Assembly: GCF_963921235.1 (NCBI RefSeq) | Contig: NC_086097.1 | Span: 112,594,001 to 112,658,000, forward strand | Length of the DNA: 64,000 bases | Direction: 5' to 3' | DNA from: Mobula hypostoma | Lineage: Eukaryota | Shown here: piece by piece, positions 1 to 64,000 of the stretch | Position numbering within the stretch: the stretch's first letter is position 1 | How the letters are laid out: every line of letters starts with the position of its first letter | Program-made: the position numbers and the translations under genes | Notes under the pieces: generated by a model | The model's database searches: none | Seen by the model: the letters and a program-made list of their open reading frames with translations, nothing else | Told to the model about the DNA's origin: nothing

Positions 1-1069
1 TGGGAATAAACGGGACCTTTTCAGAATGGCAGGCAGTGACTAGTGGGGTACCTCAAGGCTCAGTGCTGGGACCCCAGTTGTTTACAATATATATTAATAA
101 CTTGGATGAGGGAATTAAATGCAGCACCTCCAAGTTTGCGGATGACACGAAGCTGGGCGGCAGTGTTAGCTGTGAGGAGGATGCTAAGAGGATGCAGGGT
201 GACTTGGATAGGTTAGGTGAGTGGGCAAATTCATGGGAGATGCAATTTAATGTGGATAAATGTGAGGTTATCCACTTTGGTGGCAAAAACAGGAAAACAG
301 TTATCTGAATGGTGGCCAATTAGGAAAAGGGGAGGTGCAAGGAGACCTGGGTGTCATTATACACCAGTCACTGAAAGTGGGCATGCAGGTACAGCAGGCG
401 GTGAAAAAGGCAAATGGTATGCTGGCATTCATAGCAAGGGGATTCGAGTACAGGAGCAGGGAGGTACTACTGCAGTTGTACAAAGCCTTGGTGAGACCAC
501 ACCTGGAGTATTGTGTGCAGTTTTGGTCCCCTAATCTGAGGAAAGACATCTTTGCCATAGAGGGAGTACAAAGAAGGTTCACCAGATTGATTCCTGGGAT
601 GGCAGGACTTTCATATGATGAAAGACTGGATCGACTAGGCTTATACTCATTGGAATTTAGAAGTCTGAGGGGGGATCTTATTGAAACATATAAAATCCTA
701 AAGGCATTGGACAGGCTAGATGCAGGAAGATTGTTCCCGATGTTGGGAAAGTCCAGAACGAGGGGTCACAGTTTGAGGATAAAGGGGAAGCCTTTTAGGA
801 CCGAGATTAGGAAAAACTTCTTCACACAGAGAGTGGTGAATCTGTGGAATTCTCTGCCACAGGAAACAGTTGAGGCCAGTTCATTGGCTATATTTAAGAG
901 GGAGTTAGATATGGCCCTTGTGGCTAAAGGGATCAGGGGGTATGGGGGGGAAGGCTGGTACAGGGTTCTGAGTTGGATGATCAGCCATGATCATACTGAA
1001 TGGCGGTGCAAGCTCGAAGGGCCGAATGGCCTACTCCTGCACCTATTTTCTATGTTTCTATGTTTCTAT
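1..1069 (+). mobile_element. CR1-clade LINE, 3' part (RT C-terminus, 3' UTR, (CTATGTTT)n tail); fairly young
   Basis: SGVPQGSVLGP, KFADDTKL and RPHLEYCVQFWSP motifs; a frameshift near 300 splits ORFs 36..308 and 335..1087; tandem 8-mer tail at ~1047-1069. Confidence 0.93.
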
Positions 1070-3102
1070 TTAAATAATTATATGTAATATGTAAAAATAA
1101 GTGAATTGCATACATCATGATGCTACTACGTGATATGTGCGCATCTCACTTAAAGTAAAAAATTAATTTAGACTCACATTTCAGACTCCCATGTCGTTGT
1201 TTTAATTAGTTTAATGTTTTGGAGTTTAAAAGAACTTAACAGTGGTGACATGGTATTTTAAAAATGAACTAGAGAAGACTACCAACCTGCTGAAGCTCAA
1301 TAAGACATTTGGGTTTGAAAAAATGCACAGTGAGACATTCAAGTTAAAATAAAGTTGCAGCAAGAAACGGTCAAGTTAGAAAATAAGCCAGACAACAGAA
1401 GAATTCACTGGCTCATAAACATTGAGTACTGAGTGATGATAATCAAAAAGCAGAAATGGCTGGCAACATTGGAAAGATAGACATAATCCATTGTACAGTG
1501 GATAACTGGCTCATGTATATAGAGTGGATCGAGCAGTATTTTAGAGCAAATGAAATAGCCGATGAGAAGCGATTGCCAATTTTGCTGAGTGCATTGGCTG
1601 AAAAAGCATACTGTTTGCTTAGAAGTTTGACTTTTCCAACCAAACCTGCCGAAATGAGCTTTGTTAATATGATGAAAGTAATGCAGGAACATTTACAACG
1701 GAAACCACTGTTGATTGCAGAATGCCTGAAGTTTCATAAGTGGAATCAAAAGGAAGGGGAGTCCATTTCAGTTTACATGATTAAATTGAAGAGATTGTTT
1801 AGGCATTGTTAATTCAGTATTGGCTATGCATCGAAAAATTATTTAGTTTGTGGAATCTTACAAGAAAGCATTCAAAAAACAGCTCCTTAGTGAATCACAA
1901 CCTGCATTTAAAAAAGCAGTTGAAATAGCTATATGAATGGAAACAGCAGACAGAGATGTAACTGAGTTGTAGTCGGGAGTGAAAGTAAGCATGAACAAAA
2001 CTGCAGTGTTTAGACAGTGGCTTGTCTGACCGAACAAATTGTGTTACCATTGTGGCAGCGCTCACTTACACCAGACCAATGCAGATTTAAAGGTGAAACT
2101 TGCAGAAAATGCAAGCAAGTGGAACACATACAAAGGACATGTTGAGCAGACACAAAGAAGTAGACTGCACAGAGTAGATAAAAAGATAAAAAATCAAGTT
2201 GCAATTTCAAAAAGAGCATTAATCTGCATGCTGTTGATGAAAAAGACTGATAATTATGAGAGTGACACAGGATTGGGTAGCCTTGAGATTTGTAGATATG
2301 AAAACCAACAATAGTCAAGCAATATGACTTACACCAGAGATTGGCAAATTAATTAAAATGGAATAGGACGTTGGTTTAGCTGTTTCAGTCATTCCACAAA
2401 TTGAGTTTCAACAGCATTTCAAAAATACTAAACTGAAGCCTGCAGATATCCAACTAAGAACTTTATCGGAGTAAAGATAATTCCTGTGAGAATGACATTT
2501 GTAACAGTGATATACAACAATCAACCAGCTGCAATGGGCCTGTATGTGTTATAAACAAGAGGACCAGCATTGTAGGAATGTGTCTGGCTGAGACAACTAC
2601 AAGTTGATTGGAGATCCATCCACCATTTTCATGCCACATCCCCTGTTATATCATTCACTGACAGTGAAGTACGAAAGTTACTGGATGATGCCACAGCAGT
2701 GTTCAAAGCTGGCATTGGAAAACTCAAACATATCAAGGGTAAAATAATGTTAACTGAAAATGCCACTCCCAAGTTTTGCAAAGCCCATCCAGTTCCTTAT
2801 TCCATCCGTGATAAATTAGCCAGTGAGCTAGATCACATGAAGGTTGAAGGAATTCATTCCAAAAATGAGTGGAGATCATGGGCAATGCCAGTAGCCAAGA
2901 AGAATTGATCTGTCGGGATCTACGGTGACCTTAACGTCACCATCAACCCAGTGCTGAAAGTAGATAAATACCCTCTGCCCAGGATGGAGGATATCTTTGC
3001 AAACCTTTCTGGGGGGAAAGACTTCAAGAAAGTTCACTTAGCTGGGGTTTACCTACAGATGGAGATCGAAGAAGAGTCCACAGTGTTTCTCACCATAAGC
3101 AC
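1070..3102 (+). mobile_element. Decayed Ty3/Gypsy LTR retrotransposon: 3' part of 5' LTR (to 1241), PBS, gag, protease, 5' RT; truncated at ~3102
   Basis: LTR end AACA then GTGGTGAC; gag MAGNIGKID..YIEWIEQYFRAN; two CCHC-like knuckles ~2042-2142; protease-like segment ~2360-2400; RT-like PKFCKAHPVPYSIRDK and DKYPLPRMEDIFANLSGG; many stops. Confidence 0.88.
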
Positions 3103-3189
3103 TGTAGGTCATTAATGTAGGTCATTAATAAACATGACAAAGGACAGGGGCAGTCAGGGCTGGAGTACTGAAAGGTAAGTCCTGGGCCA

Positions 3190-4020
3190 GGAGTATGTTT
3201 TTCTAGTGTAAATTAGCAAATGTAGAGGATGAGTCGTTCAACATAGGGTAAACAGAGGCAAGGTTGGAGAAAGGCCAGATTACAAAGTTTGAAGTATGCA
3301 GTCGACTTGATGGTATGGATGACTGTACTTGTACTTGGGATCAAAGATGACATCAAAATTGTGAACTATTTGGTCCAGTTTCAAGAATGAAATTTGGAGT
3401 CAGTGACTATGAAACAATGAAGACAAAGTTTACCAGAATATCAATTGGAGTAGAATTCTAACAGATTAGAAAGTGGAGGAGACATGAGAAGTGATGGAAA
3501 AGAGCATCTGAGTATGATCAAACCTGCTGAAGGATAATACCGTTGATAGCAGTGTTTTATGAGCAACAGGACAGGGCCAAGGAAAAGCCCTTGAGGTCTC
3601 AAGAGATAATGGTGCAGAACCGTAAGTGAAACTGTTGCTTTTGATTTATAGGCTACAACCAGATGAGAAGAGAACCAGACAAGCACTTAATGCTGATCAT
3701 GTAGACAGTGCAGATCAGGATGCCCAGAGGTTATTAATAAACATGACAAAGGACGGGGGCAGTCAGGGCTGGAGTACTAAAAGATAAGTCCTGGGCGGGA
3801 GACATTACTTATGAAAATGGCTGCAGGCAGTTTAGGAAAGACAAGAAGAGGTAGATTGTTTTTGAAATGCACAGGATGCCCATAGCATCAATGCTTAAAT
3901 CTGTCCTTGTACCATGGTACTAGTGGAATTCTAGTGGAGTGATTCAAACAAATTTTTGATATAATGGCCAATGGTTTGGGAGGTTACGTAGTTAAGATTT
4001 TGACAAGGGAAGAGTGGTTA
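3190..4020 (-). mobile_element. Highly decayed LINE fragment, possibly L2
   Basis: Reverse strand resembles the L2 VRNLGVIFD region at ~3335-3375; otherwise weak. Confidence 0.35.
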
Positions 4021-4524
4021 GGGATGAAGCAGACAGTGCACAAGAGCAAGGAACTCTAGTGTTGGTTTGTCTTTTAAGTTTATTTTATCGTTCTTCCTTC
4101 AAATCCAGACTAGTGAATATAAATATAAACTTAAGAAAATGCTTCTTGAATAAGCTGGTGCATTATTTCTCTCATGGTAAATGTTTTATAAAATATGAAC
4201 TTTAAAATTAAAACCAACAACATTTAGAGAAATGAAACCATTGACACAATGGGCAGTGTAGTCATTTAAATAATCCCACATGTCAGTAATTATCAAGGCA
4301 TAGAAAGTATAATTAATTATGAAGCCCAACATTTGTAATCATTCCCATAACCACAGGAAAATAGTGCGAGCAGACTATCACCACAGAAACAAGTTTTAAA
4401 TAACATTAACAAAAATCAAGTGCAGCATAAATTTAATAAAACAGGTAAAATTTTCAGAAAGGGAAAAAATGAGGCAAGTATCTTATAGGAACAATTTTGC
4501 AATGTAAAGGCAATTAGAACGTAC

Positions 4525-4655
4525 CTTCGGTCAGGAAGAAAGTAAATTTTGACATAAGGATTCCTTGGCCTCCCTTCTTCCCTAAAAGGAAGATCTTTTG
4601 CTCCAAGTACTGTAACAATAAGTTGGTGGCCAACTTTGTCATACCAGAGTTTAAT
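4525..4655 (-). CDS. RIMS2: RIMS2 exon (131 nt): IKLWYDKVGHQLIVTVLGAKDLPFREEGRPRNPYVKIYFLPDR(S), start of C2A
   Basis: ccaacag|ATTAAA...CCGAAG|gtacgt; phase 0/2; lies within ORF 4416..4670. Confidence 0.96.
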
Positions 4656-6304
4656 CTGTTGGAAGATCATGTCACCAGATAATCACTGCTGTTGTTAATA
4701 TTTATATGAGAGCTTTGTGTTTACATAGTACTTACAAGCCAGACTCTAAAGTCATTTGTAATGTGAATTGGTTAAGCTTCACCATAGTTTGCATGCACAA
4801 TTTACACTAACTTTAGGATCATAAACATTAAAGTGCAAGGGAAGAGTAAAAAAGGGTATATTAACATGTTTAGTGAGGATTACTTTCAAGTAATGTTCTT
4901 GAATAGTGATTTCCTTTGAAATGAAGGCCCCACTTGTTCACAACTGGTAAAGTATGTGCTCCTCAAAGAACAACCAATGGGGCAGTCCCAGCGATTTTGG
5001 GGGACTGCTAAATTATCTCAATTTTGTTAAACACTCACAGAACTCTGTAATCTTTGGCAGCTCCCCACCCAACCTTCCCCTCCCCCAACCCATCCCAGCC
5101 CCTAGAGTCACAAATCCTCCATTAGGAAATACTTTTGCAAGAGGCAATAGTAGTGTTAAATGATTTTAAAATCATTAATGAAGTGTCTGGTACATCTACA
5201 CTGAAACCTGGGATTGTGCAAATGAATATCTTTTTTTTTCCTGTGGTAGCATGTGGAGGATACATGGTCTTATAGCATTTTAGGAGGAAACCAAGTCTAA
5301 AAGGATAACAATAAACACAGTCAGTGTATCACACTTAATACAGCATAATTCCTTTTAATCATTGACATTTATTAAGTTAAAGACAACACTCATAAAAAGA
5401 ACATACACCTTTGTATTGTCATAAAAAACTGAAACAAGCTAGAGACTAATCTGTAGTTTACTGCATATTTAATACATTTGATAAACTCAATAAATTATCT
5501 AATTCAAGCCTAATATTAAGAATATTTTCCAGACACTATTTCTCCATCCTTTCACTGTATAAACCCTTTTATTTGTTTATGCTTTCTTTTTCTTTTCTAG
5601 GTTTTCTCTCACATACCTTTCCTACTGTTCTTTTTACTAATTTATAAACTTACTCTCTCTTTATCTCATGTGCCTTATACGGTTTGTCTATATTTTCTCT
5701 CCCTCTCTCTCCTCGCTCCTTCTCTCTCCCCACTCCTTTAATCATTAGTACTTTCTCATTTCCAGTTCAAACCTGATTTCTTCCTGTTTTCACTCCATTC
5801 TGTACACGTTGCCCATCTTGCTCCTTTACTTACTTTCATCGTCCCTTTAGAGTTCTATTCAAATCATACATGCTCTTGAACACTTGCTCATATTGTTCTT
5901 TTGACTCACTCTGCCAACTTTTATCTTTCACTCATTCATGATATTCCACACACTCTCTTTCAAACCTCTTCAGTCAGTGAGGTTCTTCACTTTAGGGCAG
6001 TAGTGGAATTAATAACCCTACCATTCCAAAATTTGCTAACAATGTAGGTCATATCATTTTCAAAGGGAAGTGTTTCTGTGTAACTTAAGTACCTGCCAGG
6101 TTCAACATGCAATCAGATTCCTCTTGGAAATAGGACATGGTCATATAGGTTAAGTCCTTTCCATGGATATTAGAGAACAGGCAAACTTACTATTATTGCT
6201 GTGCTGTTAGAAGGTCTAAATGTGCTTTAGAAGAAATTGTCTGAACTGCTACCACTCGTTATCTGTCCATGCACCCTCTCTATGATTGGGAATGCTTACA
6301 TTAG

Positions 6305-7055
6305 AACATAACCATGTTACACCACTCAGCAAGGTCATGCCTGATATAATCTTTCCCTCAATATTATGTTACAACGCTCTCTAGATATTTTGACTTCCAT
6401 TAGTTTAAATATCTGTTGATCTATGCCTTGAACATACTCAGTGACTCCATCTAATAGGTCTCTGGGGTTGAGATTTTCACATAACAGAGAAAAAAAATCC
6501 TCCCACTTTTGTCATAAATGAGTGACTCCTCATTCTGACACTATGCTCACTAGGGAGAACATCCTTTCAGAATCCATGCTGTCATTCCCACTCAGAATTA
6601 TGCACATTTCACTAAGATCACCTCTCATTCTAATGCGTATGGAGTTTTACTTCATATTCCAAACCCTGCAATTTAGGAATCAGAGTAGAGAGTGTTTTTT
6701 GCACCATCTTTAATTCAAGCATATGCTTTCTTAAATGTGACCAAAGGTGTTTGGTGTGATCTAGGTGTAGTCTCATCAACACCTTCTAAAGCTGCATCAC
6801 TACTTTTCTACTTTAAATTACATACGCAATGTAATAAAGGCATACCCACCGCAACAACTAGCCATTAAACTCACATGCTTGCATAGTACATTTTCACAAG
6901 CCATAAATAATGTCTTAAGCTCTCCCTTCCCAATATTATCTGTTTTTGTTGGGATATTTTTCATGTCTTCTACCATGAAGACTGACCCAAATGATTATTT
7001 AGAACCTTTGTCTTTTCTCCATTACCCATGATTAATTCCCCTTCTTCATCCTCTA
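6305..7055 (-). mobile_element. Old CR1 LINE fragments
   Basis: AGAACATA tail and degenerate similarity to the other CR1 3' ends in the window. Confidence 0.55.
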
Positions 7056-7471
7056 ATATTCAGTTCCTGGACAGAATGATCAGATATTAACATAGAACAT
7101 AAAACTTTACAGCACAGTACAGGCCCTTTGTCCCACAGTGTTGTACTGACCTTTTAACCTACTCCAAGATCAATCTAAACCTTTCCTCCTACATAGCCCT
7201 CCATTTTCTATCATCCATGTGCCTATCTAAGAGTTTCTTAAATGTCCCTAATTTATCTGCCTCTACCGCCACCACTGCCAGAACATTCCATGCATCTACT
7301 ACTCTCTGTGTAAGAAACTTACCTCTGACATCCCCATCTATTTTCCTCCGGTCACCTTAAAATTATGCTCCCTTGTATTAGCCATTTCCTCCCTTGGAAA
7401 AAGTGTCTGGCTATCTATATCTTTTATCATCTTGTACCCCTCTGACAAGTCACTTCACATTCTCCACTCTG

Positions 7472-7890
7472 AAGTGAAAGGCCCTAGTTCACTCAATCTA
7501 TCTTCATAAGACATACTCCCTGGTCCTGGCAGTATCCTGGTGAATTTCCTCTGCACCCTCTCTAAAGCTTCCACATCCTTCCTATAACTGGAACTGAACA
7601 CATTATTCCAAGTGAAAGGCCCTAGTTCACTCAATCTATCTTCATAAGACATACTCCCTGGTCCTGGCAGTATCCTGGTGAATTTCCTCTGCACCCTCTC
7701 TAAAGCTTCCACATCCTTCCTATAACTGGAACTAAACACATTATTCCAAGTGAAAGGCCCTAGTTCACTCAATCTATCTTCATAAGACATACTCCCTGGT
7801 CCTGGCAGTATCCTGGTGAATTTCCTCTGCACCCTCTCTAAAGCTTCCACATCCTTCCTATAACTGGAACTGAACACATTATTCCAAGTG
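7472..7890. repeat. Tandem repeat, 3 x 138 bp
   Basis: Units start at 7472, 7610 and 7748; one visible substitution (ACTAAAC vs ACTGAAC); AAGTG at every junction. Confidence 0.97.
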
Positions 7891-7928
7891 TGGTCTAATT
7901 AGGGTTTAATAAGAGCTGTGATGTTACC

Positions 7929-8055
7929 CTGTTGAAGAGTCTTGGCCCGAAACATCGACTATACTCTTCCGTAGATGCTGCCTGGCCTGTTGAGTTCTTC
8001 CAGTATTTTGTGCGTGTTGCTTGGATTTCCAGCATCTGCAGATTTTCTCTTGTTT
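7929..8055 (+). mobile_element. Penelope-type short insert with degenerate hammerhead core, nested in CR1
   Basis: CTGTTGA-agagtcttggccc-GAAACATC; same family arm as 38704; flanks TGTGATGTTACC / TGTAATATTACC resemble a decayed TSD. Confidence 0.7.
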
Positions 8056-9263
8056 GTAATATTACCTTATGGCTCTTGAACTCAATCCCCTAACTAATAA
8101 AGGCTAACACACCATACGCCTTCTTCACAACCATATCATCTTGTGTGGCAACTCTGAGAGAGCTACAGTCATGGATGAGAATAGATCTTGTGTAATTTGT
8201 GTGCACACAAGCCTTTCTTTATCCATTGACAGGGATGCATCTCAGATGTACTGGGGATAAAGTATCAAATGCTAGGTGTCTTGAAGGATACCTGCAGCAT
8301 GGGGAATGTAAATAATTTTAAAATAACCTTATAGTTAGGGTCTCCAGAGCCTCAGAACTAATTAGATGAATCCTCTTTTACATCTTGTTGAAGCAGGTCT
8401 CATTGCAAAACTGGCTTCTGCATATGTGGTGGTATGCGTGCTGTAAATCATTTGGGTGCCGTTTTGCAGGTCCAGCTGCCTCTTTGCATTTTCATTCACT
8501 TTCATTCTTCCCATTCCATTCTATCTCACTCCTTCATTAGAAATAGTTTCACTCATTTCTCTCCTTCTTTCGGTTTCATTCATCCACACTGCAGAGTCAG
8601 GATAATTTCATTCATCACTCCTATTCTTTGAATGTCTCTGTCGATCGATCACTCGGCTCTGTCTATTCTCTCTTTATGGCTATGTAGTTCTAGCGTGCAA
8701 GAAAATTTGTTTGAAAAATGATGCAAACTACAGATCTAGCTGATAATAAAATAAATGCACAGAACCTCAAACATGCAGCAAAGTAAAGAGACATTCTGTT
8801 CAATTGCAAATGAAGATTTAATAAAATAAGTTTATCATCTAATGGTCTATGGGAGGTAGAAATGATATCTAAATTTAAGCTCTAATATGCTAGCAAACAA
8901 ATTGTACCTAAGTACAAACCCTAATTCAGCTATCTTTCAGCTAATAACTACTTCACAATCAACTGAATAAAATTATCCAGAAACTTAATCCTTTAAGATC
9001 TATAGAAGAGATTGTATCTCTATGCATGGGGAAATAGATTTACTCTGGCTTTTTTCAGAGATCAACTCCACTTTTTCTGAAAAATATATAATCTCTCTTT
9101 GCTGCTGAAAATACCTTCATTGAGTCATTTGGGACAGTTTCTTTTCAATAAATATATATTCAAGTTATAAAAATCATTGCATCACAAAGCTTCCAATGTT
9201 GACAGCTAGTTCTCTGCAGAGTGGCTAAAAAAAAAGCAAAACAAAAATTATTGTATTTGCAAT

Positions 9264-9478
9264 GAAAAGGTGAAGTTCTTCCCCGTACCTTGTTTGACAC
9301 ATCAGATGGCAAGGCAACCTTGCCATTTCTTTAGTGTTTGTCTGTCGTATAGGCCCGAGTTGCTAGCTCACACTCAACCAAGCACAGATGGAAAGCATGC
9401 AAGGAGCCGGCTGGATTTGAACGTGGGACCCCTTGTTCGGAAGTTCAAGGGCAAATACCACTATACCACTGGCACAGA
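9264..9478 (-). mobile_element. tRNA-derived SINE with 12-bp TSD
   Basis: Minus-strand A box TGGTATAGTGG and B box GTTCAAATCC; TGTATTTGCAAT at 9252-9263 and 9479-9490. Confidence 0.85.
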
Positions 9479-10692
9479 TGTATTTGCAATAAGCTAGCAA
9501 AAGTGAGATGAGACCAGGTCATCATCATCTATTTTCTATGTTTCTATGTTTCTATCTTGTGTATAAAGGAAAAATGTCTTCAAAAATCTCAGTTTGAAAT
9601 CCAAATGGCAGGTATCATTTTATTCCACAGATTTATTTTCTAAAGCAATAAATGTTCCAGATTAACTATTCTTTCATTCTGAATATGAAAAAGATTGACC
9701 AAGAAGGTTTTTAAAATGCATTTAAAGTGCAACATGATGCTTTAGTGTGATCACTCAAGCTCTGAATTCAAAATGAGGTTTTTTTTTGGACTGAACTTGC
9801 AACAGGTGGTAAAAGATTGCTGAACTTGGCAAAATAGTGCACAAGGTTCCATCAGAAATGGTCGGGAAAATGTAGATAACTGGTAGGCATAAAGGAGAGT
9901 AGTGGCAGGCAGCAGGAATTCACTAGACAGAGCTGATGGGCCACTTCTAGCACTCAGGAAACCACAGGGTTCTCTTTTCTAACCTGGATGACCCTATAGG
10001 AAAACTATAAAGTACGATTAGGTCACTGATTAAATCAGCAGTTATGTTTTTGGGCACAATCTATATGCTAAAGCAATACCTATCAGCTTTGAGCATGTTT
10101 CCTTGTTCAAAAGGTCAGATGAAATTATAGACATTGGAATTGGTGGTGGTGGCTGATTTGCCTGATCAATTTAAGCAGGCTAATATTATTCTTAGGGAAT
10201 TATATCCATTTGCCTGATTATCTCTTAACAATGTTTATTATTTAAACTCCAATACATAAAACGTATATTGATGTAATTGGAAGAGAGTTTGATAACAAGC
10301 ATGTGAACCATTTTCTGTAGGCTATTTAGAATGAAAAGTCCACTTGGCCTACAAAAAATCCTTCTCATTAGAGTACCATAAATGTAATTGGATATTTAAT
10401 ACAACATAACAGAATCTGGATAACAGCCAGCAAATAACTCATCTTGAGTTCGGGGCTATCCGTTCTTTTGGGCAACAGGCTTGATGGAGAAGATATTGGT
10501 CAGAACAATAGTTGCAGCAGGACTTAAAGGAAGGTATTCAATCTGAGGAACTGGAACAACATAAAGCCCAAACCATGGACATCCCTTTCAAAGCACACAC
10601 CCTACCAACCAAAAGGGAGGAGGTAGAAATTGAACACCCTAGGGGGACTTTACACTGCATCAAACCTTTGAAACTTAAGCAAAAGTAAGCAT

Positions 10693-10975
10693 TTTATTTA
10701 CTGGATACATCACAGGACGTGCCCTTCTGACCCAATGAGCCGTACCACCCAGCAATCCCTCGATCTAACCCTAGCCTAATCACAGGACAATTTATAGTGA
10801 CCAATTGACCTACTAACCAGCATGTTTTTGACTGTGGGAGGAAACTGGAGCACCTGGAGTAAACCCATGCACTCACTGAAAAGATGTAAAAACTTCTCAC
10901 AGATGGCGCCAGAACTGAACTCTGATGCACCGAGCTGTAATGGCATTACACTAACTGCTGCACTACCATGGTGCC
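10693..10975 (-). mobile_element. tRNA-derived V-SINE-like element
   Basis: Core GCATGGGTTTACTCCAGGTGCTCCAGTTTCCTCCCACAGTCAAAAACATG, shared with many copies in the window. Confidence 0.8.
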
Positions 10976-11376
10976 CTGACAGAGGGAAAATAAATAAACA
11001 ACTACTTAACTTTCAGACTCATAGATCCTGTAGAAGAGAGACAATAATAAACTCGCTACAGCAATTCTTGATGAGTTTCTTGTTGATCAAATCAATTTTT
11101 GAAATAAGCTGTTTGTATAGGTATAATTTGTTTGCCAATGGTCCATTGAAGGATCTAATGCAAATTGGAAAATGCAGCTCACTGTTTATTAAAACAGTGT
11201 AATGGCGATATGAATGGATCTTGTTCATGAAAACATGCAGAGCTTTAGTTAGAGCACGTATTCTAGAAACTAAAGTACAATAAAGAGGAAACTAAGATAA
11301 AAATAAATCTGTTGCTATTGATTTACTTTTCTGCATTTTCCAAATGATAATATTTTCAGATATACAGTGCCTTTAC

Positions 11377-11424
11377 CTGAACCCTAGGAACAAAAGGTGC
11401 TGTTCTTCTACTAAGGCTTTGGCT
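11377..11424 (-). CDS. RIMS2: RIMS2 cassette exon (48 nt): SQSLSRRTAPFVPRVQ
   Basis: ttttgcttaccag|AGCCAA...GTTCAG|gtaaag; symmetric phase 0/0; matches the RIM2 optional insert before C2A as I recall it; absent from the ORF track. Confidence 0.9.
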
Positions 11425-13059
11425 CTGGTAAGCAAAATTAAACAACAAAGAAAATAAATAAAATCAAACTAAAAGGATACATCCACACTCAGACACTTAA
11501 AGAACGCTTTAAAATGAAAATCAGATACAATCACAGCAGAAATGATTAACCATATTACCCACAATGCACTTCCTTGTTAAACAGTATAGAGCATTGACAT
11601 AATAATTGTACACATACAAACCATTTTAAGCTGTTATATCCTGAACAAATTTCTTTTAGGGAACCCATAAGCAAACTCTTTCAGAGACTCCATCTCGATT
11701 GCATAATACCTAATGACTGAGATCCCGATTTCAGAACTGATTCTGGAGGCCTGAAGCTGCACAGCTCGTCCGATATTACACGGCACAGTGCTTGATTCAA
11801 TAGACTAAACGCTGAATTTGTTGTTAGTGAGATTTTTAAATTAACTATTTCAAACTGAATTTAGATTTTTGGCAGACTTGCAATGACTTCTCACTTGATT
11901 GATTCTGTCAAAGCAAAAGTACAGCAAAATCAGTAAGAAAGGTCCTTTAACTCAGTTATGAAAGAAGTTAAGGTAATGACTCAGAGGATGCCCTGAGGTT
12001 AGAATGGTAAAACTGCAAGGAGCAAATAGCAGCTATGCACGTGTGAAAGAAGACTAGAGCTAGAAGCAGGGCACCACCTTGGGTTCAGAGACTGTGTGCG
12101 TTCAGCAAACAATCCAAGGAGAGTAAGTTACAAAGAAGTGTGAACTTGTAAATCCATAAATACATATTAACCTATTTGGGAATATTTTTGCAAAATAACT
12201 AAATGTTAGATATTCAGAAATTATTTCACATAATTTACTATGCTGGTATCATACAAAAAATCAGCTGTATGTACCAAAAACTCAAATTCTTAAATGTTTT
12301 CTCTTACTTATTCACTTCTTCATAAACTCATGCACTTATTTCAAGATTTGCAGTCTGTACAATTAAAAAAATGGGAGCTTTAGCAATATAGACTCTGATT
12401 ATGGATACTTTTATTATATGTTACATTTCTTAGAAATGGGGGAACAATAAAAGCTTGAAAAAGTTAAAGTGAAGGCCTTAAATTATATTGCCAGCTGAGA
12501 GAAACTTGAACTTGGGAGTCAGGTCCCCTTTAGTAAATTATTTTGATTATTTTAATGTTACCTCTGGTGTGGTATCATTTGAACATTAGCACTTACTCAC
12601 AAAGTGAAGATCCAGAAATTCTTCTGCACCATAAATACTGTGCTAAACCACCAATTAAACTTGATCGTGCACCAAGTGCGAGGTACAATTCCTATGTACA
12701 CAAACGTCTTTCCTTTGTTAGCTCCACCACTGAAGAACACGTGAAGGAACTCAGATAGACTGCTTGCAAGACCATTGTAGGGATGGACAGGGAACGTAGG
12801 GTCAGTAGATAGGTAGGGCAAGGAATTAGGACAATGAGTCATTTTGGAGCATCAATTGCAAGGAAATAGAAGAGATGCTATTGACCTCAGGGTTACGCAG
12901 AGAGAAGGTGGCTCCGGGTTCTGGGCGATGTTATGTCAAAGTATATTGCTTGGGCCTTGCAATATGGGTTAAATATTTAAATTGAAGGGGACTTCTGTGT
13001 GGGTGGTTCAAAGCATCATACTTCATGGACTTGTACCTAGTCTGAGACCTTGAGAAGGT

Positions 13060-13530
13060 GGTGGTGTTACTACACAGTTTCAGCGACCCGACTTCAGTAT
13101 GTTATTTGGTACCTCTGTGTGGAGTTTGCTTATTCTCCCTCTGACTGCATGGTTTATCCCAGATGCTCCAGGTTCTTCCCATATCCCAAAGGGACAACAT
13201 GGTAGCATAGTGGTCAGCACAATCAGGTCTCAGCACCAGCAATCACTGATTAGGGTTTGATTTCCCCTCGCTGTCTGTAAGGAATTTGTACTTTCTCCCA
13301 GTAACCACATGGGACTCCTCCGGGTGCTCTTGTTTCCTTCCTTATTCCAAAGTTGTACAGTTAGGGTTAGGTTTAGTGAGTTGTAGGCATGGTACGTTGG
13401 TGTCAGAAGTGTGGCAGAAGTTGCAGGTTGCCCTCAGCACAATCCTTAGACTGTGTTGGTCCTTGTCATAAAAACTACACATTCCACTGTGTGTTTCAAT
13501 GTTCATGTAACAAATAAAGCTAATCTTCAG
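13060..13530 (+). mobile_element. Two adjacent or nested V-SINE-like elements
   Basis: Two heads and two cores (13140-13190, 13305-13355); AATAAAGCTAATCTT tail. Confidence 0.7.
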
Positions 13531-14259
13531 AACTGCTTTACCTGTATTGTTAGTAAATTGTAGGTTTGTGTAGGTAGAGAAGTGTTGATGGTCATATGAG
13601 ACAGAGTAGGCTGCAGGGAATAAGTGTAGGAATGGGACTGTTGACAATGAAGTGAGAGCCAGCATGAACACAATGGGCTGAATGTCCTTCTTCTGTGTCA
13701 TTCAATAATGTGAGAAATGCTAAGGCAGTCCCCTTATTAAATCTTGTTGAAGTATGCCCCACAATTATTATAAATGTCTGCTTCTGCATGAATGCCACAC
13801 ACTGCCATCATCATTTGATTAAAGTGAATTCATTTATAAGTAATTTTGCTTTAAGTGTGGAATGGCTCAGAAGAACATTAATTGGAAATGTTGCATAAAA
13901 CTAGCCTGAAACTTTGCTTAGGTCTTGGAAGTGATTCGATGCGGCAAAACCAAAGAGATGCAAGGCAGTGTGGAAAGACCCAAGGTTCAATGACCTAAGC
14001 ACCAGGCCGAATTGGAAAGGTCAGGTACAGACCAAATCAAGGTGGCAGGGTCCAGACTCCAGAGCATATCAAAGAACTCAATGCTTAGATGAAGATGTAC
14101 ATATCAGGCTGAATTGGAAAGGTCAGAATGTCAGAGCCCCAGTGAGGGTCAAGACTATTCATTTTACTGCTTTGCGATGTTAACTCAGCTCTGTGCTAAA
14201 CTGAAGGTCTGTGGACGGACTTCTTTCATGGACTTCAGTTCTGAACACTATTTGCTTGC

Positions 14260-14670
14260 AGGTTCCTTAAGGTTGTTATGGCTGGGGGTGGTAATGGTGA
14301 CAAGCTCTCAAATGCTCCCAGTGTGCCTCAAGTAGCCTCCGACAACCAAGTCCAGCTCCTGGCCTTCGTGTGTGACTTAGCTGCTAAGCCTGACAGAACC
14401 GTTTCCACTGACAGGGAAAAGGGCAAAGACAGGTTACTAGCGCTTTAAAACCAGTTGCTTCGGGCAGATGACTGGCAACTCCTGCGATACTGCTGGTACC
14501 AAACTGTATCGGTCTCTGCCGTTCCTTTGGGTTCATCAGTTGCATGGAGAGGAGGATCTTGCCACATGGGCAACAGCTTGCTCTCCAGATCGTACTGCCC
14601 AGGCTTGCGTATCTCAACAGCTAGGACACAAAATCTATGGTCAACTCTGACCAACAGAGGACTCAGCAGC
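14260..14670 (+). mobile_element. Non-autonomous retroelement, probably RTE-related, nested in another repeat
   Basis: GC-richer block flanked by TTGCTTGCA on both sides (~14251-14260, 14673-14681); CAGCAGCA tail. Confidence 0.5.
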
Positions 14671-15174
14671 AATTGCTTGCATGATTTGTCTTTTTTCTCT
14701 CTGCTTGGCAGTCTTCCTTTTTATAATGGTTTTCTTTTGGGCTTCTTTGCTTTGTGGCTGTCTTTAGGGAGCCAAATCACAAGGTTGTATAATGTATATA
14801 TACTTTGATAATAAATGTACTCTGAACTTTTGAACTTTGTGTTCAACTGTTGCAAAATAGATTCAGCAATGGTGGCATCTAAATGAGTGTTTGCCGGAAA
14901 CCTGTGCATACCATTTGCACAGAAGAAATTTGGCAAACTTAAACAACTGCTTCACAAATGATAGCAATAAGTTTTACAATTGAATTCTGAATTCTGTTGC
15001 TTAGCACTCATAAATATTGTGCAATGCAGTGGGATTCCAGACCAAAATGCTATGTCTGGTATTTTCCTTGTCTGGTTCACATTGATTTTTGAGATGACAT
15101 AACTGGGTTGAACGCAAGTACAGGATGTACTAGAACAATTTCATTTGCTTGGCCGGGATGTTTATACTTGAATT

Positions 15175-15405
15175 TTTATTTATTTAGGGATACAGCATGT
15201 GATAACAGGCCGTGCTAGCTCAATGAGCCCATGTCACACTGTTTTACCCATGTGACCAGTTACCCTAGTAACCCATCCAACTTTGGGAGGAAACCGGAGC
15301 ACCCGGAAACCCACATGGTTAAGAAAGAATGTACACACTCCTGACAGACAGCAGCAGAAATGATCCTGAGTCACTGGCACCGTAATACCAACATACCACC
15401 GTGCT
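15175..15405 (-). mobile_element. V-SINE-like element
   Basis: GGGAGGAAACCGGAGCACCCGGAAACCCAC core. Confidence 0.75.
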
Positions 15406-16957
15406 GATAAGTTCCTGATACTTAGAGATGGAGTTAAAGTTTTATTCGTCAAAGTGCTCAGTGTGAGACTATTGTGCCTGATTTATAGTGAAGAGGTATT
15501 TGGAAGAACCAGCAGCCAAGGCAGTGATGCTGACTTAAGCATGCCACATATTACCCAGAGAACTCTGTGAATATTACCTTCCTAACTGGTGCACAGTTGC
15601 AGCTATCCTCTTTGTATCGACTTATAGGCTACATTCTGAGTAATGCTCACTCACTATTTGAGTTTTGATGCTAGCTTTTTCAGATATTTGCAAAAATGTA
15701 GTAAGTAAACTATTATTACAGCCAGGAAATTTGTGCATTTCTGCTGGGTACTTCCATTATAAATATATATTCTCAAGTACAGGTTCTTATATTATTCATG
15801 TGGAACTCTATAATTACTGCTATTGCTGGGTTTAGCCTGTGGCACCATGTCTGGAATTATTTACCCTCATGTTCATGTCCAACGTTAACAGGATTTCAGA
15901 TGCTGTTAGAGACATGGTTAGAATGGGGAGTACCCCATTGTGAGTCTGTATTAGAGTCTGTGAGGCAGTTTAACTAATGCTAGTGCAAAGGCAGTGTGGT
16001 GTACTTCTGCTAGGTAATCATACAAGGATGTTACTCCAGCGGAAATGATATGAATCCATTCTCCATATCACTGTCTCTATCTAGGACAGAAACTATAAAT
16101 AGGGAAGTTAAATAATGACATACCTTAGTGTGGATCTGAAGACCAAGAAATTTCCAGAATTCTTGCTGATCTATCATTGTTACTCCTGGCAAAACTCACC
16201 ATTTGGAGCAGCAATCTAGATGAGCAAATTCTGCTAATGCTATAATGTCCCTATTTCCTTTGTTGAAGGAATGGATTTTCTGCTCGGTAATTTAGTTGTT
16301 GTCATGAGGGAAACAATGCTTTAATTCAAAAACTGGGCACACCTAGCCATTAGTAAGCCATGAGGCTGCCGGTAAAGCTTTCATCTTTAATTAGCTCAAT
16401 CACTTCCCTTGTAATGGGAGCTGTAAGTATCTGGCTATGTTTTTCAGTAGGCCAGACATTGCTCCCTCTCCCTACGTAGATCCAACTAGCAAAATATCAA
16501 CTGTAAATGAAATGTTGTTTGTATAAGCTAACCTCTTCAAATAGGGTCCTGCTGGAAGGCACAGGTGGGTGCCATGGCTGGGACCATCTAGCATAGATTT
16601 ATGGGGTGATCACTTTTTGATAGGTAGATGCTTAGAGTGGGCCTAAATGTCTGTTGCTAATAATTGGTCACCAATAGCATAAGAAGATTTTATGAACACA
16701 TTCTGAAACTGAAATCAAAATCATTTTTGTAAAAAGTATTAACTGTGGCCATCGAAAACAATCAATCTTTGACCTTAAAATTCACATTGATTTGAAATGT
16801 TGCCACTTCTACTTAATAACATGACAGAATTTCCAAATCTACATCTGGAAGATACTCTGAATACTTTGCTGATAGACATGAATACCATATTAGTGCAATT
16901 AGATAGAGGTGAAACACTGGAAAGTTCAAGCATGGCATTTAATTGGTGATTACATAC

Positions 16958-17070
16958 TGAAAGCTGTCCAGGCAAGAATTGTGGAGCATCTCGCAACATG
17001 CTTGGGCTCATGGGAGAAGTGACAGAGATAGAAGGGCGCTCCATCTTCTGGGATTCAAAGGAGCTAGAAC
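16958..17070 (-). CDS. RIMS2: RIMS2 exon (113 nt): SSSSFESQKMERPSISVTSPMSPSMLRDAPQFLPGQLS
   Basis: taaacag|GTTCTA...CTTTCA|gtatgt; phase 1/0. Confidence 0.95.
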
Positions 17071-17764
17071 CTGTTTATAAAAATAGTTATTGTTAATTTC
17101 ATAAATTGAATTTTGAATGTTTATTGCTAATGAATGGATATGTACATGAACAACAGTAATAAAACAATATAAATGCTAATTAGATGGTTAGATATTAAAT
17201 AAATTGGTAAAACCAAAACTGCAATGAAATCTGGACAAAAATGACAGGATATTGTACTGACACACATGATCTCTATCACTGCTCATACTTGTCTAATCCA
17301 CTACCCACACTTTCCCTTCCACAATCCCTGGGCTAGTCCCATGGCACACTAACCATCTGCAGAGATGGAGCTCCCAGAGTCCAGAGATTCTGTGGTATTG
17401 TAGGGTAACGTAATTGGTGGAAATGTACGTAATTCACAACCACTGCCATTGAGTTGGGGTTTTATTTTAAGAGGCTGATCTGATGTGATGATGTAATTAT
17501 ATGGAGTTCTGTTACCACACTTTGTGTTCAGTTTTTGGAGTCAAATAAATGAGTTGTTATGGTTTTCCTTAAACATAAAACACTTCATGTCATTTGATTT
17601 GCGAAAACCGACAGTGTCAGATCCTTATTCCTTTTTTTCAAGTTATCTCGCATAATCAGATATTTAAAAACTGCTAAGATTGATTTGGACATTGACAATT
17701 AAATGATGAAAAGAGTAAGTTTTAAAACATAATTAACTGCTGCTAATTTATAAAAACATGCTTG

Positions 17765-18057
17765 CGGTCGGGCATGGCAGGCAGAGTTTTCTTCCTTCTC
17801 CTGTCTGCGTGAGATGTGGGACTTCCGAGAGACTTTGAACTTATTTGCTGTGACATGGCCTGTTCTTCATCAAGTTATGGTATTCTTGCACTGTTGTAAC
17901 TATATGTTATAAGTATGTGGTTTTTGTCAGTTTTTCAGTCATGGTCCGTCCTGTGTTTCTGTGATATCATACCAGGTGAATATTATATCATTTCTTAACG
18001 CATGCATTACTAAATGACAATAAAAGAGGACTGCGTGTCCTCATAATCTAATCTAAT
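17765..18057 (+). mobile_element. LINE 3' end with (AATCT)n tail
   Basis: AATAAAAG followed by AATCTAATCTAAT tail. Confidence 0.5.
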
Positions 18058-18440
18058 ACACAATAAAATAAGGAAAACTAAACAATGATGGCTGGTAACT
18101 ACATTCAATGAAATGCTGAATGCTGGTGTAAAGGTGAAGGACCAGGTATGAAGTGTGCTTCCTTTAACCCCGTAGTCTGACAACTGTTTTTCATATTTCA
18201 AAATAGCTCTTTCGAAAGAAAGAAAAAAATAGGTTGCAAGCTGAAACTTCATGTATTCATAACATTAGAATTCTTCTGTAAATGGTTCACGCAAATTAAC
18301 TGCAGAGGAAGTTTTACTTTGATGCAACACATTTATTTATTTTGCACTACATTCTGTAGAGTTAGAATCTGTCCAATCTCCATTTACTATACATCTGAGA
18401 TAGACCACAGAAGAAGAAGCAAGAGATATTGTATTTATCG

Positions 18441-18680
18441 ATACACACATTGTGTTGGAGGAGCTCACCAGGTCATGCAGTACCTATGGATGGGAATAAA
18501 CAGTCCACGTTTCAGGCCAAAGCCCTTCATCAGGACCAAAATCAAGCCCTGAGGAGAGGTCTCAGCCTGAAATGTCAACTCTTTATTCCCATTCACAGAT
18601 GCTGACTGACCTGTTGAACTCTTCCATCACATTGTGTGTATTGCTCTAAGTTTCCAGCATCTGCAATATCTCTTGTGTCT
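18441..18680. mobile_element. Penelope-type palindromic insert with two opposed hammerhead-like cores
   Basis: Imperfect inverted arms; minus core CTGATGA(18527-18533)..GAAAC-GTG; plus core degenerate at ~18549-18580. Confidence 0.75.
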
Positions 18681-18952
18681 TTATTCATCAAGTTAGCTGG
18701 ACTGTATTCAACAAAGAAATTCTTGAAATATTTCAGCATGAGTCATTTTGATAACAGTTAATATGCAACGTACATACTGGGTGAAGCTGAAATGAAGATT
18801 AATAAAGTTTTTAATGGGTTTTTGACCTTCACTGTAAATGGATAGTTCATACTCTGCTTCTTCAGTATACTGTATGTAAGTAAACTTTCTGTGTTTAATA
18901 CAGCTTTCACTATTTGAAATGAAAGAGATGATTGGTAGCTCGGGTTGACTGC

Positions 18953-19125
18953 TTGTTTGTAGGGCTGTTTGCTGAACCTGGAGGTTAGGTCACAAACATT
19001 CCATCACCAATCGGGGTGACATCATCCATGTGCAACACTCAAATGTGTACCAATGATGTCACTTTGACTGGTGATGAAACAATTGTGACCTAACCTCCAG
19101 GCTCAGCAAACAACTCTACAAGCAA
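18953..19125. mobile_element. Palindromic repeat of a second family, probably Penelope-derived
   Basis: ~75-bp imperfect arms, including a perfect CCTGGAGGTTAGGTCACAA / TTGTGACCTAACCTCCAGG; inner ATGATGTCAC...GTGATGAAAC. Confidence 0.7.
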
Positions 19126-20164
19126 ATGTTCATTGTTTTTGAAAGATGATCATTTGCGTGAATATTGCTCTAAATATATTACTTTAATAAAAGAGAATGC
19201 AATATTGTTATTGCCAGGTTTAACAGTAAAGGATCCTTCTGCCTGCTCTTTTCTAATAGAGTGAACACTTCCTACTGTGAATGCTTCTTCATTGATTTTT
19301 GTAAGTCTTGCAATGTCTGAAAACATATTGGAATCAGCCCAATTTCATTTCTGTAGATTGCTGAGGAAATCCTGCAGTTGTTTAACAGTATCTCAAAGGC
19401 AATGGGGCAGATTTACCATCCTGAGTCCAGAAATTGGAGTCCAATGGTCGTCCGAAGCCTGGAGACTGGAAGCGTGGAGGCCTGTTCAGGGTTTGGAGGA
19501 CTGTCTGTGTGTGTGGGTGGGTGAGATGGAGGAAAGGGGCTTGTTTTCCTGTTGTTGTTTTGTTGTATTCTATGTTGTTCTGCTTAACACTGTGGGCATG
19601 CTATGTGAGCATCAGAATGTGTGGCAACACCTGCAGGCAGCCACCAGTTCATCCTGAGGTTGTGTTGGCTGTTAATGCAAATACCCGTTTGCTGTGTGTT
19701 TAGATATACGTATGATAAATAAATGAATCTGAATCTGAACCTGATAATGCTGCCTAAACTGGCAGTAACCTAGGTACTTCCTGTGTGGGGTGTTGACACA
19801 GCCCAGGCTGGCAGTGGCTCCTCGTATTTTTGCTGCAGCTGGCTACAGCTGTGCTGCGCACATGGACTCCCCGTGGAGTTCAGCACAGCTGCGTCAACGG
19901 ATGCAGGCTTACCAGCTCCAGGACTGGGAAGGCTGCTGCTCAGTCAGTGTCATGTTAAACTTTGAGCAACCAAACACTCCCATTTAAGTGAATGGCAGTC
20001 TTCTTTTCCTGGGAGAAAGGAAGGTTGTTTTTCCTTTAATTGCTTATCTTTGTTCATTTTAAATAATTCAATTGTAAATGTATGAATTTGTTTTACTCTG
20101 TTCAAATATTATAAAACATGTTAAAATACTTTTTAAATTATTTATGCTTTTGTCATCTGTAAAA

Positions 20165-20522
20165 CTTGCTGGAGTTTAGAAGAATTGCGGGGGGCGGGGG
20201 GGGGGGATCTCATTAAGATCTATCAAATATAGCAAGGCCTGGATAGAGAGAACAGGCCAGGATGCTTCTTATTGTGGGAGAGCTTAGGACCAGAGGGCAC
20301 AGTCTCAGAACAGAAAGACAACCCTTTAGAACAGAGATGAGGAGGAAATTCTTCAGGCACAGACAGCTGGAGAGGTCAAATCATTCGTTATATTTAAAGT
20401 GGAGGTTGACAGATTCTTAAATAGTCAGGGCATCAAAGATCATGGGGAGAAGGCAGAAGAATGGGGTTCAGAGGGAAAATAAACCAGCCATTATGGAACG
20501 GTCGGCTCCTATGTCTTATGTC
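20165..20522 (+). mobile_element. CR1 LINE 3' fragment
   Basis: Similar to 650-1050; CTATGTCTTATGTCT tail. Confidence 0.8.
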
Positions 20523-20748
20523 TAAAAATGCATTTTCTTTTATTTTTCAAGGTGCCTTAAGTATCACTGTATGTTTGTGAGTGTGAAATATATTTTCAAG
20601 CATTCAATGGCTCTGGTCACACTAATGTGAACTTGATTTTGTGAGTCTGCGCTGAGCAGTGCCAAACCAGTGTGGGTCATACAAAGTAATTAATTTGCAA
20701 ATGTTAAGTAAATTTATATAAGCAATAAAGAAAAACAATCAGACTTAC

Positions 20749-20795
20749 TTGATTCAAGCTGTCCATGTGTGCTGTCTGGTATCCGGGGAATATCC
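20749..20795 (-). CDS. RIMS2: RIMS2 exon (47 nt): DIPRIPDSTHGQLES
   Basis: ttaattgaag|GGATATT...GAATCAA|gtaagt; phase 2/1; needed to keep the frame between its neighbours. Confidence 0.93.
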
Positions 20796-21007
20796 CTTCA
20801 ATTAAGAAAGAAACACAAAACATTTAGCCATTATGTTAGTGCTGCTGTACGCTACATTCACAAACCCCTTTTTTTTAAGGATTAAATAGTGTTGACTAAG
20901 TTATGTTTGAGACTGAGAAGTACTACACCATTTAAAAATAAATCCTACGTTTTGTTGCCATTGAGAAATTATTCTCCCAGATATAATTTTGGGTAGGAAA
21001 ATAAGAT

Positions 21008-21410
21008 TAATCAGAATCAGGTTTAATATCATCGGCAAATGTCATGATATTTATTGTCTTTGCGGCAGCAGTGCAATGCAATACATAATAATAGAAGAAA
21101 AAAAATTGTGACTTACAGTAAATATGTACATAATAAATAAGAAGTGCAAAAATAGAAATAAAAAAGTTGTGAGGTAGTGTCTATGGGTTCAGTTTAGAAA
21201 TTGGATAGAAGCTGTTCCTGAATTATTAAGTTTGTACCTTCAGGCTTCTGTACCTCTTTTCTGACGGTAGCAATGACAGGAGGCATGACCTGGGGGATGG
21301 GAGTCCTTAATGATGGATACCGCCTTTTTGAGGCATCGCTCCTCGAAGTCATCCTGGAGACTGCAGAGGCTAGTGCCCATGATGGAGCTGATTAAGTTTA
21401 CAAATCTCTG
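21008..21410 (-). mobile_element. Rex1/Babar-type LINE 3' fragment
   Basis: ERCLKKAVSIIKDSHPPGH motif; AATCAGAATCAG tail. Confidence 0.7.
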
Positions 21411-22179
21411 ATTATGACTCAAACTCAATAATTCACAAAAGGGCAATATGTATAAATCTTCATTCTCAACAAGAGTTTGATTGCACACTCCTAATTTGCA
21501 TCTATTGAAGTATGGAACATTGGAATAAAATGGTGGCCATTTTGCCCCCCAGTCCTGACCAACATGATGGATTTATGACCTAGCTCCAGGTTCATCTTTA
21601 TGCATATCCGTTAAAATCCTTGCTTCTCAGTCTATCATTCAGTCTTATATTTACACCATCCACTAATTCATGGAAGATTGTTCCAAATATTTACCAAAGG
21701 AATGTTTTTGCTACATCAGTCATGAAGGCCCAGTGCCTAATTTTCAGATAAAAGTCCTTGGACCCCAACTTCTAACTCGTGGAAAGTAGTTTTCCTTTAT
21801 ATTATGAGAACTACAATCAAATCACAGTTTAACTTTCTAAATTTGATTGTAATACTGTTATGAAATACAATCTACATCATATTTCCTCCAGGGTCAATGT
21901 ATGCTGTCTAAAGTGTGGTAATCAGTGGGCAATGTTTTTGCATGTTTTCAAGGTTGCTGCTATCAATACTCCTGTGCTTTTCAATCACTAAAGTGTTTTC
22001 ATGCATTGTACATTAACTCCAATAACAACATCAAAGACTCTTCAGCAGTGACCATTCAGTACACTATAACCTTCCTCTGTTACAGAGACTTCTTTTTCAC
22101 ACCTTCAAAGCTGCCTCTTAGATTCAATATTCAAGAGAGGTAGCAAAGATACACCAGGCAATCAGAGGCCAGGGAACCT

Positions 22180-23453
22180 GACTTCAGTTGGAGGGAAATC
22201 TGTAGTCCAGATCTACATTAACTTGGATGGTTGGCTTGATCAGGATTAGTCATCAAGGTTGGTGTGTAGGAATTCATGTCTGATGAATCTTTTGGAGTTT
22301 TTTGAAAAGGTAGTTAGGGGAACAAATTAAGGTAGGGTAGTGAATATTGTCTATATGGACTTTAGTAAGGCTTTTGACATGATCCTGCATGGCAGGCTGA
22401 TCTGGAAGAATTGAGGGGGAGTTAAAGAGGTAGATTCAGATTTGACCTGATGATAAGAAGCAGATTGTGATAGTTGAAGGACAATTCTCCAACTGGGTGC
22501 CTGTGACTAGTATAGTGCTCCAGAGGTCAGTGCTGAAATCTCTGCTATTCATTACTTATGTAAATTAATGCAAGTGACAAGTTTGCTGATGATAGTAAAT
22601 TAGGGGTCCTGTTGACAGAGAAGCAGGTTACATTAAATTATAAAGAGACCTTGATCAGTAAGGGAGATAGGCTGAAGTGTGGCAAAAGGATTTTGACTTG
22701 GATAAGAATGAGGTGATGAATTTTGGACGGACAGACCAGTGAGTGAAGGGCAGGTATGAATGTTGTGGAATGGGGGGACCTGGGAGTATTAACACTCAGT
22801 TTGCTGACAGCAGCTACACAAGTAGACAAGGTGGTGAAGAAGGAATTTAGCATATTCGTGTTTATCAGTCAGGGCACTGAGTATAGGAATAGGGACACTG
22901 TACTGCAGTTATACAAGTTGTTGGTGAATCTGCACTTGGAATATCGTGTGCAGTTTTGATCCCATCCTGTTATAGGAAAGTCATCAGGCTGGAGGGGGTG
23001 CAGAAGGATGCTGTCTGGATTCGAGGGACTGAGTTACAGGGAGAGGTGTGCCATCTTGGTCCTTTATTCCCTGGAGCACAGGCGAATAAGGGCAACATCA
23101 CAGACGTTTATAAGATTGTAAGGAGTATTGTTGATAAGCTAGATGGTCAGAGACTATTCCCCAGGGTTGGGAAATCTAGAGGGTACAGAATCATGAAAAC
23201 AGGGGAGAGATTTAAAAGAGGCCTGAGAGGTAACTTCTTTACACAGAGGAAGAGAGTATCTGGAGTGAACTGACAGAGAAGTGGCGAGACGGGTACGAGT
23301 GCAATACTTATGAGGCACTTGAATAGGTGGAGGGAGAGAGTTTGGATGGTTTTGGGCTGAACGTAAGCAACTGGGACAAGTCCGGAGGACCCTGTGGTCA
23401 GCAGGGACTGGTTAGGCTGAAGGGTCTGTGCCCATATTGCATTACTCTGTGAC
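22180..23453 (+). mobile_element. Decayed CR1 LINE (RT to 3' UTR)
   Basis: VYMDFSKAFD, KFADDSKL and LQLYKLLVNLHLEYRVQF motifs. Confidence 0.85.
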
Positions 23454-24042
23454 GCTGATATTTCCAACAGGCCATCATCATCAATTTAAACTATTTAAGC
23501 TGGAAATTTGGTGATTATTCAATCATGATAATGGGGAGGGGGGAGGGAACATCGACTCAGACCATGAGAGGCCTGCGTCGGGGAGGCTTGACTGGTTTAA
23601 AAATATTGTCCTTTTCCAACTCTAAACGAGGTAGAAGTGGGCCAGCAGTGAATTACTCTCACACTTTCTAATTGCTTTCTATACAGCATTATAGGGCAGG
23701 CATTATAAAATTAAATTAGGGTTTAAAGGCTTCTGGAGGTCACAAAGTGTATTGTCTGTTTAAAACCCAAGTGAATCCTCATGGCAGCTCAATGCTGAAA
23801 GTAAACTCCTGACTGGAAAGTTTATAAGTTACAGTCACTGCCAACTTAATTTTTTAAGAGTTGCAAAATAACTGTAAATGAATTTGGATATGGTAGTTCA
23901 TGGGATAAAAAATTGTGGAGCGTAGCGTAAAGCGTGCATTACAATGGATAGTATACAGTATACATCATACAGTACAATGGATAAGGCGAACAGTCATAAT
24001 CTTTCCCCAGAGCTGGCGAGTCCAAAGCCAGAAGGCATAGAA

Positions 24043-24122
24043 CAGGGGTTCCCAACCAGGGGTCCACAGAACCCTTGCTTACTGTTATTGGTCCATGGCA
24101 TAAGAAAGGTTGGGAACCCCTG
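24043..24122. mobile_element. hAT (Charlie-like) MITE, 80 bp
   Basis: Perfect 15-bp TIR CAGGGGTTCCCAACC / GGTTGGGAACCCCTG; 8-bp TSD GCATAGAA / GCGTAGAA. Confidence 0.9.
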
Positions 24123-24549
24123 GCGTAGAATCAGGATAACAGGGGAGAGGTATGGTCTTTCTGTTGTGGCCAAATTACAAGACACTTAGGTTCAGCACCT
24201 CAGCTTCTGAATGCGAAGAGAATTAACGGACCTGTGATGAAGTCAGGAGATTGACCCCTTGGTAAAAGGCATAATGTTACAAAACGGTGAAGCTGGTATT
24301 ATTAACCAAATGACCTACTGGCACTCTACCACTACCATTCTATATTCAATCAGAAGGGATGAATTTTGCTGGCCATTTGACTACTGATTTAATTGGTTCA
24401 GCAAAATTTTGTATTGCTCTCTGTTCTATGCTCTATATTCGATCTCTTCTATTTCAATATGATATATGTTTTCCATAGTATGCTGTATCAGGAACATAGG
24501 CTAAACTCTTTGGGTTGATGATGGTGATTGGGAGGAAGAGAGACAGGTT

Positions 24550-24850
24550 TATTTATTGATTTATTTATTTAGAGATGCAGTACAGAATAGGCCCTTCCCA
24601 CCCTTCAAGCTGCCCTGTCCAGCAATCTCCAACAACTCTTGATTAACTCTAGACCAACTTACAATGACCCATTAACCTACTAACTGATCCATCCTTAGAC
24701 TGTGGGAGGAAGCTTGATCACCTGGAGAAAACCCACGCATTCTATGGGGGTGACATACAGACTCCTTAAAGAGAATGCCGGGATTGAACTCTGAATTCTG
24801 ATGCCCGAGGCTGGAGTAGTGTCGCATTAATCGCTATGTGACTATGGCAT
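24550..24850 (-). mobile_element. V-SINE-like element
   Basis: TTTATTTA tail; GACTGTGGGAGGAAG..GAAACCCACGC core; GGGATTGAAC B box. Confidence 0.75.
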
Positions 24851-25584
24851 CAATTTGGATGATGGAGGATCTGCCCTGGTTGTCAGAGACCAGATTGGGT
24901 CCTGTGAGTGAAGGGTGGAGACATCAAATGCCTTCTTGTGGCTTTGCAAGGAAGCTGAGGGGAGGCAGTTGGTGCATTGAGGGTCTGCATATGTGGTCAT
25001 TTGGCTGGGCAGAGATGGCTGCCTTGCTGGAGGAGTGGGAAGAGCTGAAATTGGGACCTTGATTGTGGTTTTCATTGGATTGGGGGGGTTTATTAATTTG
25101 AAAGAATGTAGGGTCAGTTAATTGTTTTGAGATTCAGACTCAGAAGGTAGCAATTCTGTCATTAGGGTGACGGATTAGTGTCCAGGGCCTTTTGGGTTGT
25201 GAATGGTGACATTAAGGATAGAAGATAGAAGATGGCTCTTCCTTGGTGGAGTCTCAGTCTGCAGCAGAGATAATGGCACCAGCAGCCCTGAATGTCAAAC
25301 AAGTGCTGCTCCATAGGAAAGCTTAACTCATTTCTATGGCAGTGCTCCAACAGGAGCATTGGGTGGGAAATGGAAACACTCAATGCATATCTCACTCTAG
25401 CTGGTGCTCAAATGAATTTATGGAAAAAAGTCAATGCAGAAATTGTCAGTAATGCAAGTCATTTTCAGAAAAAGTCCATTTTCTGCTGTGAAGCACTGAA
25501 ATAGACAACATCATATAATCAGATTTCCTGGGTAATGTTTGCAGTTTGTTACACAGTAGCTACTGGCACAGGCATGTGGTTACA

Positions 25585-27640
25585 ACTTCCATTAGATACA
25601 TCATGGTCCAATGCCGTATTTAAGTTTGCTAACGACATCATCGTTACTGGCTGAATCAAAGGTGGTGACAAATCAACATATAGAAGAAAATCTGGATGAG
25701 TAACATAGAAATCTACAGCACATTACAGCTGCCCTTCAGCCCACAATGTTGTGCTGACCATGTAACCTACTCTAGAGACTGCCTAGAATTTACTTACCGC
25801 CTAGCCCTCTATTTTTCTAAGCTCTTTGTACCTATCTGAGAGTCTCTTAAAAGAACCTATTGTATCTGCTTCCACCACGGTCACCAGCCGTGCATTCCAT
25901 GCACCGACCACTCTCTGTGTGGAAAAACTTACCCCTGACATCCCCTCTGTACCTAACTCCAAGCACCTTAAACTATGACCCCTCGTGTTAGTATTTCAGC
26001 CCTGGGAAAAAGCCTCTGGCTAGCCACATGATCAATGCCTCTCATCATCTTATACACCTCTATCAGGTCACCTCTTATCCTCCATCGCTCCAAAGAGAAG
26101 AGGCCAAATTTACTCAACCTATTCTTGTAAGGCATGCTCTCCAATCCAGGCAACATCCTTGTAAATCTCCCCTGCACTCTTTCTATAGTATCCACATCCT
26201 TCCTTTAGTGAAGTGACCAGAACTGAACACAGTGCTCCAAGTGGGGTCTAACCAAGGTCTTATATAGTTGTAACATTACCTCACGGCTCTTGAACTCAAT
26301 CCCACGGTTGATGAAGGCCAACACACTATACGCCTTCTTAACAACACTGCCAACCTGCGCAGCAGCTTTGAGTGTCCTATGGACATGGACCCCAAGATTC
26401 CGATGATCCTCCACTCTGCCAAGAGTCTTACCATTAATATTATATTATGTCTTCAAATTTGACTGAGTGAAATGAACCACTTCACACTTACCTGGGTTGA
26501 ACTCCATCTGCCACTTCTCAGCCCATTTCTTCATCCTTTTGATGTCCCGCTGTAACCCTTGACAACTCTCCAGGCTATCCACAACAACCTCAACTTTTGT
26601 GTTATCAGCAAACTTTCTAACCCACCCTTCTACTTCCTCATCCAGTTCATTTATAAAAATGACAAAGAGGAAGGGATAGATCCCTGCAGAGCACCATTGG
26701 TCACTGTCCTCCAGAATATGAACCATCCACAGTCACCCTTTGCCTTCTGTGGTCAAGCCAATTCTGGATCCACAAAGCAAGGTCTCCTTGGATCCCGTGC
26801 CTTATTACTTTCTGAATGAACCTCGCATGGGGAACCTGATCAAATGCTTTACTAAGTAGTGCCACAACAACCTCTCATTCAACATCAGCAAAACTAAACA
26901 GATGATTATCCTAAAGAAGTTCCGGGGGAGAAGGTTGGGGGAACTTTAAACTTCTTGGTGTTATCATATCAGAGGATGTGTCATTGGACCAGCACAAAGA
27001 AAAACCCACAGCTCTTCTACTTTCTTAGAAGTTTGTGTAGATCTGACATGTCACCTTAAATTTAGACGATGGAAAATATTCTCACTGGTTGCATCACATC
27101 CTGGTACGGAGACAATGCCCAAACATGGAAAGGAAAATAGTAGATACAGTGCAGTCCAACACAGGCAAAGCTGTCCTGGTCATTGAGTACGTATATATTG
27201 AGCACTGCTACAAGAACATTGTCATTATCCCTCACCATCCAGGCCATGTTCTCTTCTTGTTACTACCATCGGGCAGACGGTACAGGAGCCTTAGGTCTCG
27301 AGACCCGTACCATCAGATTCAGGAACAGTTATTATCCTTCAGCCAACAGGCTGCTGAACTAGTGTGGAAACCTCATGCACAACTCTGTACTGATTCCAAA
27401 ACCTACAGACATATTTCAAGGATTTTACAACTCATGTTCTCAGTATTTTTTTTTAATTTGAGCATTTGTCTTCTTTTGCACATTAGTTGTTTGCCAGCCT
27501 TTGTTCATGCATAGTTTTTAATTTATTCCATGTATTTATTTATTTTCCTGTAAATGCCTGCAAGAAAATGAATCTCAAGGTTGTATATGGTAATCTTATA
27601 GTGTATGTGCTTTGATAATAAATTTACTTTGTTTTTGACT
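25585..27640 (+). mobile_element. Rex1/Babar-type LINE (RT to 3' tail), split by a CR1 insertion
   Basis: KFANDII..IKGGDKSTYRR before 25700 resumes as CHNNLSFNISKTKQ after 26856; HHPGHVLFLLLPSGRRYRSLR; ATAATAAATTTACTTTG tail. Confidence 0.8.
25701..26855 (-). mobile_element. CR1 LINE 3' fragment nested in the Rex1-type LINE
   Basis: KFADNTKV, RPHLEHCVQFWS and ERVQGRFTRMLPGLE motifs. Confidence 0.9.
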
Positions 27641-28049
27641 TTGATGGTCAACCTGTCCCATGACTCATATTAACCTCCTGTGGGACGCAGATAGCATTAA
27701 CTTTCTGCAGCTGCATATCCCTTATTTCTTGACCGTGTCACTAGTAATACTTATTAAGCTTATTATTGCCACTTGCACTGAGATACAATGAAAGGATTTT
27801 TTGCATGTCATACAGACAGAACATTCCATACATATGTACCTTGAGGTAGTACAAAATGAAAACAATAACAGAATGCATTGTCCAATGAAACAGAGCAGAC
27901 AAAAGCAGCAAAGGTATATCAGGCAATGGACCCTAAACATCCTGGACCTGGTGTTAAGCCTAGGGGTAAAGTGGGAGGTCAGATGCACAGCCATAGAGCA
28001 ACCTATCAAAATCAGCACACACAGAGCATCACTAACTTTTGACAAATTG

Positions 28050-28560
28050 TTCAAGTCCAAGTGCAAGTTTAATTGTCATTCAACAATACACAATACACTG
28101 TTCCTCCAGTGCCAGGGTACAAAACACAATACATACAGTCACACACAGCACATATATTGCAGACACGATAGCACGTACAGTCACAAAAATAATATTTGCA
28201 CAAGTCTCTGAGTGGCATGGACTGAAGATTGATGGTGCATGGGATGTAGACCTGGAGCCATGTTTCTTCAAGAAGAAGTATGCACCAATTCCTCATCTCG
28301 TGCTGGGTCAGCTGGAGATGAAAGTATTTCAGCTTGTCTTCTGGGGTGTGAACACTGGAGAGTAGCACCAATGGGAAAGATGACCCTCGAGGGCCAGCCC
28401 CAATCTAGCATGGATTCCAGCATGCTGACTGAGCCTCTGATCTCTCCCACACTGCCTCCGGCACCTCACCCCTTGGGTGGCTATAACAGGCGACGCCACA
28501 GCTTGACCACGCAGCTTCCCCGCCATCAATCTTGCCAATGAGCCAATGAACCAGGCATGC
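28050..28560 (-). mobile_element. Internally deleted LINE remnant with endonuclease-like segment
   Basis: RNWCILLLEETWL resembles the APE-domain ETWL motif; TTCAAGTCCAAGTGCAAG tail. Confidence 0.5.
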
Positions 28561-29429
28561 AGTATTTCGTATTACCAATGTCAAACAAGGTCTTGTGATC
28601 ACAAGAAAAATGTTTAAGACAAACATTTGCACCATTTGTTGGATCCTGAGAGTCCATTGCGAACAAGTGTGTCGCCATCTTTCCCGAAGCTTGGGAACAC
28701 CATCATCACAAAGTGATGGACAAAAGGGTAAGATCCAAAGAGCACAGGATGGAAATAAATCTTTTTATTCAGTATTGCCTTCAATCTAGGAATACGATTT
28801 AAAAATAGAACTGCCAACCAGAAAAAAAATGTTCTTAAACAGCAGTGCGGATTATATCCGTTACACAGCTTCATGCCCAAAATTAGGAAACTGTCAATCA
28901 CACTTCGCAACATGAAAGTGCCAGTTTGCATTTGATATTCATGAGGTGTATCGGTGAGCAAGTATGTCAGAATTACTAATGGGAGGTTACAAGAGGGTCC
29001 TAATTAAGTGTCACTTAGTAGGAAGATGGTACATCACCAATATTCTTATTACATTCAATCAGTTGTCTGTGAGACATTCAAATAGCTTTATAATATTTAC
29101 TTGTTAGAAACAGTCACAGTACAACACCTGTTTCTCAAGATGATGATTGAGCAAAAAAAGCTTCAGGTAAGATCTGTCAAAATAGCTTTGCTATGTACTC
29201 TGACCTCCATGTATCAGTACATTCTGCAAAGCAGTAACTCACAGGCAACAGCCTATTCAACCTGCACAACTATTGAATGAGATCATGCTGAACTGGAAGT
29301 AACCGCCACTCTACATCCCTACCTCCCTCTGGTAACCATTCAACACCTTTCTCACCAAGAATCTATCTACCTCTACCTTAAAAAAAACTGTTCAAAGAGT
29401 CTGCTTCCAACATATTGTGAGGAAGAGAT

Positions 29430-30700
29430 AAAAACGAAAAATGCTGGAAACCCTCAGCAGGAAAGGCAACAATCTGTGGAAAGAGAAAAAAATAGTTAAC
29501 AATTTAGGTCAAAGGCCCTTTTCCAGATCTGGAAAGTGAGAAACCAAGCTAGTTCAAAATGTGGAGCCGGCAGGAGGACTACTGGAAAGAGCATATGGAG
29601 TATCTCTCATTGGCTTGCCAAGGTGAATCAACTGTTAATGGAGCCACATGGCTGATAGATTGACGAGGGCAATTTAGGAAGATAGAAAACTAACTGTTAA
29701 GTTGTGAAATAAAGATGAGAGTGTAGCTGAGATGTGAAGCCAAATGAAGAATGGTGAAATACTCAGCAGATCATGCAATGTCCATGGAACAAAAAAAATC
29801 TGAGTTAATATTACAGCAGTATTAATCATTTGTAATAAAAACAGAAATAGAAAATCACACCTTGAATGTTAGAACTGGAGTTTGAGTTCTGGATGGTAAT
29901 ACTTGGAAGATGAGGTGCCATTCCTCAAACTTACATTTGTCTTCATTGGCTATTTGCAGAAAGCCAGGTATTGGTAGGTCAGAGTGGGAATGGAATGGAG
30001 AACTAAAGCAAGAGACAACTGGAAGCTCCAGGTTACCCATGTGAACAGATCGGCAAATGATCACTCAATCTGCAGTTGGCATCTCCATTGTAACGAAGAC
30101 CACATTGGGAACTCCAGATGCAATATACCAGATTAGAAGAAGTGTCAATGAATTGCTATTTCACCAAACAGGACTTTTTTAGGTTTTTATGTTGCAGGAA
30201 AGGACAACATAAACGGGTAGGCATTGTCTGTCCTACAGATGCATGCAGACAACTGAAGTGATGGTGGAGATGGAAAAGTGGAAAAAGGAGTCACAAAGGG
30301 AATTGTCCCTTCAAAAAACTGAAAGGGCCAGGAAGGGAAAGATAACTCTGAATCGTATTGAAGGAGGTAGTGATTACAAAGAATGATGGTTGGCAGGTGA
30401 AAAGTCAGAGCCAACAAATCTATACTTACTCTGACCTGGGGGAAAAAATGTGGTGTACTGCCTGGTAGTAGATGAAACACAACTGAGGTCTACCAATTTT
30501 TACAGAGGAAAGCCATGGCAAGACAGGAAGAAAAATGTCAGAAACATGAGATCATAGCACATGCAAAGGAGAAGGAGAAATTGGGAGAATGTGATCAGGA
30601 GACTTGATGAGAGAAATTATAATCCAGATAGCTGTGGGAGTGTGTGGGCTTGCAATACATGTTGGTCATTAAGAACAAGAGTTTCTCAGTGATTAACATC
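29430..30700 (-). mobile_element. Decayed Penelope-like element with GIY-YIG endonuclease remnant
   Basis: Minus strand 30054-30137 translates SNLVYCIWSSQCGLRYNGDANCRLSDHL; terminal arms of the AAATGCTGG..CTCAGCAGG family at 29430-29540 and ~29750. Confidence 0.7.
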
Positions 30701-30769
30701 ATTATAATGGATGTTGGATACTTTGAGAAAGAGCATTTCAAAGATTCATGGAAATAGATTTCCCTCATT

Positions 30770-31975
30770 ACTGTATTAAATGGCTAATTCCTTAGTTTTG
30801 GACAGTGAACTCTAGTTCTAGATTCTCCCACAAGAGAAAACATTCTTTACATATTGGCCCTGTCAGGACTGCTCAAGATGTTATTGCTACAAATCAAGTT
30901 CCCACTCTCACTTTGAAGCTCAATTGGATATAAGCCTAGCCTGCAGAACCTCTTCTCATGAGTCGTCCATCAATTTTGTTGCTAATCTATTAAACTTTCC
31001 CTGAAATGCTTTCAATTGTTGACAAGCTCTCCTGAAATAAATACTGTGTATGTTACTCCAGATATGGTCTCACAAATGCATTACAAAACAGAAACATAAC
31101 ATCTCTACTTTTGAATTTAATTCCCTAGCAATAAATAATAACAATCTCTTAGGTTTCCTAATTAATTGCAATACTTGCCTTTTGCGATTGTGCACAAGGA
31201 CCTCCAGATCCTTTTACATCTCAGAGGATATCCATAATATCCAACATTTTTTTTGTATTATATACTGTTTCCCAGATCTTATCCCACCCACGTTACATAT
31301 CTTTATTCCCCCACAGTCTCCATATGTCCTCTTCACAACTTTCCTACTGGTGTTTAAGCAACCATACCTTCAGGTACCTTCATCCAAGTAATTTACATAA
31401 AGTGTAAACAAATTGAGATGCTAGCACTATTACATCCTGCTAGCACTATTACATCCTGCTAGCAAAGATCCATTCATGGTACTTTGTTTCCTGGTAGCCA
31501 GCCAGTCTTCTCTCCACAACAAAATGTTACCTTCTAAACTATGAACTTTTACTTTTTACAATAATCTTTAATAAGCCACTTTATCAAGCATCTTGTGGAA
31601 ATCTAGGAATTCATCCACTCATTTCCATTACCTTATGACTCATGTTACTTTCTTGATGAACTCTGAAAAATTGGTCCAATATAATTTCTATTTCACAAAA
31701 CTGCTGCGACTTTCCCTGATTACTGAGATTTTTCCCAAGTACCCTACTAGAACAAGTTTGATAAATGTTTCCAACATTTTCCACACGACAGGTATTAAGT
31801 TTACTGGCCTATTTCCTGTCTCCCTCTCTTGTAAAGCAAAGGAATTACATTGACTCTTTCCCAATTTAGTACAAACTTCCTCAAATTTTGGAAAATTAAA
31901 AGCAAAGCATCAACTGTGTCACCAGCCACCTCTTTTAAGTTCCTTGGATCTAATCCATCAGGATCTAAACAATTG
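30770..31975 (-). mobile_element. Old CR1 LINE fragments
   Basis: Degenerate similarity to the CR1 RT and 3' regions elsewhere in the window. Confidence 0.55.
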
Positions 31976-32589
31976 TCAACAGAACAAGAGATTTTGCAGT
32001 TTTTGAAAATCTAGAGCAACATACTCAAAATGGAGGCAAGTAAACAGTCGATGTCTCAGCCCAAAATATCGGCCGTTTATTTCTCTCCACAGATGCTACC
32101 TGACCTGCTGAGTTCCTCCAGCAGTTTGTGTATCTTGCTCTTGAGAATTGTCAACTACCACCTCCAACAATTTGCTCAGTATCCAATCTCTGATGATTGC
32201 AATTTTCACTAAATTCTTTCTTAACTTCCATTCACAACTTACTGCTACTTCTCAGGTAGTAATTGTCTCTCCTACATGCTTCAGCTAACCGAAAGAAAGT
32301 GCTGAGCCTCCTTTGAAACAACCTTTCGGCATAGAAGGAAGCTACTTGTACATGCAACTTCTCTTTGAAAGAAACTTCTAATTTTGACCTATTCCTTGGT
32401 TTTCCCATAATCATGAAAATTAGTTCTCCTCCAACACTCGTTCAATTGCCAACGGAAGTTTCTGTTAAATCTGCTGTCACCACACTTTCAGGAAGTCTGT
32501 TACCAGTCTGTGTGAAATAATTTCTCTTGCCAAGAATTTTATATCAATGGATGGTGGTGAAGTCCCCTTGACAGCATAAATACTTTTAT

Positions 32590-35500
32590 TTATTTCTTCT
32601 TCATTTAGCGATGCAGCGCAAAACAGGCCCTTCTGGCCCAATGAGCCACATCATCCAGCAACCCACCTATTTAATGCTAGTTTAATCACAAGACTATTTA
32701 CAATGTCCAATTAACCTACTAACTGGTACGTTTACGGACTGTGGGTAGAAATCAGAGCACCCACAGAAAACTTTTGTGTATTTAATATTTCCCTAGTATA
32801 CGAGTACTATTGTAAATATACTGTTTGATTAATATTCTTTATTAGTTTAAGTAATTAATTGTATGTAAAAGTACATAAATGGCATACATTATCATACCAC
32901 TGCGTCATATGTGCAGATCTTGCTCAGAGTAAAGAACAAACTAAGACCTGTTCTCCCATCTTTTTATTGCAATTAGTTTTTTTATGTTTTAAAGGTACAA
33001 AACAGTGGTAACGAGGTATTTAAAAAAAAATAAACCAGCGATGCTACCTATCTTTTGAAGCACAGCAAAACGGTTGAGTTAAAAAAGAAGCTCAGTGAAA
33101 AACAGTTGAATAAAAAAGTGGTGCAGCACATGCTTCTTTTGAAGTGAAGACATGGTCAAATTTAGGATAAGACAGCAAATAGAAGAATTCGCAGGTTCAT
33201 AAACAATGAGCACCAGGTGACAATAATCATAAATTTAAGAAAGAGCAGAAATGGCTGGCTACATCAGAAAGATAAACAAGTTTTATTGCACAAAAGACAA
33301 CTGGAATATGTACACTGAATGGATTGAGCAGTAAATTGAAGCAAATGAAATAGCCAGTGAGAAGTGAGAACTGGTTTTGCAGAGTCCACTGGGTTTAAAG
33401 GCACGCAGTTTGTTTAGATGCTTGACTGCTCCAACCAAATCAGCTGACGTGAGCTCTGCTGATATCATGAAAGTTATGCAGGTACATTTAGAACTGAGAG
33501 TACTGTTGATGGCAAAACACTTTAGGTTTCATAAGCGGAATATAAAGGAAGTCAGTGTAAGTGACTAAATTCAAGAAATTGTCTGAGCTTCGTCAGTTCA
33601 ATAATAAGCTTAATGATGAACCGAGGGATCGCTTAACCTGTGCAATCTTACAAGAAAGCATTCAAAACAGTTCCTGACTGTATCGCAACTTATATTTAAA
33701 AGAGCAGTTGAAATAGCTGTATCAATGGAAACATCAGGCAGAGACGGAACTGAGTTGTAGACAGGAATGAAAGTGAGCATGAACAAAATTGCAATGTCTA
33801 AGCTAAAAAGGGCCTGGTCAAACAAATTGTGTCACCACTGCTAGGTGCTCACGTGCATCAGACCAATGCAGATTTAAAGGTGAAACTTGCAGAATATGTT
33901 ACAAATTTGGAGACATACAAAGAGCATGTCAGGCAGACAGAAACAAATGGACTGCAAAGGGAGCGAAAAAGCTAAAAAGCCAACTTGCACTTTCAAAAAG
34001 AGTACTAATCTGAATGCTCCAGATGAAAAATCTGACCATGATGAGAGTGACACAGAAACTGGATAATCTTGAGATTTACATTGTGAAAACTAACAATAGG
34101 CAAGCAATATTGCTTAACCAGAAGTGAACGACAAATTACTTAGAACAGAATTGGACACGGGCTTGGCTGTTTCAGTCATTCCAAAAAATGAGCTTGGATA
34201 GCATTTCAAAGATAGTAAGCTACACCCTGCAGATATCCAATTAAGAACTGAGACTGGAGAAAAGATAATTCCTGTGGGAATGACATTCGTAGCAGTAAAG
34301 TACAACAACCAACAAGCTACATTGAGCTTGCATGTGGTAAAAACAAGAGGATCAGCATTGTGGGGTCATGATTGGCTGAGATAACTACAAATTGATTGGT
34401 GATCCACCTACCATTTGCATGTCTGTAATAGAGTCAACAGAAAGTGAATGAAGAAAGGTACTGGATGATGCCAGAACTGTCTCCATGCTGTACACCATGA
34501 AGCATTGCTGAACAGTCGGAAAACAGGTGTTGGTGACAACCTCTGTGCCTCTGGTTGGAAAGCATATTGGACTAAGGAAGGACCATACTGCTCAGATGAA
34601 CCATGAAAATGACAAAAGCAGTGTCTGACTACAACAGTTTCATAGGGAATGTATCTTAGAAAGCTTCTGATGTGTTAATCAGGCAGTACTTTCCAAATAT
34701 TGTTTGGTTTTAAGCTGGAAGGGAGTTCAAGAAGCATTAAGAAAGTTTCAAGCATTTGGCTTTTGTGAGTATAAAGAACCAGAATCTTCACTGCATACAT
34801 TAAGGTTATTGCATGAACTTCAAGTGGTAGACTAAATGCTGCTTGTAAAAGTAGATGCAAAGACAAAAGTAGATGAATGGAAGGCTAAAGGGAAACATGT
34901 CAATGAGATACAAAAACTGAGGATTCGTTAGATGATGTTGTGGATGAGGAAACCAAGAGCAGAGATCAGATTGTAAAGGGAGCAATAGAAAGATTAATAA
35001 TAGAATACAGTGAAGTAAATGCACCTTCCCAAGATCAAGATGCATGTCCTAGAAAGAAGAAAAGGGGATAAAAAGGAGGATAATATAAGTGCTATGGAAA
35101 TGGAAGAGGATAAATGAGACCTAATTTCTTGAGAAATTAACAAATTCAGGAATACTCATAAGAAACTAGATGAAGAAAAAGGAAGGTGAGAAAAAAAAAA
35201 CATGAAGTTGAAAAGCAGCAAAACAAGGATTGAGGCAGATCTAGAGAGCTGGTAAAAGGAGAAAAAAGGTTCTCAGAGCTGTCAGAACCTCTTCCTGCCA
35301 TCAATTACAATGACCGCAGAGGAGGCCCCAGAACCTGAGATTGTTTTCACAGCCACAAGTCTCATCTGTCAAGCAGAGTGACACCCCTTGTTGAAATGCA
35401 TTCTGTATTGAGTTGGAGCTTATAACCAAGCAGGGAGGAGTAATGTGTATTTAATGTTTCAGTAATATTGTAAATATATTGTTTAAGTAAGCATTCCTTA

Positions 35501-35760
35501 TTTATTTAAATAATTCATTGTGGGTTATATGTAAAAGTACATAAATGACAAACATCATCATACATGTGCATCTCGTTTAAAGTAAACAACAAGCTAAGAC
35601 CCATTCTCCTGGGCTCTCATCTTTTTCTTCCAATTAGATTTTATGTTTGCAAGTTACAAAACATAACAGAAACTCACACGGTTCATGCGAATAGAGCTCC
35701 AAGTTCTAGAATGCCCTGAGCTGTAATCATGTCACGCTAACCATTACTCTATTGTAGCAT
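32590..35760 (-). mobile_element. V-SINE-like element split by a Gypsy insertion (halves 32590-32771 and 35669-35760)
   Basis: Core ...GAGCACCCACAGAAAAC resumes as GAAACTCACACGG...GAGCTGTAAT after the LTR element. Confidence 0.75.
32772..35668 (+). mobile_element. Internally deleted Gypsy LTR element with both LTRs (32772-33004; 35441-35668), PBS, gag-pro remnant and PPT
   Basis: Same family as 1070-3102; PBS GTGGTAACGAGG; gag ATG at 33251; protease ELDTGLAVSVIP ~34148-34183; PPT AAGCAGGGAGGAG; TSD AAAAC / GAAAC. Confidence 0.88.
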
Positions 35761-36392
35761 CTGGAACAGGTAGGGCTTACAAGCTGATATCTCCTTAGTC
35801 TCTATTATAGATTGTAATTCCACATTTACTTAAGTTGCTGTGATGAGATTTGAATTCTTATTTTTGGATCATCGGCCAACGCTTCTTGCTTAGAAGTCTA
35901 GTACCCTAACCATTATGACACCATAGACAAGCATGCCCATTGAGATTCTTAGTCTCATGTGCCCGATCATCTTTTTCCTTAGCTATTTTTGAGAATTCAT
36001 TTGTAATGTCATGGAGTCAAAGAGCGCACAAACTGGTCCTTTAGCTCATCGCATCTATACCCATTTGTTTAGTTAACCAAACTCTGTCTATCTGCGTTAG
36101 GACAAAGTTCAAAATTCAAAGTATTTATTATCAAAGTACATGTATGTAACCATATACTATCCTGAGATTTGTTTTCTTGCGGATATTCACAATAAATACA
36201 AAGAAACAATAAAATGAATAAAAAACTGCACACAAATAAAGACAAGCAACCAATGTGCTAAAGACAACAAACTGTGTAAGTACCAAGAGAAAAATAATAA
36301 TAATAATTAATAAACAAGTAATAAATTCTGTGAAAATGTGTTGTAGTGTCCTTGAAATTGAGTCCAGAGTTTGTGGAGTCTGTATCCCTTTC

Positions 36393-36472
36393 CAGGGGAT
36401 CCCAACCTGGTGTTTATGGACCACTTGCTTAGTGGTATTGGTCGAAGGCATAAAAATGTTTGGGAGCTCCTG
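36393..36472. mobile_element. hAT MITE (same family as 24043)
   Basis: CAGGGGATCCCAA...TTGGGAGCTCCTG; matching internal sequence. Confidence 0.75.
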
Positions 36473-36875
36473 CTTTACGCCTTGCCTATTTACGCTCCTG
36501 TCTGAATGTCTCTTAAATGTAGTAACTGTATCTGACTTCACCACATCCTCTGGCAACAAGTTCCAGATATTAACCACTTCATGTGTAAGAAAAGAACTTA
36601 CCCCTTAAATCTTCTTTAAAAGCTCCATTTTCTTTCCTTAAACATCTGCCCTCTTGTTTTTGATATCTCAGCAAAAAACTGACTACTCAGTCTATCTATT
36701 ACTATTTTATAATCCCTCTGTCAGATCACCCTTTAGCCTCCTTCACTCCAGTAAAAACAAACCCAACCTATCCAAGTTTATGTTATAATTATGTCCTACT
36801 ATGTTTACATATCTGAAATTTGCCAACAAATTTGTAACTCCTTCCTAGTAATCTATAGTCAACTTTGTGCAATAT

Positions 36876-37889
36876 ACAGAAACATGGAAAACCTGCAGCA
36901 CAATACAGCTCCTTTGGCCCACAAATCTGTGCCAAACATGTCCTTACCTTAAAAATTACCTAGGGTTAACCATAGCCCTCTGTTTTTCTAAGCTCCATGT
37001 ACCTGTGGTTGGGCACGTGGCCAAGTGGTTAATGTGTTCGTCTAGTTATCTCAAGGTCACTAGTTCGAGCCTCAGCTGTGGCAGCGTGTTTGTGCCCTTG
37101 AGCAAGGCACTTAATCACACATTGCTCTAGTCTGTGCGAGGAGTGGTGCCCACACAGACTTCCAATCTGCGCCTTGTAGAGCATGAAAATGCCCGATGCA
37201 GGCCTCTCATGGTCTGAGTCGACATTCCCCTCCCTCCGATGTACCTATCCAGGAGTCTCTTAAAAGACCCTATCATATCTGCCTCCACCACCATCGCCAA
37301 CAGCCCATTCTACACACTCACCGCTCTCTGCGTAAAAAAAACCTTACCCCTGACATCTCCTCTGTACCTACTTCCAAGCACCTTAAAACTATGCCCTCTC
37401 ACGTTAGCCATTTCAGGCCTGGGAAAAAGCCTCTGATTATCCACACGATCAGTGCCTCTCATCATCTTATACACCTTTATCGGGTTACCTCTCATCCTCC
37501 GTCACTCCAAGGAGAAAAGGTCAAGTTCACTCAACCTATTCTCATAGGGCATGTTTCCCAATCCACGCAACATTCTTGTAAATCTCCTCCGCACCTTTTC
37601 CAAAGTTTCCACATCCTTCCTGTAGTGAGGCGACCAGAACTGCGCACAATTCTCCAAGTGGGGTCTGCCCAGGGCCCTATATAGCTGCAACATTATCTCT
37701 CGGCTCCTAAATTCAATTCCATGATTAATGAAGGCCAATTCACCGTATGCCTTCTTAACCACAGCATCAACCTTCGCAGCTGCTTTGAGTGTCCTATGGA
37801 CTCAGACCCCAAGATCCCTCTGATCCTCCACACAGCCAAGAGTCTTACCATTAATGCTATATTTTGCCATCATATTTGACCTACCAAAA
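36876..37889 (-). mobile_element. CR1 LINE 3' fragment with nested SINE
   Basis: RPHLENCAQFWSPHYRKDVETLEKV; near-identical layout to 25701-26470. Confidence 0.9.
37005..37238 (+). mobile_element. tRNA-derived SINE with 8-bp TSD
   Basis: A box TGGCCAAGTGG, B box GTTCGAGCC, core GTGCCCTTGAGCAAGGCACTTAA; TSD ATGTACCT at 36997-37004 and 37239-37246; its 3' tail recurs inverted at ~23540-23582. Confidence 0.9.
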
Positions 37890-38021
37890 GTTATTATTTC
37901 CTTTAATATCTTGATCAAACAGATCTAATCTTTAAACATTCTGACATAACATGCTTCCTTCACACAAACCTATCAATCTCATTTCTGGATTTTTCTTCAT
38001 CTCTATTCTTCACACACAGAC

Positions 38022-38267
38022 TGTTGTGTATTTAATATTTAAGTAATGTTTGAGTAATCTTGTATATATATTGGTTGATTAAGCATTCCGGTTTGTTTAA
38101 ATAATTTATTATGGGTTATATGTATAAATATGTGAATTGCATACGTCATCATGCTACCATGTGATATGTGGGTGCCTGGCTTAAAGTAAACCCGAAGTTA
38201 GACCTGCATTTCGGACTCTTGTGTCTTCCTTCGAATTAGTTTAATGTTTTGAAGTTACAAACTAACA
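38022..38267 (+). mobile_element. Solo LTR (246 bp) of the Gypsy family above
   Basis: TGTT...AACA ends; perfect 5-bp TSD CAGAC; alignable to the LTRs at 1070-1241, 32772 and 35441. Confidence 0.93.
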
Positions 38268-38703
38268 CAGACACAATCCATAAATTGCTTTCTTCCCAGT
38301 CACAACCATTCTATAACTGCATAAACACAGTGTAGCTCAGAATGATTGGATCCCATTCCTTCTCATACTTAGGCAGGTTCCTTTCATAGTAATTGCAATA
38401 TAATTGCAGTTGCAACTTTTGACTGTCATCTTGTAATGACACGTGAACCGAGAGCTGGGTTTTTATCTTTTATCCATGCAATAACTGATCTATTTCAGAT
38501 TCAGATTATAGGTTTATTTATCATGTGCCCATTGAAACATACAGTAAAATACATCACTTGCGTTAACAACCAACACAGCCTAGGGATGTGCTGGGGGCAG
38601 CCGAGGAGTGTGCCACACATTTTAGCACCAACATAGCATGCCCACAATGCTTTGCAAAACAACACAGAACACAACAAGCAACAAAACAACAATAAAATAA
38701 AGT

Positions 38704-38898
38704 ACAAACAACAGGAATTCTGAAGATGCTGGAAATTCAAGCAACACACATCAAAGTTGCTGGTGAGCGCAGCAGGCCAGGCAGCATCTCTAGGAAGAAG
38801 TAGTCCTGATGAAGGGTCTCAGCCTGAAACGTTGACTGTACCTCTTCCTAGAGATGCTGCCTGGCCTGCTGCGCTCACCAGCAACTTTGATATGTGTT
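38704..38898 (+). mobile_element. Hairpin mini-retroelement (Penelope-type) with 13-bp TSD
   Basis: 56-bp inverted arms 38743-38798 / 38843-38898 with 1 mismatch; TSD AATAAAATAAAGT at 38691-38703 and 38899-38911. Confidence 0.9.
38802..38837 (+). ncRNA. Minimal type I hammerhead ribozyme motif
   Basis: AGTC-CTGATGA-A-GGGT CTCA GCCT-GAAAC-GTT-GACT: helix I AGTC/GACT, conserved core boxes, NUH triplet GUU, palindromic AACGTT in place of helix III. Activity not shown. Confidence 0.7.
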
Positions 38899-39204
38899 AA
38901 TAAAATAAAGTCCCCGCTCCTTCCTCCCACCCACCCTCACACTCAGACTGTCCTCCAACCTTAGGACAGGCCTCCAGTCTCCAGGCTTCAGCCGTTGAGC
39001 TTCAACTTGCTGGACTTCTGATTGACCTTTGGGTTCCAAAATTCAGTATCAACCCCAGGACTAGCCAGTGATAGGGCCCCGAACTCCTCACATGCTGAAT
39101 GACCAGCCCTCGTGCCTCCTTGTGCCTCCTGCTTGCATAGACATCCAACTTGGGACCCACCAAACTAGGGCAGCCTGACACCTACGGATGTCCTTTGTCA
39201 CCCA

Positions 39205-39398
39205 TCCACATCGCTGGCCTTCAAGCATGGAACCGAGGCCTATGCTGCACATGACCTTTATCACCCTCCACATCGCTGGCCTTCAAGCATGGAACCGAGG
39301 CCTATGCTGCACATGACCTTTATCACCCTCCACATCGCTGGCCTTCAAGCATGGAACCGAGGCCTATGCTGCACATGACCTTTATCACCCTCCACATC
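39205..39398. repeat. Tandem repeat, ~3.1 x 62 bp, apparently perfect
   Basis: Units start at 39205, 39267, 39329; partial unit at 39391. Confidence 0.97.
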
Positions 39399-40785
39399 AC
39401 TGAAGATCGAATGTGGAGCAGGAGTGGAGGCCTGACCACTAGCTCACCACATCTCTGTCCCTAAAGCCTAACCTGACCTTTAAGTTCCCCATTTCACTGT
39501 CCCTAAACCCTCATCCGACCTTTATGTTGCCAACACCATCCCTATGAACTTAGTCTGAGCCCCAAACTCAATGGAGCCCACAGACTGCACCATTTTGAGA
39601 GTAAAAAAACAAGCCCTATGCATGAAATTGTTTGAGAGTTCTTTGACAACTAGCTGAACTGCATCTTCGGTTTAGTTGGTTGTCAACACTTTCAAAATAG
39701 TTGAATGTTTCTGTATGTTATGGGACTATTTAAAGCAATTAAATAGACTCAGGCTCATATGTCTATTTAAATGTCGCATCTCCGTAATTTTCGATCCCTG
39801 GGTTCTTTTAGGAGTTCAAGAATGAGTGGAAAGTTGAATTCCTTATGATCTTTTACTTAAAGCTTAAACAAAGGACAGATACTAAGCAGACAAACTAACA
39901 GTGATACAAAGCAGATGAGAGATGATCAATTAAAGATATTTAATATATTGAATAGATTCAATATGATGCTTTTGAAAAGTCTATCATATTTATACTCAAG
40001 GTAACAGGAATTCCTCAGATAGAGATAAGACAAATGGCAGCAGCATTTCAAGATGGTGGCTCACCAACCCCTACCCGAGAGCATGTGGGGAAAAGCAATA
40101 AATGTTGGCTTCATCAGCAATGTCCATATCTCAAAAGTAAATACAAATAAGCAAAAATAATACAAAGTTAACATGCATTATAAGATAAATTACTTACTTT
40201 GGGCTTTTGCAGCTATTCATTCCTCTTCATTCAAATGGAAAAATAAACTATCTATTCAGTGTCTAACCTCGTACAAGGTTTTCAGCTGGATTCTCCATGT
40301 AAGTACCAGAATAATACCTTTACTTCACTGGTGAATCTAATTGTGAGCCTGAAATGGCTGGCAAAGAGCAGCTAGCAAGTGTTCATATATGTCCAAGTAG
40401 GAATCCCTATCATTTTGGCACCTATGCATGGGATTTTTGGAATACTCTGCAAAATTTAGGCCAGTACTATACACACCTGCTTAAATAGACCGCAATATTT
40501 AATAGTTATTAAAAAAAATAAGGTAGAGGGAGACTTTATTTGTTTTGCACCTCCTACCCAAACACTGATTTTTAAAAAATATGTTTAATCCATTCAGTCA
40601 ATGGCTTCAAGTACTCCAGATCCTTATGGTTTTCATTTAAATTTATTTAAATTCAGTGATGAAGAATCAAGGGAACATACCTTCAATTTGTTGACATGTG
40701 CACGTTCACAAAATTGTTCTCTTAAACAATCTGAATTTAAGTGCTAGAGTTTGGAACCATTTTATATCAAATAAGAACTACTCAC

Positions 40786-40909
40786 CCAATAGGCCTGGAA
40801 ACCAGCAGTTCTACTTGTGGCTCAGGTTTAGATTCGAAAATGATGTTATACACCTCTTCAAAGGTAGCTCCTTGTAATGATCTACCATTCCATTCAAGTA
40901 CTTCATCAC
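40786..40909 (-). CDS. RIMS2: RIMS2 exon (124 nt): DEVLEWNGRSLQGATFEEVYNIIFESKPEPQVELLVSRPI(G), end of PDZ
   Basis: tttttag|GTGATG...CCTATTGG|gtgagt; phase 1/2. Confidence 0.96.
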
Positions 40910-41554
40910 CTAAAAACATCACAATAATGCAGGTGTGGATGGAAGCATTAACAGACAAAGAACAATTTGAAAAATTACTTTATTTTGTTTAGTTTATTTG
41001 ACTGGCTTTGGCACAGTATTTTCTAAAACAAGGAGTACTTGTCAGGTTTCATAAAAATGAAAAGGTTAACCAACTGACTGATCAAAAATTGTAACCAATT
41101 TAATATCTTTCCTAGAATCAACTTATCTTATTACATCATATCAAGAGGAAACAAATGATTATTTGCATCTTTCCAATTTGTACAATTTTCTCTCTTGAAA
41201 ATAATATTGCACAAGCAATGGTCAATCATAGGTACAATCATAGTTATTAATCTGACTGATTTCATTGTTTTGACACTTGAACTTGGATTTTTCAAAACAC
41301 TCTTAGTCAAAAGCAGAAGTTGGAAGAAGAACATCATAAAATCAAGGGGTGCTTTATTTTGCCACAATCTTTTCACTTATCAAACTCCTACACACCATTT
41401 GTATCATCTATGTTTAATTCATATGTATAAGGAGACACTTCAGAGATTTATGCTGGTAGGAGTTTGACTGTGAAATAGCAATCCAAGTAACATGTAGGCA
41501 GCAATAAAAGAAAGACAAGAAATAAGAGAAATTAAATCTTTTTATTAAAGGTAC

Positions 41555-41654
41555 CTGCTCTAAGATGCCCCACAGTGTCTGCTAAACTCCCCTTCTTCAC
41601 CTTGGTAATGAATGCACATAATCTGCCAGATTCAGTCATCTTTCCACCTACAAC
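41555..41654 (-). CDS. RIMS2: RIMS2 exon (100 nt): VVGGKMTESGRLCAFITKVKKGSLADTVGHLRA(G), PDZ
   Basis: ggaacag|GTTGTA...AGAGCAG|gtacct; phase 0/1. Confidence 0.96.
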
Positions 41655-42077
41655 CTGTTCCAAAAAAAAAGTCAAAGAGAAAGAACATTATTATATCAAA
41701 TAGTCCACTTAACAGTAAATTCATGTAAAAGTATTTTTACCGAATCAGTACACCTTGCCCATTTCAAATCATTTCTGGTTGAATAACTAAGAAATTGAGA
41801 ATAATCATAATTTGGGCATTGTTTGGATACAAACCTCATATTTTTTTGTTTTCGTTAATTCCTTGCCTTTGCCTTTTTCACTTGCTCAGACATGAGTAGA
41901 GCTAACCACTCTCTGCTATTGATAATTGACAAACTTTGCATCTTAATATGGATCATCAATACTGTTTTCTGCTATGTGTAGAATTATATCACAATTTTTC
42001 AACAGATTGAAAGAGATTAAGATTTTAAAGTGCAATTTGGAAATCGTGTCTGCTATTATTACTATTGTGGTATAAAG

Positions 42078-42566
42078 CAGTAGTTCTCAAACATCTTCTG
42101 TTCATGGCCCGCTTGTGACTTTCACCTACCTGTGTGACTCCTTCCATTTACCTCTGTGAATAATGATTTGTGCATGGTCAGACAGGGACACAGATAACGA
42201 CTGATGTGCCACACCATCCTTATTCTCCCCCACACCACACACACACATCGACTGAGTTGTTTTGCTGTCTCATTTGCAGCATCTGCATATTTTCCCATTC
42301 ATTTCATTCAGGGCTCCGATTACATTACATATAATTCATTTCTTTTTTATTTATATAGTTTAATGATATTTTATTAAAATGGTATATGTATCATGGCCCA
42401 TTCAGAAACCCCTGTGGCTCCCAGTTTCATAAGAACATAAGAACATGAGAAATAGTTGCAGGAGTAGACCATCCGGCCCATCGAGCCTGCCCTGCCATTC
42501 AATAAGATCATGTTTTCTACTTGTAGCCCCTATAAAATCCAGCATGGCCCCTGTTGAGACCTTCTG
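42078..42566. mobile_element. Probable non-autonomous hAT element with a nested short CR1 3' end (~42428-42512, minus)
   Basis: Ends CAGTAGTTCTCAA / TTGAGACCTTCTG; 8-bp flanks GTATAAAG / ATATATAG; (CATAAGAA)n CR1 tail inside. Confidence 0.55.
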
Positions 42567-42849
42567 ATATATAGCATGGAAGGAGGCCCTTCAGCCCTAC
42601 TCTTCCATGCTGATCAGGTTGTCTTCCAGGGCTGGTCCCATTTCTCCACATTTGGCCTATATCCCTCTAATCCCTTCCAAATGTCTTGTAATTGTACCCA
42701 CCTTCAACACTTCCTCTGGCAGCTCACTGGAAATTGGAAATCCACTGAAAATCCCAGTATAATTCTTTTGGCTACAGGTAACACTGTCAGAACATGATTT
42801 CCCAGTGTCAAGTAACAGTTTCAGAGTAATTTCAGTACACTGTAAAGTA

Positions 42850-43402
42850 CACCCAGTGGCCACTTCATTAGGTACACCTTCTCATTGATGCAAATATTTA
42901 ATCAGCCAATCATGTAGCAGCAATTCAATGTATAAAAGTTTGCAGATGTGGTCAAGATGTTCAGTTATTGTTCAGAACAAACAGTAGAATATGGAATAAA
43001 TGTGATCTAAGTGACTTTGACCGTGGAATGATTGTTGGTGCCAGACAGGAGTATCTCAGAAACTGCTGATCTCCTAGGATTTTCATGTGCAACAGTCTTA
43101 AGAGTTTACAGAGAGTGGTGTGAGGAACAAAAAATAAATCCAGTGAGCAGCTGTTCTGCGAGCAAAAATGCCCTGTTAATGAGAGAGGTCAGAGGAATTG
43201 GGCATACTGGATGAAGTTGATAGGAAAGCGACAATAACTCATACAACCAGACATTACAACAATGGTGTGCAGAAGAGCATCTCTGAATGCACCACACTTC
43301 AAATGCTGAAGTGGATGGGCTACAGTAGCAGAAGACGACAAACATACAGTCAGTGGCCACTTTATTAGACACAGGAGGTACCTGATAAATTTCCACAGAG
43401 TG
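42850..43402 (+). mobile_element. Internally deleted Tc1-type element keeping only the DNA-binding-domain region
   Basis: TA flanks; TIR CAC.CAGTGGCCACTT.ATTAGGTAC; CDLSDFDRGMIVGAR..SISETADLLGFS..RVYREW. Confidence 0.85.
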
Positions 43403-43845
43403 TATGTGTCGCTGAGGAGATTTTAAATGAACTTTTTATGCCAACAATGAGACAGTCATTTGCTTTTCTTCTTGGGGCTGACTAGTTGTGATGAAATACT
43501 TCACTTTCCTAGAATCTGTCCCTTCATAGGCTGTAGATTTTAATGATTTGAGTCAAGAATTTATAACCGAGAAAATTCACCAGAAAATCTAATTAATAAC
43601 ACTGCAGTTGTAAGTTTTTTATTGCACTTGTGCATATATGTACTCATGCATATGACAATAAAGTTGAATTTGGTTTTGACAACTATTTCACTACAACTTC
43701 AATGGCAAGCAGAGCTCAGCTATTTTGGAGGGCTCTATTTGCTACCATCACACCAGTACTCTTTCCTTCTCAATGGCATGGACTTGAGCCTATTTATTCC
43801 TGAAGAAATACATAGGTTCGGAGGTACAGTAGCATGTCAATGTAA

Positions 43846-44415
43846 TGTAACACCCTGGGAAAGGTTTCACTGTTAACATAATGGTCTTTCTGTAGAAGCA
43901 GTGTTTGGGTTATGTTTAGAGATAACAGGTTCTTTGGAGCGTGAGCCGCCCAATAAAGGGAGTGTGTTTTTTGTGTCGTGTGCCTGACACTGGGGTGAGC
44001 TGGGTCTTTTGTTCAGCGGGAGATGCAGGGAGAAGATGCCAGAGAGAAGAGGCCGTAGAACTCGACCCGGAGTGGGGTCATGATAAGACGAAGCCCGTGG
44101 AGATTGATGGAGGATTGGCGAAAGGGAAACCGTGAGCTCCAACTTGTGCACATTAGACTGTTTCATTAAAATGCGCCTTTCTTTTGTTTTTTCTTGACTA
44201 ACTCTTTAGTCAGATTAAGAATTATAAAGCTAAATCATTTAATTGTATGCGGTGTACTGTTCGTTATGTCATGGTGCTGATTTGTAACAGGGTAACGAAC
44301 CACACAGCACCCACACAACTGGGGGGAGGGGGGTTCTGGTGGGCTTGCACCTTAATCTCCTACGTTTGGCGGGGTCGGAGAATGTTTCCCTAGACGACTG
44401 AATCAGAGTGTTTCA
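43846..44415 (+). mobile_element. Probable LTR (solo) of a second family
   Basis: TGTAACAC...GTGTTTCA inverted ends; 4-bp flanks GTAA / GTGA; CpG-rich relative to surroundings. Confidence 0.55.
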
Positions 44416-45429
44416 GTGATGATTAGCAATATGAGAAACATATTTAGAAGTACCACTGAGGTAGGAAAGGAGGAATGAATTAGCTCTGGAAAAGTAACTC
44501 AGTAAAGGAAATAGAAAGTTGTAAGGAAGCAGGATAAACAGTAGAAATGTTAGTGAAGTACAACTGAAATCAGCACGGAAGAGAAATAGATGAAGTGCAA
44601 CAAAAGCAAAAACACAATCATTTATAAACATGAGAAAGTCTGCAGATGCTGAAAATCTAAAGCAACATAAACAAAATGCTGGAGGAACTCAGCAGGTCAG
44701 GCAGTATCCATGAAAATGAATAAACAATGAATGTTTGAAAGATTTAGGAGTTACTGGGAAAGGTAAGCAGAGGCCTTTAGGAAAAGAAGGATGGGAAAAG
44801 GGAAAACATGATCAGCAGGAAGGGAAGGTCATTCCTAAAAAATGGATGGATAGAATGACATGAAATAATTTGAATAGGACCCATCCAGATTTTCAAATTT
44901 GGGGTTCTTGAACCCCGCTTTAAAAGCAGGGATTCCTTAGGGGATTTGAAAGAGGCAGGGTATAACTTGCATTAAGAGGACACCTCAATGGGAAGCAAAA
45001 ACAGAACAAGATCTAGCAAAATACTAAAGGATGAGAAAGAAATTATCACCAAAATTTGAGATTACAGCTATCAATTCTCCCATGATGACAGAAGAGCTTA
45101 TTTAATTTTACTTTAAAAGTGGTGGAGAGACATATTGTTCTTCATAGGCAGTCACTCAAAGTTTTGTAAGTTCTGAATTGATAGAGCAGGTCACTGTAGA
45201 AACCACAGAATCTTCCAAGGATGGAGAAGGAGAGCTTGATAGAATAGAAGTGATGTGTTCCTTCTGCATGGACTTGGGGTTCTAGGTACCAGTGGATCAG
45301 AGATTCAGTGGGGATGTGGAAAATTTCAAGGAGGCTACAAAGCCATCCTTAAATCTTTTTTTTTGTCTTCCTGGTAATCTTGGTGCTTGGAAGAGAGTAT
45401 CTGCTTTGGGAGTAGAGCATCACAAGAAC

Positions 45430-46250
45430 ACAAGGGTACAAAATATGAGGAGCAGGGCTGGGCCACTTGGCCTTTCAAGCCTGTTCCACCATTTATTATG
45501 GTCATGGCTAATTCATGCCTCGGTCTCAGTTCCCCTTATCCCTGAATTCTTTAATATTTTTCAAATATTTATGTACCTACAGTATATCTTAAACATATCT
45601 GATTATCTGGTCTCCACCATCCTCTGGGGCAGAGAATTCCAGTCATTCACTACCCTCTAAGAAAATAAATACCGCACACCTCATTTTCATCTTGTAGCCA
45701 TGTGCCTTTGTTTGTTACTCTCTCACCAGTGGAAACAGCAGAACATCTCCCTCGTCAAGCCCCGTTGGGATGTCATATGTTTGAATAAGATCACCCTTCA
45801 ATCTTTTAAACTCCAAGTATTACAAACATGAACTGTCTAACCTCTCTTGATTGGACAACCCTCTCATTCCAAGAATTAGAATAGTGAACCTCCTTTGGAT
45901 TGCTTCCAATGCTACTATTCTTTTTTAGGGAAGGAGACCAAAACAGTGCACAGTATTCCACGTGTGGTCTCACCAACACCCTGTACAACTGGAACAAAAT
46001 TGCCCTATTCTTAAACTTTGCAATTGAGACTGACTTGCTATTTGCCTTCTTACTTATTGGATTTGCCTGCTAACTTATTTCTATTCATGTTAGTAAACCT
46101 AGATCCCTCTGAATACACTCATTTACAGTCACTTACTATCTCCGCATTTTGTAATAACATGGTTTTGAATCCTCTTAGCAAAGTTCATAGTCTCACACTT
46201 CCCCACATTGAACTCCACTTGCCAGGGATTCTCCCATTCACTCAATCAAA
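45430..46250 (-). mobile_element. Decayed CR1 LINE 3' fragment
   Basis: FQLYRVLVRPHVEYCALFWSPSLKK. Confidence 0.85.
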
Positions 46251-46592
46251 CCTGCTAATAGATCTATTGTAAAAGCAATTCTGACCTCAGTGTTGGCCAG
46301 GATGAAGACTGTGACATTGGTTTATTTCTGCTTATGATTTTGAAGGACTTTATGGGAACGGCATTGGTGGCATTTTTCCAGTAGTTTGAAATGCCTGCTG
46401 CAGGTAGATGAGGCGGGCAAAGCAGATAGGAGGGCAAGAATTACGGCTACCCGGTAGATCATGAATTATAGAAGCAAGGTTTGAGATCTTCACCTTCAGG
46501 TATCATTTTCTTCAGTTAACCAAAGGCTGTGCTGGTCCAGGGATGGCAAAGGTCTGTTTCATCATCAAGATCTGTCTTCACTGGGAGATGCT

Positions 46593-46690
46593 ACACACAC
46601 AAAATGCTGGAAGAACTCAGCAGGATATGCAGCATCTATGAAAAAAACTACAGTCAACGTTTCGGGCCGAGACACTTCAGTAGGACTGAG
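46593..46690 (-). mobile_element. Penelope-type short insert with mutated hammerhead core
   Basis: Minus strand CAGTC-CTACTGA...CCC-GAAAC-GTT-GACTG. Confidence 0.7.
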
Positions 46691-47589
46691 AGGTTTACTG
46701 AGGGATGACTTTCTTTCCAGGGGTCTCACTATTAACCTTTATTGTCCTGTGACTTGGACAGGTTTGTGAATGAACTTCACCTTGTGTATAATATGTATAA
46801 GTCTATCCTCTCATATGCTTCACAGAATGAGATACCAATAGGTTGGAGCTTAGTTCCGAGCACATGTAAATACAAGCAAAATCTGCATATGGCAGGCCAT
46901 CTTGTAATCAAGGCCACCTACAATAAAGGAGGCATCCTACTGTGGTCATTATAGACTGGTCCCCTGCTGTCTGCCAGAGGGAACTATGTCAGAACATTCC
47001 TTCCTAACTACTCTTTCCCAGTTGCCAAAAATAATGTACCAAAACAAGATCACACAAACTTCAGTACATTCATAAGTAAATTAGATACAGTTTATGAACT
47101 AATATGTCTTTTTAAATAATAAGGCTTATCAGATTTGTAGGGACTCCTCATTCAGTTATGTTTAATGTCATTGAGGGTACACCCCAATTATAGAAGCAAC
47201 TAAGCACTTTTTAAGAATTCTATCTAAAAAGGAAATATCTTCACCCTTTGATAAACTAGCGAAAAAATATTTGCAGATGATGGTGTTTGTTGCAGAGAAT
47301 ATGTAAGGCACGGAGCTCAGTGATATTCACACCGCTGGAGGCTGGCAGCTGAAAATTGCTGCAGTACATGCATTGTACATTAACCTGTGACTATGCAACC
47401 AGTTATTGGCAGTATGACAGTTACAAACTGCCCTCGGTGCTGCTTCTTACCCTTCTGCAGATGGCTGGTGTTCTATAGACTAGCCTGTATTACTGAGAAA
47501 CAGACTCTACATCTTCAAGAGAAGATATACTGGCAGTGTTGGCGGAGACATCTTATGACCTAGAAGATATTCAAGAATGCCAGCACAGG

Positions 47590-47680
47590 GAGCAGAGCTG
47601 TCTCCACAGTTTCAGACTCTGCAGTAGAGGCCTTGGTTGAGGAGTTGCAAACTAGCAGAGATGTTCTTGTTCCGTGAACC
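47590..47680 (+). pseudogene. Possible remnant of a Harbinger-type Myb/SANT-like ORF
   Basis: Translates SDSAVEALVEELQTSRDVLVP*, resembling the FS..EL..LV.EV..R..VL start of such proteins; short and decayed. Confidence 0.35.
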
Positions 47681-49849
47681 AATTGGGAAGGACAACTTTG
47701 ACAGAGTAACAGCTGTGAAGACCTGATGCAAAGCTGTAAATATTGAATGATCTCAAAGGTGTGCTCAAGGCGTTGTCACAACAGGAGAATCATCCAATAA
47801 CATGCACAATACTGCCCAGCCCTTTTGTTACAAAAAGCAACACCCTGAATGATTGTCCTTCTTCCCCTCCCCATACTTCCTAGTCTGCCTTCTTCCCCCT
47901 TCCTTTCAAGGCCTTTTGGATAATGAGGAAAGAAACCAAAAGGTTGCAGCAGCATATAGATCAAGTAGAAAGTTTAGAGAAGCATTGTGGAATCAGTATC
48001 AAGTGATACATCTTGGAGGATCTCAGCCCAAAATGTCAATTGTTTATTTCCTTCCATTGATGCTGCCTGACCTGCTGAGTTCCTCTAGCATTTTGTGTGT
48101 ATTGCTCTGGATTTCCAGCATCTGCAGAAACTCTTTTATTTATGTTTGAAAGAGCACTCATACTGAAAAATCGCAACCTCTACTATCCACTGCAAAGCAC
48201 TCTGGAACCTGACCATTCTCTCTCCTATTTGACTTCCCGAGATTGTGCATCCGTATTTCATGCCCAGTGTGAGTTCTCTCCATTTGTCCATTCTGACTGT
48301 CGCAAGAGCACAGAAACATGAGTCAATGATTTGCAATTTCAGTTCACACTCAATAGAGGTTTTTCCGGTGATCTGCTGTACCTCAATAAATTCAAAAAAT
48401 CCCTATTGTTCTCTAAATATCAGAATGAGAGATTAATATAACAAATGTAGAAGCTATATTGCTTCACCATGTAGTATTCTGCACATCCGTGGAAAGTGTT
48501 AAAGTAATTGAAATGGATCATCATATTGATGCGATACAATTAAATGCACACTATTGTTTTTTACTTCTTGAGATTGCCTTTCAGCTAAAATGGATTGACC
48601 AACTACTACAATGGAGCGTTATGTCATTCTTCCGAAGTGCTACCAGACCACTGCTGCATAGTTGAAAACTTTCACTCTGGAGGATAGCAAATTAATGCAA
48701 ATGATGCTGAAATCTGCTCAAAACCTCAATGTTAGCTACTGTAGTCCATTATGGATGGTTACAGGTGTGATACATTTTCTCAGTGTTACTGAGAAGATTG
48801 AGGTGATAAAATGCCATTGGGTCCATTGTGTGCCTTCTCCACAGCCAATGTAACCCTTTCTTGGTTCCACATAGAACCCTGCATGAGGTTGCAGCTGGAA
48901 TCCTCCATGCCTTAGGTCCCAGCAGATTCAGGAACAGTTATCACCCTTCAAACATTAGGCTCCCGAATCAGTCTAAGTTCACTCACCTCAACTCTGAACT
49001 GATTCCACAACCTACAGACTCACTTTTAAAGACTCTACAACTCATGTTCTGAGGATTATGTATGTATTTTCTTGTTTACTTGTTAGTTATCTGTATTTGC
49101 AGTCTGTCTTCATTTGCACATTGGTTGTTTGTCAGTGTTTATTTGGGTTTAATTTTTCATTTATTCTATGGTATTGATTCTACTGTGAATGCCTGCAAGG
49201 CAATGAATCCTAGGATAGTATATGGCGACCTACACATACTTTGATAATAAATTTACTTTGAACATTTGAGAATCTTCAGCTTGCAGTCTCCAAAATGAGG
49301 TTCACGCTCCCTGGTTCCCTTGCCTCTCTCTCTCAGCTTTGGCATACATTGAAGTGGAGGACTGATATGCAAATAACTGCATGAATTTTCAGGAAGAAAT
49401 ATTGGCATCCAAACTACTTCTCCCTTGTAGAAGTGTGCAGACAGAAATAACGTTTGCTCTATCTGAAACTGTGATCCTAATACATTGAGAAGAATAGGTG
49501 TAATAATGTCATGTCACTTCAAATACAGACTTAATTAACTCCAGGTGTGCAAGTCAAAGGAGCAGGTTGGAGTCAAAGTGAACATTATAAAAATGCTCCA
49601 CATTTATATAGAGCTTTATTTAATGTCCTAAAACAATTGCTAGTCATTGAAATATTTATGAGGTAAGTTTCTTACAATGGAACAGCCAATTTACATGTGG
49701 CAAGATCCCACTAACAAAGATTAACTTAATTCTCATATGTACATCAAAACATACAGTGAAATGCATAACTTGTATCAAATCAAATCAGCTGGGCAGCCCA
49801 CAAATGGGAAAATGACCAGATTATCAGTGTAAGTAAACTAAAGTCACAA

Positions 49850-50660
49850 AAATTGCAGCTTCTGGATTTTTGAAATAAAAACAGGAATTGCCAGAAACAC
49901 TCAGCAAGCCAGGCAATGTCTGTCAATAGAGTAACAGAATTGATGCTTCAGGGCAAAGACTTGCCATACCCTCCTCATCAGCATTGGGATGAGAGAAAGG
50001 AAGCTAGTTTTAAATTGCAGAGAATGTTGGGAAGGGGTGGGTAGGACAACAAGAGGTAAGACTGGACTTGCTATGGGGATAAGTCTTAGATTCATCTAGC
50101 TGACAGGTTAATGGAGGCATGTAAATAGAGAGAGAGAGAGAAAGTAAACAAAATCATTAAGAAAGTTATAATTCAGACATAGGGGTGTAAAATCTGTGCA
50201 AAGCTGTGGATATACGCAGGGGGTCAGGATGTGCGAATAGAGGCAAAGAAAGTAAACTCATCCAAGATCACAGGTGGTTGACTGAATGCAGGAAAGGCCA
50301 GTTCTAACATAGACATGGTAAGCAAGTTACCCAAAGTTGTACGGTCTGCGTCTGAAAGGTTGCAAGGTAACCAAAGGGTTTGGTTCTTCAGACCTCTGTT
50401 GGGCTTCATTGTATCAGCGTAGGATGCCACAGATGGGTCAGAGAGGGAGTGGGATGGAGGATTATAGTGTCAGGCAACAGGAAGCCCAGGACTGAAGCGC
50501 CCCAGAAAGGAGCCACCCAATCTAATATAGAAGAATATACATTGTGAACACTGAATGTAGTAGACTAGGTTGAAAGAAATGCAAGTTCATCATGCTTAAC
50601 TTGCAAGGTATGTTTGGTTCTTTGGATGTGAGGAGGAGAAGAGATAGAAGGGCCACCATA
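49850..50660 (-). mobile_element. Decayed Penelope-like element (similar to 29430-30700)
   Basis: Shared GGTCAGAG.GGGA.TGG.ATGGAG..TA block and terminal arm. Confidence 0.6.
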
Positions 50661-50674
50661 TTCACTCTGTACTA

Positions 50675-51135
50675 ATAATCAAGTTTCCAAACCTGGGTGT
50701 GTACCTTCCTCTGCAACTGGATTCTTGACTTCTTTATTGGGAGACCACAGTCAATGCTAATAAGTAGTAACATCTCCTTGCTATCAACACAGGTGTATCT
50801 CAGAAACGTTAGCTCAGCCCACTGATCTCCTCTCATTATTCTCATGACCTTGTGGCTAAGAACAACTCAAACACCATCTATAAATTCACAGATGACACCA
50901 CTTTTGTTGTGGAATCTCAAATGGTAACAATTTAGGAACAGCTTTTTCTCATCTGCCATCAAATTTCTGAATGGTCCATGAATCCATGAACACTACTTTG
51001 GATTCTCTTGGATTCTCTCTGTCCTGAAGGTTTGCACTATTTGTTTGTAATTTATAATTTTTTATGTTTTAGAACTGTACTGCCGCAAAAGGAGAGACTT
51101 GATGTAATCTGTCAGTGATAATAATTCTGATTCTT
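50675..51135 (+). mobile_element. Rex1/Babar-type LINE fragment
   Basis: LCNWILDFFIGRPQS and IYKFTDDTT motifs. Confidence 0.75.
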
Positions 51136-52959
51136 TCTGAAATGCAGGTATTACATGGGAATGTGACCATAGGAAGAGGGTGGTAGAACAGACTAGGGAG
51201 TTACAGCAGGAACAGTCGCTTTAAAAGGCTAGAAGGGGAAGCGAGGGGAGATGTGTCTTGTTGTGAATAAGCTAAAACTGAGCCACACAGAATCTGTAAC
51301 CAGGAAACATAAGAGTCTTTGTTCACACAGCAAACCTTCAGGAGACAGAGAAAGTCCAGGAGAAGCCAAGAGAAACTCACTCTCCTGACACAATGTTTTA
51401 GAATTCTCCAACACAAAGATAACAATAAAGTATGAATTGTTGTAATTGCCTACTCAACTTTAACATTTTGAATATAGTCAGGTAAATTTACACAATTACA
51501 TATTTACAATGGCAACACATCCTAAAAACTGCTTTGAATATTCAGTACTAGTGCCACTTCCAAAAGCGTCTGAGTACAAACTCCAGGTACAGAAAGTATA
51601 TCCCTGTTGTTACAGTGTCAAAGGATGGCTCCATGAATATACAACTAACCAGAAGGTTAAATGACAAAACAGATTTGGCCTCATCTGTGCCTTAAGGGGC
51701 AGGGATGCAGTGGTAATAGCAGGAAACTCCATCTATTGCTTTTCTCTATATAGTTTCAACGGGACAGTATCAGAATGTCCCACACCCAGTGATCAGTTTC
51801 AGTAGCCACAAGTATCAGTTGGAAGTTAAATTGTATATGGGTTTTATTTCTTGAAGACAGGTTCTCATTTTAGTTAATCATCAAGCATGTATCATGAACA
51901 TTTTCGTGGTATGCAGGATCTTCTGAAGAAAATTAACCAGCACATTCTCACCTCTCAAAGTGAACTAGAAATGGTCTTTACATAGATGTTGACCTCACAA
52001 GGAATGGTCAAATCTCAAGAAAGTATTAAGAAACAACTCCAGGTTTAACCAATATTCAGCTGAGTTCCCTTTTATGCCTTAGCATGCCCACTTTCCTGGT
52101 GGCATCTTTCAGACCTAATCCACTCGGCCTGAGAGGTTTTTTAAAGATATTTATGTCGAAGAGAAAAATTGTATTCAAAATTCTGTTTCAAATATAAGTC
52201 CAATACATAAAAAACTTGAATTTTTTTTGCAAGACTACAGTACAAAGGACAAATCAAAACAAAATCTTAAAGATGAGGCACACTAAGTTCTTCTAATCAT
52301 GCAGCCTTCCTTGTTCCTGTGATATAGAAAGAACAAATTTAATAATAATTGTCAAACTGTGTTTGACAATCATCTGAATACCCAGTATCAAGGCTGAGCC
52401 TTGGGGAAACGAAGGTGTAAATGCTGCTGAAGAACTTCAGCTCACAAATGGGTGAGTTCAAATTCTAATTCTCGTATAATTTTAGATCTGTACAGAATCT
52501 AATTAAGTCCTTTTCCTGAATTCTGTATTTTCTCTATGCCCGTTGCCAATCAAATCTCCTTTTACACAGGAACATAGAAAATCACTTTATTATTGAAGTT
52601 TTATTGATTCCCTGTTAGCATTATCTATCCTTAAATGATATATTGCTCTGTGAATGAACTAAGTCATTAAAAAATACTAGTGCCCAAGAGACATATCATC
52701 ACATTGAGAAGCAAATTTTCAAGAGTGATCTCCCAAATGTACTAATTTGAATAAATTCGATCACATCAAGGAGTTCCTAAACTGGGATATATCAAAGATG
52801 AAAGATATTGGACAGGATTCTCTCTCCTAGCCCGTATTCAGTCTTAACTAATATAGAATAGATGTTTTGAATTCATTTAAGTCCAGATACCATCTCTTGT
52901 GTGATTACTTTTAGAGATAAATTTACTTCTTCAATGCTTATATCCTCTTAAACAGTAAC

Positions 52960-53835
52960 CATGATACAGCAGTTGGGATGATATGTTGAAGTTGCATAAG
53001 ATGTTGGTGAGACTAAATTTGCAGTATTGTGTGCAGTTTTAGTCACCTACTTACAGGAAAGATATCAATAAGCTTGAAGGAATACAGAGAAAATTTATAC
53101 AGGTGTTGCTGTGACTTGAGGATCTGAGTTATCGGGATAGGTTGAATAGGTTAGGACTTTAACCCTTGGAGTACCAGAAGAATGAGGGAGATCTTACAGA
53201 AATATACACAATTATAAGGATTATAGATAAGGATGAATGCATGCAGGTTTTTATTCTTCTCAAATTGGGAGAGACTACAACTACAGGTTATAGGTTCAGG
53301 ATATATGTCTAGGATACAAAAGTGCTGGTTGTTGAACTGTAGTTTGATGGACTCTGGATCAATAGATTCTTTGGTGCTTCTGCTGTGGCTTGCATGGTCT
53401 GGGGGTTGGGGGGGGTCAATGCTTTGCTGCTGCTTGTGCAAAGGGAGGGGAAGCGGTGGTGGGGGGCTTCAGGGCTTTAATATTGTTCCATGGGGTTTCT
53501 TTGTTTTGTAGATGTCTGTGAAGACAATGAATTTCAGGTTGTATACCGTATACGTACTCTGATATTAAATGTACTTTGAAACTTTGAAGATGAAAGGTGA
53601 CATATTTTAGAGGAATCTGAGGAGGAATTTCTTTAATCGGGGTTGGTGCAAGTGTGGAATGTGCTGCCAACAGAAGTTCTAGATACAAAGTTCAATTGTA
53701 ACATTTGAGAGACATTTTGGATGGCTACACGAATGAGAGAAGTATGGATGGCTATGATCTGGATGCAGGCGGAAGACCAGACCATTATGGACTAGATCGG
53801 CTGAAGGACCTATTTTTGTGCTGTAGTGGTCTATG
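52960..53835 (+). mobile_element. CR1 LINE 3' fragment interrupted by another repeat (~53300-53590)
   Basis: LVRLNLQYCVQF.SPTYRKDINKLE. Confidence 0.8.
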
Positions 53836-54644
53836 GCTTTATACCGTACAGATACTTGCATTGCCTGATTTGAACTCTACTGCAGAAAGTGGGGAAAGAG
53901 TTGTGAAAAAATAGAAAAATAATAAATATGTTTGGAACTCCAATCAAAAATGAATTACAGCTCCTCACTTAAACAAGAATGGGCTGTACATGGATCTAAA
54001 TCATACTTAGAGTGGGGATGTAATGGGTTGCTTTTTTCATCATTTTCTCTTTACTGTAAATCTACTCCAAATGTGGATGAGGAATTTAGGCAAGGCCAGC
54101 AAACCAGTTTATTTTCTCAACCTGCTGACAGGGTGTAATAAGGTTTGTGTGAATCAGCACCATTCAGGGAGCCAGACATCAGTAGGGAAATAACTTGTCA
54201 GCATAATCTCTCCTGATCCACCTCAGTCCCCAAGCTTCTAAGTGGATTTCTGCAGATATGAATGCACGAGTAATTACTTCAATAGATTACAATATATTAT
54301 GTTGCTGTCAGAGTTATGCTTACATATGGACCAAATCAAAGCTCGATCAGAATTTAATTGTTTTAAAAAATGTCAGTTGGCTAATTTTTGTGTTTATACA
54401 GCTATTGTTTTTGGAGCTAGTTACAACTTTTAAAACCTAAATTTGTCTGCATCAAGCCGAGTAACCATATTAGGGAAAGGATATTTGGTGTCTTGTTTCG
54501 TGTGTCCATTATTAGTATAAAACGTGCCTTTACAAGTACTTGAACTTCAGAATGTTTTAAAACTCTCAGAATGTATGGATATTGAATGATTTCCCCTCCC
54601 CTCCAAAAAACAATAAAACTAACCTATAAGGGTTCTAAAATGAA

Positions 54645-54920
54645 GGCGGCATGGTAACATGGTGGTTAGCATGACACTTTATAGTACAGCTGACACAAGT
54701 ACAATTCCAACCACTGCATGTAAAGAGCTTGTACGTTCTCCCCATGACCCTGTGGGTTTCCTCCAGGTGCTCTGGTTTCATCCCACAATCCAAAGACGTA
54801 CCGTTTGGTAGGTTAGTTGGTCATTGTAAATTGACCCGTGACGAAATCAGGAGATGGCTGGGTGCCACGGCTCGAGGAGCCAGAATGGCCTATTCTGTGT
54901 ACCCCAGTAAATAAATAAAT
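54645..54920 (+). mobile_element. V-SINE-like element
   Basis: tRNA-like head, GTGGGTTTCCTCCAGGTGCTCTGGTTTC core, (TAAA)n tail. Confidence 0.8.
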
Positions 54921-55117
54921 GAAATTCCTGATTCCACTATTTCATTGTAAAGTAATTAGTAGGAGAACTTCTTAACATTGTAGAGACACTAATAAGTTAA
55001 CGTTTCCTGTTGTAATGTTAGGAGCTGCATGAACTCAATTCTTTTCCTAGATGGAGAAAATGGAGGAAAGATATTGGAGAATTCTCTCATTGCTTTGCGT
55101 CACAATGGGGGGGGGGA

Positions 55118-55702
55118 GTCGGCATGGCAGCATAGTGGTGAGTGTGATTCTACTGCACTGCCATCCATCCTCAGTTGGGATTCACTCCCCATTGTATCTG
55201 TAGGGAGTTTGGGGAGGCACACTAGCATAGTGGTTAGCACAATGCTTTACAAAACCAGTGACCCGGGCTCACTCCCCACCGCTGTCTGCAAGGAGTTTGC
55301 ATTTTCTACCTGTGATTGTGTGGGTATCTTCTGGGTATTCCGGTTTCCTCCCACAGTCCAAAGACATACTGGTTGATAGGTTAATTGGTCATTGTAAATT
55401 GCCATGTGATTAGGCTAGGATTAAATTGGCGGATTACATGGCTCAAAGCGCAAGAAGGGCCTATTCCACACTATATCTCAATAAATACATTTTTAAAATG
55501 GATGTTCTCCCTGTAACAGCATGGGTTTTCTCCAGGTGAGGGTTAGTGAGTGGTGGGCACTCTATGTTGGTGCCAGAAGCATAGCAACACTTGCGGGCTA
55601 GTCCCTGACACAATCAGCACTGATTTCATTTGACACAAAGGTTGCATTTCACAGCATGGCTCAATGTTTCGATATACATGTGACAAATAAAGTTAATCTT
55701 TA
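55118..55702 (+). mobile_element. Nested SINEs (inner copy ~55213-55490)
   Basis: Two heads, two cores, two different tails. Confidence 0.7.
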
Positions 55703-55858
55703 AAATCACTTAGCCGGAAAGTGGAGGGGTGGTATAGGTATCATGATAATATTTTAAGCTGGTGCTTCTAGCAAGGGGTAGGGCTGATGGAAGTGTATCT
55801 TTGGCCAGATGTGTGGTACACATGGGTGCTGACTCTCGTTGGACATGTAAAGTTAGGT

Positions 55859-55939
55859 CAGGGGTTCCCAACTTTTTTTTATGCCATGGACCAATAGCAT
55901 TAGGCAAAGGGTTTGTGGGCCCCAGGTTGGGAACCTCTG
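55859..55939. mobile_element. hAT MITE, inverted relative to 24043
   Basis: CAGGGGTTCCCAAC / GTTGGGAACCTCTG; flanks AGTTAGGT / GTTTAGGT. Confidence 0.85.
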
Positions 55940-56034
55940 GTTTAGGTAAATTAATATCAATATCAATAGTGGGTGGCAGATATCAACATGAGAGAAATAA
56001 ACTAAAGAAGAATAATCAAAATGTATTGATTTAG

Positions 56035-56335
56035 TTATTTACTTACTGAGATAGAGCGCAGAATATGCCCTTCTGGTCCTTCGAGCCCTTCGAACCACCC
56101 TGCCCAGAGATCCCCCATCTCAATCCTCACCTCATCATGCGACAATTTACCAGGAGTGATTAACCTACCAGTCGGTATGTCTTTGAACTGGGTGAGGAAA
56201 CCGGAGCACCCAGAGGAAACCCATGCGATCACAGGGAGAACGTACAAACTTCATGTAGGCAGAAGCGGGGATTGAATCCCGGTCACCTGTACTGTAACAG
56301 TACTGCGAGCTAACTACGATGCTAACGTGGTGATA
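56035..56335 (-). mobile_element. V-SINE-like element
   Basis: GAGGAAACCGGAGCACCCAGAGGAAACCCATGCG core; GGGATTGAATCCC. Confidence 0.8.
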
Positions 56336-56370
56336 TTGGCATAATCTAAAATGCACCAGAACATTCTAAG

Positions 56371-56402
56371 CACAAGAGATTCTGCAGATGTTCGAAATCT
56401 TC

Positions 56403-56440
<38 letters not shown>

Positions 56441-56607
56441 AAATGTTGAATTCATCAAATCAGGCAGCATCTATGGAAAGGAGCAAACACTCAATGTTTT
56501 AGATCAAGATCATTCATCAGGACTTCTTGGCTTGAAATGACAACTGTTTCTTCCTTTCCATAGATGATGCCTGACCTGCTGAGTTCCTTCAGCACTTTAT
56601 GTGTGTA
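56371..56607. mobile_element. Penelope-type hairpin insert containing an expanded (CA)n microsatellite (~56406-56436)
   Basis: Arms CAGGCAGCATCTATGGAAAGGA / TCCTTTCCATAGATGATGCCTG; GAACATTCT on both flanks. Confidence 0.75.
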
Positions 56608-57116
56608 CCCCGAACATTCTCCCAGCCTTCTAATGTCCTTTCATGGCAAGATGGCCAGTGGAATCTATGGAAAATGATGATTTACAGTACATTTTAACTT
56701 TTAGAATTTGATCAACTACTCTGAAGCTGCAGCAGGTGATTGGAATATCCATTGTGAAATCTACAGACCACAATCTCAAAGGGTAATCCAATAAATCCTC
56801 AATCTTGTTGTAATTATGAGGTTTGATTCCACAATGACTACTTCCACCAGACTTATTCTAGATGGTATAGATTATGTTTGCATTTGTTTATCTGTTAGGT
56901 TATTTCACTTGTACTTTTCAAAAGAAATATTATTTAATTAATAATTTTGTGGACTGGAATCTATTTCATATTCAAATAACATATAAAATATCATATACTT
57001 CTTTAGAGAGAAAACATTTTCTTAAATGAGACATCATCCCATGACAACGCTTGAAGCTCATTTAAGAAATGATTTTATACAGCTAACAATGCATATTTTA
57101 GTAGGCCAACTATATA

Positions 57117-58736
57117 CAGTGGCATGTAAAAGTTTGAGCACCCCTGGTCAAAATTTCTGTTACTGTGAATAACTAAGCAAGTAAAAGATGACCTGATTTC
57201 CAAGAGGCATAAAGTTAAAGATCACACATTTCTTTAGTATTTTAAGCAAGATTACTTTTTTATTTCCATCTCTTACAGTTTCAAGATAGCAAAAAAGGAA
57301 AGGGGCTCGAAGCAAATGTTTGGGCACCCTGCATGGTCAGTACTTAGTAACGCTCACTTTGGCAAGTCTCACAGCTTGTAAATGCTTTTTGTAGCCAACT
57401 AAGAGTCTTTCAATTCTTGTTTAGGGGGTTTTTGCCTATTCTTTCTTGCAAAAGGCTTCTAATTCTGTGAGATTCTTGGGCCGTCTTGCATGCACTGCTC
57501 TTTTGAGATCTATCCACAGGTTTTCGAAGATGTCTAGGTCGGGAGACTGTGAGGGCCATGGCAAAACCTTCAGCCTGCACCTCTTAAGGTAGTCCATTGT
57601 GGATTTTGAGGTGTGTTTAGGATCATTATCCTGTTGTAGAAGCCATCCCATTTTCATCTTCAGCTTTTTTACAGACAGTATGAAGTTTGCTTCCAGAATT
57701 TGCTGGTATTTAATTGAAATCATTCTTCCCTCTACCAGTGAACTGTTCCCCATGTTACTGGCTGAAACACAAGCCCAAAGCATGATCGATCCACGCCTGT
57801 GCTAAACAGTTGGAGAGGTGTATTTTTCATGAAATTCTGCACCCTTTTTACTCCAAACATACCTTTGCTCATTGTGGTCAAAAAGTTCTATTTTAACTTC
57901 ATCAGTCCACAGGACTTGTTTCCAAAATGCATCAGGCTTGTTTAGATGTTCCTTTGCAAACTTCTGACACTGAATTTTGTGGTGAGGACGCAGGAAAGGT
58001 GTTCTTCTGATGACTCTTCCATGAAGGTCATATTTGTGCAGGTGTCACTGTACAGTAGAACAGTGCACCATCACTCCAGAGTCTGCTAAATCTTCCCGAA
58101 GGTCTTTTGCAGTCAAATGGGGGTCTTGATTTGCCTTTCTAGCAATCCTATGAGCAGTTCTCTTGGAAAGTTTTCTTTGTCTTCCAGACCTCAACTTGAC
58201 CTCTACCGTTCCTGTTAACTGCCATTTCTTAATTACGTCATGAACTGGGGAAACAGCTACCTGAAAATGATTTGCTATCTTCTTATAGCCTTCCTTCTCC
58301 TGCTTTGTGGGCATAATTTATTTTAATTTTCAGAGTGCTTGGCAGCTACTTAGAAGAGCCCATGTCTGCTGATTGTTGGGACAAGGTTTGAGGAGTCAGG
58401 GTATTTATAAAGCTTTGAAATTTGCATCATCTGGCCTTTCCTAACGATGACTGTGAACAAGCCATAGCCCTAACAAGCTATTTAAGGTCAGAGACCTTGG
58501 TAAAAGTTATCTGAGAGCTCAATTCTCTTGGGGTGCCCAATCTTTTGCATGGTGCTTCTTTCCTTTTTTTCACTCTAAAATTGTACAAAACAAAAATAAT
58601 ACACTAATCTTACTTAAAATATTGAAAAGAATGTTTCATCTTTAACTTCATGACTTTTGGAGATCAGTTCATCTTCTACTCACTTAACAGTAACAGAAAT
58701 TTTGACCAGGGGTTCCCAGACTTTTGCATGCCACTG
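57117..58736 (-). mobile_element. Full-length Tc1/mariner DNA transposon, IR/DR type, 1620 bp
   Basis: TA TSDs at 57115-57116 and 58737-58738; ~210-bp imperfect TIRs beginning CAGTGGCATG.AAAAGT, each with an inner direct repeat (~57312-57329, ~58531-58550). Confidence 0.95.
57337..58363 (-). pseudogene. DD34E Tc1 transposase pseudogene
   Basis: ATG at 58363 to TGA at 57337; LWTDEVKIELF, QQDNDPKH and SPDLDIFENLW with 34 residues between D and E; several stops and a frameshift. Confidence 0.92.
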
Positions 58737-59014
58737 TATTATATCACAGATACCCCAAAGGAAAGTAAACCAGTCACTCACCAACAGTTGCACCTTTGAA
58801 GTTAGATTTAGGAAATGCTCCATCATTTAAGTAAAATCGAATATACTTCTTGAATTTGTTAAAATCAAGGAAGATGCATGCAGTGAATACATGGTTCATA
58901 TTAATCTGTTTGGTTAAAGGCTTTGTGTAAATTCTTTAAATGAAAGACTTTATTTACATGTCGAAGTATATAATAAAAGCTCAAGATAGCCACTTATCTT
59001 AGCATATTACTCAC

Positions 59015-59134
59015 TTTTAGACCCAGGAGTGCTCCAGAATCTCTAGGCACAGTGCCATCTTTTAATCGTTTGTTTAACAATATCCGACCAATTAGGCGCT
59101 CTCCATCTTTGGACGGTTGCCATGTCACTGGATG
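59015..59134 (-). CDS. RIMS2: RIMS2 exon (120 nt): HPVTWQPSKDGERLIGRILLNKRLKDGTVPRDSGALLGLK, start of PDZ
   Basis: tcgtag|CATCCA...CTAAAA|gtgagt; phase 0/0. Confidence 0.96.
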
Positions 59135-59984
59135 CTACGAGGTCAAAGCAATAAACACACAGGTCTTTAGTATTTATCTTTTAAGTGTGCCACAGTATTT
59201 CTTTAATACGATGTTTCCATTCAACAAAGAATACATTGCAATTACACAAACATTTATATTTTTGGTTTCCAATTGGAATTTGGAGTATCTTAATGCTCTT
59301 GAGGAGAGTAGTTACACTCTGAAACATTATGTGCTTGAAAGTTTGTGTAATTACAGGAATTTATTGCTTCAGTGCATGCTCCATGCAAATAAAAAAAGCA
59401 AGCAAGGGCAAGGGTGCTGAATAATGCCACCCACATTAGAAGCTATCACCACTATCAACAACTATTGCCACGATAACCATGTTTAAGCAAGTACCAAGCA
59501 GACAGCAGAACAGATTCTAATACACACCTACCAAAATGCCACTGCACCAAATAAAGTTCACAATGAAAGTGGAAGGGAAAAAAGAAAAACACAGTTCTGT
59601 GCCAAAACAGATTCAACTTTTCCTCACAGTCTGATTTAAAAATCTTCATTATGTTAAAGGGGACATTTTAAACTGATGTTCAATTATTTAGCAAATTTGG
59701 GAAATTTCAAGAACATATTATTATTGATGAACAACACAAAATGTTTCTAAATTTCTACCATGCAACTGTGCAACTGAACATTCCTATGCATCTTGAAAAT
59801 AAAGTACTTAATTTTGCTGCCAGACAGCAAACAATAAAGCAAGCAGTTGTTTTTTTTCTCTTTCATCTGCATTTACACAGATGTGTATTTACCACTGGAA
59901 AGACCCTGTCCTTTTACAATGAGTGACAGATAGCAAACAAAGACCAAATGAGCAGGTAGAATGCAGGCTATACAGACTTAGTAC

Positions 59985-60193
59985 CTTCTCGCTATGGCTA
60001 TGTTCTTCATTTAGTGTTGTGCTACTGCATGTATCTACCCCAGAGTCTTTAATCTGAGGCTCGGCCCATTCCAAGTCCTCTTCCAATGAGTGGCCGCCAA
60101 ATCGCACCATTTTCTTTTGCCTCTCAGACAAGGCGTTAGAGTCCGACAATACTGCCTGCTCACTAGTTTTTCTTTTTCCCCTTTGACTGTTCC
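59985..60193 (-). CDS. RIMS2: RIMS2 alternative exon B (209 nt): (G)NSQRGKRKTSEQAVLSDSN...TLNEEHSHSEK
   Basis: cctgtag|GGAACAGT...GAGAAG|gtacta; phase 1 start, phase 0 end; lies within ORF 59889..60203; RIM2-type sequence. Confidence 0.93.
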
Positions 60194-60299
60194 CTACAGG
60201 CATGGGATAAAAAAAAGAAAAGAAACATGCAAAGGCGTAAATAAAACAAAGGAAGTGAAATGAAAAGGAAACTGAATGTTAAGGCTCCACATGTCTCAC

Positions 60300-60367
60300 C
60301 AAAGACATTGGGGACGCCTCACTGCTATGCCAAGATGCATGGTCCAGCCAGTAGTAATCCACGTCCC
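60300..60367 (-). CDS. RIMS2: RIMS2 alternative exon A (68 nt): (G)DVDYYWLDHASWHSSEASPMSL
   Basis: ctcacag|GGGACGTG...TCTTTG|gtgaga; phase 1 start, phase 0 end; matches the short RIM1/RIM2 pre-PDZ exon. Confidence 0.92.
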
Positions 60368-62880
60368 CTGTGAGAATCAAACATATAAGAAAATGCACAG
60401 GAGGAAGGTACAGGAAAGGACAGAAACAGAAATTATAGACAACTGTATTAAATAGCAAAGAATTACTGTATATATGGGTGTTGTAAAAATATGTTTCTTG
60501 ACATAAAATCAATTTTAGAGTAATCAGTGCAGCTCCCAAATCTCAATGGCATGGCAGTCTAATCTTTTAATTGAATTTGAGAATAAATTCCTATGATTTC
60601 CTCATTTAATGGGCAACAAACCAGTTGTGGTCAAATGCCCAGGATGCTGCCAAAATTTCCAGGGTTTCAGTTTGAATCGTTAGTTTTTAACATAGCAGAT
60701 ACCCATATTCTGCTGGGTTTCAATTTTTTTCCCCTGATATTCACCAATAATTACATAGCAAATTTAGTAGCATGGGGTCATTGCTGCTGAATAGCACGTG
60801 ATGGACTTAATGGTAATAATGGGGACATTTTTTTTTGACTTTTTGACTTATGAACAGCTAATCACTAAAAAGGACAGGGAATATTATTAATCACATGGCA
60901 TTCTTCATAAATGGGAATCTTGAGAGAGAGATAGCCAAATGAAAACTTTTACCTCAAATTTTGTTGTAGTAGAAATAGTTACTAAACTCGGGCAAACATA
61001 TCAGAAATAATGATGTTTATATCCTTTAACATAAAATACGTGAAAAGAGGACAATGAACAAGAATACAAAGAAGACTGGTGAGTAGAAGGTCAGTCTGAA
61101 TATGCAACAACAACTTCACAGACAACATCGTTTATATACAGCAACATATATTTTATGGCAGACAGAAATCAGCATTTTATTAAACTCAGTTCCAAGTGAT
61201 TGTTAAATTTATCCTAATATTCCTATTTGCTTTAGAAGTTGTTTGATCAGCAAAAGAGGTAAAGCAAAGCAGTGTAGGCATAAATGTCCCCAGTGAGCTT
61301 ATATTTTGCATAGATAAACACTGATTTATGGATCTGGTGCACCTTAGTTGAAATTTCCTCCATTAGTAAATTCTCAAGCCATAGCAATTGACATTTCATC
61401 CACTTTAAATAATAACTTTAGAATTAGACACTTTGGCCCTTCAATATTATAGGTAGCATTCCATAATTATTAGTTGTCTGGTTCTGTTTTATAATCCAAA
61501 TAATGTACGAGAAGGCTGAAATACAAAGGACAGTCAATATCATTGACAGACAACATTTGAAATACTGTGGAACATTGGTAATATGAGACAACACTTCTAA
61601 GCCATGGGTGAAGTAGTCAAGTACACTACATTCAAATGAAATGAAGTTAGAACATTTGTCTCTTCAAAGGCAAAACTCTACTGTAGATATGGCTCATTCT
61701 CATCTCAGTCCAGCTCATGAAGCTGTATGGTAGCTGAAACTTACTTAAACCCCATTCCCCAGATTCAGGCCACAAAGTGCCTGAAGCAGCAGTGTGGAAA
61801 ATAAAAATAAATTTCTCATTATGCAACTGAAGAAGTTAAGTAGCATTTAGAATGGGCACTGAAGGATAACTAATTAAACACTGCCTCATGTGTCCCTGCC
61901 ATAAATCTCCCAGCTAATCTCTTATTCCTCATTGAATACCATAAAAATGTGAGGAGCTGTGATGGCCTATTGCCATCCATAGATGATGAAAGTGGAACAA
62001 TGCTCCTCGCAGTATACAGCCAATGCACCCAGGGCTCAAGGAAAATATTTAACTGAAGTAACCTTGATTGTTAAGGTAATCATCTCAAATTTTCAAAGCT
62101 ATGCATTAAAACCTGCCCTTCTACCCCCACCTCCAGACTTGTTCCCAAATGATAGTTGGAAGGAACTAACATTATGAATAGCTTTAACATAAAGCATTGA
62201 ACACACACATTTCCAACTCTCATGGGCATACAGGTGAATAACTAATGTCTAGCTCTGGTGAAGGATCTAATTTATCAGATTGCTTTTGTTTTGTTTCCTG
62301 TTTGGCAAGGATGATTTTCTCAACTCATTTGTGCTACTTTCTACAATGTCTTAGTTATGCACATTTACTCCTTGTTTTTATCTAAAGGAATACTGTAATG
62401 AAAAAAAAAAATTCGACATGCAACTTTGGGATCTCTGGACATAGTTTCCCATTGAAATGAGTAACAAGCATCATCAAATTAGTACTGTAATAATTTTATT
62501 TAATCAAATCTAAATTTTTGTGTTGGAAATCTAAAACAGCTCTGTTGTACCGTAACTGAGATGCAGTGTTTAAGCTCAGCCTCTTTTAATAAATCCTGAG
62601 GAAACATTAAAGAGCAAATTGAATTAAGCAATTGATCCAACTCCACTTTTAAGTCATCAGTGTAATTCCAAAAATGATATTAATTTCATTAAAAATAACT
62701 ATTCAATATACTCTTCAAATGTGTATATTCAATCAACTTTGAAGATAAATAGAATATATATAATCTACAAAAAAAACTGACCAAGGAACATCAAAGCCAT
62801 TCAGGTGTATTTTTGGTATGGAATGTATTTTTTCCCAAGTCTTGCAAAACAATCCATGTACAAAATAATCACATATATGA

Positions 62881-63054
62881 ACAACACACACCAAAGTTGC
62901 TGGTGAACGCAGCAGGCCAAGCAGCATCTGTAGGAAGAGGTGCAGTCGACGTTTCAGGCCGAGACCCTTCGTCAGCTGCTTGGCCTGCTGCGTTCACCAG
63001 CAACTTTGATGCGTGTTGCTTGAATTTCCAGCATCTGCAGAATTCCTGTTGTTT
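62881..63054 (-). mobile_element. Hairpin mini-retroelement, same subfamily as 38704, opposite orientation
   Basis: 44-bp arms 62882-62925 / 62975-63018; TSD ACATATATGA at 62871-62880 and 63055-63064; minus-strand core CTGACGA-A-GGGT CTCG GCCT-GAAAC-GTC. Confidence 0.9.
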
Positions 63055-64000
63055 ACATATATGAGCAAATTTGTTATCTTATTTTTCCAATTCTTCTGAA
63101 ATTTTAAATTCCCATTTTAGCACACTCTTATATAAAAATAACTTGCAGTGTTAATTCTGTAATTAATTACGTACCATTTCTCTCTTTCAAGCAGATAGTA
63201 TGCACACCACAAGATTAACAAATATCGCTCTCATACTTATTAAAACTGACAATTTGGGTACCCTTATTCAAATTAATTCAACATCTAAGGATTAACTGAG
63301 AAAATACAACTTTGTTTTTGCTTTAATTTTATTATTGTCCTCAAAAGAAAGCAAATATTTTGAGCAAAATGGTGCAGAAACAAGATTTGAATCTGTATGT
63401 AAAAATCTATAAAAATTCCATTCAAGATGTAAGTGAATAGCACAACAAAAAAAATTCAAAAACTATCTCTGATTTCAATATCATAAACTGTACAAAAACT
63501 TGATTTTCAACAAAGAAGTTTACTTTCAAATAGCATATTACTTCATGGATATGCTGCTTGTGATTTCATAATAATGGCATTGCAACTGCTAACAAAACAT
63601 TTTGCCATGTGTTACAATATTGATAGGGTGTTATATATACATTGGTATATGTGTATTTATATATATAATCTATGACATCTTTCTCAAAATTACTTTGAGA
63701 TTATATTCAATAATATGGTGTTTTATGATAGTGTTTGTAAGTTGAAGAAGAGTTTAACCCATAGTGAAACAGAAAAGTGACCCCTCCTGGGTCAGACAGT
63801 GTCACTTCAGAGTTTAGAATGTGCTCTGGTTTTTCATTTGCCTTCTACATTGGAAAAGCATCTATTAATGTCAACCTCATGAAATGTTATTTTTCAACTT
63901 TTTCAATAAACATTCAATGACACTAGTTTAAAGGACAACTGTGTGCTATTAATCAAGATGGCCCTTGTAGCATTGCTTGCTTAAATGCAATATAATTTAA

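Follow-up and report, generated by a model that had tools for sequence, protein, structure and literature searches.

Structure of the insertion

The 64-kb stretch of Mobula DNA analysed here (the window, in whose coordinates positions are given) carries at 38691..38911 a 195-bp insert (38704-38898) enclosed by two copies of a 13-bp target-site duplication (TSD). The insert interrupts an older repeat, an uninterrupted paralogue of which lies at 19424-19739. Its parts, where PLE stands for Penelope-like element, are as follows:

38691..38703, left TSD, 13 bp, an exact match to 38899-38911
38704..38742, minus strand, PLE tail, 38 nt, on the minus-strand arm only; equals the start of the element body after the pLTR in a tandem
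38743..38801, minus strand, tailed arm, made of a 5'-truncated pLTR of which about the last 55-58 nt remain; no hammerhead
38801..38802, head-to-head junction sharing a TA microhomology; it is a slipped form of the common one that passes through the helix I letters
38801..38898, plus strand, tail-less arm, a 5'-truncated pLTR reduced to its last 97 nt, with the whole hammerhead motif inside
38802..38837, plus strand, minimal type I hammerhead motif, predicted cut after 38833
38802-05 (AGUC) and 38834-37 (GACU), plus strand, helix I
38806-12 (CUGAUGA) and 38826-29 (GAAA), plus strand, hammerhead core boxes
38813, plus strand, extra A between the core and helix II
38814-17 (GGGU) and 38822-25 (GCCU), plus strand, helix II, 4 bp
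38829-32, plus strand, loop-less helix III; CG and UU follow GAAA, with the predicted cut after 38833
38899..38911, right TSD, 13 bp, forming an exact repeat pair with 38691-38703

The exact repeat at the two ends confirms the perfect 13-bp TSD described in the initial annotation. The near-perfect inverted arms described there are also present, although at a length of 60 nt (38743-38802 against 38839-38898, 97% complementary) instead of 56 bp. The hairpin has a predicted folding energy of -126.2 kcal/mol (z = -15.4), which none of 200 shuffles equalled.

Close to the insertion, a 62-63-bp unit is repeated in tandem about 3.4 times (39188-39402). Other repeats in the window include a near-perfect, MITE-like 170-bp hairpin that is unrelated to the PLE family (18953-19125), a decayed DNA transposon with inverted repeats of about 215 bp around a DDE_3 fragment (57114-58739; E 6e-9), and open frames with a weak match to PNMA, which is Gag-like (266-1809; E 6e-4), with a similar 1.6-kb stretch at 32846-34473.

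The parent Penelope-like element

Both arms can be aligned with the pLTR of a coding element. In a tandem copy with a 3,510-bp unit (L063), the intact pLTR is 90/98 identical to the tail-less arm and 91/98 identical to the tailed one, a divergence that suggests a fairly young insertion, in line with the age first proposed. The sequence directly after the upstream pLTR of this tandem is 37/38 identical to the tail. Upstream of the hammerhead, about 390 nt of 3' region are followed by an ORF. This parent ORF, a 641-aa open stretch (P0001, from locus L070), contains DKG and YIDD motifs, a CX4CX2C linker and GIY-YIG; its Pfam matches to RVT_1 (E 9e-5) and GIY-YIG (E 6e-4) both lie below the curated cut-offs. 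P0001 has 2,892 homologues at E<=1e-20, to which RT and GIY-YIG domains are common, and the closest named ones come from Mobula (87-93%), Hypanus (77-80%) and Chiloscyllium / Rhincodon (63-71%), followed by invertebrates near 50%. The PLE origin assigned in the initial annotation is therefore upheld, since the arms trace to the pLTR of this RT/GIY-YIG element.

Membership among EN+ PLEs is indicated by the order of RT and C-terminal GIY-YIG in the parent ORF, by partial tandems forming a pLTR (L063) together with inverted 5'-truncated copies (27 of 74 census insertions were two-armed), by a tail at one end only (38 nt here, and a single tail in 26 of 27 two-armed insertions), and by a hammerhead inside the pLTR. 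The Cys linker CX2-5CxxC, the DKG motif and the nuclease CCHH residues of P0001, compared by eye with the definition in PMC8557442, point to the Neptune clade. According to that source this linker marks Neptune or Nematis, and Neptune and Poseidon are the PLE clades reported in vertebrates (bioRxiv 10.64898/2026.07.22.740005). The parent is thus probably Neptune-type, an assignment that rests on the linker and the vertebrate clade reports.

Long stretches of the parent PLE protein are also held by two ray gene models named as ordinary genes (P0004, P0015), in which PLE copies have been either absorbed by annotation or exonised. The window itself contains old PLE nuclease-coding fragments at 29900-30052 and 50428-50586 (minus strand), 39-45% identical to P0001.

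We regard it as close to certain that the insert is a truncated fold-back pair of PLE pLTRs. That the pair consists of two 5'-truncated pLTR 3' ends of an abundant Neptune-type PLE, placed head to head, is very likely, and the insert is probably the dead-on-arrival product of one target-primed insertion.

The hammerhead motif

All core positions (C3-A9, G12-A15.1 and U16.1-H17) are present together with helices I and II. A generic minimal-hammerhead descriptor matched the window once, at 38802-38837, and never in 20 shuffles. The motif agrees with the complete minimal type I hammerhead annotated at the outset, with all boxes on the plus strand, an NUH site and a cut position after 38833, and it is of the dimer type as claimed, having no helix III loop and a palindromic helix III. 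The palindrome is the 4-mer ACGU (A15.1-C-G-U16.1), though, and not the 6-mer AACGUU given in the initial annotation; the longer form is an accident of this copy, because U17 replaces the C that stands at this position in 94% of 135 related arms (a CpG transition). Compared with the intact pLTR, the motif has three CpG-type changes (38810, 38821 and 38833).

Besides U17, the copy carries a G10.1-U11.1 pair, which in the young subfamily has mostly replaced the conserved G-C (101 of 127 arms have U). Both are less favourable for a hammerhead. The lone copy, single and with these two features, likely does little: it would be expected to cleave weakly or not at all and to have no role. In published work, minimal PLE hammerheads showed no activity as monomers and weak activity as dimers (PMC4209133); of nine hammerhead dimers from Xenopus, one cleaved (bioRxiv 10.64898/2026.07.22.740005). 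In folding predictions, the pairing probability of helix I was 0.93 in the hairpin versus 0.27 for the hammerhead arm alone, so the earlier proposal that the arms extend helix I stands insofar as this copy is stabilised. An arrangement kept for that purpose is not borne out: since 62,520 3' ends compare with only five copies of this junction in the genome, the extension is better seen as an accident, and the stabilisation as a probable by-product, of the junction. In the L063 pLTR hammerhead monomer, the core GACG is predicted to pair with the cut-site CGUC, 4 kcal/mol below the open form, which may represent an off state.

The covariance-model scan suggested in the initial annotation did not recover the motif: the 12 Rfam matches to E 10 included no hammerhead family and only sub-threshold matches to microRNAs, a miss that we attribute to models needing a helix III. 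Conservation of the core relative to the arms across copies had also been suggested as a check, together with helix covariation. Within the young subfamily the core was conserved no better than the arms, as dead copies would be expected to show; the comparison among copies is the wrong test. We scanned 80 metagenome loci of related PLEs with the descriptor, the loci coming from an alignment-based scan; a single PLE protein as query had recovered no relative, whereas the alignment query did. There were 13 matches, compared with none in five shuffles of the source loci, and nine of the 13 lay within about 1.1 kb of the ORF end. Eight of them, after removal of one duplicate, two with a longer helix III and two doubtful matches, were aligned with two copies from the Mobula genome. 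Across these ten sequences the core was invariant, 90% of helix cells were paired and eight of nine pairs showed double changes, a result reached by none of 500 shuffles, although the pairing statistic is partly circular in that the descriptor had required pairing. The comparison across families was positive, with an invariant core and covarying helices, and it argues for a genuine minimal hammerhead that selection has maintained in the parent element. We give practically no credence to a chance match or to a MITE or microRNA-type hairpin, for which the Rfam result could be cited, given that the motif recurs with different, compensating helices near the ORF ends of distant relatives and that the insert has asymmetric ends and belongs to a sequence continuing into an RT/GIY-YIG ORF.

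Copies in the window and the genome

In pattern searches of the 3.48-Gb genome, a 22-mer from the 3' end had 62,520 exact matches, and a 27-mer lying immediately upstream of the hammerhead had 29,151. The exact junction of the 38691..38911 copy, by comparison, occurs five times genome-wide; these five copies carry different subfamily variants, and all five have the tail on the same arm. Among the 30 closest loci the ends are constant and the centre differs nearly every time. A looser pattern found 675 copies with the hammerhead in the loop. In the first 100 of these listed, counted by eye, the commonest junction types occurred 11, 8 and 7 times and that of the present copy once; in 11 of these 100 the join runs precisely through the letters of helix I, and palindromic junctions are frequent among the rest. 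Longer copies, such as L023:510-770, have two hammerheads back to back on opposite strands. These counts lead us to reject a fixed-structure hairpin family of SINE/MITE-like type, with five copies of this junction set against 62,520 ends.

Nine related PLE loci, including 38691..38911, lie in the window, from which a rough extrapolation based on this single 64-kb stretch would give several hundred thousand related loci in 3.48 Gb. A second young two-armed insertion (62882-63054) has the opposite layout, with a tail-less arm of 92 nt containing most of the hammerhead, a tailed arm of about 40 nt and a TSD of about 10 bp. Copies of older subfamilies lie at 7928-8058, 18441-18665, 32078-32139, 44623-44708, 46590-46687, 48014-48129 and 56461-56606, and the one at 18441-18665 contains a back-to-back pair of decayed hammerheads, one on each strand.

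Tails, target sites and truncation points

For a census of insertions, we used 63 loci covering the first 85 of 100 listed places among the 62,520, all at the start of one contig. In them 74 insertions were scored, of which 27 had two arms and 47 had one (for some of the latter the script missed a partner). Exactly one tail was found in 26 of the 27 two-armed insertions, the exception being a three-piece insertion with the tail on the third piece. TSDs measured 11-15 bp in 24 of 27 two-armed insertions, mostly 13-14 bp. Arm lengths ranged from about 26 to 2,710 nt, and the 3' ends clustered either near 0 or at about +30 to +47. The longer arm was tail-less in 15 and tailed in nine of 26 pairs; the hammerhead-bearing arm was tailed in 15 of 30 cases.

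The 5' truncations were not evenly spread. Nearly a third of the arms (32/99) have their truncation point at the hammerhead 5' edge, 85-99 nt before the pLTR end; the truncation rate there reached 3.0 per 100 nt at risk, compared with 0.2-0.4 on the 3' side. As the two arms of a pair are not independent in this count, one-armed copies were also scored alone: 8 of 47 were truncated at this edge, where 1.5 were expected (Poisson p 2e-4). A pile-up of 5' ends at the hammerhead cut site was not seen, with 4 of 99 arms in that bin. Rare truncations at the cut site, together with the peak at the hammerhead 5' edge, suggest that the templates were uncleaved, and the census as a whole, with its single tails, points to probable priming from both target strands.

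Several subfamilies have a pyrimidine tract and YAG directly at helix I, and some a branch-point-like motif. This 3' splice-site-like signal lies 95-120 nt before the pLTR end (for example L063:4001-4026, minus strand), ends inside helix I and is kept across subfamilies that differ in the sequence upstream. A comparable signal at the 5' end of hammerhead helix I has been described for Penelope of D. virilis (PMC4209133). A pattern search for spliced copies joining one guessed upstream donor to the helix I acceptor gave no matches, which rejects that donor or implies a retained intron and leaves the acceptor itself unaffected. Four contigs of guessed RNA type showed neither ends nor a splice-like joint, an observation that weighs neither for nor against. 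The ends of three arms (L081, L084 and L124) cluster within 10 nt, at a distance of 739-749 nt from the pLTR end and just upstream of a donor-like site in the ORF, possibly reflecting a second RNA start.

Origin of the two arms

We lean towards the reading that the two arms are separately primed cDNAs, in preference to a single cDNA that folded back. The element protein would nick both target strands 13-14 bp apart in AT-rich DNA, and each nick would start a cDNA on uncleaved element RNA, in one case from the tail end, in the other from a point 38 nt further in. Both cDNAs would stop early, in the 38691..38911 copy after about 97 and 58 pLTR bases, and the truncated products would be joined through short microhomology. 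The hammerhead would then lie in the loop only since one cDNA passed it and the other stopped short. In the parent element, the hammerhead would need a second copy, forming a dimer through ACGU, and probably protein help. Such a scheme has a precedent in the PLE PAc, for which in vitro work reports that both strands are cut and extended, that two start sites bound the tail, that uncleaved RNA is used and that the hammerhead is protein-assisted (PMC11167929).

The closest competitor concerns the same element and the same dead end. One cDNA would have stopped just past the hammerhead, its 3' end would have paired on the helix I letters and been copied, and one tail would have been clipped during resolution of the intermediate, much as in the self-priming model proposed for head-to-head PLE repeats by Arkhipova et al. 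2013 (PMC3846280). We consider this somewhat unlikely. To compare arms, we used 94 one-tailed pairs from all fetched loci of the Mobula genome, some of them selected by likeness to the window copy. Arms mostly share subfamily variants (66 of 77 pairs concordant at one site and 78 of 83 at another, versus 33 and 53 in shuffled pairs), and their lengths within an insertion are correlated (rho 0.56, n = 26). Both observations fit a cDNA folding back and count against separate priming, as do the many fold-back-like palindromic junctions, including those exactly through the helix I letters, although microhomology junctions are expected under both models and do not discriminate. On the other side, the arms disagree at three non-CpG subfamily sites in 11 of 77, 5 of 83 and 17 of 87 pairs (6-20%), while most non-CpG columns are 97-100% invariant and background variation is 0-3%; and the shorter arm is the tailed one in 15 of 26 pairs, the present copy among them, which plain copying of a tail-less cDNA cannot give. 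We prefer two cDNAs because the discordance exceeds the background, because either arm may be the longer and because PAc primes on two strands in vitro, while noting that the PAc data come from a Poseidon and not a Neptune element (PMC11167929) and that the shared tail side of all five same-junction copies is a weak hint of re-mobilisation.

That hint bears on the interpretation first offered for this locus, a non-autonomous, retrozyme-like PLE derivative. On such a reading the hairpin would be copied into RNA, cleaved by its own hammerhead and returned to the genome as one unit by PLE protein, with the arms kept for helix I. This reading could draw on the stabilised helix I and the constant tail side, on a pLTR that holds cis signals with PLE proteins able to act in trans (PMC3846280), and on reports that retrozymes are pLTR-derived (bioRxiv 10.64898/2026.07.22.740005). 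The arms are instead truncated pLTRs of an autonomous element, and a junction that varies, is shared by only five copies and differs among these in subfamily variants largely refutes such a family, which we now think very improbable. Junctions and arm lengths moreover form a continuum up to 2.7 kb, the copy is not a tandem of hammerhead units, and cleavage would presumably remove the partner of the tailed arm and could not regenerate the hairpin. The non-LTR retrozyme proper was rejected as well: it needs head-to-tail units, each with a hammerhead, and the insert is a head-to-head pair with a single motif. Alternatively, a longer palindrome with two back-to-back hammerheads may have been inserted and its centre lost later through palindrome instability. 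The two-hammerhead copies described above (18441-18665; L023:510-770) provide suitable precursors, and junction microhomology fits a deletion too; yet the same truncation peak appears in one-armed, palindrome-free insertions, and palindromes of 1-2 kb persist, which makes a later loss improbable.

Within the preferred two-cDNA reading, a more specific proposal is that both strands are primed, at the tail and 38 nt inside, on separate uncleaved templates, and that reverse transcription ends preferentially at the hammerhead 5' edge with its conserved 3' splice-site-like signal, in preference to the cut site. We advance this tentatively, as somewhat less likely than not. If it is true, the hammerhead region would mark the place where the RNA begins or a block caused by folding, and the template would not be generated by a cut there.

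Discussion

The Mobula family closely resembles EN+ PLEs of the Neptune clade as described by Craig et al. 2021 (PMC8557442) and Arkhipova et al. 2013 (PMC3846280), in having RT followed by GIY-YIG, a CX2-5CxxC linker, partial tandems, a TSD, a hammerhead in the pLTR and an inverted 5'-truncated copy with a 30-40-bp tail at one end. This layout is given for EN+ PLEs in PMC8557442 and is likewise described in PMC3846280 and PMC2377424. The family departs from described Neptune PLEs in its abundance, with 62,520 exact matches to the young 3' end and nine related loci in 64 kb, and its TSDs are mostly 13-14 bp as opposed to 8-10 bp in the Adineta examples.

Minimal hammerheads, including opposite-strand pairs, have been reported in Neptune PLEs by Cervera and De la Pena 2014 (PMC4209133). 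The present motif shares with the metazoan PLE hammerheads described there the type I fold, the lack of a helix III loop, the extra base between 9 and 10.1, the palindromic 15.2-16.2, the opposite-strand pairs and the 3' splice-site-like signal where helix I begins on its 5' side. It differs in its short helix II (4 bp), in having mostly G10.1-U11.1 for the conserved G-C, and in the U17 of the 38691..38911 copy. With the Poseidon element PAc of Anolis (Frangieh et al. 2024, PMC11167929), whose insertion, as reported there, does not need the hammerhead, the family has in common two 3' ends separated by the tail and an AT-rich target. It belongs to a different clade, most of its copies have the start codon outside the hammerhead core, and the mechanism proposed here comes from genomic copies only. 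Like animal non-LTR retrozymes (bioRxiv 10.64898/2026.07.22.740005), the insert is short, non-coding and pLTR-derived with a type I hammerhead; unlike the retrozymes described there, which are head-to-tail tandems with a hammerhead per unit, it is a head-to-head pair with one hammerhead and no amplification of the unit.

The fold-back layout of truncated PLEs and the minimal hammerheads of Neptune pLTRs are already published. We found no account of the Mobula PLE family, or of its hammerhead in sharks and rays, in the literature, leaving aside Repbase/Dfam, subscription papers and supplements, and the main text of a manta/devil-ray genome preprint does not contain 'Penelope', 'PLE' or 'ribozyme'. 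The retrozyme survey (bioRxiv 10.64898/2026.07.22.740005) sampled one chondrichthyan, and its supplements and those of PMC4209133 may list the family.

As a routine truncated PLE insertion, the single 38691..38911 copy matters little. The family to which it belongs is of modest importance: among the repeats of rays it seems to be a major one with recent activity, and it would supply ray genomes with very many minimal hammerhead motifs and hairpins. Its copy numbers make two questions countable, namely how one-tailed inverted pLTRs originate and whether template formation makes use of the hammerhead cut; as leads, the peak of truncations and the rule of a single tail deserve testing across the genome. 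If the two-strand-priming reading is true, PLE integration is recorded there in tens of thousands of young copies, which would show the in vivo role of PLE hammerheads.
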